Position numbers and translations under genes: made by a program
Shown here: piece by piece, positions 1-64,000 of the stretch
Layout: each line of letters begins with the position of its first letter
Position numbering within the stretch: the first letter of the stretch is position 1
Notes under the pieces: generated by a model
Databases searched by the model: none
What the model was told of the DNA's origin: nothing
What the model saw: only the letters and a program-made list of their open reading frames with translations
Source of the DNA: Octopus vulgaris
Taxonomy: Eukaryota
Direction of reading: 5' to 3'
DNA: 64,000 bases
Assembly (NCBI GenBank): GCA_951406725.2
Contig: OX597817.1
Span: 128,712,001 to 128,776,000 of the forward strand

Positions 1-248
1 TTAGCAGGTCGGGCTCAGCAGCATTTCGTCCATCCTGACATCCTTTTGGTGTCGATAAAATAAGCACCTGTTGAGTACTGAGGTCGATGTATTTGATTTA
101 TCCCCTTCCCACAAATTTGCTGGCTATGTGCCAAAATTTGAAATCATTGTTACGTATCTGAATATTCTTGTATATTTCTAACTATTCATTGAATGTTTTA
201 TGATTATATGGTCCACACTACTCTTCAAGATCATGCGTTTCAAAGTTG

Positions 249-355
<107 letters not shown>

Positions 356-645
356 TTACAATAATCTTATTATTTCTGATATATCAGCAGCACTAAGAGC
401 TCCACCTCTCCACCGGCAGCAACAACATCCCCGACTTCCTGCGCAATCGCAGAGACTGGATGCGCATTCATCCATCCGTCGATGCTCTCGGTGTCGGGGG
501 TTGACCTGCTTTCTCTTCTGCGGGTCTTATGAATTGCAAAGGGCCACGTTTCGGACTTCTCCCACTACACTGGGACGAAGACCGCTTCGCTCAACAAACA
601 AACAAACAGCAATAATATCATCAAGAGAATCATCATAGTCTAATA

Positions 646-1400
646 CAGTGATTTTAAACTGGAGTGCATATAGCCCCTGAAGGTCTATGTAAGATTTTTA
701 GGAGGTCCATGCAACTAAATAGTAAATCGGGGATCCACAATAGAATTTTAAGTGCCCCTGAAAAAAATTTAGATGTATACTCTTTACTCTTTTACTTGTT
801 TCAGTCATTTGACTGCGGCCATGCTGGAGCACCGCCTTTAATCGAGCAACTCGACCCCGGGACTTATTCTTTTGTAAGCCCAGTACTTATTCTATCGGTC
901 TCTTTTGCCGAACCGCAAAGTAACGGGGACATAAACACACCAGCATCGGTTGTCAAGCAATGCTAGGGGGACAAACACAGACACACAAACACACACATGC
1001 ATATATATATATACGACGGGCTTCTTTCAGTTTCCGTCTACCAAATCCACTCACAAGGCTTTGGTCGGCCCGAGGCTATAGTAGAAGACACTTGCCCAAG
1101 GTGCCACGCAGTGGGACTGAACCCGGAACCATGTGGTTGGTTAGCAAGCTACTTACCACACAGCCACTCCTGCGCCTATGTATGTATTGGTATGTATTGC
1201 AAGAAATAGTTAAGTTTCTTTCTCTAAAACTTTACATAGATTTACCTACACAAGTTAATGTGTGAAAAACAAGATTGGAATTTTGAAAGAAGTTTCTATG
1301 AAACTACTTTTTTTAAGTATCGAATGGCAATAGGTGCCCACCAGAATAAAGTAGTAATCAAAGAGGTCCATTGATAAAAAAAAATGGTTGAGAACACTTG
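646..1400. mobile_element. Non-autonomous hAT (Charlie-like) DNA transposon/MITE, interrupted by a SINE
   Basis: Imperfect TIRs CAGTGATTTTAAAC (646) and GGTTGAGAACACTTG (ends 1400). Perfect 8-bp flanking duplication GTCTAATA at 638-645 and 1401-1408, the TSD length typical of hAT. Confidence 0.8.
781..1176 (-). mobile_element. tRNA-derived SINE family A (CORE-like), full length
   Basis: Minus strand begins GGCGCAGGAGTGGCTGTGTGGTAAG (A box) ... GGTTCAGTCCC (B box), then CCTTGGGCAAGT (CORE-like), an internal CA/TA linker and a (TAAAAGAG)-type tail. Many homologous copies in the window. Confidence 0.9.
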
Positions 1401-1636
1401 GTCTAATATAATATAAACCCGCGCTTTCTTATCGATCGCTCTTCAAACAAGCAAGCAAACACACCGTACATTCACTCAATCTTGATGGCCGGCAGACGAG
1501 CAGACGTACATAAATTATCTTCAGCAAATGTTGAAGTGTGTCGCCAGTAAGAAAACAAGGTGGGTGGGATGCAAGGAAAAGGGGGCACAGGAGATAATAC
1601 AAACAAAACAAACAAGAATTTAATCAAAACAAAAGC

Positions 1637-1672
1637 ATTATTATTATTATTGTTATTATTATAATTATTATT

Positions 1673-1710
<38 letters not shown>

Positions 1711-1730
1711 AATCATCATCATTATTATCA

Positions 1731-1796
<66 letters not shown>

Positions 1797-1812
1797 TGCT
1801 GTTGTTATCATT
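1637..1812. repeat. Compound (ATT)n/(ATC)n microsatellite
   Basis: Direct reading. Confidence 0.95.
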
Positions 1813-2048
1813 ACTAGCACTTAGGATTCTGGGCGATTCAAATATCCCCATATCTATTTCAAATATCTGCATTCGATAACATGAATGAGTTGAAATATAC
1901 CTACAGTCATTCACATTTCACATCCTCCTACACCCATTCATGTTATCTAATATGTTTGAATGCATGATATGTGTGTTAATATGGATGTGTATATTTACGT
2001 AATTGGTTATGTGTTTATTGTATGCATGAATGTATGTCGGTGTGCATG

Positions 2049-2091
<43 letters not shown>

Positions 2092-2241
2092 CGCCATCGT
2101 CGGCAGTCCGATGATGTCTCAACTGGCCGAAACACTGAAGTTATTGTCAAAAACCTTCTCTTGTATAAATTTACCTGTACTCTACAAAAACATAGAGTAA
2201 CCCTCAGATAGAATTTTTTTTAATGATAACTAAACATTTAA

Positions 2242-2455
2242 GGCAGTGAGCTGGCAAAATCGTTAGCACACCTGCCAAAATGCTTAGCGACCTTTCGTGT
2301 CTTTACGTTTTGAGTTCAAATTCCGGTGAGGTGGACTTCGCCTTTCATCCCTTCGGGATTGAAAATTAAATATCAGTTCATCACTGGGCTTGGTGTAATC
2401 AGCTTACTCCCTCATCCGAATTTGCTGGCCTTGTGCCAAAATTTGAAACCATTAT
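2242..2455 (+). mobile_element. SINE family B copy (degenerate)
   Basis: GGCAGTGAGCTGGCAAAATCGTTAGCAC head, GAGTTCAAATTC B box and GCCTTTCATCCCTTCGGG central motif, shared with about 20 copies in the window. Another partial copy lies at about 1-150. Confidence 0.8.
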
Positions 2456-2474
2456 AAATAAAAATAAAAATGAA

Positions 2475-2605
2475 CACATACATACACACAATCACACACG
2501 CACACAAACATACACACATACACACAAGCACACACACACAACACACACATACACACACATATATATATATATACTTATATATACATACATATATATATAT
2601 ATATA

Positions 2606-2672
<67 letters not shown>
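2475..2672. repeat. Compound (CA)n(TA)n(GA)n microsatellite
   Basis: Direct reading. Confidence 0.95.
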
Positions 2673-2677
<5 letters not shown>

Positions 2678-4417
2678 CATTGTATATTGAAGACAATGTT
2701 CCAGTGGCCCATTAATAATAAAAGGCAGGAAGTTCTTTTTTAAAATCTACTAGATAATTGACGAAATGCGGTCGTGCTGCCCCTGTCGGGACATACAGAG
2801 TTAATAGTCTAAAAGCAACATATTCACTGCAGTACCATGAAGACCATCAATAGAACATTCAGAATGCCGTCTATACTTCGCTATTCAAATATTTCCGGAA
2901 TAATACTGCCGTTTCTTCTCCTGATTTAGGCCAACAGAATATATGTATATTTCATAATTGTTAAGGAAAGGCACCAGCGTGGTGTCGCTGCCTCTTGTCG
3001 TATCTATATCTTGTGACCTGAAGTCCTTCAGCTGGTGACCTCCAAGGCACGCACATTTGATTAACCAACCCTGATTAAAACGTTGTTATCTGAAAAAGAA
3101 AGGTGGGAGAAGTCACCTATCCTGGCTGAGAACTCTGTTTATTACGAGTGCTCCGGTTGGTTTAATTAACGGAGCGGCCTGCACGTGAAATTAACGTGCA
3201 AGTTGTACCTGTAGTTCAATGAGCCAGCATTGTCACATTCGGAGTGCCAACTATTTGGGAGTTGTGGAATGACGGATAATCTTTCTTCCTAGTAGGCTGA
3301 GCTTCTTGAAGGGCACCTCCAGATGTCTTTTGTCTGGTATTATTTTACAGTGTTCGACTACCCACTCCTTGCAAATTCCATCCCTTCTGCTTATAGAAGA
3401 AAATATTTAATTTACATGGTCCTGCGTCATTTGGGAACATCACTTTTATTTTCTTGAACAAATCAGGGGACATTTTTATAAAGATATCGTTTGAGTGATG
3501 TTTGATGGAAATCTCAAAGTCCTCCCACTCCGTTTCTGTGTTGAGTTGCATTATGTAAATTCTCAATTGCTTATTATGTACATTTATTTGGCCTTATTGT
3601 TTTTGCTTACCAGGGCGAAATATGCTGGTGGGTGCTTTTGTAGCTCTTCTTTCACTTCATGCGTTTGGTGGTGTGTTTGTATGTTTTCCTGTTGCTATTG
3701 CTTGTTTGTGTTTCTTGTGTGAATGTTGTATCTGTGTTTTCCTATTTTTTACACTGCTGTTGGTAAATTGGCTGCACTTGCTGTGATTAGGAAAGATAGC
3801 ATAGGAATATAACTGTATGAGAAGTTTGGTTTATCGCCTCTACACACTTCATGGATTTTTGGTTGGAGCATGCTTCTTCCAATTTTCTCTTCGTGTACCA
3901 TGAAATTTCAGAGTCAGAAAATCCTAAGGAGGTGGAGGGGAGCGTTGTCTCTGCTTGTGTCTCTGTATCTGTTTATATATATGTATATCATAATATATAT
4001 TCTCCGATTTGAAGCGACAATTTTTAAAAATACAAAGGACGAAAAATGGTGTGCATGGGTGCCATGTTAGCGTTGATCTGTGGGCTCGATTCTGGATAGG
4101 GTTATCTCATCATTTTTTAGTCATTTGTTTGTATATAAAAAATTGTCGCTTCAAGTCGGAGAATATATATCATTATGATATATTATTATACAGTTCTTAT
4201 TATACTATGAGTCTTCCATAGTAGCTTTCTCTCCGTAACTTGCAAGGCCTTTCTGGTTTGTTTACGAATATTATGTATATATAAAACTATTGAAGGGGAT
4301 TTTTGGCGGAGTTTGGTGGTGATTATATTGTCGTTGTCATATTTCTGTTGTTGCTGCTCTCTTAGTAGCCGTTGTTGCTCTTTGTGATTGTGGCATTCGT
4401 ATTAGCGGGGCCTTTCT

Positions 4418-4960
4418 TTAGTTTGCTTTCTGCTGTGCGCAAAATTCCCTTAGATGGTTCGTAATAGCACATATATCACACCTTGGCCTTTCGCCCGCTA
4501 TCCTCACTAACAATTTGGTACCATTTAGCAACTCACTAAGATAGGTTGACTTCGAGCTTCTCTTGATTCATAGAATTCAATCGCTGCATACCTATATTCG
4601 ACCTGTAAACTTTTCGGAATGACTCATCACCGCCTCAAGGAAAGGCAGCTGCAACCAATCGCAAGACATCCATTTCCAGCGGCACATCCACTATCCTCCA
4701 TTTCGCATCTGACTTACCGACAAGTGACTGGGATGAAGATGAATGCAGCATATTTAACTGAGGCTGTGGAGCGCTTCCTCAAATCGAATTCAGACATCGA
4801 TTGTTCGAAATTTCCTCGCATCATGAACGTATTTTGTTTTCAAATCGGCTGAAAGCACTTTTCTGTCTACACTTGAGTTGGTCCGTCACTCTTCACGACA
4901 GTGCAACGGTAAGTCATTTTATATCTTTTAATTTCTTGCTTGATGATATGGCTGGGTTGC
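4418..4960 (-). pseudogene. Degenerate gag/ORF1-like coding relic with CCHC zinc knuckle (non-LTR retrotransposon ORF1-like)
   Basis: Minus strand translates LLNGTKLLVRIAGERPRCDICAITNHLREFCAQ (CX2CX4HX4C, about 4438-4480). Upstream frameshifted STASVKYAAFIFIP / LVGKSDAKWRIVDVPLEMDVLRLVAAAF aligns by eye with the ORF at 35062..35400. Confidence 0.6.
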
Positions 4961-5418
4961 GCTGGGTTAACTTTTCTTTCATTTCCCCTAATGGTTAGTT
5001 TTGCCTCTTTAGTTACTTCCCTCTGCAGCAAAAGTCCTTCCGTGATTCAAGAAACCTTAGCAAAGGGTCCTGTTGGTCACATGACATGGCAACGCACTTT
5101 ACTATCTTCGATATTGCTGCTGTTACCCTCAGCAGTGATGGATCTGTCTGCTGCAGGGGAAGTTCTGGTTTTCGTCAAAAAGGCCGAACTGTCTGCTATT
5201 GTAGTAAAAGCGCTGGTAGTGGTAGTGGGGTGATGGTGTTGGTTTTTGTAGTAAGAGTGCTGCTATGACTGTTTAATTCTGAGGTAACCCCGTGGCAGTT
5301 TTGTTATTTTGGTTAGTCATGTTGCTGCTGTTGTGTTTCTCGTTGCTGCTGTTTTTGTTGCCGCCACGTTTCTTGGAAGGGACGTTGCTCCTGCAAACGA
5401 TTCAGCCGACACAGTGCC

Positions 5419-5420
<2 letters not shown>

Positions 5421-5487
<67 letters not shown>

Positions 5488-5561
5488 TTCTTTGCCCTAG
5501 GAGTCGGGAAGACACTCGGCAAGAAATGGAAGCAAATTTGAAAGAAGAAGAAAAACCCATA

Positions 5562-5650
<89 letters not shown>

Positions 5651-5658
5651 TAATAATG

Positions 5659-5710
<52 letters not shown>
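5421..5710. repeat. (AAT)n microsatellite array interrupted by a LINE 3' fragment
   Basis: Direct reading. Confidence 0.97.
5482..5561 (+). mobile_element. Extremely 5'-truncated (~80 bp) copy of the Dong/R4-like LINE 3' end
   Basis: Nearly identical to about 28490-28564 (ATGAGTTTCTTTGCCCTAGGAGTCGGGAAGACACTCGGCAAGAAATGGAAGCAAATTTGAAAGAAG); flanked on both sides by (AAT)n. Confidence 0.9.
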
Positions 5711-5713
<3 letters not shown>

Positions 5714-5716
5714 GGC

Positions 5717-6375
5717 CATGGCTTCTGATCTGGCTCTCATGGCTTCTGATCTTGGCTCTCATGGCTTCTGATCTGGCTCTCATGGCTTCTGATAATGGCT
5801 CTCATGGCTTCTGATCTAATGGCTCTCATGGCTTCTGATCTTGGCTCTCATGGCTTCTGATCTAATGGCTCTCATGGCTTCTGATCTTGGCTCTCATGGC
5901 TTCTGATCTTGGCTCTCATGGCTTCTGATCTTGGCTCTCATGGCTTCTGATCTAATGGCTCTCATGGCTTCTGATCTTGGCTCTCATGGCTTCTGATCTA
6001 ATGGCTCTCATGGCTTCTGATCTTGGCTCTCATGGCTTCTGGTCTTGGCTCTCATGGCTTCTGATCTTGGCTCTCATTGCTTCTGATCTTGGCTCTCATG
6101 GCTTCTGATCTTGGCTCTCATGGCTTCTGATCTTGGCTCTCATGGCTTCTGATCTGGCTCTCATGGCTTCTGATCTTGGCTCTCATGGCTTCTGATCTTG
6201 GCTCTCATGGCTTCTGATAATGGCTCTCATGGCTTCTGAACTTGGCTCTCATGGCTTCTGATCTTGGCTCTCATGACTTCTGATCTTGGCTCTCATGGCT
6301 TCTGATCTTGGCTCTCATGGCTTCTGATCTTGGCTCTCATGACTTCTGATAATGGCTCTCATGGCTTCTGATCTT
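5717..6375 (+). repeat. Minisatellite, ~30 units of 21-24 bp, consensus CATGGCTTCTGATCTTGGCTCT
   Basis: Counted by hand. The unit equals the sequence present once in the element at about 11274-11295 (minus strand). Confidence 0.95.
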
Positions 6376-7121
6376 AACTGATTGGAAGTGTTATCATGTA
6401 CATTGTTTTGTCTTGGTATAAAAGATGAGCTACAGCAAATATTCTGCTCAATACCACAGATTTGCTTGTCAGTTGTTTGACCTTAACCAGTTGAGCATGT
6501 CCCTTAGTGGCTGACGATATGTGCATCTCTGATCACGAGCAGAAGTAGTGGGTGAGCATCATAGCCATGTGTTGAGAAGGATTCTTTGGGGTTTGAATAA
6601 TTCACCTCTGGAAACATAGGTGTTTCGTTCAACGTCCTTAAACAACCCTTATTCAGGGACCTTTTGAGCGGGATGGGTTACTCAACCTGAAGAAAATTCT
6701 AACTGGGCCCCACATGCAAGGTCATGTGCTGTTTATCTTGATATGAGATCACCATGTCGCGCACATATGGTTGTGATGCATGTGCCTGGTGTACCTTTAT
6801 CAGACGGGTAGTCATGATGGGTATATTGGGCTTCGTATATTTTACCCCAGTGTTACTTTGATGGCATGAACTGCTGGAAACAACTCTTATTCAGGGACCT
6901 TTTGAGTGGGATGGGCTACTCGAGCTGAAGAAAATTCTAACTGGGCCCCACCTACAAGATCATGCGCTTTTATCTTGATATGAGATCACCATGTCGCGCG
7001 CACATGATTGTGATGCACGTGGTTGGTGTACTCTTATTAGACAGATAGTCAAGATGGGTATACTGGGCTTCGTATAATTTACCCCAGTGTCGTTTTGATG
7101 GCATGCGCTGCTCTTTCACTC
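6352..7121 (+). mobile_element. (AAT)n-embedded non-coding interspersed element (family E) with duplicated 3' half
   Basis: Homologous to 10760-11318 (opposite strand). About 6640-6875 is repeated at about 6878-7121. Ends in CTTTCACTC followed by (AAT)n. Confidence 0.8.
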
Positions 7122-7243
<122 letters not shown>

Positions 7244-7413
7244 CTTTTATGTGCAACCAGAGCGAAAGATGAGAGGATAATGCAAAGACAGGTATAATGT
7301 GTTGAGGTTTACATTTAATGAAATGATATAGACAAGGGAGTAGGTATACACGGTATACAAGAAAGAAGAGAAGTATAAATAGTATAGGAAGATAACAAAG
7401 CAAAAAAAAGGAC

Positions 7414-8789
7414 GGTACCTTTCATTTAAGGAGTGATGTTGACAGATTATATGTCAAGAAAGAATGGAGGGAGTGGACTCAACAGTTGTGAAGGAGAAGA
7501 GAACAGCATAGATTGATACATAAACAATGACACTGAATGATTGTTGCTAGAAGTAGAAACAAGTAAAATTGGTTAAAAATTGGAGATTGAGAGGGTAAGT
7601 CTGAATATAAGAAGGAGAAGTAGACTGAAACCGAAAGAAGATTGAAACAAAAAATGAGGATGCACGGGAAAATTTACAGGGACACAAAAACCAAAACTAA
7701 TTTGGAGAAAAGTTGACTATGGTTACGGATAAGTGATCTTAAACCAGAAACAGAAGCTTTAATTTGTGCTGTACAGGAGCACTTGAGGACAAATTATGTT
7801 AAGCATAATATGCAACAGAAAGGTGTAGAATGTACAGAGAACGGGGAGGAATTGTGTGTCATATATCAACAGACAGTGCACAAAACTGACACTGAAGGAA
7901 TACAAGCGATACCATGATAACACAACGAAAATCCTTCATTGATAGTTATGCGGAAAATACGGATTTGAAGGAGCAAGCCACTGGTATGAGTAGCAACAAG
8001 AAGGCATTGTAGGAAATGTCTATGCTACGATTTGATGGGAATTAATGGAGCTATGTGATCGTGAATTTGAATACTGCAAAACAGATACTATGGGGATTAA
8101 CAAAGTCAACAAACAGTGTATGATTCTAGATATGGCTTGTTCAGCTGATAATAAGGTTTATGACAGAGAATTGGGGAACATTGAGTGATATGAACAACTA
8201 GCTTGGGCGTTAAAAATGTTGGTGCGTAATGGAAAAGGTTGAGGTGGTCCCAGTTGTTGTTGGGGCACTTGTTAATGTGAACTCTAGAACTGTAAACTAT
8301 ATTTTAAAAAATCGGAAACACCATCAGAATGGAGCGCTTACAGAAAATAACACTCCTTGGAAGTGCTAGAATACTTATAAAAGTGCTTGACAATTGAAGG
8401 CACCATCCCAATACACATGACAGCAGATGTTTGACATAAACCCACGGGTCAGTAATGCTCGGGAAACTGCAGAACAGTTTCGACACTCTGCATGCATCTC
8501 GGTCAAGCCCGACTGACGGCAGAGTTTATTCCGAACTGACAATGCTCCACCACTGATTGCATTACTAGGCGAAAAGTTTCTGGTAATTATTCATAGGCCC
8601 CAGCCTGACAGTCCTCCGGAACAGACTAACCAATTATTTCTCGTCAACGCCCAGAGTTTCCCCGAGATGTTAGTTACACATGCCCACCACTAACCCTCTA
8701 AAGAACACGAGAGTGGAACTTCCAGCGACCGCATTGCCTAACTGGCAGAGGATTGTGAGCGCCTGACGACGCTCTGGGTGTCAGGCGCC
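7414..8789 (+). mobile_element. Old R4/Dong-like RLE non-LTR retrotransposon remnant (C-terminal region plus probable 3' UTR)
   Basis: Broken frames give SDVDRLYVKK, MHGK, WLRISDLKPETEALICAVQE, KEYKRYHDN and LQKITLLGSARILIKVLDN* (stop about 8397), collinear with the 26920 element. Ends in a hairpin followed by AATAAT. Confidence 0.8.
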
Positions 8790-8799
8790 AAATAATGGC

Positions 8800-9340
8800 T
8801 TCAAATTTTGGCACAGACCCAGCAACTTTTGAGGGGACGGGTAAGTTCATTACATCGACCACAGCACTCATTTTATCGATCCCGAAAGAATGAAAGGCAA
8901 ATTCGATCCCAGCGGCATTTGAACTCAGGACATTAAGTCGGATGAAATGCCGCTAACAACTTTGCCTGGCGTGCTAACGATTCTACCAGTTCGCCACCTT
9001 GCATATTGATGATTCTTTTTACTTCTTTCCACTAAGGCCTGAAATTTGGAGGGAAGTGGGGTAAGCCGAATACATTTACGCCAGTGCTCCAAAATCATTT
9101 GAACGCGCAACGTTAAGTGCCGCGCGAAAAGTAGCTAAGTATTTCGCCCGGCGTGTTTACAATTCTGCCAGCACGTCGTCTCTAATAAGCCTTTTTACTA
9201 TAGCTAGGCACAAGGCCCGAAATTTTGGTTAGTCGATTACATCGACCCAAGTACTTAACTGGTACGATCCGGAAAGGATGAAAGAGAAAGTCGATCTCGG
9301 CGGAATTTGAACTCAAAACGACTTCAGCAGAAATTGAACT
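8800..9340 (-). mobile_element. Cluster of three degenerate SINE family B copies
   Basis: Repeated GATGAAAGGCAAA.TCGA...GGAATTTGAAC motifs at about 8800-9000, 9020-9180 and 9200-9340. Confidence 0.75.
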
Positions 9341-9682
9341 AAATAATACATGTCAAAGATACTTCTATTACCTTCGCCAAATTAACAATACAATGAACGC
9401 GGCGACAACAAGAAGTAAAACTAAAATATAATTGGGTGAATGGACAATTAACCTTTTGTCTAACAATCGTCTTTCTATTATAAGTATATTTTACAAAAAA
9501 CTTAACACCAGGTCTGTCTAACACCATACACCAGTTTTAAGGATTGCCTTAAAATACAACCCAAACATACACAAACGCACACATATATACACAGATGTGC
9601 GTATGAATATATAATTATACATACGTACATTCATACATTTTCAGCAGCACTAACACCAAGGATATCTATGACAAATCATTAA

Positions 9683-9683
9683 A

Positions 9684-9714
<31 letters not shown>

Positions 9715-9763
9715 AACACACACAAACAAATACACGTGCCAGCGCGTATGCCTATCATACAGA

Positions 9764-9801
<38 letters not shown>

Positions 9802-9858
9802 GACGCGTGTGTATGTGCGTGTTAGCGTATAATTTACATATGTATACATGTGTGTATA

Positions 9859-9914
<56 letters not shown>

Positions 9915-10008
9915 CATATACATGTATATTTATATACATATGTACATATACACATACATTGCGATTGCATTATATATACACATACATACATACATACATA
10001 CATACATA
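9683..10008. repeat. Compound (CA)n/(TA)n/(TACA)n microsatellites
   Basis: Direct reading. Confidence 0.9.
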
Positions 10009-10759
10009 CTTAAGCAACCACAACACTTACAAACCGTATATGACGCACTAGAGCCACGAGAACAGGTACACAGTCATGGACGCATGCCATAGAAAATGAA
10101 ACCTGTTTTCGGTCGAATGGCGTACACGTCATATCATTTTCATTAGATAGCATAAATAGTAAGCACAGATCGAGGACAGCACATTTCTTAGCCAATAAAA
10201 TTATCAACAGGGTCATCATCATCATAACATGATACAGCTGTTCTTGCTCTTGATGTTGTTTAAACTTAGATCAGCTACACACCACTCTGACAGGTTCAAA
10301 GATTCTTCAGCCGTATTCAGCACGTTTACTTTTCCTATGTGCAGATAATCCAGGTTCATATTATCCTATATATCCTCTTCTTTTTATGTTTCATACAAGA
10401 CACACCAAACTCAAGTGCCAAACTCCAATTCCTAGTTGTCCCAAATACAGCGGTTTGGAAGGTATGCTCTACCCTTATATCATTTCCAATTTCTCTGACA
10501 TATTTCTCGGAATTGGATTCAACATTTCTTTTAGTACTTCTGTATGCTACACATATGTCTCCTCTTTTCCAGTGTATACAGTGTATACTTTTTTAATTAA
10601 AAAAAAATTATTTTACTTTTTTAATGAATTTTTTTTTATTTATCATTTCATTATTATATGTAATATGTAATATAATAATGAACTTTATGTTTGCCTCTGT
10701 ACTGTTCTCCTCATCTTTCACCTTCATGGCAAGTAAATGAAATCATTATTATCATTATT

Positions 10760-11318
10760 GAGTGAGAAAGCAGTGCATGCCATCAAAGTGACACTGGGGT
10801 ATAATATATGAAGCCTAGTATACCCATCATGACTACCTGTCTGGTAAGGGTACACCAGGCACATGCATCACAACCATATATGCGCGATATGGTGATCTCA
10901 TATCAAGATAAACAGCGCATGACCTTGCAGGTGGGGCCCAGTTAGAATTTTCTTCAGCTCGAGTAGTCCATCCCGCTCAAAAGGTCCCTGAATAAGGATT
11001 GTTCAAGGATGTTGAACGAACCACCCATATTTCCTTCCATAAGTGAATTATCCAAACCTCTAAGAGTGCCTTTCAACACACATCTATGATGTTCCTCCAC
11101 TACTTCTGCTCGTGATCAGAGATGCACATATCGTCAGCCACTAAGAGACATGCTCAACTGGTTAAGGTCAAACAACTGACAAGCAAATCTTTGGTATTGA
11201 GCAGAATATTTGCTGTAGCCCATCTTTTATACAAAGACAAAACAATGTACATGATAACACTTCCAATCAGTTAAGATCAGAAGCCATGAGAGCCACTGCC
11301 TGGTACTACATTAGGGCA
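10760..11318 (-). mobile_element. Family E element, longest copy, embedded in (AAT)n
   Basis: Reverse complement matches 6352-6875/7121. Flanked by ATT repeats at 10745-10759 and by an (ATT/ATC)n array at about 11318-11443. Confidence 0.8.
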
Positions 11319-11355
11319 TTTATTATTATTATTATCATCATCATCATCATCATCA

Positions 11356-11434
<79 letters not shown>

Positions 11435-11446
11435 CATTATTATAAA

Positions 11447-11660
11447 AGCTGTAAGCTGGCAGAATCGTTAGCAAACTGGGAGAAATGCTTACCGGTATTT
11501 CATCTGTCTTTACATTTTGAATTCAAATTCAGCCGGGGTTGACCTTGCATTCCATCCTTTCGAAGTTGATAAAAATAAGTACCAGTGAGCACTGGAGTCG
11601 ATGTAATCGACTAGTCCCCTCCCACGAAATTTCAACCCTTCTACCTATAGTCGATAGGAT
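11447..11660 (+). mobile_element. SINE family B copy
   Basis: AGCTGGCAGAATCGTTAGC head; GATAAAATAAGTACCAG..CACTGGAGTCGATGTAATCGAC body. Confidence 0.8.
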
Positions 11661-11671
11661 TATTATTATCA

Positions 11672-12410
11672 TTTTGGTTTGGCCCAGGTTTGGTCTTATT
11701 CTTTGTTGGATTTATGTGGGTAGCGGTTTACTACCTGTTACCTTAGGAATCCAGAAGTTTTAACTGTCTTTCAAGTGCTTAGAATACTCCTGGTAACCCT
11801 TGATGACCCTAAGAGGCAAACTTTCTGTAGAAAATCTACTGGGCATTCTATTCCAAACTCCTTCAGCTATTTGTCTATATCTCCGCTTACTGTTCCCAAC
11901 GCGCCAATTATTATTGACACGACCTTTACTGCTCTCTTGCTCCAAATTCTTCCTATTTCAAATTTTAAGGGATCGTTTATTTTTTTCGTTCTTTTTCTTT
12001 GCGATCCTGGAATAAAACGGGCATGGTGGGTTGACTTACTTATCCGTTTGAACAGGAAAGTCAAACAAAATCCTACATCTTTCCGACTCCAGTACCCCTT
12101 CGACACCGTGATTGTACCATGCGTTTCCAGCTTCAAATCCGAATTTCTGGCACAGCTTCCAGTGTAAAACATTTACAACCTGGTCGTGTCTCCGTTTCTT
12201 ATATTCTTCCTGTGCCAACTTGGGGAACTGACACATTCTCTCCGTCAATATCTTTTCTCAAGTTGTTTGTTTTTATCGCTTGATCTTAGGCTGCTACAAT
12301 TAGGATTTCCGTTTCTTTTTTAGTTGCCACTTTTGTAACCAAGCCCAGGATTTAGTTCCACATAGTCTTCAGTGGCTCTCCAAAATTGGCTATGCAAGGG
12401 TTTCTCTTCA
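11672..12410 (-). mobile_element. R4/Dong-like RLE retrotransposon remnant, 5'-truncated and internally deleted
   Basis: Minus-strand peptides EEKPLHSQFWRAT, KLAQEEYKKRRHDQVVNVLHWKLCQKFG..WYNH..GVLESERCRILFDFPVQTDK and KVVSIIIGALGTV. Preceded by (AAT)n(AAG)n and followed by an AAT tail. Confidence 0.85.
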
Positions 12411-12538
<128 letters not shown>

Positions 12539-12764
12539 CTTCATATATACTCAACAGATTAGAAAATGAAAGAGAGTATATATTAGATAAAAAAATAACT
12601 TTATCTTAATTTTGAAAAATAAAAGAAGTATTAAAAAATCCTCATTTATGGGATGACCGAATATTTACGAAAAACAAGTGTTAAAAGCTGATTCGATGTC
12701 TATGGTGTGTGCGTGCATGTGTGTGTATGTGTGTGTATGTGTGCTTGTGTGTTAAACAATATTC

Positions 12765-13019
12765 TTTTATCCTATTACTTGTTTCAGTCATTTGTCTATG
12801 GCCATACTAGAACACAGCCTTTTAGTCGAAAAAATCGACCCCTGGACTTATTCTTTGTAAGTCTGGTACTTATTCTATCGGTCATTTCTGCCGAACCGGT
12901 AAGTTACGGGAACGTAAACACACCAGCACCAATTGTCAAGCAGTGATGGGGAGAAAAACAAAGACGCAGACACACAAAGACACAGACACAGATACAGACT
13001 CAGACAGACAGACAGACAG

Positions 13020-13052
<33 letters not shown>

Positions 13053-13207
13053 CGACGGTCTTTCAGTTTCCGTTTACCAAATCAACGCACAGGGCTTTTC
13101 TCAGCCCGAGGCTATAATAGAAGACACATGTTCAAGGTGCCACACAGTGAAACTGAACTCGTAACCATGTGGTTGGGAATCAAGCTTCTTAACACACAAC
13201 CACACTG
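12765..13207 (-). mobile_element. SINE family A copy with expanded internal (GACA/CA)n
   Basis: Homology to 781-1176. Confidence 0.85.
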
Positions 13208-13251
13208 TCACTCCCTATTAAGGTCAGTACCTCTCATTCGCTATAAGTATG

Positions 13252-13392
13252 TCTTCGTCATCATCATCACCTTCTTCTTCTTCTTCTTCTTCTTCTTCTT
13301 CTTCTTCTTCTTCTTCTTCTTCTTCTTCTTTTTTTTTTTTTCTTCTTCTTCTTCTTCTTCTTCTTCTTCTTCTTCTTCTTCTTCTTCTTCTT
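13252..13392. repeat. (TTC)n microsatellite
   Basis: Direct reading. Confidence 0.95.
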
Positions 13393-13461
13393 CCACCCTC
13401 TTCGCTGCCTCTCCCTTACACCCGCCGCGGACATTCACAAATTCCTCTTTTATCTCTTTTT

Positions 13462-13742
13462 TTCTCTTTTACTTGTTTCAGTCACTTGACTGTTGCCATG
13501 CTGGAGCACCGCCATTAGTCGAGCAAATCGACCCCAGGACTTATTCTTTGGCAGCCTAGTACTTATTCTATCGGTCTCTTTGCCGAACCGCTAGTTTACG
13601 GGGACGTAAACACACCACCATCGGTTGTCAAGCGATGTTGGTGGGACAAACACAGACACACAAACATATACAGACACACATACATATATACGACATGCAC
13701 GCAGTGGAAATGAACCCGGAACCATGTGGTTGGTAAGCAAGC
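13462..13742 (-). mobile_element. SINE family A copy with internal deletion
   Basis: Homology to 781-1176; the segment between TACGAC and CACGCAGTGG is missing. Confidence 0.85.
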
Positions 13743-14087
13743 TATCGTTGCAAGCAACACATTCTTCAAGTATGAATGCACGGCATTCACACATATCTCA
13801 GATGTAGCAAGATTGCAAGCCTGCTGGCTATCAATCAACATTGACTAACTAGAACACATATTGCTTAGCAGCCACTACTACTGTTTGTTCGTTTTGCTTC
13901 GGTGAGTAATGACAAGGTTCAATTCCTGGACTAGACGATGCGTCATGTGCTTGAGCAATACATTTCACTCCATACTACTTTAGTTGACTCAGGTGAAATG
14001 ATCATCAGTTAAGTACTGGTGAAACGCTGTCTCTATCCAATTGTTATACCCTGGGTGTTCCGCTGGGTCAAAATAAGGCGAATTGAA

Positions 14088-14300
14088 GGCGGCGATCTGG
14101 CAGAATCGTTAGCACGCCGGGCGAAATGCTTAGCGGTATTTTGTCTGTCTTTACGTTCTGAGTTCAAATTCTGCCGAGGTCGACTTTGCATTCCATCCTT
14201 TCGGGGTCTAAAAATAAGAAGCAGTTGCGTACTGGGGTCGATCTGATCGACTGGCACCTCTTCCCCTAAAACTTCGGGCCCTGTGCCTAGAGTAGAAAAA
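14088..14300 (+). mobile_element. SINE family B copy (well preserved)
   Basis: GGCGGCGATCTGGCAGAATCGTTAGCACGCCGGGCGAAATGCTTAGC...GAGTTCAAATTC...GAGGTCGACTTTGC. Confidence 0.9.
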
Positions 14301-14339
14301 AATAGGGCGAATTGGGAGTGTGTTTTTATGTCTGCTCGT

Positions 14340-14394
14340 GCCGATCAAAGCCTTGTGAGTGGATTTGGTAGACGGAAACTGAAAGAAGACCGCC

Positions 14395-14448
<54 letters not shown>

Positions 14449-14670
14449 ATATATATATACGTGTGTGTGTCCATCACCATCACTACTTGGGAACTGCTGT
14501 TGCTGGGTTTACGTCCCCGTAACTTAGCAGTTCGGTAGAGAAGTCCTATGGAATAAATACCAGGCTTTACAAAAAATATGTATTGAGGTTGATTCGTTCG
14601 ACTAAAACACTTGAAGGCGGTGATCAGCATGGCCGCAGTCTAATGGCTGAAACAAGTAACAAAAATAAAA
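14340..14670 (+). mobile_element. SINE family A copy, 5'-truncated
   Basis: AAAGCCTTGTGAGTGGATTTGGTAGACGGAAACTGAAAGAAG ... CAGCATGGCCGCAGTC..ATGGCTGAAACAAGTAA. Confidence 0.85.
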
Positions 14671-15069
14671 TATTGTAGATCTATATATATATAATACACA
14701 CATACATATATATATATATATAATACAGCATACATGTATAAGATATGTATGCATGCATGCATCTGTGTATTATGTAAGTATGTATGTATGCATTACATCT
14801 ACGTATGTATGTATGTGTACATTCACACACACACATATCCACACATGAAACTCCTTAATAATTGCATCTTAGTTTAAGAGAATCACTATTCCACTCAAAT
14901 ATTTTAAGCACAATACAGCGATAATCAGAAAGAGTGAAGTAAATATGAGAAAACCGAGCAGTGAGAGAATGTGTAAGAATGTAAACACATTACTTCTGTG
15001 CTCTTTACGAGTGGAAATAAAGAAGTCTTCCGCAAACGACTATGACTTGGTTGTATGGTACTTGTTACT

Positions 15070-15451
15070 GTGGAGGCGCAATGGCCCAGTGGTTAGGGCA
15101 GCGGACTCGCGGTCGTAGGATCGCGGTTTCGATTCCCAGACCGGGCGTTGTGAGTGTTTAGTGAGCAAAAACACCTAAAGCTCCACGAGGCTCCGGCAGG
15201 GATGGTGGTGATCCCTGCTGTACTCTTTCACCACAACTTTCTCTCACTCTTACTTCCTGTTTCTGTTGTACCTGTATTTCAAAGGGCCGGCCTTGTCACT
15301 CTCTGTGTCACGCTGAATATCCCCGAGAACTACGTTAAGGGTACACGTGTCTGTGGAGTGCTCAGCCACATACACGTTAATTTCATGAGCAGGCTGTTCC
15401 GTTGATCGGATCAACCGGAACCCTCGTCGTCGTAACCGACGGAGTGCTTCC
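15070..15451 (+). mobile_element. tRNA-derived SINE family C, full length with TSD
   Basis: tRNA-like head GGAGGCGCAATGGCCCAGTGGTTAGGGCAGCGGACTCGCGGTCGTAGGATCGCGGTTTCGATTCCC with A and B boxes. 10-bp TSD ACTTGTTACT at 15060-15069 and 15452-15461. Confidence 0.9.
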
Positions 15452-16149
15452 ACTTGTTACTAAGTGATAATCGTTTGCGAGCAACGGTTGTAGTTTCTGA
15501 TATTGTCAACCGAAAAGAAAGCAAGACGGGCAAAATCCTTCCATGTCTAACTAAAAAGGTCGTCGTGACTTTTCATTAACTCAACTTAATAAATTAAACC
15601 GCTAGTAAACTCTGGTGTCAAATAATTTGATTAAACTATATCCCCTTACAAAAAGAAATTAGCCTTGTACCTGAATAAGAAATCAATTTTTATTTTCAAA
15701 TCTTTATCAAGTACTTAACTGTTTATCAAAGACTTAAGGGAAGGCTAGGACAGATTAAACCGAGAAGAAATAAGAAAGAATATAACATAGATATTATATA
15801 GACCCGCTAAAAAAAATAAACAAACATCCGTAAATCAACAAATAAATGCAGACAACAATTCATGATTAATATCTTAATCGTTACTTATCAGCAAAAATAC
15901 GACTTAATACTTAATACCATGAAATCTAATTACGTAACGCGATTGGATTGGGGATAAAGGGTTGTTTGTTTTTGTCGCCGGGTTTTATTTTGGTTGTTGT
16001 TACGTTTTCCTTGAAATCAGCGATGTAATCTGACTTAAATCTACAAAACAAGATTCACTGACCGATTTATGACCAATAAAAAAGGAGTTTCATGCTGAAT
16101 CACAACTTTTGTATCCGTAATAATAGTTTCCGATATAGGCAACCGGTCA

Positions 16150-17140
16150 TAAATTTAAAGTGAAAAGAAGCGAGTCGATAATGTCGAACTCAGCACATGA
16201 CTGACGCATACTTTATTTTATTAACACACAAAAAATGACTAAAAGCAAAGACGAAGTCGGCGAGATTTGAACACAGGACGTAAAATGCCAAAATATAGCA
16301 AATCATATAATCGACGCCGTAACGATCCAATCCACTTCCCTAATAATGGTTTTAAATTTTGACACAAAGCCAGCAGTTTCGAACAGGAGATAAGTCGTTT
16401 ACATCGAGCCCAGTGCTTGTCTGGTACTCAATTTATCGAGTCCGAAAGGATGAAAGGCAAAGTCGACCTCGGTGAATTTGACCTCAGAACAAAACGACAG
16501 GCGAAATGCCACTCTATATTTTCACCAGTGTGCTAACGATTCTGCTAGCTCGCTGCCTTTTCCCAATTCCCTAATGATAATTGTTCTGTCTATGGCGGCG
16601 AGCTGGCAGAAACGTTAACCCGCCGCCCGAAATGCTTAGCAGTATTTCGTCTGCCGCTACGTTCTCAGTTCAAATTCCGCCGAGGTCGACTTTGCCTTTC
16701 ATCCTTTCGGGGTCGATTAAATAAGTACCAGTTACGAACTGGGGTCAATGTAATCGACTTAATCCGTTAATGTGTTTGTCTCTTGTGGGTAGAAAAGAAA
16801 TAGGTATTTCGTCTGTCTTTACGTTCTGAGTTCAAGTTCCGCCGAGGTCAACTTTGCCTTCTCCCCTTCGGAGTCGATAAATTAAGTACCAGTTGCGTAC
16901 TGGGTCGATCTAATCGACTGGCCCCCTCCCCCAAAATTTCGTGCTTTGTGTCTAGAGTAGAAAAGAATAATTATTATTTCCGCTATATGTGCAAAGCCAA
17001 CTGTGTCAGGGGAAGAGATGTTAGTTGATTACATTGACTTCTGATTCTTTACATTCTGTGTTCAAATCCTGCCTTGGTCAACATTGCTTTTCATCCTTTC
17101 GGGTTTAATAAAATGGTATTAGTTAAGTACTGAAATAACT
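16150..17140. mobile_element. Cluster of SINE family B copies in both orientations
   Basis: Minus copies at about 16150-16330 and 16345-16557. Plus copy from 16593 with a tandem second body to about 16970. A fragment at about 17040-17140. Confidence 0.85.
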
Positions 17141-17147
17141 GACATCC

Positions 17148-17420
17148 CTTGGTTACAACGACGAGGGTTCCGGTTGTTCTGATTAAAGGAACAGACTGCT
17201 CGTGAAATGAACGTACAAGTGATTGAGTATTACACATATATACGTACTCTTGACGTAGTTCTCAGGGAGATTCAACGTAACACTGAATGTGACAAGGCTG
17301 GCCCTTTGAAATACAGGTAATACTTATTTTTGTCAACTGAGTGAAATAGTGACAAAAGCACAACACGCCCGCAGGTATCGAACTCACAACCTTACAAACT
17401 TCAACCGAATATACTAACGA
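17148..17420 (-). mobile_element. SINE family C relative (degenerate)
   Basis: GGTTACAACGACGAGGGTTCCGGTTG...GACAAGGCTGGCCCTTTGAAATACAGGTA is the reverse complement of the 15270-15440 body. Another fragment lies at about 3142-3240. Confidence 0.8.
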
Positions 17421-18327
17421 ACCCTCACTATTAGGATTGATGTCCTAGGATAGATGCAAGCAAAATACCTGGCCTTGTGTAAAGATTTGAAATTATTATT
17501 ATTGTTAAAGTAGCATCTTTTTATTGTTGTTGGATCAGTAGATTTGTTAAACCTTGTGATATTTCTTCTGGTCTTTTACTGTTAACTTTACTTTCTATCT
17601 TATTTAGGTCCGGTAAAATGAAATATCAGTCAAGTACTGGAGTTGATAGCAACGACTAAACCCCAGCCCCTTATATTTCTGGTATTGTGCCTATGATAGA
17701 AACAATCATTGTTGTTACTGTTATCGTTGTTGTCTTCGTTTATCCCCAGTTCAACACTGATAAAAGAGATATATAATCAGAAGCTTTCCAGCGAAGACCA
17801 TCCTGTCTGATATACAAACAGTGTACTATCTAGGAGAACAGCAACAACCAATGTGTCCATTCTTTTCATCAATTGCTATTTTTAGCAGGCTGAGCAACCA
17901 GGTATAGGATTTCTAGTAAACTCGTTCATTAACAGCCATGTTTCTTGGCGTTTATGTCTAGTCAAATGAAATTTATATTCTACTTCCTTTTCTTTCAATT
18001 TTAAAAGACCGGATTTACTTTTGACGCCTATCTGTCCATCTAACACTATTGCAGATAGAAATAACAAAGCAAATTATAATCTCTGTCTAATCAACTCTGA
18101 CTGTAACACAAAGCTTCTAATAGCTATGTGTCGTGTGGCTCGGTGGATATTTTTTCTCTTTTTTTTTTCTAAAATAAGTAATTAAATAACCAAATTATAA
18201 TATTTAATTATTTCGTAAGTAAATAGCCTTGAATTATGTGAATCATAAATAAAATAAAAATACATGATTAAATACTCGTGGAATATAAATATATATATAG
18301 ATAGATGAGGGTATTATCTATCTTTCT

Positions 18328-18330
<3 letters not shown>

Positions 18331-18373
<43 letters not shown>

Positions 18374-18390
18374 ACACACACATACACACA

Positions 18391-18458
<68 letters not shown>
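18331..18458. repeat. (CA)n(TA)n microsatellite
   Basis: Direct reading. Confidence 0.95.
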
Positions 18459-18459
18459 C

Positions 18460-18666
18460 TGATTTCAAATTTTGGTATACGGCCAGCAGTTTCGAAGAAG
18501 TATGACAATTACATCGACTCCAGTGCTCAACTGGCACTTGTTTTATCGACCCCCGAAAGGATGAAAGACAAGTTCGATCTCGATGGAATTTGAACTCACA
18601 ATGTAAAGACGGACGAAATGCCGATAAGCATTTTGCCGAGCGTGCTAACGATTCTGCCACCTCGCC
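18460..18666 (-). mobile_element. SINE family B copy
   Basis: Reverse complement begins GGCGAGGTGGCAGAATCGTTAGCACG. Confidence 0.85.
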
Positions 18667-18731
18667 ATTTTATGCAGATATGTAATGATATGCGCACATA
18701 GACCTCACGCACACAGCACATTCACTCAAAC

Positions 18732-18892
18732 ATGTATGTATGCCTATATGTATGCATACATGTATGTATGCATAAATTTGTGTATGCATGTATGCATGTA
18801 TGTATGCATGTATTTATGTATGTATGTATGTATGTATGTATGTATGTATGTATGTATGTATGTATGTATGTATGTATGCATGTATGTATATA
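18732..18892. repeat. (TATG)n microsatellite
   Basis: Direct reading. Confidence 0.93.
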
Positions 18893-19099
18893 TAAGAGTA
18901 GAACAGCAGAATCGCTGTTTCGAGTAGCCGCTTTCGCTACAACTGCGTAGCATCTTAAACAAGTATGATTGTCTTTAGTCTCTGATCGATCCTTACAGTA
19001 TAACTCAAATTATTTAGACTGAAACTGTACAAAAATCCACGGGATGGATTGAACCTGTAACTCAAAATGCACAGCTTTGTCAACCACCGTATCGTATTC

Positions 19100-19790
19100 A
19101 TTCCACCTGGGTATTACATTAAAGGTGAACATACCAGAAAAGAGAACAAAGCAGATGCTAAAATTTGCGTTTCTATCTCTCTGATCTCACGCATCAGCAA
19201 AGCCAAAGAAAGAATTGTCAGAAGAAACCTGATCTCGTTCCTACATGAAAAATGCTTGCACTGTGACGCCCAGTACGGCTTCCATTCAGGAAAGAACTGC
19301 CTTCAGCTGCATTCCCCGTTAAGACAGGGTACTGAAACAAAGGTCACTGATTTAAATGTGGATGTGATACACCTCAAGCTTGCAAATTCCGTCGGTAAAA
19401 ATGATTACGAAATAATGTGACACGAACTGCGCAACACGGTGTGGTGGGAAACTTAGAGAGTGGATACATTAATTCATACTAAAGGAGATATCAGTTGGTA
19501 ACAAACTCCCTTGGGAATACCTACTGGGATCACTACTGATTGTGGTGGCTCTCTAATACATGTCTTTAGTCATACCGTCAGTCACATTCACCGGACAAAT
19601 GTATCACAGGAAGCAAGACACCTGATGATGATGCATAACACCAGAAAGATTTGAATGCAATATACTGGTAGGCTGAAGAAAACAACACGTAGTTCAATAC
19701 TGAAGGGTTTTATGTGCATCGCTATCAGCCCACAAACAGAATGCAATCAGAATACTAAAGACAAGTGGGTACTGCAATTCCGGAATCACA
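19100..19790 (+). mobile_element. CR1/L2-type LINE reverse-transcriptase remnant
   Basis: ORF 19067..19420 contains SISLISRISKAKERIVRRNLISFL..AQYGFHSGKNCLQL..NVDVIHLKLA, a decayed version of the RT motifs PISLTS..K..ER, Q.GFR.GRSC and VDVIYLDF.KAFD. Confidence 0.75.
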
Positions 19791-20193
19791 ATCACTGCAT
19801 AATCTGGGAATCCACACCAGTAATGATCCATTCTTCCGCGTGCATATCCCAAAGAAGGTAACAATCTGCTAGTGACTAGCTGGTAGTATTCAGAACAAGG
19901 CAAAGCAAGATACAACGTGGTTTCTGTGGAGAATATTCATTTTAAGTCGACTATACTACTACTCTCAATTATGATTAATTATGATTCTATTTTTAAATTG
20001 TAAATTTAACCGGAGTATATTCATTACTGAATTTTTTTATTCCGAATAAGCACGTTGTACCGAAATGCAATTCGAAAAAACCCGCCATTTACATAGATGT
20101 ATAAGGGGTGAACATTTCTATATACTACGTTGGATACGATGGTTGTTCGTCTGCTATGTTGATTTGGTTCATTCATTATAAATCTTGAATTAT

Positions 20194-20258
20194 GCTTGCA
20201 CTGATGAGTAAAGAGCGCACGCCACTGCACTGATTACGAAACCACAGTGATCTGCAGC
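20194..20258 (+). ncRNA. Type I hammerhead ribozyme motif (Penelope pLTR-like context)
   Basis: Stem I TGCA (20197-20200)/TGCA (20253-56); CTGATGA 20201-07; stem II GTAA/TTAC; GAAA 20238-41; stem III CAC-A-GTG with a C.A mismatch; cleavage triplet ATC (20250-52). Confidence 0.75.
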
Positions 20259-20502
20259 TGAATTCTGTTTTTAAATGACTTGCTTCGAGAGTTACATTCG
20301 GTACGAAATGTTTATTTATTTTAGTAGTTTTAACTTTAAGAGTCCCTCCTAGCGTGTGGCATTTATGTGTAATAATGACCTCTATAAAATATAAATAAAT
20401 ATATTTCAGTGAAAAAATTGGTGGATTTTTTTTCTCTTATGAGGTTTTTCACGCTGACTACTTGATAAATTCTTATGAAGATTTTATCCTATTTTTAAAT
20501 TG

Positions 20503-20567
<65 letters not shown>

Positions 20568-21048
20568 GTATGTATATAATTCCAAATCTTGGAGAGTTTA
20601 GCGCCGAAGATTGGGTTTGAAAGATATATCAACCTCAAACTGCACGCCACTACATAGCGCCAAAGGTCCTAGGCTCTCCATCTAGAGTAAAGACCCAATA
20701 CTATATCAGCATAGTTTTCAAGGGACCAACAGCTTCTCAGTACCTCGCCAATAAGAGCCTAAGATATTTAAAAGGAGGTATTCAAAATATGCAGTTAAGG
20801 GCGGTGTTCTCCAACTTATTGCTTCAATACAGCAAGATACTCACGTAGGGCGGTGGAAGTGATTAATTTTTATAGATTTTAAAAAATTGATTTTTATTTC
20901 AAATGAAGTTGCTTATTTATCTCATGTAATTGTTGCAGTTGTCAGTCTGTAAGGAGTTCGCAATGCCGGGTTGGTAATGACCGGTTGCATTGGTTTTGGT
21001 GTTGATGCTGGTTGTTTTGTAGATGATTGCTGCAGGGATGAGGGTTGA

Positions 21049-21089
<41 letters not shown>

Positions 21090-21211
21090 GCACATATACA
21101 TAGATTCATAAACACGCACACACACAAAAAAACACACACATATACAGCTATGTATGTATGTATGTATGTATGTATGTATGTATGTATGTATGTATATATA
21201 TATATATATAT

Positions 21212-21498
21212 AATTAATTAAGGGTAGAAATCAATATTTATCAATTAAAACCAGTGGTTCTAACATATTAAAAAAATCCGAAGATTAAATATTTATATAT
21301 ACCAATTAAGGATTGAACACGAAAAAGTGGACAGTCAACATGCTAGATATAGACGTCAAATCGCCATTCTCCACAAAAGATTATGTTCTCAGATGGTGTT
21401 GAGTTTGATCTGAGAACATAATCTTTTGTGGAGAATGGCGATTTGACGTCTATATCTAGCATGTTGACTGTCCACTTTTTCGTGTTCAGTCCTTAATT

Positions 21499-21507
<9 letters not shown>
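21212..21507. repeat. Fold-back element in (TA)n with ~100-bp inverted arms (Penelope-like inverted terminal fragment suspected)
   Basis: 21294-21394 is the reverse complement of 21408-21507 with one mismatch; 13-nt spacer. Confidence 0.9.
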
Positions 21508-21532
<25 letters not shown>

Positions 21533-21589
21533 TAGATAGATAGATATATATATATATATATACGCATATGTATGTGTGTGTGTGTGTGT

Positions 21590-21832
21590 TTTAGTGGTTA
21601 GAGTATTCGCCTCACGATCGTAAGGTCATGAGTTGTAACGTCGACGCTTTGTGTCTTTGAGCAAGACACTTTATTCCACATTGCTCTAGTCCACTTGACT
21701 TACAAAGATGAGTTGCTTCAAAGGGCTAGGGTACGTGTGTTAGTGGAGTACTCAGTCATTTGCTCGTTAATTTCGCGAGCTGGTTCTTCAGCAGATCCAA
21801 TCACCTCAAACACTCGTTGTTGTAATCGACAG
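21590..21832 (+). mobile_element. Degenerate tRNA-headed CORE-like SINE (family C-related 3' part)
   Basis: TAGTGGTTAGAGTATTCG head, GTGTCTTTGAGCAAGACACTTTA CORE-like motif, and a 3' part similar to 15340-15440. Confidence 0.7.
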
Positions 21833-22077
21833 AAAAGCTGTCTGTCAACATATGTATATATGTATGTATGTATATTGTCGGCGAGCGCATATGAATTTGT
21901 GTATGTATCGTCCGTAGCATACAATATTAGCACTGCATTATAGAACGTTGAGTACTAGCAACCTTTAAACATTTTCAGCACACCATAAATCCAAACGTAG
22001 AACGCACCGAAAAACACACCATATCCCAGTCACAACAATTACACGGAAAAGCATACATAAAAGGACACTTAGCCATG

Positions 22078-22454
22078 CAATACACACACACACACATACA
22101 CACACACACATACACACATACACACACAGACACAGACACAGACACACACAGACACACACACACATGTCAATGAAAATGATACTTAGATGCCTTTAATTGC
22201 TTTTTCATACACACCCCGGCTATCATTATCACATTATATTAATAATATAACATTCATTTTTTTTTACCCTCAATGTAACTATCTTCCTGTCTATAATCTT
22301 GTTTTTAACTCTATTATTATTTCTTCCTACCTTCTTACTTCCCTACCTCTGAGTATATATAATATAGAAGATATACATGCGTACATACATACATGCATAT
22401 ATATATATATATACATACACAAATACATACATATATATACACATACATACATAC

Positions 22455-22485
<31 letters not shown>

Positions 22486-22538
22486 CATATATATATATAC
22501 ATATATATATATACATACATATATTTATATATATATAC

Positions 22539-22599
<61 letters not shown>

Positions 22600-22672
22600 T
22601 ATTTATATATATATATATATATATATATACATACATACATACATACATATATTTATATATAAATATATATAC
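22078..22672. repeat. (CA)n and long degenerate (TA)/(TACA)n microsatellite field
   Basis: Direct reading; source of the many YI-repeat ORFs. Confidence 0.92.
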
Positions 22673-23995
22673 AGAGAAGTGGAGTAGAGAAAGATACATT
22701 GTAGATACATATATACATGCATGCGATCATTCATACACACATGTTTATATGTATATATGTCACACACACATATCTCTACATGTATGGGGAAAGAGAAAGG
22801 TCCGTGCCTGTGAAAGGCTATAGGTGCAACTACACATCTGACTATCTATCTGTTATGTATTAACGAATTTATTTACATATTCATAGATATACCCGCATAA
22901 AAATACGCATGCAGCATCATATTGCCAATAATAATTTTCTAAATATCCCTGCTATACATGTTAATTCGTAAGTCATCCCTTTTTTTTTCTTTCTCTTACT
23001 TTAATAAATGTTCTGAGAAATAATTGCACTGTGTGTAATGACATTTGATAGGATGATCTGTCATCAGTCACAAATTTTATTATATTAAGCCATATGATAG
23101 CATATTAAATGTTACTAAACATCGACGTAACAAAGAACGTAAGACAGGGAAAGAATGTTTATTAAACGTAGCTGAAGAAACTCGTAAATTGATGGCGGGT
23201 GGTGGAAATATAGGAGAAATTAAAATGTATTCGACTAAAATGTGTGTGAGCGTGTGTGTGTGTGTGTGTGTGTGTAAGAAACGAGGCCATGCATTATTAA
23301 TGGAAGGGGTATGTTAGATGAAATCGACCTCAATATCTGAGTACTTTGTCAACCCCCGAACTAATGGAATCCTGAGTGTTACGAAGAATTTGAACTTAAG
23401 CAGAAATAACAAAAATAGAAAACAAAAAGGAAGCCCTGAGCATAACATAAAAGGTATTTCGTTTTCTGTTGCTTCTAGAAACATTTGATGATGACGTGAA
23501 AACCTCATGGAACACGAACTCACGCTGCGTTGCTCGTTGTACGCGTATCGGTGTAATTATCAATATTATTTATTGCATATCATTTGACATAAAACTGTAT
23601 TGGGCTTTTTTTTATAACAATTATTGAGAATAATTTTTTCCTTTATTGTTTTCTATTGTGCGTAGCTGCTTATATTAATTTTGAGTATACATATTAGCAT
23701 TTCGCTAAATCAGCCATAAATTTATATGGTAAATATATATATACCTACAGAGGGTTTTAGCTGAACCATTCAAACAATGGGAATAGACACTGCTGATGAG
23801 TCTACAATTAAAAGACGGACTAGTTTTGTACATTTGCTCTTAGCCTTGGTCATGGGGCGGTTATCTCCCCTGTCAATGTATATGCAGAGTACGGTGAATA
23901 AACTGTCATCTAAATTACGCAAAAATGAAAATAACACTGACATCTCATTTTAACAGATATATTAACCAAAATTACATAAAAATATCTTGAAATAT

Positions 23996-24312
23996 GGAGA
24001 TGTACTTGCATAGCAAGTGACTTGATCTGAGATCGTGTACTGAAACAAAAACTATTGCAGCGTGGAAGGTGTTCATAAGCCATTTAAAAACACACAAAAA
24101 CCCTCAGGTGCACTTCAACATTTAAATTTAATTTGCCAAAATATTTCCGTAACCTGTTCACTGACAAAATTCTGTGCTGCATCACGGAATTTTGTTGCGA
24201 TCTCAAAGCGACGAAAATATTTTGGCAAAGTAAATTTAAATGTTGAAATGAATCTAACGGTTTTTGTGTGTTTTTAAATGGGTTATAAACACCTTCCACG
24301 CTGCAATTGTTT
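23996..24312. mobile_element. Inverted-repeat (fold-back) element with ~130-bp arms, carrying decayed hammerhead halves
   Basis: About 24049-24178 is the imperfect reverse complement of about 24183-24312. The left side extends an extra ~50 bp. Confidence 0.8.
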
Positions 24313-24319
24313 ATCCTGA

Positions 24320-24921
24320 AATACTAAAGAGTAAATTTATTCAATAATATTGCCATTGGCGTCAACGATGGCTTCCAGACGACTTCGGAATTGTCTGCAA
24401 CTCTTCTGGACAGTCTCCTTGTTTAAGTTGGTAAATGCTGTCATAATCCTTGCCTACAGGTCATTTTTAGTGTTGCAGGGAGTTTATTTGGTCTCTCACT
24501 CAACTGCAGACCACGCATAATATCAAGGGAGTTGCAGTCTGGGGGGGGGGGGGTAGGTGGCCAGATGTTATGGGTGATGTAGGCCTCCGTGCTGGGTATG
24601 TAGCCGTGTGGGAAGATGAAAGGAGGTATAACGTCGCCATCGCTAGTGATCACTCCAAACACCATGATGTTGACTGGATGTTTGATTTTTACCACTCTCG
24701 GTACATGTCCTCAGATTGCACTATCGTCTGAAATGTTTGTATTGGAGATTCTGGCGCGAATGCCAAGCAGTACAGCAAGTTATATTAAATTTTTTGGCAG
24801 AATGAATTATGTCATGGTACTGTTTTTCTCACAGACAGTGCCCAATGGACCCTACTATACTGTGTAGTCGATGCACGAAATTATATCTACGAAGTGGTGG
24901 TAATTTACCCGTCGCACCATG
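24320..24921 (-). mobile_element. Internally deleted Tc1/mariner-superfamily transposon (maT/DD37D-like)
   Basis: Minus-strand VKIKHPVNIMVFGVITSDGDVIPPFIFPHG, IWPP..PDCNSLD and CRQFRSRLEAIVDANGNIIE*. A TIR-like end GGTAATTTACCCGTCGCACCATG|TA at about 24899-24923. Confidence 0.7.
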
Positions 24922-25349
24922 TAAATTTGTGTTTATCCAGCTTTAAAGGTTTTAACTCTAATTTCTAGCAATATATGCTATTCAGTACACTCAGTCACAA
25001 CTAGAGACAATTACATTTTTCATTTATGGTTTTATATTGCACGTAGCTACTTCTATTAATTAATATATATGTATATTGTGCTGGAGATTGAGTTTCATTC
25101 TAACATATGTAAATTATGCGCTTTGTTTCTGTATTCTAGATTGGATTTGTATTACATTTTTTTAACAAATTTTCCCCACCGAGATTTAGACTACTGAAAA
25201 TTATTTCTCATCTTGTCTTGTCCTCAAACTCCACCATTACCGGTCCCTATCCCGGATGAGAAAGTAAGTTGGTGGTCGGCGTGTGGTTAACAGCCCCTGC
25301 ACTATCAATTCTCTACATTTCCATGGAAACTTCAACGACAAAATATTTG

Positions 25350-26200
25350 AAACCTGATGATAAGTGGAGATAGTCCTCAGAAACTGCGTATGAAGCAACA
25401 TAATAAAATAAATAGATGCGTCCTTTTAAAGCCTAGCCAGGCTCATGGGCCCGGTTTCCCGGTTTCAATAGCGTATGTCTTCCCCAGCTGGACCGGACGC
25501 CAGTACATCGCAGCGTTGCTCATTTTTGCCAGCTGAATGGTCTGGAGCAACGTGAAATGAAGTGTTTTGCTCAAGAACACAGCGCGTCGCCCGATCCAGG
25601 AATCGAAAAAACAATTTTACATTCATGATGCTGACACCCTAACTGCTAAGCCACGCGCATCCACATGAAGCAACATAGTGAGGCTATATCTAGGGACAAG
25701 TGCAATCCATTGCCAAAGATCATGACTGATATATGGCAATCTCTTTTTGATGTCCTATATACCAAATGAAGTTATAGGAATTAAAACAATTGTCCTGGGC
25801 CAGGCTTTAGAATTCATCTGAAGTGTTTCTCTCATCCTCAGTATCTGTGAGTAGGATCATACACTAGGTAATACTTGGCCGATTTTTCTCCGCATTCCTT
25901 AGGGATTCCATGCAAAGGTCTGTCTGGTAACGCTCATTATTCGATTGTGTAGTATAAGCCTAATCCATCCAATAATCTCTTCACCTTCTGTTTTGCAGCT
26001 GGTCAATGACCTTTTGAATAGAGAACTTTGTTGATTTTTCCTGCTCAGCGATTGCGGAAGATTTTTTTTAGGCAGCTACATTTTTTCTACAATTTAGTCA
26101 GGAAAGGTAAGAGAGCACTTAAGATCCTTCATTTTTTTCAGGAGATCCAGAGACTACTGGAGAGAACTCATCTTCAAACCGGGAGCATGATCCAGCCTCT
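25350..26200 (-). mobile_element. RTE-clade LINE 3' remnant (host of the SINE at 25403)
   Basis: Minus strand at about 25890-25970 reads WIRLILHNRIMSVTRQTFAWNP*GMRRK, a decayed WIGHTLR...ITRQAL.WNPQGKR.RGRP RTE C-terminal motif. Confidence 0.5.
25403..25664 (-). mobile_element. tRNA-derived CORE-like SINE (family C head, different 3' end) with 13-bp TSD
   Basis: Minus strand starts GTGGATGCGCGTGGCTTAGCAGTTAGGG...TTCGATTCC...GTGTTCTTGAGCAAAACACTT. TSD ATGAAGCAACATA at 25390-25402 and 25665-25677. Confidence 0.9.
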
Positions 26201-26639
26201 TGCAACTAAGTGGATTCAACCAGGGGCTGAGGTGAGGAATATTGAAATGAGCGACAGATTAAGTTTACTATACAAGAAAATACAAGAAATCAGAATCTTG
26301 CCGAATACCAGCTGTTCTTTTATGGGAAATTCACCACATCCTCCAACACTATACTGACCAGATCTCTTCGCTGGACACGTTTATGTTCACGCATATTATC
26401 TCACCATTGTGAATTTGAAGTCTAAAAATAATAATTAGTTTTCTCAAGAACTTGCTCTAGTTTGAACACATCCCAGTTATGAAACCAGGGCGTGTCCTAT
26501 GGCTAGTAAAGAAAAAGAAAATAAGATTCGAAGTAAGACTCTAAGTGTGAGTGTGTGTGTGTGGGGGGGAGACAAGAGGAAAAGGAAATTTAGAGGAAAT
26601 ACAAGATACAGTGAGTTGGTTGCGTCAATAATAATAACA

Positions 26640-26845
26640 ATCCTTTCTACTTTATGCACAAGACCTGAAATTTTGTGGAGAGGGACTAGTCAGTTACATC
26701 GACTCCCAGCTGGTATTTATTCTATCGATCCCGGAATTATGAAAAGCAAAGTTGACCTCAGTGGAACTTGAAGTCAGAAACTAAAAACGGACGATATGCC
26801 ACTAACCACTTTGTCCGGTGTGTTACCGATTCTACCAACCGCATA
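26640..26845 (-). mobile_element. SINE family B copy (degenerate)
   Basis: ATGAAAAGCAAAGTTGACCTCAGTGGAACTTGAA motif. Confidence 0.7.
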
Positions 26846-26862
26846 ATAATGTTAATGGTATC

Positions 26863-26919
<57 letters not shown>

Positions 26920-26921
<2 letters not shown>

Positions 26922-28393
26922 CATCGGGATGGAGTTTGGACTTGAGAAGTGTGCCAAGGCCACTTTCCAGAAAGGGAAAGTGAAGACCATAAATTCAGTC
27001 GTGTTAGATGTTGACACAGTCATAAGAGAGCTTGAGCAAGAACAAACATACAAATATTTAGGGATAAATGAAGGCTCTGGTATTCAGCATGCAAGCATGA
27101 AAGAGAAAATCAGGAAGGAATGTTATAGGAGAGTTCGTGCAGTCCTGAAATCTGAACTAAATGCACGTAACAAGGTGTTAGCTATAAATTCCTTAGCAGT
27201 TCCAGTTGTTACTTATAGCTACAATGTGTTGAACTGGAATATGAGTGAAGTAAAGAATATAGATAGGAAAATACGCAAGCTACTGAGTTGTAATAGGATG
27301 CACCAACCAAAGGCAGACGTAGATCGCCTTTACCTTCCCAGAGCCCAAGGAGGTCGAGGCCTGATCCAATTTGAACTAGCTTACAAAACAACCGCAATTG
27401 GACTGGCCAAATATCTCGAAATATCGAATGACTGGATGCTAAAGCTCGTGGAAAATCACGAGAGACGAAAGAAGCTTCATTCTATCATAAAGGAAAGCAA
27501 AAAATTTGCTATTGATCTCGTGCAGGATACACAAACTGAACAACCCGAGGGAAGTACGGCAACTATTGTTGCAAAGAAGGTGAAAATAATGGCAACGAAA
27601 AAAAGCGCACGAGCAATTGGCTGATAGGTGGGAGGAGAAACCTCTGCACGGCAAATATGTGACCCGCAGCAAACAATCTGATGTTGACCAGAAGCAAACC
27701 CATCAGAGGCTACGGAGCTCAGGGCTAAAAGCAGAGAGCGAAGGTTTCATCCTGGCTGCTCAAGATCAAAGCCTATTAACCCGGAACTACCAGGCTAATG
27801 TGATGAAAAATGGAGCAGACCCAAAATGCCGATTCTGCAACGACATGATTGAAACAGTGGACCACCTAATCTCTGGATGTAAAGTCTTAGCACCAGTGGA
27901 GTATAAATTAAGACATGACAGAGTTGGCCAATATCTACACTGGCTAATAAGTCGGCATTACAATATCAAAACTGCCGACAAGTGGTATAATCAACACCCT
28001 GAGGCTGTAACTGAAGGAGAAAATGTAACCATTCCGTGGGACTTTACAGTACATACAGACCGAACCATCAAGGCCAATAAACCAGATATTGTTGTGAAAG
28101 ACCAAAACAATAAAGTTTGCTTATTGATCGACATGAGCATCCCCTGTGATCATACTATCTCAGCGAAAGAGTTTGGCAAGCTCAGAAAGTATAAAGACCT
28201 GCTCATTGAAATTGCAAAAATGTGGCATCTCAAGGCGGTTACAATACCAGTGATCGTAGGAGCACTAGGAATGATCAAGAAGGGAACCGAAAATTATATG
28301 AGAATGATCCCTGGCTTACCATCCCTGCAAGAAGTGCAAAAGATTGTCTTAACTGGTACATCACACGTATTGAGAAGAGCATTGTCGATGTGA
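26920..28393 (+). pseudogene. RT-thumb / zinc knuckle / restriction-like endonuclease polyprotein fragment, one +1 frameshift
   Basis: ORFs 26818..27624 and 27617..28393 join if one A is removed from the A7 run at 27598-27604 (ATKKAHEQLADRW). No in-frame stops otherwise. Confidence 0.9.
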
Positions 28394-28563
28394 GAACTGT
28401 TGCTGCTCATGTATTTTAATTTAACTTAACAAAAAAAAAAAAAATGAACGAACTATTGAGTTTGGTTTAATGGCCTACCAATGTATACTATGAGTTTCTT
28501 TACCCTAGGAGTCGGGAAGACACTCGGCAAGAAATGGAAGCAAATTTGAAAGAAGAAAAAAAA

Positions 28564-28564
<1 letters not shown>
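26920..28564 (+). mobile_element. 5'-truncated R4/Dong-like RLE non-LTR retrotransposon inserted in (TAA)n
   Basis: Encodes the end of the RT/thumb (DIGMEFGLEKCAK, YKYLG), DVDRLYLPRAQGGRGL, KPLHG, a CCHC knuckle (CRFC..ETVDHLISGC), RHD and RLE motifs (KPDIVV..IDMSIP..E..K..KY). Has a 3' UTR. (AAT)n lies at 26863-26919 and 28565-28595. Confidence 0.95.
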
Positions 28565-28595
<31 letters not shown>

Positions 28596-29430
28596 CAAGA
28601 GAAGAATCTTCCGGAGGGACAGTGTCTGTCTCCACTGATATTCATGCTGGGAATGACCCCTTTGAGTGAAATACTACAGAAAACAAAGTTGGTGTATGAT
28701 CCTGGGAAGAGGTAAGGGAAAACTAAACCACTTACTATTCATGGATGACCTGAAACTATTCACAAAAACTCAGGCAGAACTGGACAGCCTAGTCTTGTCT
28801 GTGCGGATTTTCTTCAATGATATTATGATGAAGTTTGGACTCACAAAATGTGCTACGATGGTGATGAGACGAGGAAAGTTTGTTAGGACAAAAGACATAT
28901 GGTTGCCAAGTGGTAAAAAGATGAAGGTATTACAAACTCAATTCAGTTATAAATACCTGGAAATACTTGAGACAGATAGAATCAAACACCGCGACATGAA
29001 GGAAAAGACAAAAAGAGAGTACCTGCGGCGAGTGAAAAAATGCCAGAAACATAATTTCGGCAATAAACACGTATGTCGCTGGAATCCTGAAGTGGACAAA
29101 GGAGGCGTTAAAGGAGATGGACAGGAAATCAAGCAAGCTCCTAACGATGCATGGAGACCATCATCCACTTGCAGACACTGATCGCCTATATATGAAGAGA
29201 GCAAGTGGAGGATGTGTGGAAGACTTCGTGTGTATCGAAAGGAAACCTTGCTTGTATCAGTTTGGAATGAAGGAATATTGAAAGCAGAAGAAAAAGAAAG
29301 GAAGAAGTACAAAAAGGACATGAAGAAGAATTACACATCAAGGGACTACACAATCAATTCCATGTAATTACAACAGAAGTTGCAGGAAAAAATAAGTAAG
29401 ATTGCTTGATGAAAGGAACCCTGAAAAAAG
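28596..29430 (+). mobile_element. Second, more decayed R4/Dong-like element containing the RT catalytic core
   Basis: Decayed RRIF.GD..SPLIF motif, then KLNHLLFMDDLKLF (YxDD-type), FFNDIMMKFGLTKCA, YKYLEIL and ADTDRLYM. Starts directly at the (TAA)n tail of the previous element. Confidence 0.85.
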
Positions 29431-29616
29431 TTTGGCAAAGATACATGGCTCAATGTCGCAAAATTTGACTCCACGAATTTTCAGTTGTTAGGCAGGCGTT
29501 TCGTCATCAATGTTAGTGAGTGGCCTCAAGTATCTATGGAATTGTAGTGGAATGAACAGAAGCACCTGTAGGGCTTCAACATTACCTGATACGATATTCA
29601 TTCTCGCATTAGGCAT

Positions 29617-29679
<63 letters not shown>

Positions 29680-30229
29680 TAATCATGGTAGAATGAAGTT
29701 TTACAGTTCTAATTTCTTTCTAACAGTTTTTTTGTCCATTTTTCTTTTTTCTTTTTCTTTTTTTTTTGTTGTGAATCTTTCTTCATCTTCTTCCTGTTAT
29801 TTTCTGATTTTCTTATTTCGTTTTTCCTTTCATCTCTTTTTTTTTGTGCGTATGTGTTTTGTATTTTAATTAGCTTTTAGTACGTTTACAATTTTTTAGG
29901 ATGTATGTATGTATGTATGTATGTATGTGTCTAATTTTCCCTAAATCATCGTTTATCTTTTTACTTTGCTTATTCGTTTTTTCGTCTCTTTTAATACTTT
30001 AATCGGATTAAGAAACGCGTCCTCGTCACATAAGCACGCGACCTTAAAAATCCGAACGGCCGACTATTAACTTTTTTCTTTATTTCTTTCCCTTCGGGTT
30101 TGGTCGTAGTTGGAGGTGAAACTAGTCACCACATGTATCACCATTCTAGTCTTAAACACTCCATTTCTCGTTTGTTTCCCTTCTAAATTCTCCTTTTCTT
30201 TTCGTAACCACTCTCTGCCCTCTCTCGCA

Positions 30230-30230
<1 letters not shown>

Positions 30231-30328
<98 letters not shown>

Positions 30329-30346
30329 CCTACCTACCTACCTACA

Positions 30347-30405
<59 letters not shown>
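30231..30405. repeat. (CT)n(CTAT)n microsatellite
   Basis: Direct reading; a similar compound (CT)(CTAT)(TA) array lies at 30966-31182. Confidence 0.95.
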
Positions 30406-30406
<1 letters not shown>

Positions 30407-30965
30407 CGTCTATCGCTTTCTCCTTTAAAGTATAAAAACACACAAACATGCATGTATGTGAGCATGTGTGAATCTGTGTGTGTGTATGTATGTATGTATG
30501 CATGTATGTATGTATGTATGTACCCATCAACCAATCCAAATAGCTACTCCTCTCCGTCTTGCATTCTGCCTCAGCTTCATTAGGTCCTCAGCTAACCTTC
30601 CCAATTTATCTCACTCTTTTTTTTATTTTTGTTTTTTTTTGTTTTTTTAATCATAATGGCTCATGAAATCCGAAAGGCGTCTTCAGTGTTTCAGGCTATT
30701 GCCATTGTCACATCAGTAACAAAACTTTCTGGTTAACAACAAAACAAAAAGAAGTACTCATGCGCATTTATTATTCTCTTTCTTTTTTCTTTTTTTTTTT
30801 TGTAGTGCTCTACTTAATATTTGTTGAACGTTATTACAATGCAAGTAATGATGCTCTTAATGAAATCCAGTTTCGTGGCCCTGTGGAAATCTATTGAAAA
30901 TACGTAAGCGTTTAATCGAAAGCATTCTTTTGCAGCTTCTCATTTTACCAATTTAACGCCACGGC

Positions 30966-31031
<66 letters not shown>

Positions 31032-31035
31032 GTTA

Positions 31036-31066
<31 letters not shown>

Positions 31067-31098
31067 GATATCTCTCTCTTTCTCTCTCTATCTATCTA

Positions 31099-31185
<87 letters not shown>

Positions 31186-31334
31186 AGTTAAACAAAGATG
31201 ACTTTAGCCTTGAACGATCCTCTCATGTAGGTGACTGGTGCATTAAAGCACACATATATATCGCAGCAGGCGAGAATTGCCCGTCATGGGCGTCGGAATA
31301 CTCGTATCACGTGACTTCGGTCTACTGAACCTTA

Positions 31335-31680
31335 TTAATATAATAATAATAATAATAATAATGAAATTATTGTATACAGGGCTCAGGTGCACCACAACTT
31401 GTCAATGCACTACAACTTGTCAATGCACTACAACTTGTCAAGAAAGTGAAGATTGTATGAGTCAGATACATGCCTGCATGTTTATGGAGGGGAGAAAATT
31501 AGGTGTAGTGTTGGCGAATCTCAGGAAGCATGGAAGTTTTGAAGGATGCAGTGCTCTGACAACTAACAACTGATACCGGTGGTTTGTTCCATACTTCAGC
31601 AACTCTTAGCGTGAAGAACTGTTTCCGAAAGTCATGGGAGCTGTGCTGTTTTCTGACTTTGTAAACATATCCACATATAA
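31335..31680 (-). mobile_element. CR1-like LINE 3' end with (ATT)n tail
   Basis: Minus ORF GYVYKVRKQHSSHDFRKQFFTLRVAEVWNKPPVSVVSCQSTASFK matches the CR1 C-terminal GH..KL..RK.FFS.RV..WN.LP..VV...S...FK. The 3' UTR has three 18-bp tandem units at about 31388-31441. Confidence 0.8.
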
Positions 31681-33079
31681 TGGGAAGCACCGGTCACTGC
31701 TTGCCAGTCAATACATGCATACATATATTCATACATACACACGCACGCATACACACACACACACACATAAACACACACACGTACGCTAACGCACACACAC
31801 ACACATATATATATATATGGATCCTTTGTGCTGCTGCTAGATCTGCTAAGCAGACAAAGAGAAAATTTCTTCCTGAAATCACATTCTACTATCCTAAAAT
31901 ATAAAGGAAAGGATACACGGTAGCATGAGATCGCCACGGCTGGAATGTCTTTGACTAGATATTTTGCTTAATAAAGATGTACATCGTATCTCATGACAAC
32001 ATCCTTACGACTCAAACAAAGAGTTGATAGCCAAGAGGTCAGATAATACTCACTTATATCGATCCAGGAAGGGAAAAAACATTGCAACTTGCATCAAAGT
32101 CTTTCGAAATTAAGGAGTAAAGGGTCACAACTAAATACTCAAAGGAATGTTACCAGACACTCTTACAACTCTGCCAAACCTCTTCCGCTATATTCAGAAT
32201 AATAATTAGAATAATTATTTCTTAATGTCTTCCTGCTCCTTTGCATACGTTTATTTGTTTTTGTTTCATCTTTTGGTTTTACTATATTCATTTTTAGGAA
32301 AATTGTTTTGTTCTTTTTTTTCTTTCCCTCATTAATATCTAATTTCTTGCTTTAGACTTATTTTAATTCGTATTTATTCATAGATCTATTTTCTTTTATC
32401 GTTTATGTTTTCTTGTTGCTTTTTTTTTTGTGACAGTGAAGGAAAGGTGTTGTATCTCTATGACCATATGATTTTCCGTTTTTTATTTTTCATTTTCGTT
32501 ATATCTGCCGTATTGTCGTCCTCCTGTTCTTCTGTTCGTATTTCATTAGCTTACTTCTTCATGCCCACAGCCGAACGAAGACAAAAGAGTGCAAGACATG
32601 TTACTTTTAATCCGTTTATTGTATTACTCTGTGTTCTCGTATAGAAATCTTAAACCACTTAAACACGCAAAGGATTAGATATATATGTGTGTATATATCT
32701 ATATCATGTATCTGTATGTATGCGTTCGTGTTTGTACACACACACACACACACACACACATTTACGACAAATATTGATGTGTATGTATGTGTTGCTGCAG
32801 TAGAAGACGCTAGAAAGCGGACAACAGATGGTTCTTTTAAGTTTGTTTCAAGTTGAAAAAATCACAAGAATTTCTTTCCACTTAATATCACTAATCAATA
32901 TCTAACTCCTCGTCAAGCGTGTCACTTCATTCATTCTATCAACCCACTTTAACTACATTTTTTTTTATATCCAGAACCACTACTTCTGGTTGTAAAAATT
33001 ATGACAATGAGTAGACAACGCTCGAATAGTCGGGGATAATTTATATTGGTTTTAAATATAAAACCAATGGTTTTATATT

Positions 33080-33905
33080 GGTTTTAAATTTCGGGATAAG
33101 GCTAACAATTTCAGGGAAGAGTGTTTGACGATTACATGGACCCCAGTGCTCAACTGATATTTGTTTTAGCGACCCGAAAGGGATGAAAAGCAAAGTCGAC
33201 CGCAGCGGAATTTCAGCTCAGAACGCAAAGACAGATGAAATGCCGCTAAGCATTTTCCTGGTAGCGATTCTTATTTCTTTATTGCCCACAAGGGGCTAAA
33301 CATAGAGGGGACAAACAAGAATAGACAAAGAGATCAAGTCGATTACATCGACCCCAGTACGTAACCGGTACTTAATTTATCGACCCCGGTGAGCTGGCAG
33401 ATACGTTAGCACCTCGGGCGAAATGTTTAACGGCATTTCGTCTGCCGTTACGTTCTGAGTTCAAATTCCGCCGAGGTCGACTTTGCCTTTCATCCTTTCG
33501 GGGTCGATAAATTAAGTACCAGTTACGCATTGGGGTCGATGTAATCGACTTAATACCTATGTCTGTCCTTGTTTGTCCCCTCTATGTTTAACCCTTTGTG
33601 GGTAATAAAGAAATATGTACTTAATTTATCGACCCCGAAAGGATGAAAGGCAAAGTCGACCTCGGCGAAATTTGATCTCTAAGCATTGCGCTAAGCATTT
33701 CGTCCGGCGTGCTAACGTTTCTGTCAGCTCGCTGCCTTCAGAGTATTTTATATTGATTTCAAATTTTGGCACAAGGGCAACAAGTTCGAGGCAGCGGTTG
33801 AGACGATTACGTCGAGATCCACAATACTCAACAGATATTTATGATATTGACCTCAAAATAATGAAATTCCAAGCCTATTTCGGCGTTATTGGAACTCAGA
33901 ACGTA
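33080..33905. mobile_element. Nested and inverted cluster of SINE family B copies
   Basis: Plus copy 33389-33616 sits inside a minus copy (about 33271-33737) between 21-bp direct repeats. Further minus copies lie on both sides. Confidence 0.88.
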
Positions 33906-34292
33906 GAGAATATTTTTATATTGATTGCATTAATAGTACGACAGAGCCCACCACCATATTTGCTGCTGCGGCTGCCGATGCTACTATTGCAGCTGATGGT
34001 GCGGCTACTACTAAACGGTATACAGATTTAACCCTTTTACCGCAGAAAGTTGATGTATCTACTCATGATATCATAACCTTTAACTGCAGAAAGTAGTTTC
34101 ATTGATCAAAGCATCTTTTGTTGAAACTATTTTCTATTGAGATATATCGATTTTATGCAGGCAAAGTAAGTTTCTGAAAATAACGGTTCTATTTTTGGTA
34201 AATATTTAGCATCATTACTTGAATAACTATGGAATTTAATTTCGCAGTGATAGGGTTGAGGTTTAAGGTTTAAGGTGTGAGTTAAAATACTA

Positions 34293-34543
34293 TTGGGTTG
34301 GTGCATAATTACTGTGGTTTTTTTCCAGCAAATTTTATTCAACAAAAACAATAACAACACGTAACATAAACATCGTTAGATGATTATTCCGGAGCATATT
34401 CACCATCTACTTCAATTACTGCTTCCCATTTGCTTGGAAGAGGGTCAGACCATCATTTAAAGATGTTTTTGTTAAATATTGTTATGGTTTTTGTTGAATA
34501 AAATTTGTTGAAAAAAAGCCGCAATAATTATGCACCAACCCAA
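34293..34543. mobile_element. Mariner-derived MITE with TA TSD
   Basis: TA|TTGGGTTGGTGCATAATT... and ...AATTATGCACCAACCCAA|TA, with inverted homology for about 65 bp. The internal minus strand retains the transposase C-terminus LPSKWEAVIEVDGEYAPE*. Confidence 0.92.
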
Positions 34544-34936
34544 TATTTCAGTTTAGCTGTTGATACATAAGAGCCGAATTGTTTAGAACTAGATTTTAGT
34601 AGAAGCTTATTCTGTTAACTGCATTCCTTCATTCAAAATGTGTAGCTTTGTATCAAATTTAAAATTCCTTATTCGTACGCGGGATGGCGACTTTTGCTAT
34701 AAATTTGACTTCATCCTCATCATCGATTAAATGTTCCGTTATTGTTCCTAAAGTTGCTTTAAAATAGTGACCACAACTTAATACTTTCTTCATGCATACA
34801 CACAACACATGTACTGTCGACGTCACTGCTTGTAAATATATATATATATATACTAGCATTATGACCCGTCGTTGCCGGGCCATAGTGCTAGTGCATGTAT
34901 ATATGTGTATATATATGTGTACATATTACATGTACA

Positions 34937-35002
<66 letters not shown>

Positions 35003-35061
35003 TACAATAATAAAATACAAAATACAAAGTTATATCGTGATATCGCTAGTGATAACAATAC

Positions 35062-35520
35062 TCAAAATATATAACAGACAGGAATTGTAGGCCCGTCTCT
35101 TGCAATTTCGATCAATTGTATCTTGCCATTCGTCTTGTATAGAAATGTGGCTACAATCCAGCCTACCTCTACTTCTGGGGGGACATTTTTAATTTTTATC
35201 CGAGACGTCCTACGTCCCAGATATAAAGGTAAAAATAAAATATTTCCACTTTGCAAGGTTCGAGTCGAGTACTCCCTTGCATGCTCCGTTGACTCGAACC
35301 TTGCTTCTATTGTGGCGAAGTTACCGCCTCTGGTTAGATACTTGATATCTTTCATAGTCACCAAGACACTTTTCGATGGTGCTTTCCTCCAGGTGTTCAA
35401 ATCTTTTTTCTCTACATTGTATACTTTGTAGACAATTGTCTTTTCTTTAATTAATTTTTTTATTTCGTTTGGTGGTGTTATCCTAGATTCAATCCGAAAT
35501 AGGTTTGTATTTCTTCCATT
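35062..35520 (-). pseudogene. ORF1/gag-like retroelement protein fragment (RRM-like region)
   Basis: KDIKYLTRGGNFATIEARFESTEHAREYSTRTLQSGNILFLPLYLGRRTSRIKIKNVPPEVEVGWIVATFL; similar by eye to the decayed peptide at about 4640-4850, which leads to a CCHC knuckle. Confidence 0.5.
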
Positions 35521-36029
35521 TTAATTTTATGAGTTCGCACCCGCCGACGGCTGCAGCGAAATTCGTTTTTGGACTTTCTTCTATCGAAGGCATTCTAACA
35601 AAATTGTTTCCGTATAAACGGTGAAAATATTGTCAATTTCCTCAAACAGGGACACAATTCAATTTTTAAACAATAACCAAAGCTCCTTCTCCCAAAGGGG
35701 AAGGGTTACAGTTTACAATTATTTAACAAATGCAACACAACAACGTTTCCCTTACGAGGAACCAACAAACGTGATAACAATAGTTAAACAGTAATAATAA
35801 TAACAACAAACCTTACGGTGAATCAAAAAGCAGTACGCAGTTGAAGCAATAGTCCTTTATGTATAAGAAATAAACCAACAGCAGTACTCAGTAGAAGCGG
35901 CTGTTCGAGAAAACAGACATTACATACAGCCAAACTTCATATAGATACTTAATGCTAGCTAATTAGCAGATAATCTAATGTAAAAGACGGCGTAAACGGT
36001 ATGTGCACAGCTCCATCTGGACTATTCCA

Positions 36030-36480
36030 TTTCTGCACACTAATTTTATTTTTAATTTATTCCCATTCATGTGAAACCACTTATTCAAGTTCAAGTCATT
36101 GATGCAATTTTATACCAATTGCTATTTTTACTTTGGTTATGTTACGATTTAATTATCATATTATACTTTAGTTTGATTTTAATTATTACTTACTACATAT
36201 AATTCAATTGTTATTATTATTTTTATTGTTAAAATGAAAGTATCTGACATAAAATAGAGAAATGCTTTGTTTCACTTTTAACACGTAATACTGAAATAGT
36301 GGAGAAGATATGATATTGCTATTGGCTCGCCCTAGGCAAGAAGTTGAACATTTTTTTAACCATGAAACTACATGGACCCTAAGTAAGGCATGTGTAAATT
36401 TGAATGAAATTGGTCATGTAGTTCTCAAGTTTTAGGGAAACACACAGACAGACACACATTCTCAATTTTATATATATAGA
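36030..36480 (-). mobile_element. Non-autonomous Helitron-like 5' portion
   Basis: Minus strand starts A|TCTATATATATAAAATTGAGAATGTGTGTCTGTCTGTG..., the typical 5'-TC end. A hairpin plus CTAG|T candidate 3' end lies at 34852-34880. Confidence 0.55.
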
Positions 36481-37809
36481 TATATAGATATATATATGTT
36501 CTTGCTTCAGCCGCTATTGCTGCTGCTGCTAATGTGGTTACTGCGGCTACTGCCACTGCTACTAATGTTACTGCTGCTGTCGCTGCTGCTACAATCGTGC
36601 TACTGAATTTTATATTGTTTAAACCCTTTTATTACGGCGGAAAGCGGATAAATTCACTCAAAATTTCATTACCCTCAAGTGCAAAATAGCAGTTTTTTTT
36701 AATGTTACCAAAGCCTTGTGAGTAGATTTGGTAGACAGAAACTAAAAGAAGCATGTCGATTTTATATCTATACTTATGCCAATAGTGTTTTATATTGAGT
36801 TAATATCGTTGTATCATATATTCCTGTAGTGTATATGCGTAAGTATACATATGTGGGAAGAATGCTCGCAAGACATGCAATTAGAATAAAGCTCTAACAT
36901 CAATAATAGAAAACGTAATGTTGAGCTATAAGTTGAAATGCAGTTATGCTAAAAGAACGTGCATATATAAAGCAATGAAAAATTACTACTTAAATACTGC
37001 CAATAAATCATAATATAAACATAAATATACACACTACGATGCATTTTTAATACAGTTAGTATTCGTTTGTAAACACAATATCATCATAAATACTGTTATC
37101 CTATTTATGTTTATGTGTCATCAAAAATTGAGCCCATCTCATTCACAGTACTGACACTCTTTCATTCGGTTTGCCCCGAATGAAAGAAGTATATTCTTTG
37201 TTACTTATATAACATGCAGTTATATAATTAAATAGTTACTTACATGACGGTCAAGTGAAGCAAGCTGATATCAATATGATATGTAGATATCAGCTGATAA
37301 TTACATATCATATTATATATCTACGTAAATGTATAATAGCAATGTAATGTTATTATTACTTTTGTTAAAGAAATGGGTATATATACACAAATACATTATC
37401 ACCGAATTTGTTTAGGCATAAGTTCCATAAAAATGGATATTTTTCAATGAAATTTCCTACAAATATGCTTCAAATGGTGTAGATTTGATTATATCTGAAT
37501 TTGTTGAGAAAAAATGTATTCGGTGGGCGTGGGGGAGAAGATTTAGAAAATTCACACGTTTGTTTCTTCATAACTTTCGGTAAAGTAGGTATTTTTAAAA
37601 GAAACTGTCGACAAAAAGCTGTCGGTTAATGTAGATTACGATTATATCAGAATTTAATATGCAAATAAAAATTCATGGAATAGCACACATATCTACTGAC
37701 ACACAGTACAACTTTTTTTTCGAAACATTTATAATCACAAATTCCTCTGTTATCAGAATCTACACCAACCGAAACGTATTTGTAGAAAATGTCATTAAAA
37801 ACTATATAC

Positions 37810-37883
<74 letters not shown>

Positions 37884-38247
37884 GTTAGGAGGAAAGAACT
37901 TCATTGGGGCGCGTATGTGTAAATATGCTTTAGCTAATCAAGGCCGATTACCGTATATCGTTGCGCATGCTTTAAGGAAAGTCCATAGTAAACATGTATT
38001 ATTTTAAATATAGGAGGGCATATATGTGTGTGTATGCGCGCGTGTATGTGTGTGTGTGTGACACTGTATTTGTGGCTGTCCGCCCCCACCTCTTGACAAC
38101 CGGTAGTGGTGTGTGTTTGCGTCCCCGTAACTAAGTGGTTCAATAAAAATCAGCAACAGAATAAGTACCAGCTTTTAAAAAGAATATAAGTACTTCCAAG
38201 TGGTGCCCTAGCATGGCCGCAGGCTAATTACTCAAACAAGTAAAAGA

Positions 38248-38480
38248 TATATTTCTTTATTACCCACAAGGAGCTAAACATAGATGGGACAAACAAGGAC
38301 AAACAAACGGGTTAAGTCGATTCTATCGATCCCAGTGCGTAACTGGTCCTTAATTTATCGACCCCGAAAGGATAAAAGGCAAAGTCGACCTTGGCGGAAT
38401 TTGAACTCAGAACGTAACGGTAGACGAAATACCGCTTAGCATTTCGCCCAGCGTGCTAACGTTTCTGCCAGCTCGCCGCC
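38248..38480 (-). mobile_element. SINE family B, full length (abutting a family A 3' fragment at ~38060-38247)
   Basis: Reverse complement begins GGCGGCGAGCTGGCAGAAACGTTAGCACG and ends TGTGGGTAATAAAGAAAT. Confidence 0.9.
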
Positions 38481-38497
38481 ACAAGTAAAAGATAGAT

Positions 38498-38502
<5 letters not shown>

Positions 38503-38539
<37 letters not shown>

Positions 38540-38625
38540 GAGAGAGAGAAAGAGAGAGAAAGAAAGAAAAAGAAGGAAAGAAAGAAAGAAAAAGAAAGAG
38601 AGAAAAGGATAGATAGAAAGAAGGA

Positions 38626-38689
<64 letters not shown>

Positions 38690-38694
38690 GAGAG
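38503..38694. repeat. (GA)n(GAAA)n purine tract
   Basis: Direct reading. Confidence 0.95.
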
Positions 38695-39064
38695 TATGTG
38701 TTACAGAACGCCAGAGTAAAAAAACGTGTTACTGTGAGTAACCAAATAGTATTCAGAGAAATCTGAGACTTGAACTTCACCCGCTTCGTCCAGGGCAAGC
38801 TGGTTGGCCGAGGTCATGAGTTGGTTATCAAACCGGAGGTAGAAAAAGCTGATGAACCATAGGCTATGTAACAAATGTATTCGCATGAAAAATTTTGTAT
38901 ACAAATAAATGATGTAATCAATTCGGATGCTTACATCATTTATTTGTATAGACAGCTTTCCAGATGAATACATTCCTTACGCCTTCTATTATCTGTCTGC
39001 CTTTTCTACTTCTCCAACGCTCCGTCGATACAACACACACAGACACACACACATGCATACATAT

Positions 39065-39466
39065 CTCTTTTACTCTTTTACTCTTTTACTTGTTTCAGTC
39101 ATTTGACTGCAGCCATGCTGGAGCACCGCCTTTAATCGAGCAACTCGACCCCGGGACTTGTTCTTTTGTAAGCCCAGTACTTATTCTATCGGTCTCTTTT
39201 GCCAAACCGCTAAGTAACGGGGACATAAACACACCAGCATCGGTTGCCAAGCAATGCTAAGGGGACAAATACAGACACACAAACACACGTACGCATATAT
39301 ACATATATACGACGGGCTTCTTTCAGTTTCCGTCTACCAAATCCACTCACAAGGCTTTGGTCGTCCCGAGGCTATAATAGAAGACACTTGCCCAAGGTGC
39401 CACGCAGTGGGACTGAACCCGGAACCATGTGGTTGGTAAACAAGCTACTTACCACACAGCCACTCC
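39065..39466 (-). mobile_element. SINE family A, young copy nearly identical to 781-1176
   Basis: Shares diagnostic ATCGAGCAACTCGACCCCGGGAC and GTAACGGGGACATAAAC. An older degenerate copy follows at about 39480-39803. Confidence 0.92.
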
Positions 39467-40152
39467 TATATATATAAATCTTTTATCTTTTACTCCTTTC
39501 AATCATCAGACTGCAGCCATGCTGGAGCATCACCATGAGAATTTTTTGTCGAATGTGTCAACGTCAGTGCTTATTTTATAAACCTGGTACTTATTTTACC
39601 AATCTCTTTGTACTAAACCGCTAAGTTACGGGTACGTAGGCACACCAACACTGCCTATCACTCTCCGCTTAACAAATCCACTTACAGGGCTTTGGTCGGC
39701 CCAAGTCTACAGACGAAAACACTTACCCAAGGTGCCATCTAGTGGGATAGCCCCGAACAATGTTGTTTCAATGTATGCTTCTTACCACACCGCCACGTCA
39801 GCGCACATATGTGTGTATATGAATGATGAAAATTTCCTGAACAAAAATAGTAAAGAACGGTGTGATGAAAGAAAGAAGTATTGCCATCAATGAAAGATCT
39901 AATCTGGAAAACACCACCTGAAAACTTCTCCTACGCTGTAAAGATACTGCCTATAAAATTCTTAGAAAAATTTCAGCATATAAGAATGGTGTTGGAATAT
40001 GTACGACATCAAAGCAAAGCTTTGACGGTGTCTGTTGTTTTGTCTAGAAGAGAACATTGTTTTTGTTTTTTGGGGTGAGGTTCTATGACAATGGAGATGG
40101 ATAGATAGAAATATAGGTACGTATATAGGCTGATATGTTATTATATATATAT

Positions 40153-40552
40153 ACTCTTTTACACTTTTACTTGTTTCAGTCATTTGACTGCGGCCATGCT
40201 GGAGCACCCACTTTAGTCGAGCAAATCGACCCCAGAACTTATTTTTTTGGAAGCCTAGTACTTATTCTATCGGTCTCTTTTGCCGAACCGCTAAGTTACG
40301 GGGACGTAAACACACCAGCATCGGTTATCAAGCGATGTTGGAGAACAAACACAGACACACAAACATATACACACGCATACATATATATATGCATATATAC
40401 GACGGGTTTCTTTCAGTTTCCGTCTACCAAATCCACTCAAAGGGTTTTGGTCGGCTCGAGGCTATTGTAGAAGACACTTGCCCAAGGTGCCACGCAATGG
40501 GAATGAACCCGGAACCATGTGGTTGGTAAGCAAGCTACTTACCACACAGCCA
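40153..40552 (-). mobile_element. SINE family A copy
   Basis: Homology to 781-1176. Confidence 0.9.
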
Positions 40553-40914
40553 CAGGACCCCAAAATACGTGAAATCCGACTCAACGAAATCTAAGGCTTC
40601 CTCACAATGCAGAATTACCCCTTAGAATTAATTAAGGAGGGAGTTAAAAAGACGATGAAGGAAGAGGGAAAGAAGGAATAAAGGGAGAAAGAAAGAGAGA
40701 GAAAGAGGAAAAAGGGCAGGAAAAGAGAAAAAAGAAAGAAAAGGAGAAGGAAGAGAGAAAGTAAGCAAAATGACGTTCAATGATGACCAAACCGCACCTG
40801 TTTTTGATTTTTTTTTTTTTTGAAGACGTCACCTTCCTTAAACCCGGACCAATGCAATGGTAAAGGACTAAGTAAATAAATTAATGAATGGTGAATAGGA
40901 AGGTGGATACCTCG

Positions 40915-41077
<163 letters not shown>

Positions 41078-41727
41078 CCTACCTATCATGGAACCTCACC
41101 CCAGAAGCAAAAACAAGTTAGCAGTTCATCAAGCAGAGGTCTATAAAATAAATGTCAGATTGAAATACGTACTGGGGTCAGCATGATCAATTAAATTTTT
41201 GAAGGTGATACCCTGTCATGGTGACAGTTGAAAAACAAAACCCAATAAAGTAATGTTTAAAGACTTCATGGCTTCAAATTTAAGGTAATGGATTACTAAC
41301 CAACAAGATTATGAGTTCAAAACTTCGTATTGAACTTCCACTCAATAAGATAACACTATATGTACAGCTCAGTCTACTTGACTTCCAATAAATAACAATT
41401 GTAATTTGAAGTTGAATGATTAGCAGTAAGAAAGATGTCAAGATTTCTTCAAAAACTATTGTGCAGGCAGAGTTGTCTCCCTTAGCTAAAGACTTCAAAA
41501 TTGTGCAACCCAACCTCGTTTTCAAGGTTATTTTTGTAGTAAGAAAAGAGTTATTGTGAAAAAAAAAACATTCTTTATTCGGTAGCCGAAAGATTACTCA
41601 GTTTTATTTCCTCATACGTCAAAATCGGTCACTCAATTTTCGAATCCATAAAGAACATACGCACACACACACAAGCTCTATTTTATATATTAAGACACAC
41701 ACACACGCACACACATAAGCAAAATAG

Positions 41728-42029
41728 TTGTGAAATCCAAGAAGAGATCAGAGTAGTAACTATAGTAACAAGTTATTACTAGTTTCACCCCAGACAGATC
41801 TTCCCCCAGATGGTTTACAGGTGCAGCGCTGCACCCTATTATATTGCTAGCACGGGGGAGCGAACCCCTACCATCCTCTAGTAGACAACAGGATCGCGAG
41901 ACTGTCACAGTTTCGAGCTGGATGGCCTATCCTCAGTCGCGAGTACCCGGCTGTCAGAGCGGTAGCCAGGGTCCACTCCAGCCTGCAATATATTGTAAAC
42001 AAAGCAACTATCGATCACTGGTTTGCAAC
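41728..42029 (-). mobile_element. Candidate non-LTR retrozyme (small non-coding hammerhead-containing retroelement)
   Basis: GC-richer, hairpin-rich 302-bp segment between 11-bp direct repeats AAGCAAAATAG (41717-41727 and 42030-42040), with an internal hammerhead. Confidence 0.6.
41894..41942 (-). ncRNA. Type I hammerhead ribozyme
   Basis: Minus strand reads TCGCGA CTGAGGA T AGGC CATCCA GCTC GAAA CTG TGA CAG TC TCGCGA: 6-bp stem I, intact core, 4-bp stem III and a GUC triplet. Stem II has an A.C mismatch at the 10.1-11.1 position. Confidence 0.85.
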
Positions 42030-42184
42030 AAGCAAAATAGCTAGTTATATATATATATATATATATATATGCTTACTTACACATACGTATGCACGTATGT
42101 ATGTGTGTACCTGCGTGTATATGTGCGTATACGTGAGTGTAGATATGTATGTGTGAATATGTATATATATCTTATCTTTTATGT

Positions 42185-42681
<497 letters not shown>

Positions 42682-42779
42682 TAGGCTCGGCTGAGTGCTG
42701 AGCCGAGGCTATCGAAACGCCCTACCATTCTTCTACACTCATTACACTCGTTTAGAAATCGGATTCCGCTCTCTCTTTC

Positions 42780-43255
42780 TCTCGGTTTACATCTCATCAT
42801 TTCATTAAAATTTTCACTCTTGCATAACTCTCGAACCCTATTTTATAATCCCACAATGTGTCGATCCATCACACGCAACATTTTCTCACCTTCAAGAAAG
42901 ACAAGAGTCTCGGCCATCGCCAGGTTAGATCTTCCTTAGCGTTTCAGGCGTACATACAGCCAGGTACGTTTCAATTAAGTGGTTCCGTCGACGACGTAAC
43001 ACCTGCCGCTACATCAGTAGTACTACAAACATCCTGTTATTCTTTTATTTGTCTCAGACATTTGACTGCGGCCATGGTGGAGCACTACCTTAGAGGGTTT
43101 TTAGGTGAAGAAATCAGTACCAGGGCTTATTCTTTGTCAGCTTAATAATTATTCTATCGGTAACTTTTGCCGACCGCTAGTTTACAGGGACATAATCACA
43201 CGAGCATCGGTAGTCAAGTGATGGAAAGGAAAAAAACACAGACATACACACATAA

Positions 43256-43301
<46 letters not shown>

Positions 43302-44080
43302 GACGGGCTTCCTGTAGCTTTCGTCTACCAAATCCACTCACAAGGCTTTGGTCAGCCCAAGTCTATAGTCTATAGTAGAAGACTCTTGCTCCAGATGTTA
43401 CGCAGTGGGACGGAACTTGGAACCATGTGATTGGGAAACAAGTTACTTACCACACAACCATGCCTGTGCCTATAAACATTGTACCATATGCAAACTTAGC
43501 AGGATGCTTTATGTTGGACAAACAAAGCTTTCCCAATAACTTTCGGGAGCATATTCCAAGCGTACTATTGCGTACACCAGAATAACCTATCGCCACTCAT
43601 CTCAGTTCAAGGAACCTTTCCTTTATCCAGTTATGAGAGTGTGATATCTATGCAGACACTTAAGGAAAAAGAAGGAACAGTGTTTCATATTAAATCATGG
43701 AACCATATCACCAAAAGGTTCAAATAACCGTTTCCCTACTGGTGCTATACCTCCTCTTATTTCAGTAATCCCATTCCTATCTTTCAGTTCTCTTCCCACA
43801 CCAATTTGTTCCCCACCCATCTCCACCTAAGCCTCTTCCTCTTTTCATTGCTTTTTGCACCACCCCCTCTTACCTCCCTATCTCTCTCCTCTCCCGAATT
43901 CTCAGCCCTACTCCTTCCTGTCTTGTATTGTTTTGCGTATCTTAGTAGCAGTTTGTGTCTCAAACGTAAACGTGAAACTCAGCTATCATTTAATTTATAA
44001 ATTATCTTTACCTTGATGAAGGAATCTGTCCAAAGCTTCGAATTATTCCTAACTCATTCTTCCTAACACTTTCTCCATAA
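42780..44080 (+). mobile_element. Penelope-like element remnant (linker plus GIY-YIG endonuclease), split by a SINE
   Basis: FKKDKSLGHRQVRSS...PGTF...RRNTCRYI (about 42890-43015). Then CKLSRMLYVGQTK..FREHI...PIATHL and KEQCFILNHGTISPKGSN (about 43489-43730). A pyrimidine-rich UTR and decayed hammerhead-like TTGATGA-AGGAAT..ATTCCT follow at about 44013-44050. Confidence 0.75.
43040..43470 (-). mobile_element. SINE family A copy nested in the Penelope remnant
   Basis: Homology to 781-1176. Confidence 0.85.
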
Positions 44081-44157
44081 TTATAAATATACGCTCACAC
44101 ACATACACACGTATACACAAATATATGATATACATATACTAAACATATTTCATATAC

Positions 44158-44226
<69 letters not shown>

Positions 44227-44487
44227 TGTGTGATTGGACAAACGAAAGAAGGGCACTCAACAAATGTGTTGGGTGTCACATATATGATACAAATTCGTCG
44301 GCACTTAGAGTTCCAAGAGCAATGCTAATCTTTGGAATTTAAATGAAAGTTGATTGTTATTACTGTAAGGTGGTCTGCGATTGGTCGAGGAAGGTCATGC
44401 AGTGTGGTGGTTTGATGTTGGTATATCACCGAAAGATTATACTTTAGCTGTTAAGATATTGTATATCTTTATATTTCACAACTATAC

Positions 44488-44533
<46 letters not shown>

Positions 44534-44592
44534 ACACACATACATACATACATACATACATACATACATACATACATACATACATACATACA

Positions 44593-44625
<33 letters not shown>

Positions 44626-44649
44626 GCATATGTAGTTGAAGTTTACAGA

Positions 44650-44805
44650 TCGCGCTATATTTCCCCTGACTTTGCCTTTCATCCTTTCGGGGTCGATAAA
44701 TAAAGTACCAGTTTCGCACTGGGATCGATGTAATCGACTTAATCCCTTTGTCTGTCCTTGTTTGTCCCCTCTATATTTAGACCCTTCTGGGCTGTAAAGA
44801 AATAT
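44650..44805 (+). mobile_element. SINE family B 3' portion
   Basis: GACTTTGCCTTTCATCCTTTCGGGGTCGATAAATAAAGTACCAG...TGTCCCCTCTAT. Confidence 0.85.
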
Positions 44806-45279
44806 ATTACTTTTCTGCTTATTTCTTTCCTTACTCCTCTTTCTATAGGCTACCTTTGACGTTATATCTTCTAACGGTTTAAAAAAAAATTAATAGCGTT
44901 CCGTTCATCATTGTACACATCCATCACATTCTGTTAAAATGTCTTATTGAAGATTTTGGTTACTTTCTTACTTTCCTTGATGAGAAGATTACATTCTTTT
45001 ACACCATTTTATACGTTTGGGAATAATACAATGTTGCCTTCGAAATATATATCGTAAGTAAAAGAATTTGAATAACATCCGCGTTTAACTCCATTTATTT
45101 ATTTATATATATATATTATACAAAATATTTCACATCAACCCGGTGTTTCTACCTTTACAAAAAGGGTGTTACGTCCTTATTACTTGTGTGATCTTTTGCT
45201 GCCCTGGTAACTGTTTATTTATTTTTTCCGTGTTAATTGTAATCAAGGGAAAATACACATCCATTTATATACATACATG

Positions 45280-45326
<47 letters not shown>

Positions 45327-45332
<6 letters not shown>

Positions 45333-45632
45333 ATGGCTGCCCCCTCGTTATCGAGTATGGCCTTTGCACGAAGCTTAACTGTTACTGGTGCTGAGATCGA
45401 ATGTGACTTTTTAGCCCAGCTAAAGATCTACAATGTCTTGTACAAAATTGGCAACTAAAACCTTTACTGGTAATAGCCGGCTGTAGTTGTAACTGGGCGT
45501 CATGTACCTTTGCATGTCGTTTAAGTCCTCCTGCCGAATTACACTCTCTTCCACATGCCCGACAGATATGATTAGTATGGTGTGTTACACCACCACCAGT
45601 TGCCAGTTTGTCACTCATCTGTCTCTTTTTAT

Positions 45633-45635
<3 letters not shown>
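45327..45635 (-). mobile_element. RTE-like LINE 3' end encoding two C2H2-type fingers, inserted in (TA)n
   Basis: HICRACGRECNSAGGLKRHAKVH...FSCQFCTRHCRSLAGLKSHIRSQH*, then a short UTR and TAATAA. The C..C.R.C.S..GL.SH.R terminus is typical of RTE-clade ORF2. Confidence 0.7.
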
Positions 45636-45690
<55 letters not shown>

Positions 45691-45695
<5 letters not shown>

Positions 45696-45899
45696 TAATC
45701 CAAATAAGAAAGCACAAAAAAACACAACAACGCGAGGACGTGGAACAAATATAGTATTATTGGGCGCTCAGGAAAGAAGGAAAGAAGGAGGGTTTAACGT
45801 TTCGAGCGGAGCTCTTCGTCGGAAACATAGGAGAAGGAAAGATCCAGAGGAGGGAAGACAGAGGAAAAAAATCGCCAACGGTACACACGAGGTCACATT
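45691..45899 (-). mobile_element. Penelope-like pseudo-LTR fragment ending in (TA)n
   Basis: Pyrimidine-rich minus strand containing a minimal hammerhead; abuts (TA)n at 45636-45690 and the head half of a family A SINE (45900-46063). Confidence 0.65.
45792..45826 (-). ncRNA. Minimal type I hammerhead (palindromic stem III, dimer type)
   Basis: Minus strand reads GTTT CCGACGA A GAGC TCC GCTC GAAA CG TT AAAC: U4C core variant, ACGT palindrome, GUU triplet. Confidence 0.75.
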
Positions 45900-46852
45900 A
45901 CGACAGGCTTCTTTCAGTTCCCGTCTACTACATCTACTCGCAAAGCTTCGGTCGGCCCGAGGCTATAGTTGAAGACACTTGCCCAAAGTGCCATGCAGTG
46001 GGACTGAAACCGGAACCCTGTGATTGGGAAGCAAGCTTCTTACCATACTGTCACGCGTGCGCCTATGTTAACTCTCTCTGGATTAGTCGAACAGTCAACC
46101 AACAGGGCGACAACTAGTATTAGCTATTATATAAGATAATATATATATGTGGGTGGGTGTGTTTTTATTATATGTATACGATGTATAATATATAAATATA
46201 TGCAAGGTATGTATGTATATCTAAGTATGCACACATACGTTCTGTCTGTATATGCATACACACGTCTATATAATCGTTATGCATTAAAATATAAATGCAT
46301 TATATCTAAAGCAAGTCTATAGATGTGTTTTCATGCATGAGTATACATAAAAATATTAAACTTCTGTTGTGTGGGTTGTAGAATAGACACAGTTGTATTT
46401 ACTGCATCAGTTCACTAGTTCACGGATTTTAAATTTTAGTATAAGAGACTATAGTCTTATATTTTAAAGCCTTTTTCTAAAAAAAAAAAAAAGAAGAAAA
46501 AGTATAATATTCTCATTGCTACTCCTGTCAATTGTGTAAATTTGTATTCCTACTGGCGTTACTACGTTTCTATACAGATAACCGCCATATTAATGTTTCC
46601 ATAAGTCTATAAACCTTACATTGTCAATGGACCGAAGCAAAATAAATAAATACATGAATACATAAATAGATAAATGATAAGTATATTCATTGGTCTTTTC
46701 TGCTTATTGGTGAGTAAAGATGATTAATGTTAAAACTTCAACACTATGACACACACACACACACACACACATATATTATCAACACTATGATGCAACCATA
46801 TATATATATATATAAATATATAAATATTATTAACACTATGACATATATGTAT

Positions 46853-46887
<35 letters not shown>

Positions 46888-47639
46888 AACATATATACAT
46901 ACATACATATATATATATGCAAACTTACACTCACACACACACATGCGCACGTGCATTATATTTGTCTGTGTGTGTATGTACGTGTGTGTGTGTGTGTGTG
47001 TGTAATTTCAACGCTTTTGCAGCAACCACCATATACTGCAGTAACTGCACACATGCAGTAACGCAGCTCAAACATAAAGAATCTTTGGAGCATGATTGAG
47101 TTTTATATTATGTCGCTTTCTCATAAAAGTGTAGTATTTGTAACACCAAGAATTATTAACAATAGCTGTGATAGGATTATTACAGCCCTTCTGTTGAGGA
47201 AGGGTAGGATGTTATTATAGCTTACTCTATAGAATTCCGAAATAAATTGCCCATATATTTTGTGATATCTCGTAAAAATATTGATTCGAATGTTACTGCA
47301 TGCAACTTTGCCCTTCATTCCTTCCCAATGTTGATAGAATAAAGTATTATTTATTTCATTACCGATTATGTAGAGTAATATGAATCAAAAGTAGCTTTCT
47401 TTCAAAGTCAACTTGAACCACCTCGCAATCTTCTCTCGTTATAATAATATTATTCACTTATGATGTATTAAAAGTAATTGCTTTTTAAATTCACAACTGC
47501 GAAACAGTACCTTATAATATACATAATTGTGTATGTATTAAGGAAAGGAAAACATTTATTTCGTAAACAGAAAACAAAACATGGTTCACAGCTGAATTTA
47601 TTTCACTTTCTGCCGTATCTACATTATGAAACAGTTAAT

Positions 47640-48400
47640 TTATGTACCTCAAAACTACGATAATTTTTCAATTCACAGCGAAATTGACTTCACGTTTCAT
47701 AAGATGATTATGTCACAATTATCAGTTGTGCACCCATTTTTCGTGTCCTTCCTCAGCAGAGCTATTACTCTTCAACTCAAAGAACAATTAATCATATTTC
47801 TCTCTAATTTTAATAGAAAGCTATTGAGATGCCTGCAAACTAGTTGGGCTTGTATACGAAAAGCTTGTAGGGAACACCTTCCAGACAGGGTGGTTTGCCC
47901 TTGTACAAGTTTCCGTTGTTCGTATCTCCGCTGATATTATCGGTTTTTGCATTGTGCATGTTTGATTGAGAGTCACTGAATGCTGTTGGATTAAACAGTG
48001 CACCGCTGGAAAGCTATACACATCTACTTGAAACTGTGTAGCGGGGACCCATATCAGTTCAAAGAACGAATTGTGGCGTTGCTATCATATCGTGCATCTT
48101 GAATAGCTTTCGTTCTAGAGCATTAGCTCTGTCTTCGCAGCCTCCATGGTTTCGCATTGAAAAAATTATTGAGGGCCATTTTCGGCGCTAATGCCTTGGT
48201 CAAGAAAATATGTTTAGTTCCTTCTTCCTGTTAACTCCCTGTGTTGTCAATATTTCTCGAGCGTTACATCGTTTCATTGCTAATCCTTATGGTTTCTACT
48301 TCGATACCTCTCTCTAGGGCGCTCCATCACCTGTTGATCGTTTCCGTGAAGTACTGCTCAATTGATTCGCTTATACAGTTGCTATAGTTTTCGTGCACTG
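47640..48400 (-). mobile_element. Highly decayed RTE-like LINE remnant (tentative)
   Basis: Minus-strand NATIRS..YG-like motif at about 48045-48081 and an RG.P-like C-terminal motif at about 47880-47905; many stops and frameshifts. Confidence 0.35.
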
Positions 48401-48633
48401 GGGAAGAGAAAGTGCGGATCACAAAATGGTGATCTGTGTAACTAAACAGTTCAAATTTTTGATACACTATAACATACTTATCTGTAGACCTAACAATGGT
48501 TGTCCAAATTAGCACTTTCAGGAAAATTAAGCATTTCTAGTCAGATAGTTGAGGATGTTTGAGTTGATTTGTGAGGCTACAACACCCCTTCTTCTTTAGG
48601 TTTAAACTACACAATCTCATCGTGCCTCAGATA

Positions 48634-49451
48634 TTTTCTCTACTAACCACCCCATTCTCCGGCGCTCCTTCCTTCAGTATCGTTTCTTGTTTTGACATTT
48701 ATATATCACTGACCAGGCCGCAGTAGGTGCGGGGAAAGGTTTTACACAAATAACAGGTTTTATGGTTGCGATTTTGGTTCTGACTAAGAAGCACCGGAAT
48801 AAAGCAGTAATGTAAGGTTAGAGTATCGCAGCTCCAGATATTTGAGTCACGCAACCATATCCTATTAACTTTAACTCATCAAAAATAGAACAGACCCACA
48901 ATTGCCAAACCACAAAAAAGCACGAAATAGCATCAACCGCATTACCTTTGTATGTTTGTAACTAGTGAAGATCGAATGCAACTAGAATGATATATGTAAT
49001 GCAAAACACAAGAATAAAGAAATCACGACGATTAAAAAACAATGGATTTTAACAAAAATGATATCCCTCATCCTCAAGGATACGCTCGACCATACTCAGA
49101 GATAAGCCGAAGAAATCGGGTCTTGTTATCGAAAGCAAGAAATCGAATGAAATAATTCTAAAATAAGGTACAATGATTCATGTCAAGGAGATGGAGTACA
49201 GCAGACTATATATCGATCGCAGTTACTTGATACATTGATATCGAATGAAGAAGAATTCAAAGTGAACCTCCATAGGAATTGATCTCGTAATTAATCATTG
49301 GTGCAGTAGCACAAACGAATATGTTTAATTTTCTCTATTAACTACACCATTTTCCGGCGCTCCTTCCTAAAACATAGCTTCTTGTTTTGACAATTATACA
49401 TCAGTGACCAGGCTGCAGAAGGTGCGACGAAAAGGTTTTACACTAAATAAC
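48634..49451. repeat. Diverged ~120-bp direct repeats (48634-48755 and 49329-49451)
   Basis: Shared CCGGCGCTCCTTCCT..TTCTTGTTTTGACA..TGACCAGGC.GCAG.AGGTGCG..AAAGGTTTTACAC. Confidence 0.85.
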
Positions 49452-49673
49452 AAATGTGTAAGTGAAGTTAACACCCTTTTTATGTTTTTCAATGGTTATA
49501 ATATCTGTTCCACGCTGCAAATGTTTTCCTTTTTCCAACAGACAGTTTGAGAAAAAGCACTTGCCAAACAAGTATATATATATGTGTGTGTGCGTGAGTG
49601 TGTGTTTGTTTCTATGTATGTATTTACTATGTATGCATGTCTGCATGTATGTATGCATGTGTGTATATTTATA

Positions 49674-49744
<71 letters not shown>

Positions 49745-50045
49745 ATGTATATATGTGTATGTGTATTTGTGTGTGTATGTGTGTATATGTATATATAGTT
49801 AAAGAAGTGATTTTTTACATTTTTAAACGCAGGATAATGCTAATAATATAGCCTGAACAGGATAAACAATCCCTATTTTTCAGAAAAATCACTTTGCTCG
49901 AATAATGGAACTGCAACTACAATGTTTCATATTTTATTTCTACTTTCATTCTCTTATTTCCCTCTATATTCCCTTTCTCCACCTTTTCCACAATAATTCC
50001 TTATTTCGAACTCAAGCATTTACTTCTGTTTAACCATCCCACATC

Positions 50046-50093
50046 GTTTCTGATGACAGGATGTCCATAATATCCCAGAAACAGCTGTAAGGC
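50046..50093 (+). ncRNA. Minimal type I hammerhead in a Penelope-like 3' end (~49850-50165)
   Basis: GTTT CTGATGA CA GGATGT CCATA ATATCC CA GAAA CAGCTG TA AGGC: palindromic ACAGCTGT stem III, GUA triplet, stem I with two G.U pairs. The element runs into (TA)n. Confidence 0.7.
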
Positions 50094-50214
50094 TATGTCT
50101 ATATCTCTTTCCTTATGTCTTGAACACTCCTCACAGCCTTGGCTTTATTATCTATTTTTGTTTAATATATATATATATATATACAAACATGCATATATAC
50201 ATACATATACACAT

Positions 50215-50264
<50 letters not shown>

Positions 50265-50464
50265 TGTGTTTACCTGTTTTTGCTCGATGTTGATCTCCAG
50301 TACTTAATAATGTGTATTACACACATATATGTATACATATATACATAAAACAAATATCTGCATATGCGAAATATTATGAATGATCTATCAATCAGAAATG
50401 AAAATAGTTGATTGGTAGGATCATTAGTGTGTTAGACACACGCGCGCACACACACACACACATA

Positions 50465-50519
<55 letters not shown>

Positions 50520-51124
50520 ATCGTTTAAACCCTGCTGTGGCCGTATTATCTTTTAAAAATGGAACAAGGCTGAGCTAGGCGTTAGCAATTTCTTCGCATC
50601 CTACATGTCACAAAACTGCGAAAAAAAACATGGCGGATGAGGACGGTAGAAATCACTGAAAACAAAGCATTAGACTGGAGTGCTTAGCAACTACTCATGC
50701 AGCACTTAAGGCGAGGGCGTGGACGATATGGTAAGCTGAAGTTTTACTGCAGAGGGAGGTAAATAAAAAACCTCTCCCCAAATTCTGACCTCACTCAGGT
50801 CACTTTCTTATATGCCTCTGTCGCAACAGAAGGATGTTTATCCTTTTCACCTGCCTTACTGTCGCTCCTTTGATATATCAACTCCGCACACTCCCAAACC
50901 CACCTACAAACAAGCCATATCTGTCACCCCCATCCCTGCCTACATCTGTGTGTGCGTGTGAGTGTGTGAGTTTATGTGTATGACTTTGAATTAAAATTTG
51001 TATACTTGCGTATGTATACAAACATCTGAACAGGTACATACACGTACACACACATAGACACACAGTCACACACATATGCGTGTATATATACAATTATACG
51101 TATGTACAAATACATAAATAAATA

Positions 51125-51366
51125 AATATATATATATATATATATATATGTGTATGTATATACATACATACATATATATATATATATATGTATATATATG
51201 TATATATATATGTATATATATACATATATATATATATACATATGTATATATATATATGTATATATATACATATATATATATGTATATATATGCATATATA
51301 TATATATATGTATATATGTATATATATATATATGTATATATATACATATATATATATGTATATATA

Positions 51367-51405
<39 letters not shown>

Positions 51406-51634
51406 GTATATATATTAATATATATGTGTATATATACATGTGTCTGTGTGTATATATGCATATATACGTGTATATACAATTATACGTATATACAAATTCA
51501 TATATATTTATATTTATCCATACATATGTATATATACATACACATACATATATATACATGCATATATATATGTGTGTGTGTGTGTGTGCGTGCGTGCGTG
51601 TGTGTGTTTGTGTGTGTGTGTGAGAGTGTGTGTC

Positions 51635-51672
<38 letters not shown>

Positions 51673-51684
51673 TGTGTGTGTGTG
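51125..51684. repeat. Long degenerate (TA)n / (TG)n microsatellite field
   Basis: Direct reading; source of the 266-aa and 199-aa low-complexity ORFs. Confidence 0.95.
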
Positions 51685-51871
51685 TACACCTGTGCGAATA
51701 CTTGTACTGTCGCTTGTTTTTATCTATGCAAGCACGCCTCTGGTTGAGTTGCCTTTTGACACTTAATACCACTTAGCATCCATTTTCAGTCTAACTTGAT
51801 TTCTTTGTTTATTTATTGAGTATATATACATGTGTATCAATATATCTGTGTAAGTTTATGCTGGAATATAG

Positions 51872-52365
51872 AGGCGGAGAGTTGGTAGAAATGCTTAGCC
51901 GTATTTCGTCTGTCGTTACGTTCTGAGTTCAAATTCCGCCGAGGTCGACTTTGCCTTTCATCCTTTCGGGGTCGAAAAATAAAGTACCAGTTTCGCACTG
52001 GAGTCGATGTAATTGACTTATTCCCTTTTTCTGTCCTTGTTTGTCCCCTCTGTGTTTAGCCCCTTGTGGGTAGTAATGAAATATATATGCTGGAATATAT
52101 GTATGTGTGCATACATTATATGAACAAATACAAACATTCATTATACACACGCTCATACATCAGTTTCAAATTTGACACAAGGTCAGCAATTACGGAGAGC
52201 GAATAAGTCGATTACATAGTCCCCAGTGCCCAAATGCTATTTCTTTTATCGACCCCCCCCCCCACAAGGGATGAAAGGCGAAGTCGACCCCGGCGGAATT
52301 TGAGCGCAGAACATGGAGATCAACGAAATGCTGCTTAGCTAACGATTCTGCTAGTTCGCCTCCTT
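51872..52365. mobile_element. Tail-to-tail SINE family B pair (plus 51872-52082, minus ~52160-52365)
   Basis: Family B motifs on opposite strands; further decayed copies at about 52480-52860. Confidence 0.85.
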
Positions 52366-52390
52366 TCACACGCACGCACACACACGCACG

Positions 52391-52446
<56 letters not shown>

Positions 52447-53362
52447 ACGAGGAGCTTATGCATAGACACTAAGTTTGCCTTTTATACCAGTTGAGCTCTA
52501 GAGTCGATATAATCAACTAGCCTACCTGAAATTGCAGGCCTTGTGCTTAAATATGAAACCGTTATTTTGAATATTATGATTAGGAAAATGAAGGTAGAAA
52601 GCTGGATGAATCTTTAGCACATTAGCCATGTCTTCCTGCTCAATACGTTCTGGATTCAAATACTGCCATGATCTACTTTAGGGGTTGATAAAGCATAGTA
52701 TCCGTCAAGTACTGAACCCGAAGTTATTGACTCCCTCCCTCCAAAAATTTCTGACCTTGTGCCAAGATTAGGATAATATATTGGCAGAATTGATTAGATT
52801 TCCGGCAAAATGTCTTGCGATTGTTCGTTACAAACCCTTAGGTTTTGAGTTCAAATGCCTAAGCAAATAAAATACGGCTGTGTAGTCTCCCTTGATGACT
52901 TTTCTAGAAGCAATCTTGCTGGATTGGTAGCATAATTCTGATTTGAACAAAGATAAAATACTTTACATGAAACATGTCTAGACAAAATGCAACTACTATC
53001 CGGGGTTTATATACTCGAAGACACAAATTCGTTGGGTAAGAGAGTATAACCGCACAAATTTGTGCCTGCGAGCTACTGTTAGACTATCGTGTTGGCAGAA
53101 TTGCTCTTGCGGCAAGGAATTCTCATGCTCGAGAATACAGAGCAGTACTTCAGAAACATAAAATATAAATACTTTTCATATATTATCAATACAAGTATAG
53201 ACAGTAACTCCTTCCTTTATTTTTTAAATTACTTTCTATCATCGCAGCTGTATTGGTGGAGTGCGGTGGGAGAAAATTAAACCATCAATAGCTTAAGTCA
53301 ATTATTTTGGATGCAAAGGAACGCATATAGAACGTAACCAAATACCGTTCTGTTTACGATCC

Positions 53363-53410
<48 letters not shown>

Positions 53411-53814
53411 TACAAACGCACTTACACAAACACACATGTGCATAATTATCAGGCGATATTTGGCCCACTTTCTATTTTACTAGCAGCCTTTCTTATTGTT
53501 CTAAGTCGATACTTATTAAATCGAATTACTCTGTATTTTTTCCACGTTGTCTCCTGCTGGTCATAAGTCCCTTTCTTCTATGTTCTAAGTCGTAATACTT
53601 TCTAACGTCCTATTGTTTACCTTAGTGATGTACATTTATCATTAAGGTGCATCCTGAGACGTTCTTTATTGAACTTTTACTTCAGTTGTTGTCCACATGG
53701 TCTTTCAATACATCAAAACATACATGCATACTAATATACATACATACATACATACATACATACATACATACATACATACATACATACATACATACATACA
53801 GACGTGCAATATAT

Positions 53815-54160
53815 GCACAGACATGTTTATTCTGTAATGGTTTGTATTTTTTTTATTAATTGACATTTTTATTTTTCAGGTTCTATCTATAATTGTTTAA
53901 TCATGCTAAGTGCAAAAGAAGCTTTGGAACTGTCTGAATTTCAAAGAAGCCGTATTGTGGGTCATTCTGAAGGTGGACGCAGAAAACCTTGCGATCCCAC
54001 TTTCTACAGTTAATAGATTGCATTGAAAAAGGCAAAGGGCATGTCTACTAAATATTAAATATTTACCTTATAACAATTAATAAATAATTTGAATGTATAA
54101 TTTCAGATTTAAATAAATTTTAATGATTATAAGGATGTCTATCTAATTCTGTCAGGTGTG
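53815..54160 (+). mobile_element. Tc1-like fragment retaining the N-terminal HTH start
   Basis: MLSAKEALELSEFQRSRIVGHSEGG (from about 53903) resembles the ELSEF.RGRIVG N-terminus of Tc1-like transposases. Confidence 0.5.
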
Positions 54161-54166
54161 TATGTG

Positions 54167-54167
<1 letters not shown>

Positions 54168-54236
<69 letters not shown>
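54168..54236. repeat. (GATA)n microsatellite
   Basis: Direct reading. Confidence 0.97.
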
Positions 54237-54635
54237 TGTTTCTTTATTAGCCACACAGGGCTGCACACAGACAGGACAAATTACAAGGTAGAGCTTTTTT
54301 TTGGGGGGGGGGGTAAAAGAAGGGGGTTTGGTTTTCGATCAAAAGAGATCGTAAAAGGAAAGAAAGAGGACAAAAAAAGAGATAGTTTCAACTGGTTTCT
54401 GCAAACTAGCTGTCTAGTCTACCAAATATTACTCACATGATCACTCGTTTTTGATGAGCGAACTTCTTAGACACATGGATTTGCATGCATCAATTTATAT
54501 TTAACTAAAAGAAATAGTTGTGGGTGTGTTGAAGAAACTGAAATCTGGAAATTTTTCACCCTCGAAAACAGAATCACGTACAAACTTTTGTTTGTATAAC
54601 ATATATGTACGCGTGCGTCATTGTGTGTGTGTGTA

Positions 54636-55744
54636 CAGGGTTTGTCGAAGATAATGGAAGCACCAGCTCACCTTATATCTAACTATTTATTCGATTGGCA
54701 ATATGACAAATTCACAGTTATGTTAGTCTTTATATATGCGTTCATATGCATTATGGCTATAGTTTCGGCCACTAAAACCGCTGAATTTGTCAAATAGATA
54801 CATTCTCTAAAATCATGTTGATATTCAACAACCAAGGTAAAAACCATCTCTGTCATTCAGAATTCTGGACGGAAGCAAAGTTCAAGAAGGGCCGCAGAAT
54901 AAGGAAACGCTTTTGTTCCTAGGAAAAAAATCGAACTATGGCAGTAAAATTGACGGTAGTGCTAAATGAACGAGCTTGCCAAATCTGTATCAACCAAAAC
55001 TGTTCGTTTTCAGTTCCATGGAAGGGCTGCAATTGCTAAACTTCTTGTGCTAAACCTCCTCATTGATACGCGGGGGAAATGGTGCCTAAACTATCAATGG
55101 AACAAGTCATTTTTATGATGAATTATTATTGCGTTTTTCTCACCTCAGTGAGAGTTTATGTCTGGAGACAATCCAAAGAAGCAGTCAAGACTGATTGTTT
55201 GGCCTCTACTATGAAGGATGAAAGAGGCTCTATGATTACTCGCGCAGACATATCACGTAATTCACTTTGCCCTTTAGTTGTCCTAAAATGCAAGTGTTAA
55301 CTCCAAAGATTATCTGAGTATTTTGGTTAATCAGGTCCATCCTAAGGTACACTCTTCTCTGATAGTAAAGAAATTTTCCAAAGCGATAAAGCATCAATTG
55401 AAACGACAATGCTATTCAAAATTAGTTGTGTGAATTAGTAAGAAGAACGCAAAAAGTGAAGTAGACCACTTGGATAGGCTTCCGCAATCATTGGATCTCA
55501 ATAAAATCAAACATTTGTGGTGCATTTTAGAGTAGCAAGTGAGGAGCCGCTTCCTTCCGCCATTGCCACTAAAAGAGATAAGACAGGTCTTACTTGAAGA
55601 ATAGCTAAAAATTCCCCTAACAATCTATCTGAAAATATACGAGTCAATTCCTTAGCTGTGATTGATGCCGAAGATGGACCAGGTTCAAATTAAATAATAA
55701 AATTCCAATTAACAAAAAATTTCTATTCTTTTGTCCATTCCCTG
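54636..55744 (+). mobile_element. Fossil Tc1-like transposon with TA TSD
   Basis: TA|CAGGGTTTGTCGAAGATAATGGAA and TTCTATTCTTTTGTCCATTCCCTG|TA imperfect TIRs. Decayed WEQVIF, VYVWRQ, IFQSDKA and PQSLDLNKIKHLWCILE motifs. Confidence 0.8.
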
Positions 55745-55810
55745 TATATTCATACATGTATAAATGTATACATACATACTTATATCTATGTGCATGTATG
55801 TGTGCGTGTA

Positions 55811-56167
55811 TAGAGTGTTCCTATTAATATTTTCACAGTTTAACAACTGCTAACTCAATTTTCATTTCTGCTTGGTTTTAACCCATTAGAAGTAACGAAG
55901 GAATCCACGCTAAGTTTTGAATGAAACAATCTTTTGAAGAAGCTGAAGTGCAAGGTAGTTGAGGAGGGGATTTCTAGCCGATTCATTTACGCAACTTGTC
56001 ATCACTTGAAATAGAGATAATTTTAAAGTAAATGGAACTGTTCGGAATATTCACAAGAAGCGTTCTGGAAGACCAATGGGCATCGATGAGCCTCCATAAA
56101 GCAAGAAACTATGCAAGAAACTTATTGCAAGTGAGTCGTAAGAAAGGAATTTCAAAATCAAGAAAAG

Positions 56168-56198
<31 letters not shown>

Positions 56199-56200
56199 CA

Positions 56201-56234
<34 letters not shown>

Positions 56235-57253
56235 CATACGTGCTCTGAATGAAGATGATCCGGATTGAGGAGTTGAGTTTTGCGAGTGGTACTTTGCAAA
56301 ATGTGTAGATGAACACTTTCCAAAAAAAGAATTCTTAGAGTAATTTAGATTAAATTACTCAATTACGGTCACAATCACTGGGTCGGGAATGAAATTTGCC
56401 TTAGGGAGTGTAAACACAAATCCAAAAATTTTTACAAGCATTGTCTTATTGTTTTATTTATTTATTTTCGTTCTTTGTTCTTTGAGAAGAATCCAGACTT
56501 CAAACTACTTTTTACAGATCACATTTTACTTGTTTTTAAAACTGAGAAAAATAAATAAGTGTGCAAATTTTGATTTTGCACCCCACGATAATTTTAGTGG
56601 GTGCACTTTCACCCTCTGCTTCCGAACCCATGGTCACAATTGTACTTACTGGTGCCCAGAGAATCTGCATATTACGGTACAACATCATGTTGACCCTCAT
56701 ACTGTTCCCAATGGTTACAATATTGTGTGTCTTGTCATTAAAACGATTAATTACAGTCCTATATGCTTGAATTTGCAACAACAATTTTTCATGCCAAGTA
56801 TTCAAAAGGAGCTTGAAGGTGTGGAGTTTTATTTCCAGTAGGTGGGGCTGTCCCACACAACCAGAGTAATGTAAGAGCCTATCTTATTGAGATTTTGCCA
56901 AAAGAGGTGGATTGAACGAAGAGGTAGATCAAACGAACTCTCTGTCTTATCCGGACCTCTCAACACTTTTTTACAATTTGGATACTTAAAAGACGAAGTT
57001 TACGGTTTCAAGACCAGCAATACTCGTCGAATTGAAGACAACCATTGAGCGAGAATGCTCACAAGTACCGAATGATTCTTTCATGATGTTTAAGATTCCT
57101 TTGCTTCAAGTTGCCAGCAGCACCTGGTCCAGAACAGCGACCAGTTTGAAATTTCTGTTTGTAAATTCAACTAAATTTTAAAAATTAAATGTATGTCCAA
57201 AGTCCCTGCCTTTGTAATCATTCAATGAGTCTATACGTTTTTTAAGGCAACAA

Positions 57254-57258
<5 letters not shown>
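55811..57258 (+). mobile_element. Fossil Tc1/mariner-superfamily transposon (different family) with internal insertions
   Basis: ALNEDDPD*GVEFCEWY, HNCTYWCPENLHI, YFQ*VG and RWIERRG..PDLN are decayed versions of L.EDD..RR.EFC.W, HN..YW..ENP, YFQQDGAP and RWIGRRG..SPDL. Confidence 0.6.
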
Positions 57259-57340
<82 letters not shown>

Positions 57341-57956
57341 GTATATATATATATGTGTGTGTTTGTGTGTGTGTGCGTGCGTGTATATGTATATATATAT
57401 ATGTATGTGTATGTGTGTGTGAGAGAGAGAGAGAAGTTAAGCTCTTTGATAGGCATACGATGTTTAAAGCAATTGGAAGTATATGTAAAGTACGATATTT
57501 TTGCTTATTATTGTCCTTTAGTATGTTTTATACGAAGGAACCAAACATTGAGAACCATATTTCCGCTTAAGCTTAACATGTAAAAGAAAAAGTATAGGAA
57601 AAAGTTTATAATATGAAAGAGCTAATGCTTTATATTAACAAAAAAAAAAAACATTGTAGAAAAATATAAAAAGCTACAAGAATTTTGTCACCATGGTGTA
57701 TATAATTATAAAAAAAGTTAAAGTTCGTTGTTTTATCTTTAATTATATGATAATATTTACAATGTGGATTATATATAAAAATTAGATAAAACATAGTACT
57801 TCTTGATTTATTATGTTTATTTATTTTTTTCAAAATTCGGGACGTTTGAGTTCCAGCACACGCACGCATACTTATGCATATATTTACATGCATATACACT
57901 ACATTTAGTAAACATGAACACACGTATATGTATATTTGTGTATATGCATCTATGTT

Positions 57957-57994
<38 letters not shown>

Positions 57995-58001
57995 CATATT
58001 A

Positions 58002-58346
58002 TGTAAGTACCTATATTCGCATATACGTTCATACATATACTAAATCAAAACGTCACCTCTTAGACACTGGCCGCAGCATATTGGAGCACATCAGCAACGG
58101 AGGGTGCTAATGCGTGCCGTACTCTAGCCGTTGCATTGAACGGTTCACCTGATGTTTCTAAGATTTCGGAGTCTTGAGTCACTGTGCACTCTGTTATGCC
58201 GGACGATCGACCAGCCCTCAACCCTCTCTGGAAGTACTCATACACACATGCATGACACAGATGCTACACAAGATCACAAGTGGATGGAAGAATTGGTGAC
58301 AAGAGACACCAGAATAAAGCAAAGGACTCTTGCTGGTTAAGGCACA
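58002..58346 (+). mobile_element. Possible solo LTR
   Basis: TG...CA ends, AATAAA at 58313-58318, flanks TATTA/TAATA (4 of 5 match), and GC-richer than the surroundings. Confidence 0.3.
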
Positions 58347-58672
58347 TAATATTTTTAAAATTTTATTTTACAAGTTTTAAAACAGTTTTTTCTTTCTTCA
58401 TACTGATAAAAAAATAAAGATGTGAGGAAGAACTAGAAGAAACAATAAAATTTTCGTCATCGTTATCATCACATTCTCCTTTGTGGTGTTCTTTCTCTTA
58501 CTCTTCGCACCTTTAGGTTTTGCAAATGTTGATTCAGTTGTGTAGACTGTTAACATTGTCTTGTTGTTGTTAAAGGTACGATCAAATTTTATTGTTCATT
58601 TATGGTATTGCTGTTCAGTTATTGTTCATTTACATTTCAATCGTTGTTCATTGATCACGTTCACTTTCAATG

Positions 58673-59873
58673 CAAGGGGTGCAGAAACGTTCCTGGCTTT
58701 AAGGCTATCGTGAAAGGGTGGAATTGTTACCTTTTGCAGGCTAGGTGGGACAACTATTTTGGAGAAGATAGGCAAAAAATCATGAAGTTATACAATATAT
58801 CTTTTCCTTTTTTTTTTGCTAATTTAACACATGAGTGCAGCTCCTACAGTGGATTTTGGTAAACTGAACCACGATCTGTCATGAAGTTCCTCTTTTTGCG
58901 AAGCAAAGGAGTGGTGGAAATCTATAGCGAGATGAAGGAAATCTTGAAGGATAGCTGCCTATATTAATCTTCAATAAATATCTGTCTGTTAAGGTTTCAG
59001 GCTGGTCATGTTGAGGTCACAGATGAACCCCGGTCAGGACAGCCAACTTCCGCAACCACAGAGGACAAAACCGACGATATGCACGTCATGATTCTCGAGG
59101 ACCGTCGGATTTCCGCTAAAGGCATAGCTGCTTGAACGCAGATCAGAAGCGCATCAGAATGATGACATCAAAGGCGATTTTGGACACCGGTTTGCTGCGG
59201 CAGAGGGTGATTTTATGGCTCGTTCAGTTACCATGGATGAAATTTAGCTTCATCATTATGATCCCCAGACCAAGCAGCAATCAGTGGAGTGACGCCACAG
59301 TGATTCACCGCGTCCCAAGAGGTTATGGACCCAGAAGTCAGTTGGAAAGATTCTGGCTTCAGTGTTCTGGGAAAAACGCGGGTTACTCATAAAATACCTG
59401 CCAAAGAGTCGCACCATCAACGCAGAAAACTGCATGTCTCTATTGGATGAACTGTGTGAAGCTTTGAAGCAGAAACGCTGTGAAAGGCTGAGCTGTGGTA
59501 TCCTGTTTTTTCAGGACAATGCACCAACATACAGAGTACAGGAAACTCTACGGAAAATACGCGACTTAGATTTCGAATTGGCAGACCTTACTCTCCTGAT
59601 TTGGCCCCCTCCAATTATCACCTCTTTCCGCGACCGAAGAAACATCTCAAGGGAACGAATATTTCACTCCGATTCGGAAGTGATCGCTGCTACAGAGGCC
59701 TGGTTGGAAGACCACCTTCCGAGTTATTTTTTTAGAGGGCTTAGACAAAAGCTGAAGGACTGTTGCAATAAGTGTATGAATCTGAGAGGGTAATATGTTA
59801 AATAAAATCATAATTAATTGACACTCCTTTTATTTACGTTTACCCAACACCAGGAACTTTTCAGCACCCCTCG
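58673..59873 (+). mobile_element. Near full-length mariner-like element with transposase pseudogene
   Basis: TIRs CAAGGGGTGCAGAAACGTTCCTGG / CCAGGAACTTTTCAGCACCCCTCG|TA. Peptides DEPRSGQPTSATT, VTMDEI*LHHYDPQTKQQS, LFFQDNAPT and PDLAPSNYHLF (DD34D-type), disrupted by stops and frameshifts. Confidence 0.92.
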
Positions 59874-61570
59874 TACTTTAATATTAAATCAAAAGGTATT
59901 TAAAAAATATATAGTTAATGATGTATGTACGTATATACAAAATATATATGTGTATATATATGTGTGTGTAGAAAGAATGATTGATGTATTTATAAATACA
60001 TATGTTCGACTGTCTGTTTATTTAATATAAATTGGCGCACACCCATATACACTTGTTACGTATGAAGAGCAGTGTCTGTGCGTTTGCATATTCTTAAAAA
60101 ATATATTATATTATATGGAAGAAAATAGTTTGTACAAAAATGTTGAGATAAAGCACTGAACTTCATGTATGGTTGTATATAAATTTGTCACTCTCTGTTC
60201 TACATCCAAACTAAACTGGGATGAAATTTTTATTTATTAATTCTCCACCCGCTCCCACCCTCCAAAAATAAAAGTCTCAAGATTTCATTCTAGTTGAGGG
60301 TACAGTTTATTCTATACATCTTAGCCTTGTGAATTGGCCATAAGAAATATATTCACAAGTAGTAGATGACGAATGTCAGTGGATTAGCAAACTGTATTAG
60401 ATGAGCAATGGATGATTTAACAATATTTACTATTGTCAGTTTATGTTCTGCATTCAAAATTTCGCGGGCAAATATTCATCTTTACCTCCAATCCTAACAG
60501 ATGAAGATAATATAAAGTATCAGAGCAATTATGCCATTTTTGAAATGTGTGTATGACCATGTTTTCGAGCATATGTTAGAATTCCTTATGATTTTTATTT
60601 GCAATATATTTTCTTATGCGTTAAAAACAAGAATTCAGTGAAACCGATCGGCAAAATATGTTTCAGCGACATTCATGTGTTTGGATAAGTTTATGTGCTG
60701 TTGGAAGAAGAGAAATTTCACGTTTCGGAACTGACCCTTTCTCAGAAGGCGATACGATATACGTATAAAATGTTCAACAGATATATTTTATATAGTTCAT
60801 TTTAAAGAAAATAAACTACTATAATCTTTACCAAGAAAATAAACTTCTAATTAATTTAGTTTTTATATTTCTTTTCTTAGTTTTTAAACATTAGTATATA
60901 TATTTTCTTTTGCTTTGGAATTCAGATTCTAGATTTTATTCTTCTTCATTTTTTTTTTTTTTTTTTGCAATTTCACATGCTGACACGACAAATTGGTTCT
61001 GTAGAGAAACTTTCCATCATCAGAATGACAGCGAGTTTTCAATTCAATTTTTCGTTATGAACTGCAAAGAGAGAAAGAAAAGTTATTTAATTTCAGTTGG
61101 ACGGCAATTAGAAAATGGTCATAAATTCTATATACATGCACATACATACATACATACATATATGCATACATACATACATACATACATACATACATACATA
61201 CATACATACATAAATACATACCAACTCTGCATTTATCAACACGGACTTCAAGATATATATATATATAATTCAATATACACTAATATTGAGTCATCTTTAT
61301 TCTTACTTAGTTCTAACATCCTTTCAAATGAAGAGGCTTATCAAAATAATCACATATATGTATTTAATGTATGTACGTATATATGTATGTACTCACATAC
61401 GATTTTGAAAAGAAAATGAACAAGGTTGGGTTGGAAGAACTAATTCCTTCTTGTTCCAAACACTTGTAATACAGTACTGAGTACATTCTCATAAGACTGG
61501 AGAATACAGAGAAATAGATATTTATGTATGTATGTATGTATGTATGTATACATGCATGTATGTGTGCATG

Positions 61571-61623
<53 letters not shown>

Positions 61624-61742
61624 CGTGTGTGATCGAACTGAATCCAAACAAACTGGAGATGATCTGTGTCAGCAAGACATTATTTAGTAAAATCGATAAA
61701 ATGAATATGTGTTTGATTGCATGTCCACACACGCGCGTGCAC

Positions 61743-61807
<65 letters not shown>

Positions 61808-62148
61808 TGTTTACACCTGAAGATCACTGTTATGTGAAACACCAGTCCTGCATGTGTGTGTGTGCGTGATTGACAGATTGATGTGAAACGAAGAACAAAC
61901 ACCTAGGAACAAACAGGTAGGCATATAACAAGATGGAGTTTTAAAATGAAAGGAAAGAGACGATAAGACAAAGATGACATTAGAAAGGTTCATGTTATTT
62001 TTGTTAATTAGTCTCTAGTACGCAGCCTTGATTAGTGCGTTCCAGTTGTGACCATCCCATCTTTTTGTATACCCAGAGAATACATTGCGCAATGTGTCTT
62101 TGTTTATTAATGCATGTATGTATGTATGTATGTATGTATGTATGTATG

Positions 62149-62177
<29 letters not shown>

Positions 62178-62179
<2 letters not shown>

Positions 62180-62520
62180 GCTAAGTTGAACTGTCTAAAG
62201 TCGTAAGACACCCGCTGTTTTTGTCCTGTTATTACTATTATTGTTTTTTGTATTTATATTCGTGTGGCATCGTCCGTTTTTCTGTCCTTGTTTCGTATAC
62301 ATTCGATCCTTTTTGCAAGAAATCTAATGCTCGTAGCTTAGTTTTTCCTTGGGGCTGGCCGGATTGGAGCGATCTCAAGATTAATCAGCCGAAATTGCGA
62401 GGATTATCCGGTTCTTGACTGAAGATTAGAGGCTTCGAATGACCCGTCCGTTTTTTGTGTCGTCTATTTGAGTGTTTTGCGTTCTTGTCCCATTTTGTAT
62501 TTTTATATATATTTTTATAC
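62178..62520. mobile_element. Unclassified ~340-bp interspersed element embedded in (TATG)n
   Basis: T-rich ends, GC-richer core and an internal direct repeat CGTCCGTTTTT (about 62271 and 62445). (TATG)n on both sides. Confidence 0.4.
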
Positions 62521-62551
<31 letters not shown>

Positions 62552-62799
62552 TGTATGTATGTATGTATGTATGTATGTATGTATGTATGTATATATGTAT
62601 GAGTGCGCATGCTTATGCATGTTTGATGGGTGGTAAGGTGCCTGCTAGGTTAACACGCTCATCTATAGAGAGAAAGGTAACCTATTGTACATGTGACTAG
62701 TGACACACAGACACACTCTCACACAATATTACTCTCCCACTCCTGTCCGCTTGTTTTCTTTTACCTTGGGGTAATACCAGTCAGCGAGGGAGCTTTTAC

Positions 62800-63290
62800 C
62801 GGGTTACTCGATTTACTAGAAATAACAGTCAAATCTCCCTCAAATCCTACACCAGCATCTTTAAAAAAAGTACTTTCAGTAATGAGATATTGGGACCTGG
62901 CATATGAATAAAACGACAGGATGGTCATTGCTATAATGTCTTTGGTTATAAGGGGTGCTGAGTAAGGGCTAAATACAATATAACCAGCCATCGAAGAAAC
63001 TTCTTTATCACCACTCGACCAGCTAGAAATAGCAACTAAATACATCTCTGAAATCTTCACCACGACATATGAATTACACAATTTCGAACTAGCGACCGAA
63101 CCTGTATGTGGCTATCGCTTTTGCGATAAATAACAATCAAAACCACACCCAGTTGTCATAAAAACAGGACATGTATTTTGATAATGTAGTTGTTTCCCGC
63201 TCGTAGGAAATATATGTGAGAGTCACGGTCGGAATGCTTTTGATCATAGGACTGCTTTATGAAGGTTGGACTTAGGTTAAACAACATCCA
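62800..63290 (+). mobile_element. Two tandem fragments of another SINE-like family (family D)
   Basis: ACTCGA...CTAGAAATA.CA..AAAT...CAAATC...GGTCA.GGCTGGAATG.CTTTG...GGGCTAAA pattern at about 62805-62980 and 63012-63290. Related pieces lie at about 31830-31980 (+), and 17720-17900 and 61960-62100 (-). Confidence 0.55.
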
Positions 63291-63904
63291 ACTCCAACTA
63301 AGTTCTTCACTCGGCTATTCAGTAGCTGTCACAAGACATGTTCATTTGCTGTATGTATCTGATTGCGTGTATGTACATGTGTGGGTATATATATATGTGT
63401 GTGTATGTGTGTGTGTGTGTATGCGGATGTATGTCTGTGCTGTCTACAGTGTCATCGTCATCGTCATCGTGTTCATTGTCGTTATCGCTTTGTTGTCATA
63501 GTTATTTATATTAGTCGCTTTTCAATGAAATTAGAACGCTGTAAGCCCCAAAACTTTGAATCAACGTATTTCATGCGTTCTAATTGTGTTGTGAGTGAAT
63601 GTATTATTGCTGTTGTCGTTATGGATAAATACATGCGTAAGAAATAAAACTTCAAAATCACGAAGCCGCGAGTTCGATTCAAATGCTGGTCAGCTTGGCC
63701 GAGTCTCTTCTGGTTTAGTTTCGGGTCGATTCCAAAACAGTTTCGAAGATTATTTTGCAAGCACGAAAAGCGCTGCGATAGCTCGTCAAATGGATTCTAT
63801 GTATAATTGAAAGGTCAAATCCTGCAACACACTTTAATTCCACCGATTTGATTGAAGAGATTACATCAAAGGTAGAGTTAACTGCGGAATACCCAGCCAC
63901 TTCA

Positions 63905-63911
63905 TGTGTGT

Positions 63912-63967
<56 letters not shown>
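63905..63967. repeat. (TG)n microsatellite
   Basis: Direct reading. Confidence 0.97.
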
Positions 63968-63968
<1 letters not shown>

Positions 63969-64000
63969 GCTTGTGTTTGTATGCGTGTTGTTTAGCCGTC

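Follow-up and report, generated by a model that had tools for sequence, protein, structure and literature searches.

A decayed copy of a hammerhead-bearing repeat, probably a non-LTR retrozyme, in a repeat-rich genomic window

Background

The closest described systems are the animal non-LTR retrozymes, which the consulted parts of the study on coral, mussel and axolotl (PMC7229834) present as non-coding, self-paired units of 150-450 bp that occur in many copies, have a GC content below 50% and carry a single type I hammerhead each. According to the same parts of that source, the mussel family, a known mollusc family, has units of 350-390 bp, target-site duplications (TSDs) are optional and longer than 4 bp when present, and ligation by RtcB in vitro was shown for the axolotl and mussel retrozymes. 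Excerpts of a preprint on vertebrate retrozymes (bioRxiv 10.64898/2026.07.22.740005) describe dispersed monomers beside head-to-tail forms and a Penelope origin, and in Xenopus only one of nine predicted retrozyme dimers was cleaved. The class is known, but in the passages cited the circular template and the enzymes supplied by Penelope are still inferred.

The second related group are the Penelope-like elements. Inverted 5'-truncated neighbours have been described for their insertions (excerpts of PMC8557442 and PMC3846280), which may lie in microsatellites without a clear TSD (PMC8557442, in part). The sections of PMC4209133 that treat their ribozymes mention a palindromic helix III and one additional nucleotide between A9 and G10.1, and the minimal form has a helix II of 7-8 bp, a helix I of 4-5 bp and little helix III; animal type I hammerheads of canonical size have helices of 6 and 4 bp. 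Regarding cephalopods, Penelope families are listed in a repeat annotation of octopus whose available text has neither the word ribozyme nor the word hammerhead (PMC13282606), and that of a squid genome paper gives one sentence to 235 Rfam hammerhead matches (PMC6962438).

Results and discussion

The insertion and its surroundings

We analysed a stretch of 64,000 nucleotides (the window), which is eukaryotic and repeat-rich (GC 0.37, 114 rows of tandem repeats, plus dispersed repeat families), with a repeat landscape that may resemble those of octopus genomes. The insertion under study (Table 1) carries on its minus strand the type I hammerhead described in the initial annotation, with a 6-bp stem I, CUGAGGA, GAAA, a 4-bp helix III and the GUC site, and the cut is predicted, as there, between 41900 and 41899 of the minus strand. 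A strict hammerhead descriptor matched the window only once, and none of 300 dinucleotide shuffles of the window gave a match. Rfam gave no match in the window at gathering scores, and at E up to 10 it gave only microsatellite-driven matches and no hammerhead family. In the sense of the hammerhead, the distance of the ribozyme is 147 nt to the 5' end of the insertion and 183 nt to its 3' end.

Table 1. Features of the insertion and of the sequences adjoining it
Feature	Position	Strand	Remarks
Whole insertion, 330 bases	41717..42046	-	One 317-nt unit (41730-42046) plus overlap; boundaries set by comparison with the joints and loose ends found in other copies
5' copy of the terminal overlap	42030..42046	-	Plus strand AAGCAAAATAGCTAGTT; read as element sequence, not TSD
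3' copy of the overlap	41717..41729	-	Repeats the first 17 nt of the unit; CTAG (4 nt) shorter than in other copies
Type I hammerhead	41894..41942	-	Stem I 41942-37/41899-94 (6 bp); CUGAGGA 41936-30; one additional U at 41929; helix II, decayed in this copy, 41928-25/41918-15; GAAA 41914-11; helix III, a palindrome, 41911-01
Long rod (predicted) that prolongs stem I and has the ribozyme at its tip	41838..41992	-	z -2.88; pair probabilities 0.94-1.0
Perfect palindrome hairpin in hypervariable stretch	41820..41835		Not in most copies; from fold prediction and depth
Deletion site in this copy	41773..41774		Most copies 33-40 nt longer here
(TA)12.5 microsatellite	42046..42070		Adjoins the 5' end; likely target
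CA-rich, AT-rich tract	41656..41716		Adjoins the 3' end; masked as repeat in the contig alignment

The GC content is 0.49 inside the insertion and 0.35 in each flank. The 11-mer AAGCAAAATAG that was reported to bracket this GC-richer segment has exactly two copies in the window (41717 and 42030), 302 bp apart, and no second copy of the insertion was found within the window.

Regarding the coding content, none of the 48 frames of at least 45 aa between 39869 and 44016 (around 2 kb on each side of the insertion) matched a reverse transcriptase (RT) or a GIY-YIG domain, and the frames over the insertion had no Pfam match. A profile search of the window frames found weak RT, zf-RVT and mariner-type transposase fragments at least 12 kb from the insertion. 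We observed broken frames of a non-LTR retrotransposon at 26806-29181 (+), with weak zf-RVT and RVT_1 matches, which may be R4/Dong-like, a fragment of a mariner-type transposase at 59293-59793 (+) (Transposase_1, E 5e-10) and, at 45382-45756 (-), a frame encoding C2H2 zinc fingers. A separate high-copy repeat of around 200 bp (41458-41655), ending at the CA tract, lies immediately to the left of the element; it was present in all four of the sequence runs aligned below, and no joint between it and the hammerhead element was seen among the joints listed. Finally, a unit of 237 bp, which is of retrozyme size, occurs twice in tandem at 6640-7112 (87% matches), and a relaxed descriptor scan gave no hammerhead match there.

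Copies of the element in other sequence runs

Words of the insert were present in 19 runs from seven studies. We aligned four of these runs to 41440-42155 at a minimum likeness of 80%: X1 and X4 from organism A, X5 from organism B and X9 from organism D. X1 may be the source of the window itself, whereas X4, X5 and X9 belong to three other studies. The counts given here cover these four runs and leave out the other 15, including the only run of organism C. The runs listed with words of the insert include no RNA run; this says nothing on expression. Both flanks (41656-41724 and 42034-42155) were masked in the contig alignment.

The element is a multi-copy family, with dozens of variant contigs in each of the four runs and thus in three organisms. 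One shared variant, C at 41882, was found in 78, 54, 70 and 78 contigs respectively. In X1 the summed depth over the 3' side of the ribozyme was 14,601, compared with 50-62 for the contigs of this locus; depth itself is no copy number, but this value points to copies that are likely in the hundreds. In X5, a single contig aligns to 41772-42033 with 7 differences; it probably represents this same locus in organism B, and therefore the insertion is likely older than the split between A and B. A 25-letter motif of the family had no match in viral contigs or in prokaryote genomes, and the matches of a pattern scan of metagenomes were rejected as chance, since all 15 had a stem I of only 0-2 bp.

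We found evidence for units joined end to start. Firstly, the loose ends before 41738 (X4, 17 contigs; X9, 19 contigs) share the consensus ..AGCAAAATAGCTAGTTGTAAAATCT, which is the right end of the window copy (42030-42046) running into the left end, the left copy here being without CTAG. In a junction of X9, AAGCAAAAT directly follows the right end of the unit. Secondly, five of the 12 junction rows listed join the right end of the unit (42005-42012) to its left end (41738-41746). These five rows comprise three distinct junction sequences, each shorter than that of the window; they hold 20-33 letters, around 42 being expected, and therefore each has a deletion of its own. One junction common to X1, X4 and X5 probably represents a single locus. 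Furthermore, five of the 32 pieces listed are diverged copies (28-34 differences) that extend to 42031-33, where they have entered the right-hand repeat and reach the mask. We saw no array comprising at least two complete units in these contigs, which are short and masked at both flanks. The loose ends comprise 30 letters, and a common body sequence may lie further out.

Among the 15 joints listed, seven connected opposite strands. In four of the 15, 42004-42019 was linked to an inverted piece whose end lay at 41892, 41903, 41921 or 41947; these inverted neighbours, whose direction is our interpretation, were seen in other copies and are absent from this one. Three opposite-strand joints at 41773 were discarded as possible artefacts of the self-complementarity of the rod.

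Anatomy of the insertion

The other copies change the reading of the terminal repeats. They carry AAGCAAAATAG followed by CTAG as sequence of the element, which is also the arrangement at the right end in the window, and on this comparison the 11-mer, initially taken as a TSD, is the overlap of the element's own ends. Therefore, an empty site should contain no 11-mer; none was seen in the contig alignment with its masked flanks. No true TSD between the flanking microsatellites is discernible in the window sequence. A direct repeat of 11 bp is also weak evidence alone, because around 40 comparable pairs exist in the window: counting by eye among the matches listed, beyond position 8,800 and outside the microsatellite at 51 kb, we found at least 41 direct-repeat pairs of 11 bp or more at a spacing of 100-600 bp. 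The proposal of a SINE-like monomer of 302 bp within a genuine 11-bp TSD, which has in its favour an exact 11-mer bracketing a GC shift, is extremely improbable, since the same letters, followed by CTAG, stand at the ends of many copies in other organisms and the window has many direct repeats of similar length.

The monomer length of 302 bp has to be replaced as well. The unit has 317 nt here, and most copies have extra nucleotides at 41773, as seen in six joint rows and in loose ends of 16, 21 and 13 contigs (X1, X4 and X9 respectively), so that the unit of most copies is of about 350 nt. The half-motif GAAACTAGTA that had been pointed out at about 41777-41786 has no CUGANGA partner and adjoins the deletion of this copy.

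The ribozyme and its variants

Helix II is decayed in this copy. G10.1 is placed at 41928, after the extra U, one base from the position first given (41929). The common letters at 41928 and 41927, which account for 65% and 75% of the X1 depth, give a helix II of 4 bp (GAGC/GCUC), closed by G10.1-C11.1 and with the extra U after A9, whereas this copy has A.C and G-U at those positions. Stem I has 6 bp with a bulge. In the fold prediction the catalytic fold of this copy lies 3.8 kcal/mol above the minimum, and the pair probability does not exceed 0.23 in either helix II or helix III.

Helix III varies in a particular way. At 41905 and 41907, around 95% of the X1 depth shows the two letters of this copy in swapped positions, these changes being read from the depth per position and not as a linked pair, and both forms leave helix III palindromic around one G. 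A micro-inversion was rejected as the origin of this loop swap, since the change is a reversal and not a reverse complement. A one-base loop cannot close within one molecule, and therefore the palindrome can pair only between two ribozymes; the predicted energy is -12.8 kcal/mol for the self-dimer and -0.5 for the hairpin.

Folding of the unit

The initial annotation called the element highly structured, which holds for the core (41838-41992, z -2.88, only one of 200 shuffles as good), whereas the values of the whole insert are modest: z -1.91 on the minus strand, with three of 100 shuffles as good, and z -2.03 on the plus strand. The circular fold of 41734-42046 had a z of -2.18. The rod of the core is made of an 11-bp helix (41979-69/41857-67), an ATATTGC helix and a GACAG helix.

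With regard to the individual pairings proposed before, the long-range pair TATATTGC/GCAATATA is predicted to form (P 0.98). The hairpin of the palindrome GGTGCAGCGCTGCACC is also predicted (P 0.8-1.0) but is not common to other copies, the X1 depth at 41818-21 being 62, which equals that of this locus alone. The hairpins ATCCT..AGGAT and GGGG-ttcgct-CCCC have a pair probability of 0.00, because their bases sit in the long-range rod, and CC(T)GGCT..AGCCGG is absent from the minimum-energy fold, although the register used for this check was imperfect. A promoter derived from a tRNA, suggested by the B-box-like GGTTCGCTCC, was rejected: ARAGORN finds nothing there and predicts no tRNA gene anywhere in the window, and the rod takes up the bases concerned.

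Of the 16 core variants listed, nine fall in stems of the model. All nine retain or restore pairing on the minus strand, compared with six of the nine on the plus strand. These variants come from 40 of 212 rows, selected by the tool, and the stem changes are single-sided. The null probabilities of 0.0004, or 0.005 for seven positions, are optimistic, because 41928, 41948 and 41984 helped to set the pairing model. No excess indicating A-to-I editing appeared among the 16 variants (5 A>G and 4 G>A on the sense strand).

A second hammerhead-like element

Another hammerhead-like element, of a different family, lies at 19987-20507 (+). It has a 19-bp direct repeat 502 bp apart and ends at (TA)n. 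Its hammerhead-like part comprises CTGATGA (20201), GAAA, a 5-bp stem I, a helix II that is long and has partly decayed, and a helix III palindromic around one base. It resembles a Penelope-type ribozyme, does not align with the element at 41.7 kb and folds no better than its shuffles (z -0.96). In both elements CTATTTT lies near the 3' ends of the sense strands (19987-19993, 20489-20495 and 41727-41721), which could be chance or a shared priming signal.

Origin of the insertion

We consider it probable that the insertion is a decayed, dispersed copy of a hammerhead repeat of about 350 nt, likely a non-LTR retrozyme, that was copied in trans by a Penelope-like RT from a circular or uncut multimeric RNA. 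The retrozyme-type reading of the initial annotation is thus supported by a multi-copy non-coding unit, a type I hammerhead, head-to-tail junctions and the lack of an adjoining Penelope frame. The size of the unit and its GC content of 0.49 are within the retrozyme range, and the single type I hammerhead, self-paired fold and many copies are those of the coral, mussel and axolotl retrozymes, as far as the excerpts of PMC7229834 describe them; dispersed monomers beside head-to-tail forms recall those in the cited parts of the vertebrate study (bioRxiv 10.64898/2026.07.22.740005). Unlike in the animal non-LTR retrozymes, with which the comparison is of features and not of sequence, we found no TSD and no multi-unit array in the short contigs, and helix III, although of 4 bp, varies as a dimer palindrome. 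The rod-like fold with a hammerhead is also found in plant LTR retrozymes and hammerhead viroids, for which a circular intermediate has been proposed (parts of PMC5680766 and PMC7761336). However, in comparison with these same passages, the ribozyme here is of type I and not type III and is on one strand only, there is no ribozyme-bearing LTR pair and no 4-bp TSD, and the element is genomic and common to several host species.

The family is likely a further one of the known animal retrozymes, judging by its sequence features. We found no description of it in the literature; the supplements, Repbase, Dfam and the octopus libraries, which were outside this search, may catalogue it. Of the phrase "viroid-like mobile circRNA family", the class stands, having already been described (excerpts of PMC7229834 and bioRxiv 10.64898/2026.07.22.740005), whereas the circularity is something that we infer only.

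The argument for a circular or multimeric template is strengthened by the copy exceeding one unit. Its template needs the end of a unit joined to the start, since copying went across the uncut site and beyond the length of a single unit. A circle and an uncut multimer would both serve, and the data do not separate them. A unit-length RNA could not be released from this copy by two cuts, because it has only one ribozyme.

The mechanism that we propose, whose RNA-level steps we infer by analogy with passages of PMC7229834 and PMC7761336, would comprise five steps. i) Head-to-tail copies would be transcribed from the minus strand. ii) Each unit would be cut once by its hammerhead, likely most readily when two ribozymes pair through their palindromic helix III. 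iii) The monomer would be closed by a host ligase, as RtcB does in vitro with the axolotl and mussel retrozymes (PMC7229834). iv) A Penelope RT and endonuclease would prime at the microsatellite, starting from the end at 41717, and copying would cross the intact cleavage site and continue for slightly more than one turn, leaving the 17-nt overlap. v) The single copy would subsequently have decayed.

A possible but unlikely alternative is that a Penelope-like element, either autonomous or internally deleted, has this unit as its terminal repeat (pLTR plus tail) and that the unit never propagates itself, the overlap and junctions being occasional by-products of the copying of that element. The inverted truncated neighbours of other copies (the four joints of 15 above), the likely microsatellite target and the lack of a clear TSD are Penelope traits (PMC8557442 and PMC3846280, in part), as are, in the consulted sections of PMC4209133, the extra base between A9 and G10.1, here with G10.1-C11.1 in most copies, and the palindromic helix III. 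The junctions also differ among other copies, and the loose ends leave room for a coding or gutted Penelope body. However, diverged copies run into the right-hand repeat, so that the end of a unit followed by its start recurs, and the helices of 6, 4 and 4 bp are of canonical type I, with helix II and helix III of 4 bp each, unlike the minimal Penelope form with its longer helix II (PMC4209133, same sections). Furthermore, no coding remnant lies nearby, in contrast to the RT and GIY-YIG frames of endonuclease-bearing Penelope-like elements, and the overlap of 17 nt is shorter than their tail of 30-40 bp, as given in the excerpted sources.

It is very unlikely that a satellite-like unit spread at the DNA level, by unequal exchange or DNA circles, with an inherited ribozyme that has no role in mobility. 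A copy of slightly over one unit can also stem from a DNA circle or a fragment of an array, and the present data do not demonstrate an RNA intermediate. Nevertheless, the variants keep minus-strand G-U pairs that are mismatched on the plus strand, pointing to selection on RNA, and retrotransposition agrees well with the likely microsatellite target and with the truncated, inverted neighbours.

Going beyond the preferred reading of a decayed retrozyme copy, the family might be still active, as viroid-like circular RNAs of about 350 nt in a host group without a described one, with helix III, in which two transversions keep the palindrome around a single G, selected for pairing between ribozymes, so that multimers would be cut and circles spared. 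We regard this as doubtful. The covariation of helix III offers a natural test of dimer-only cleavage.

Conclusions

For the annotation process, the direct repeats around such elements can be an overlap of their ends rather than a TSD, and this is worth taking into account. If the doubtful reading of a still-active circular RNA family is true, its dispersed insertions of slightly more than one turn would directly record, in the genome, how a Penelope RT reverse-transcribes a circle by rolling. Dispersed copies with overlaps and inverted neighbours in related genomes could test from sequence both the circular template and the enzymes supplied by Penelope, by means of their 3' ends, their 5' ends and the lengths of their overlaps.
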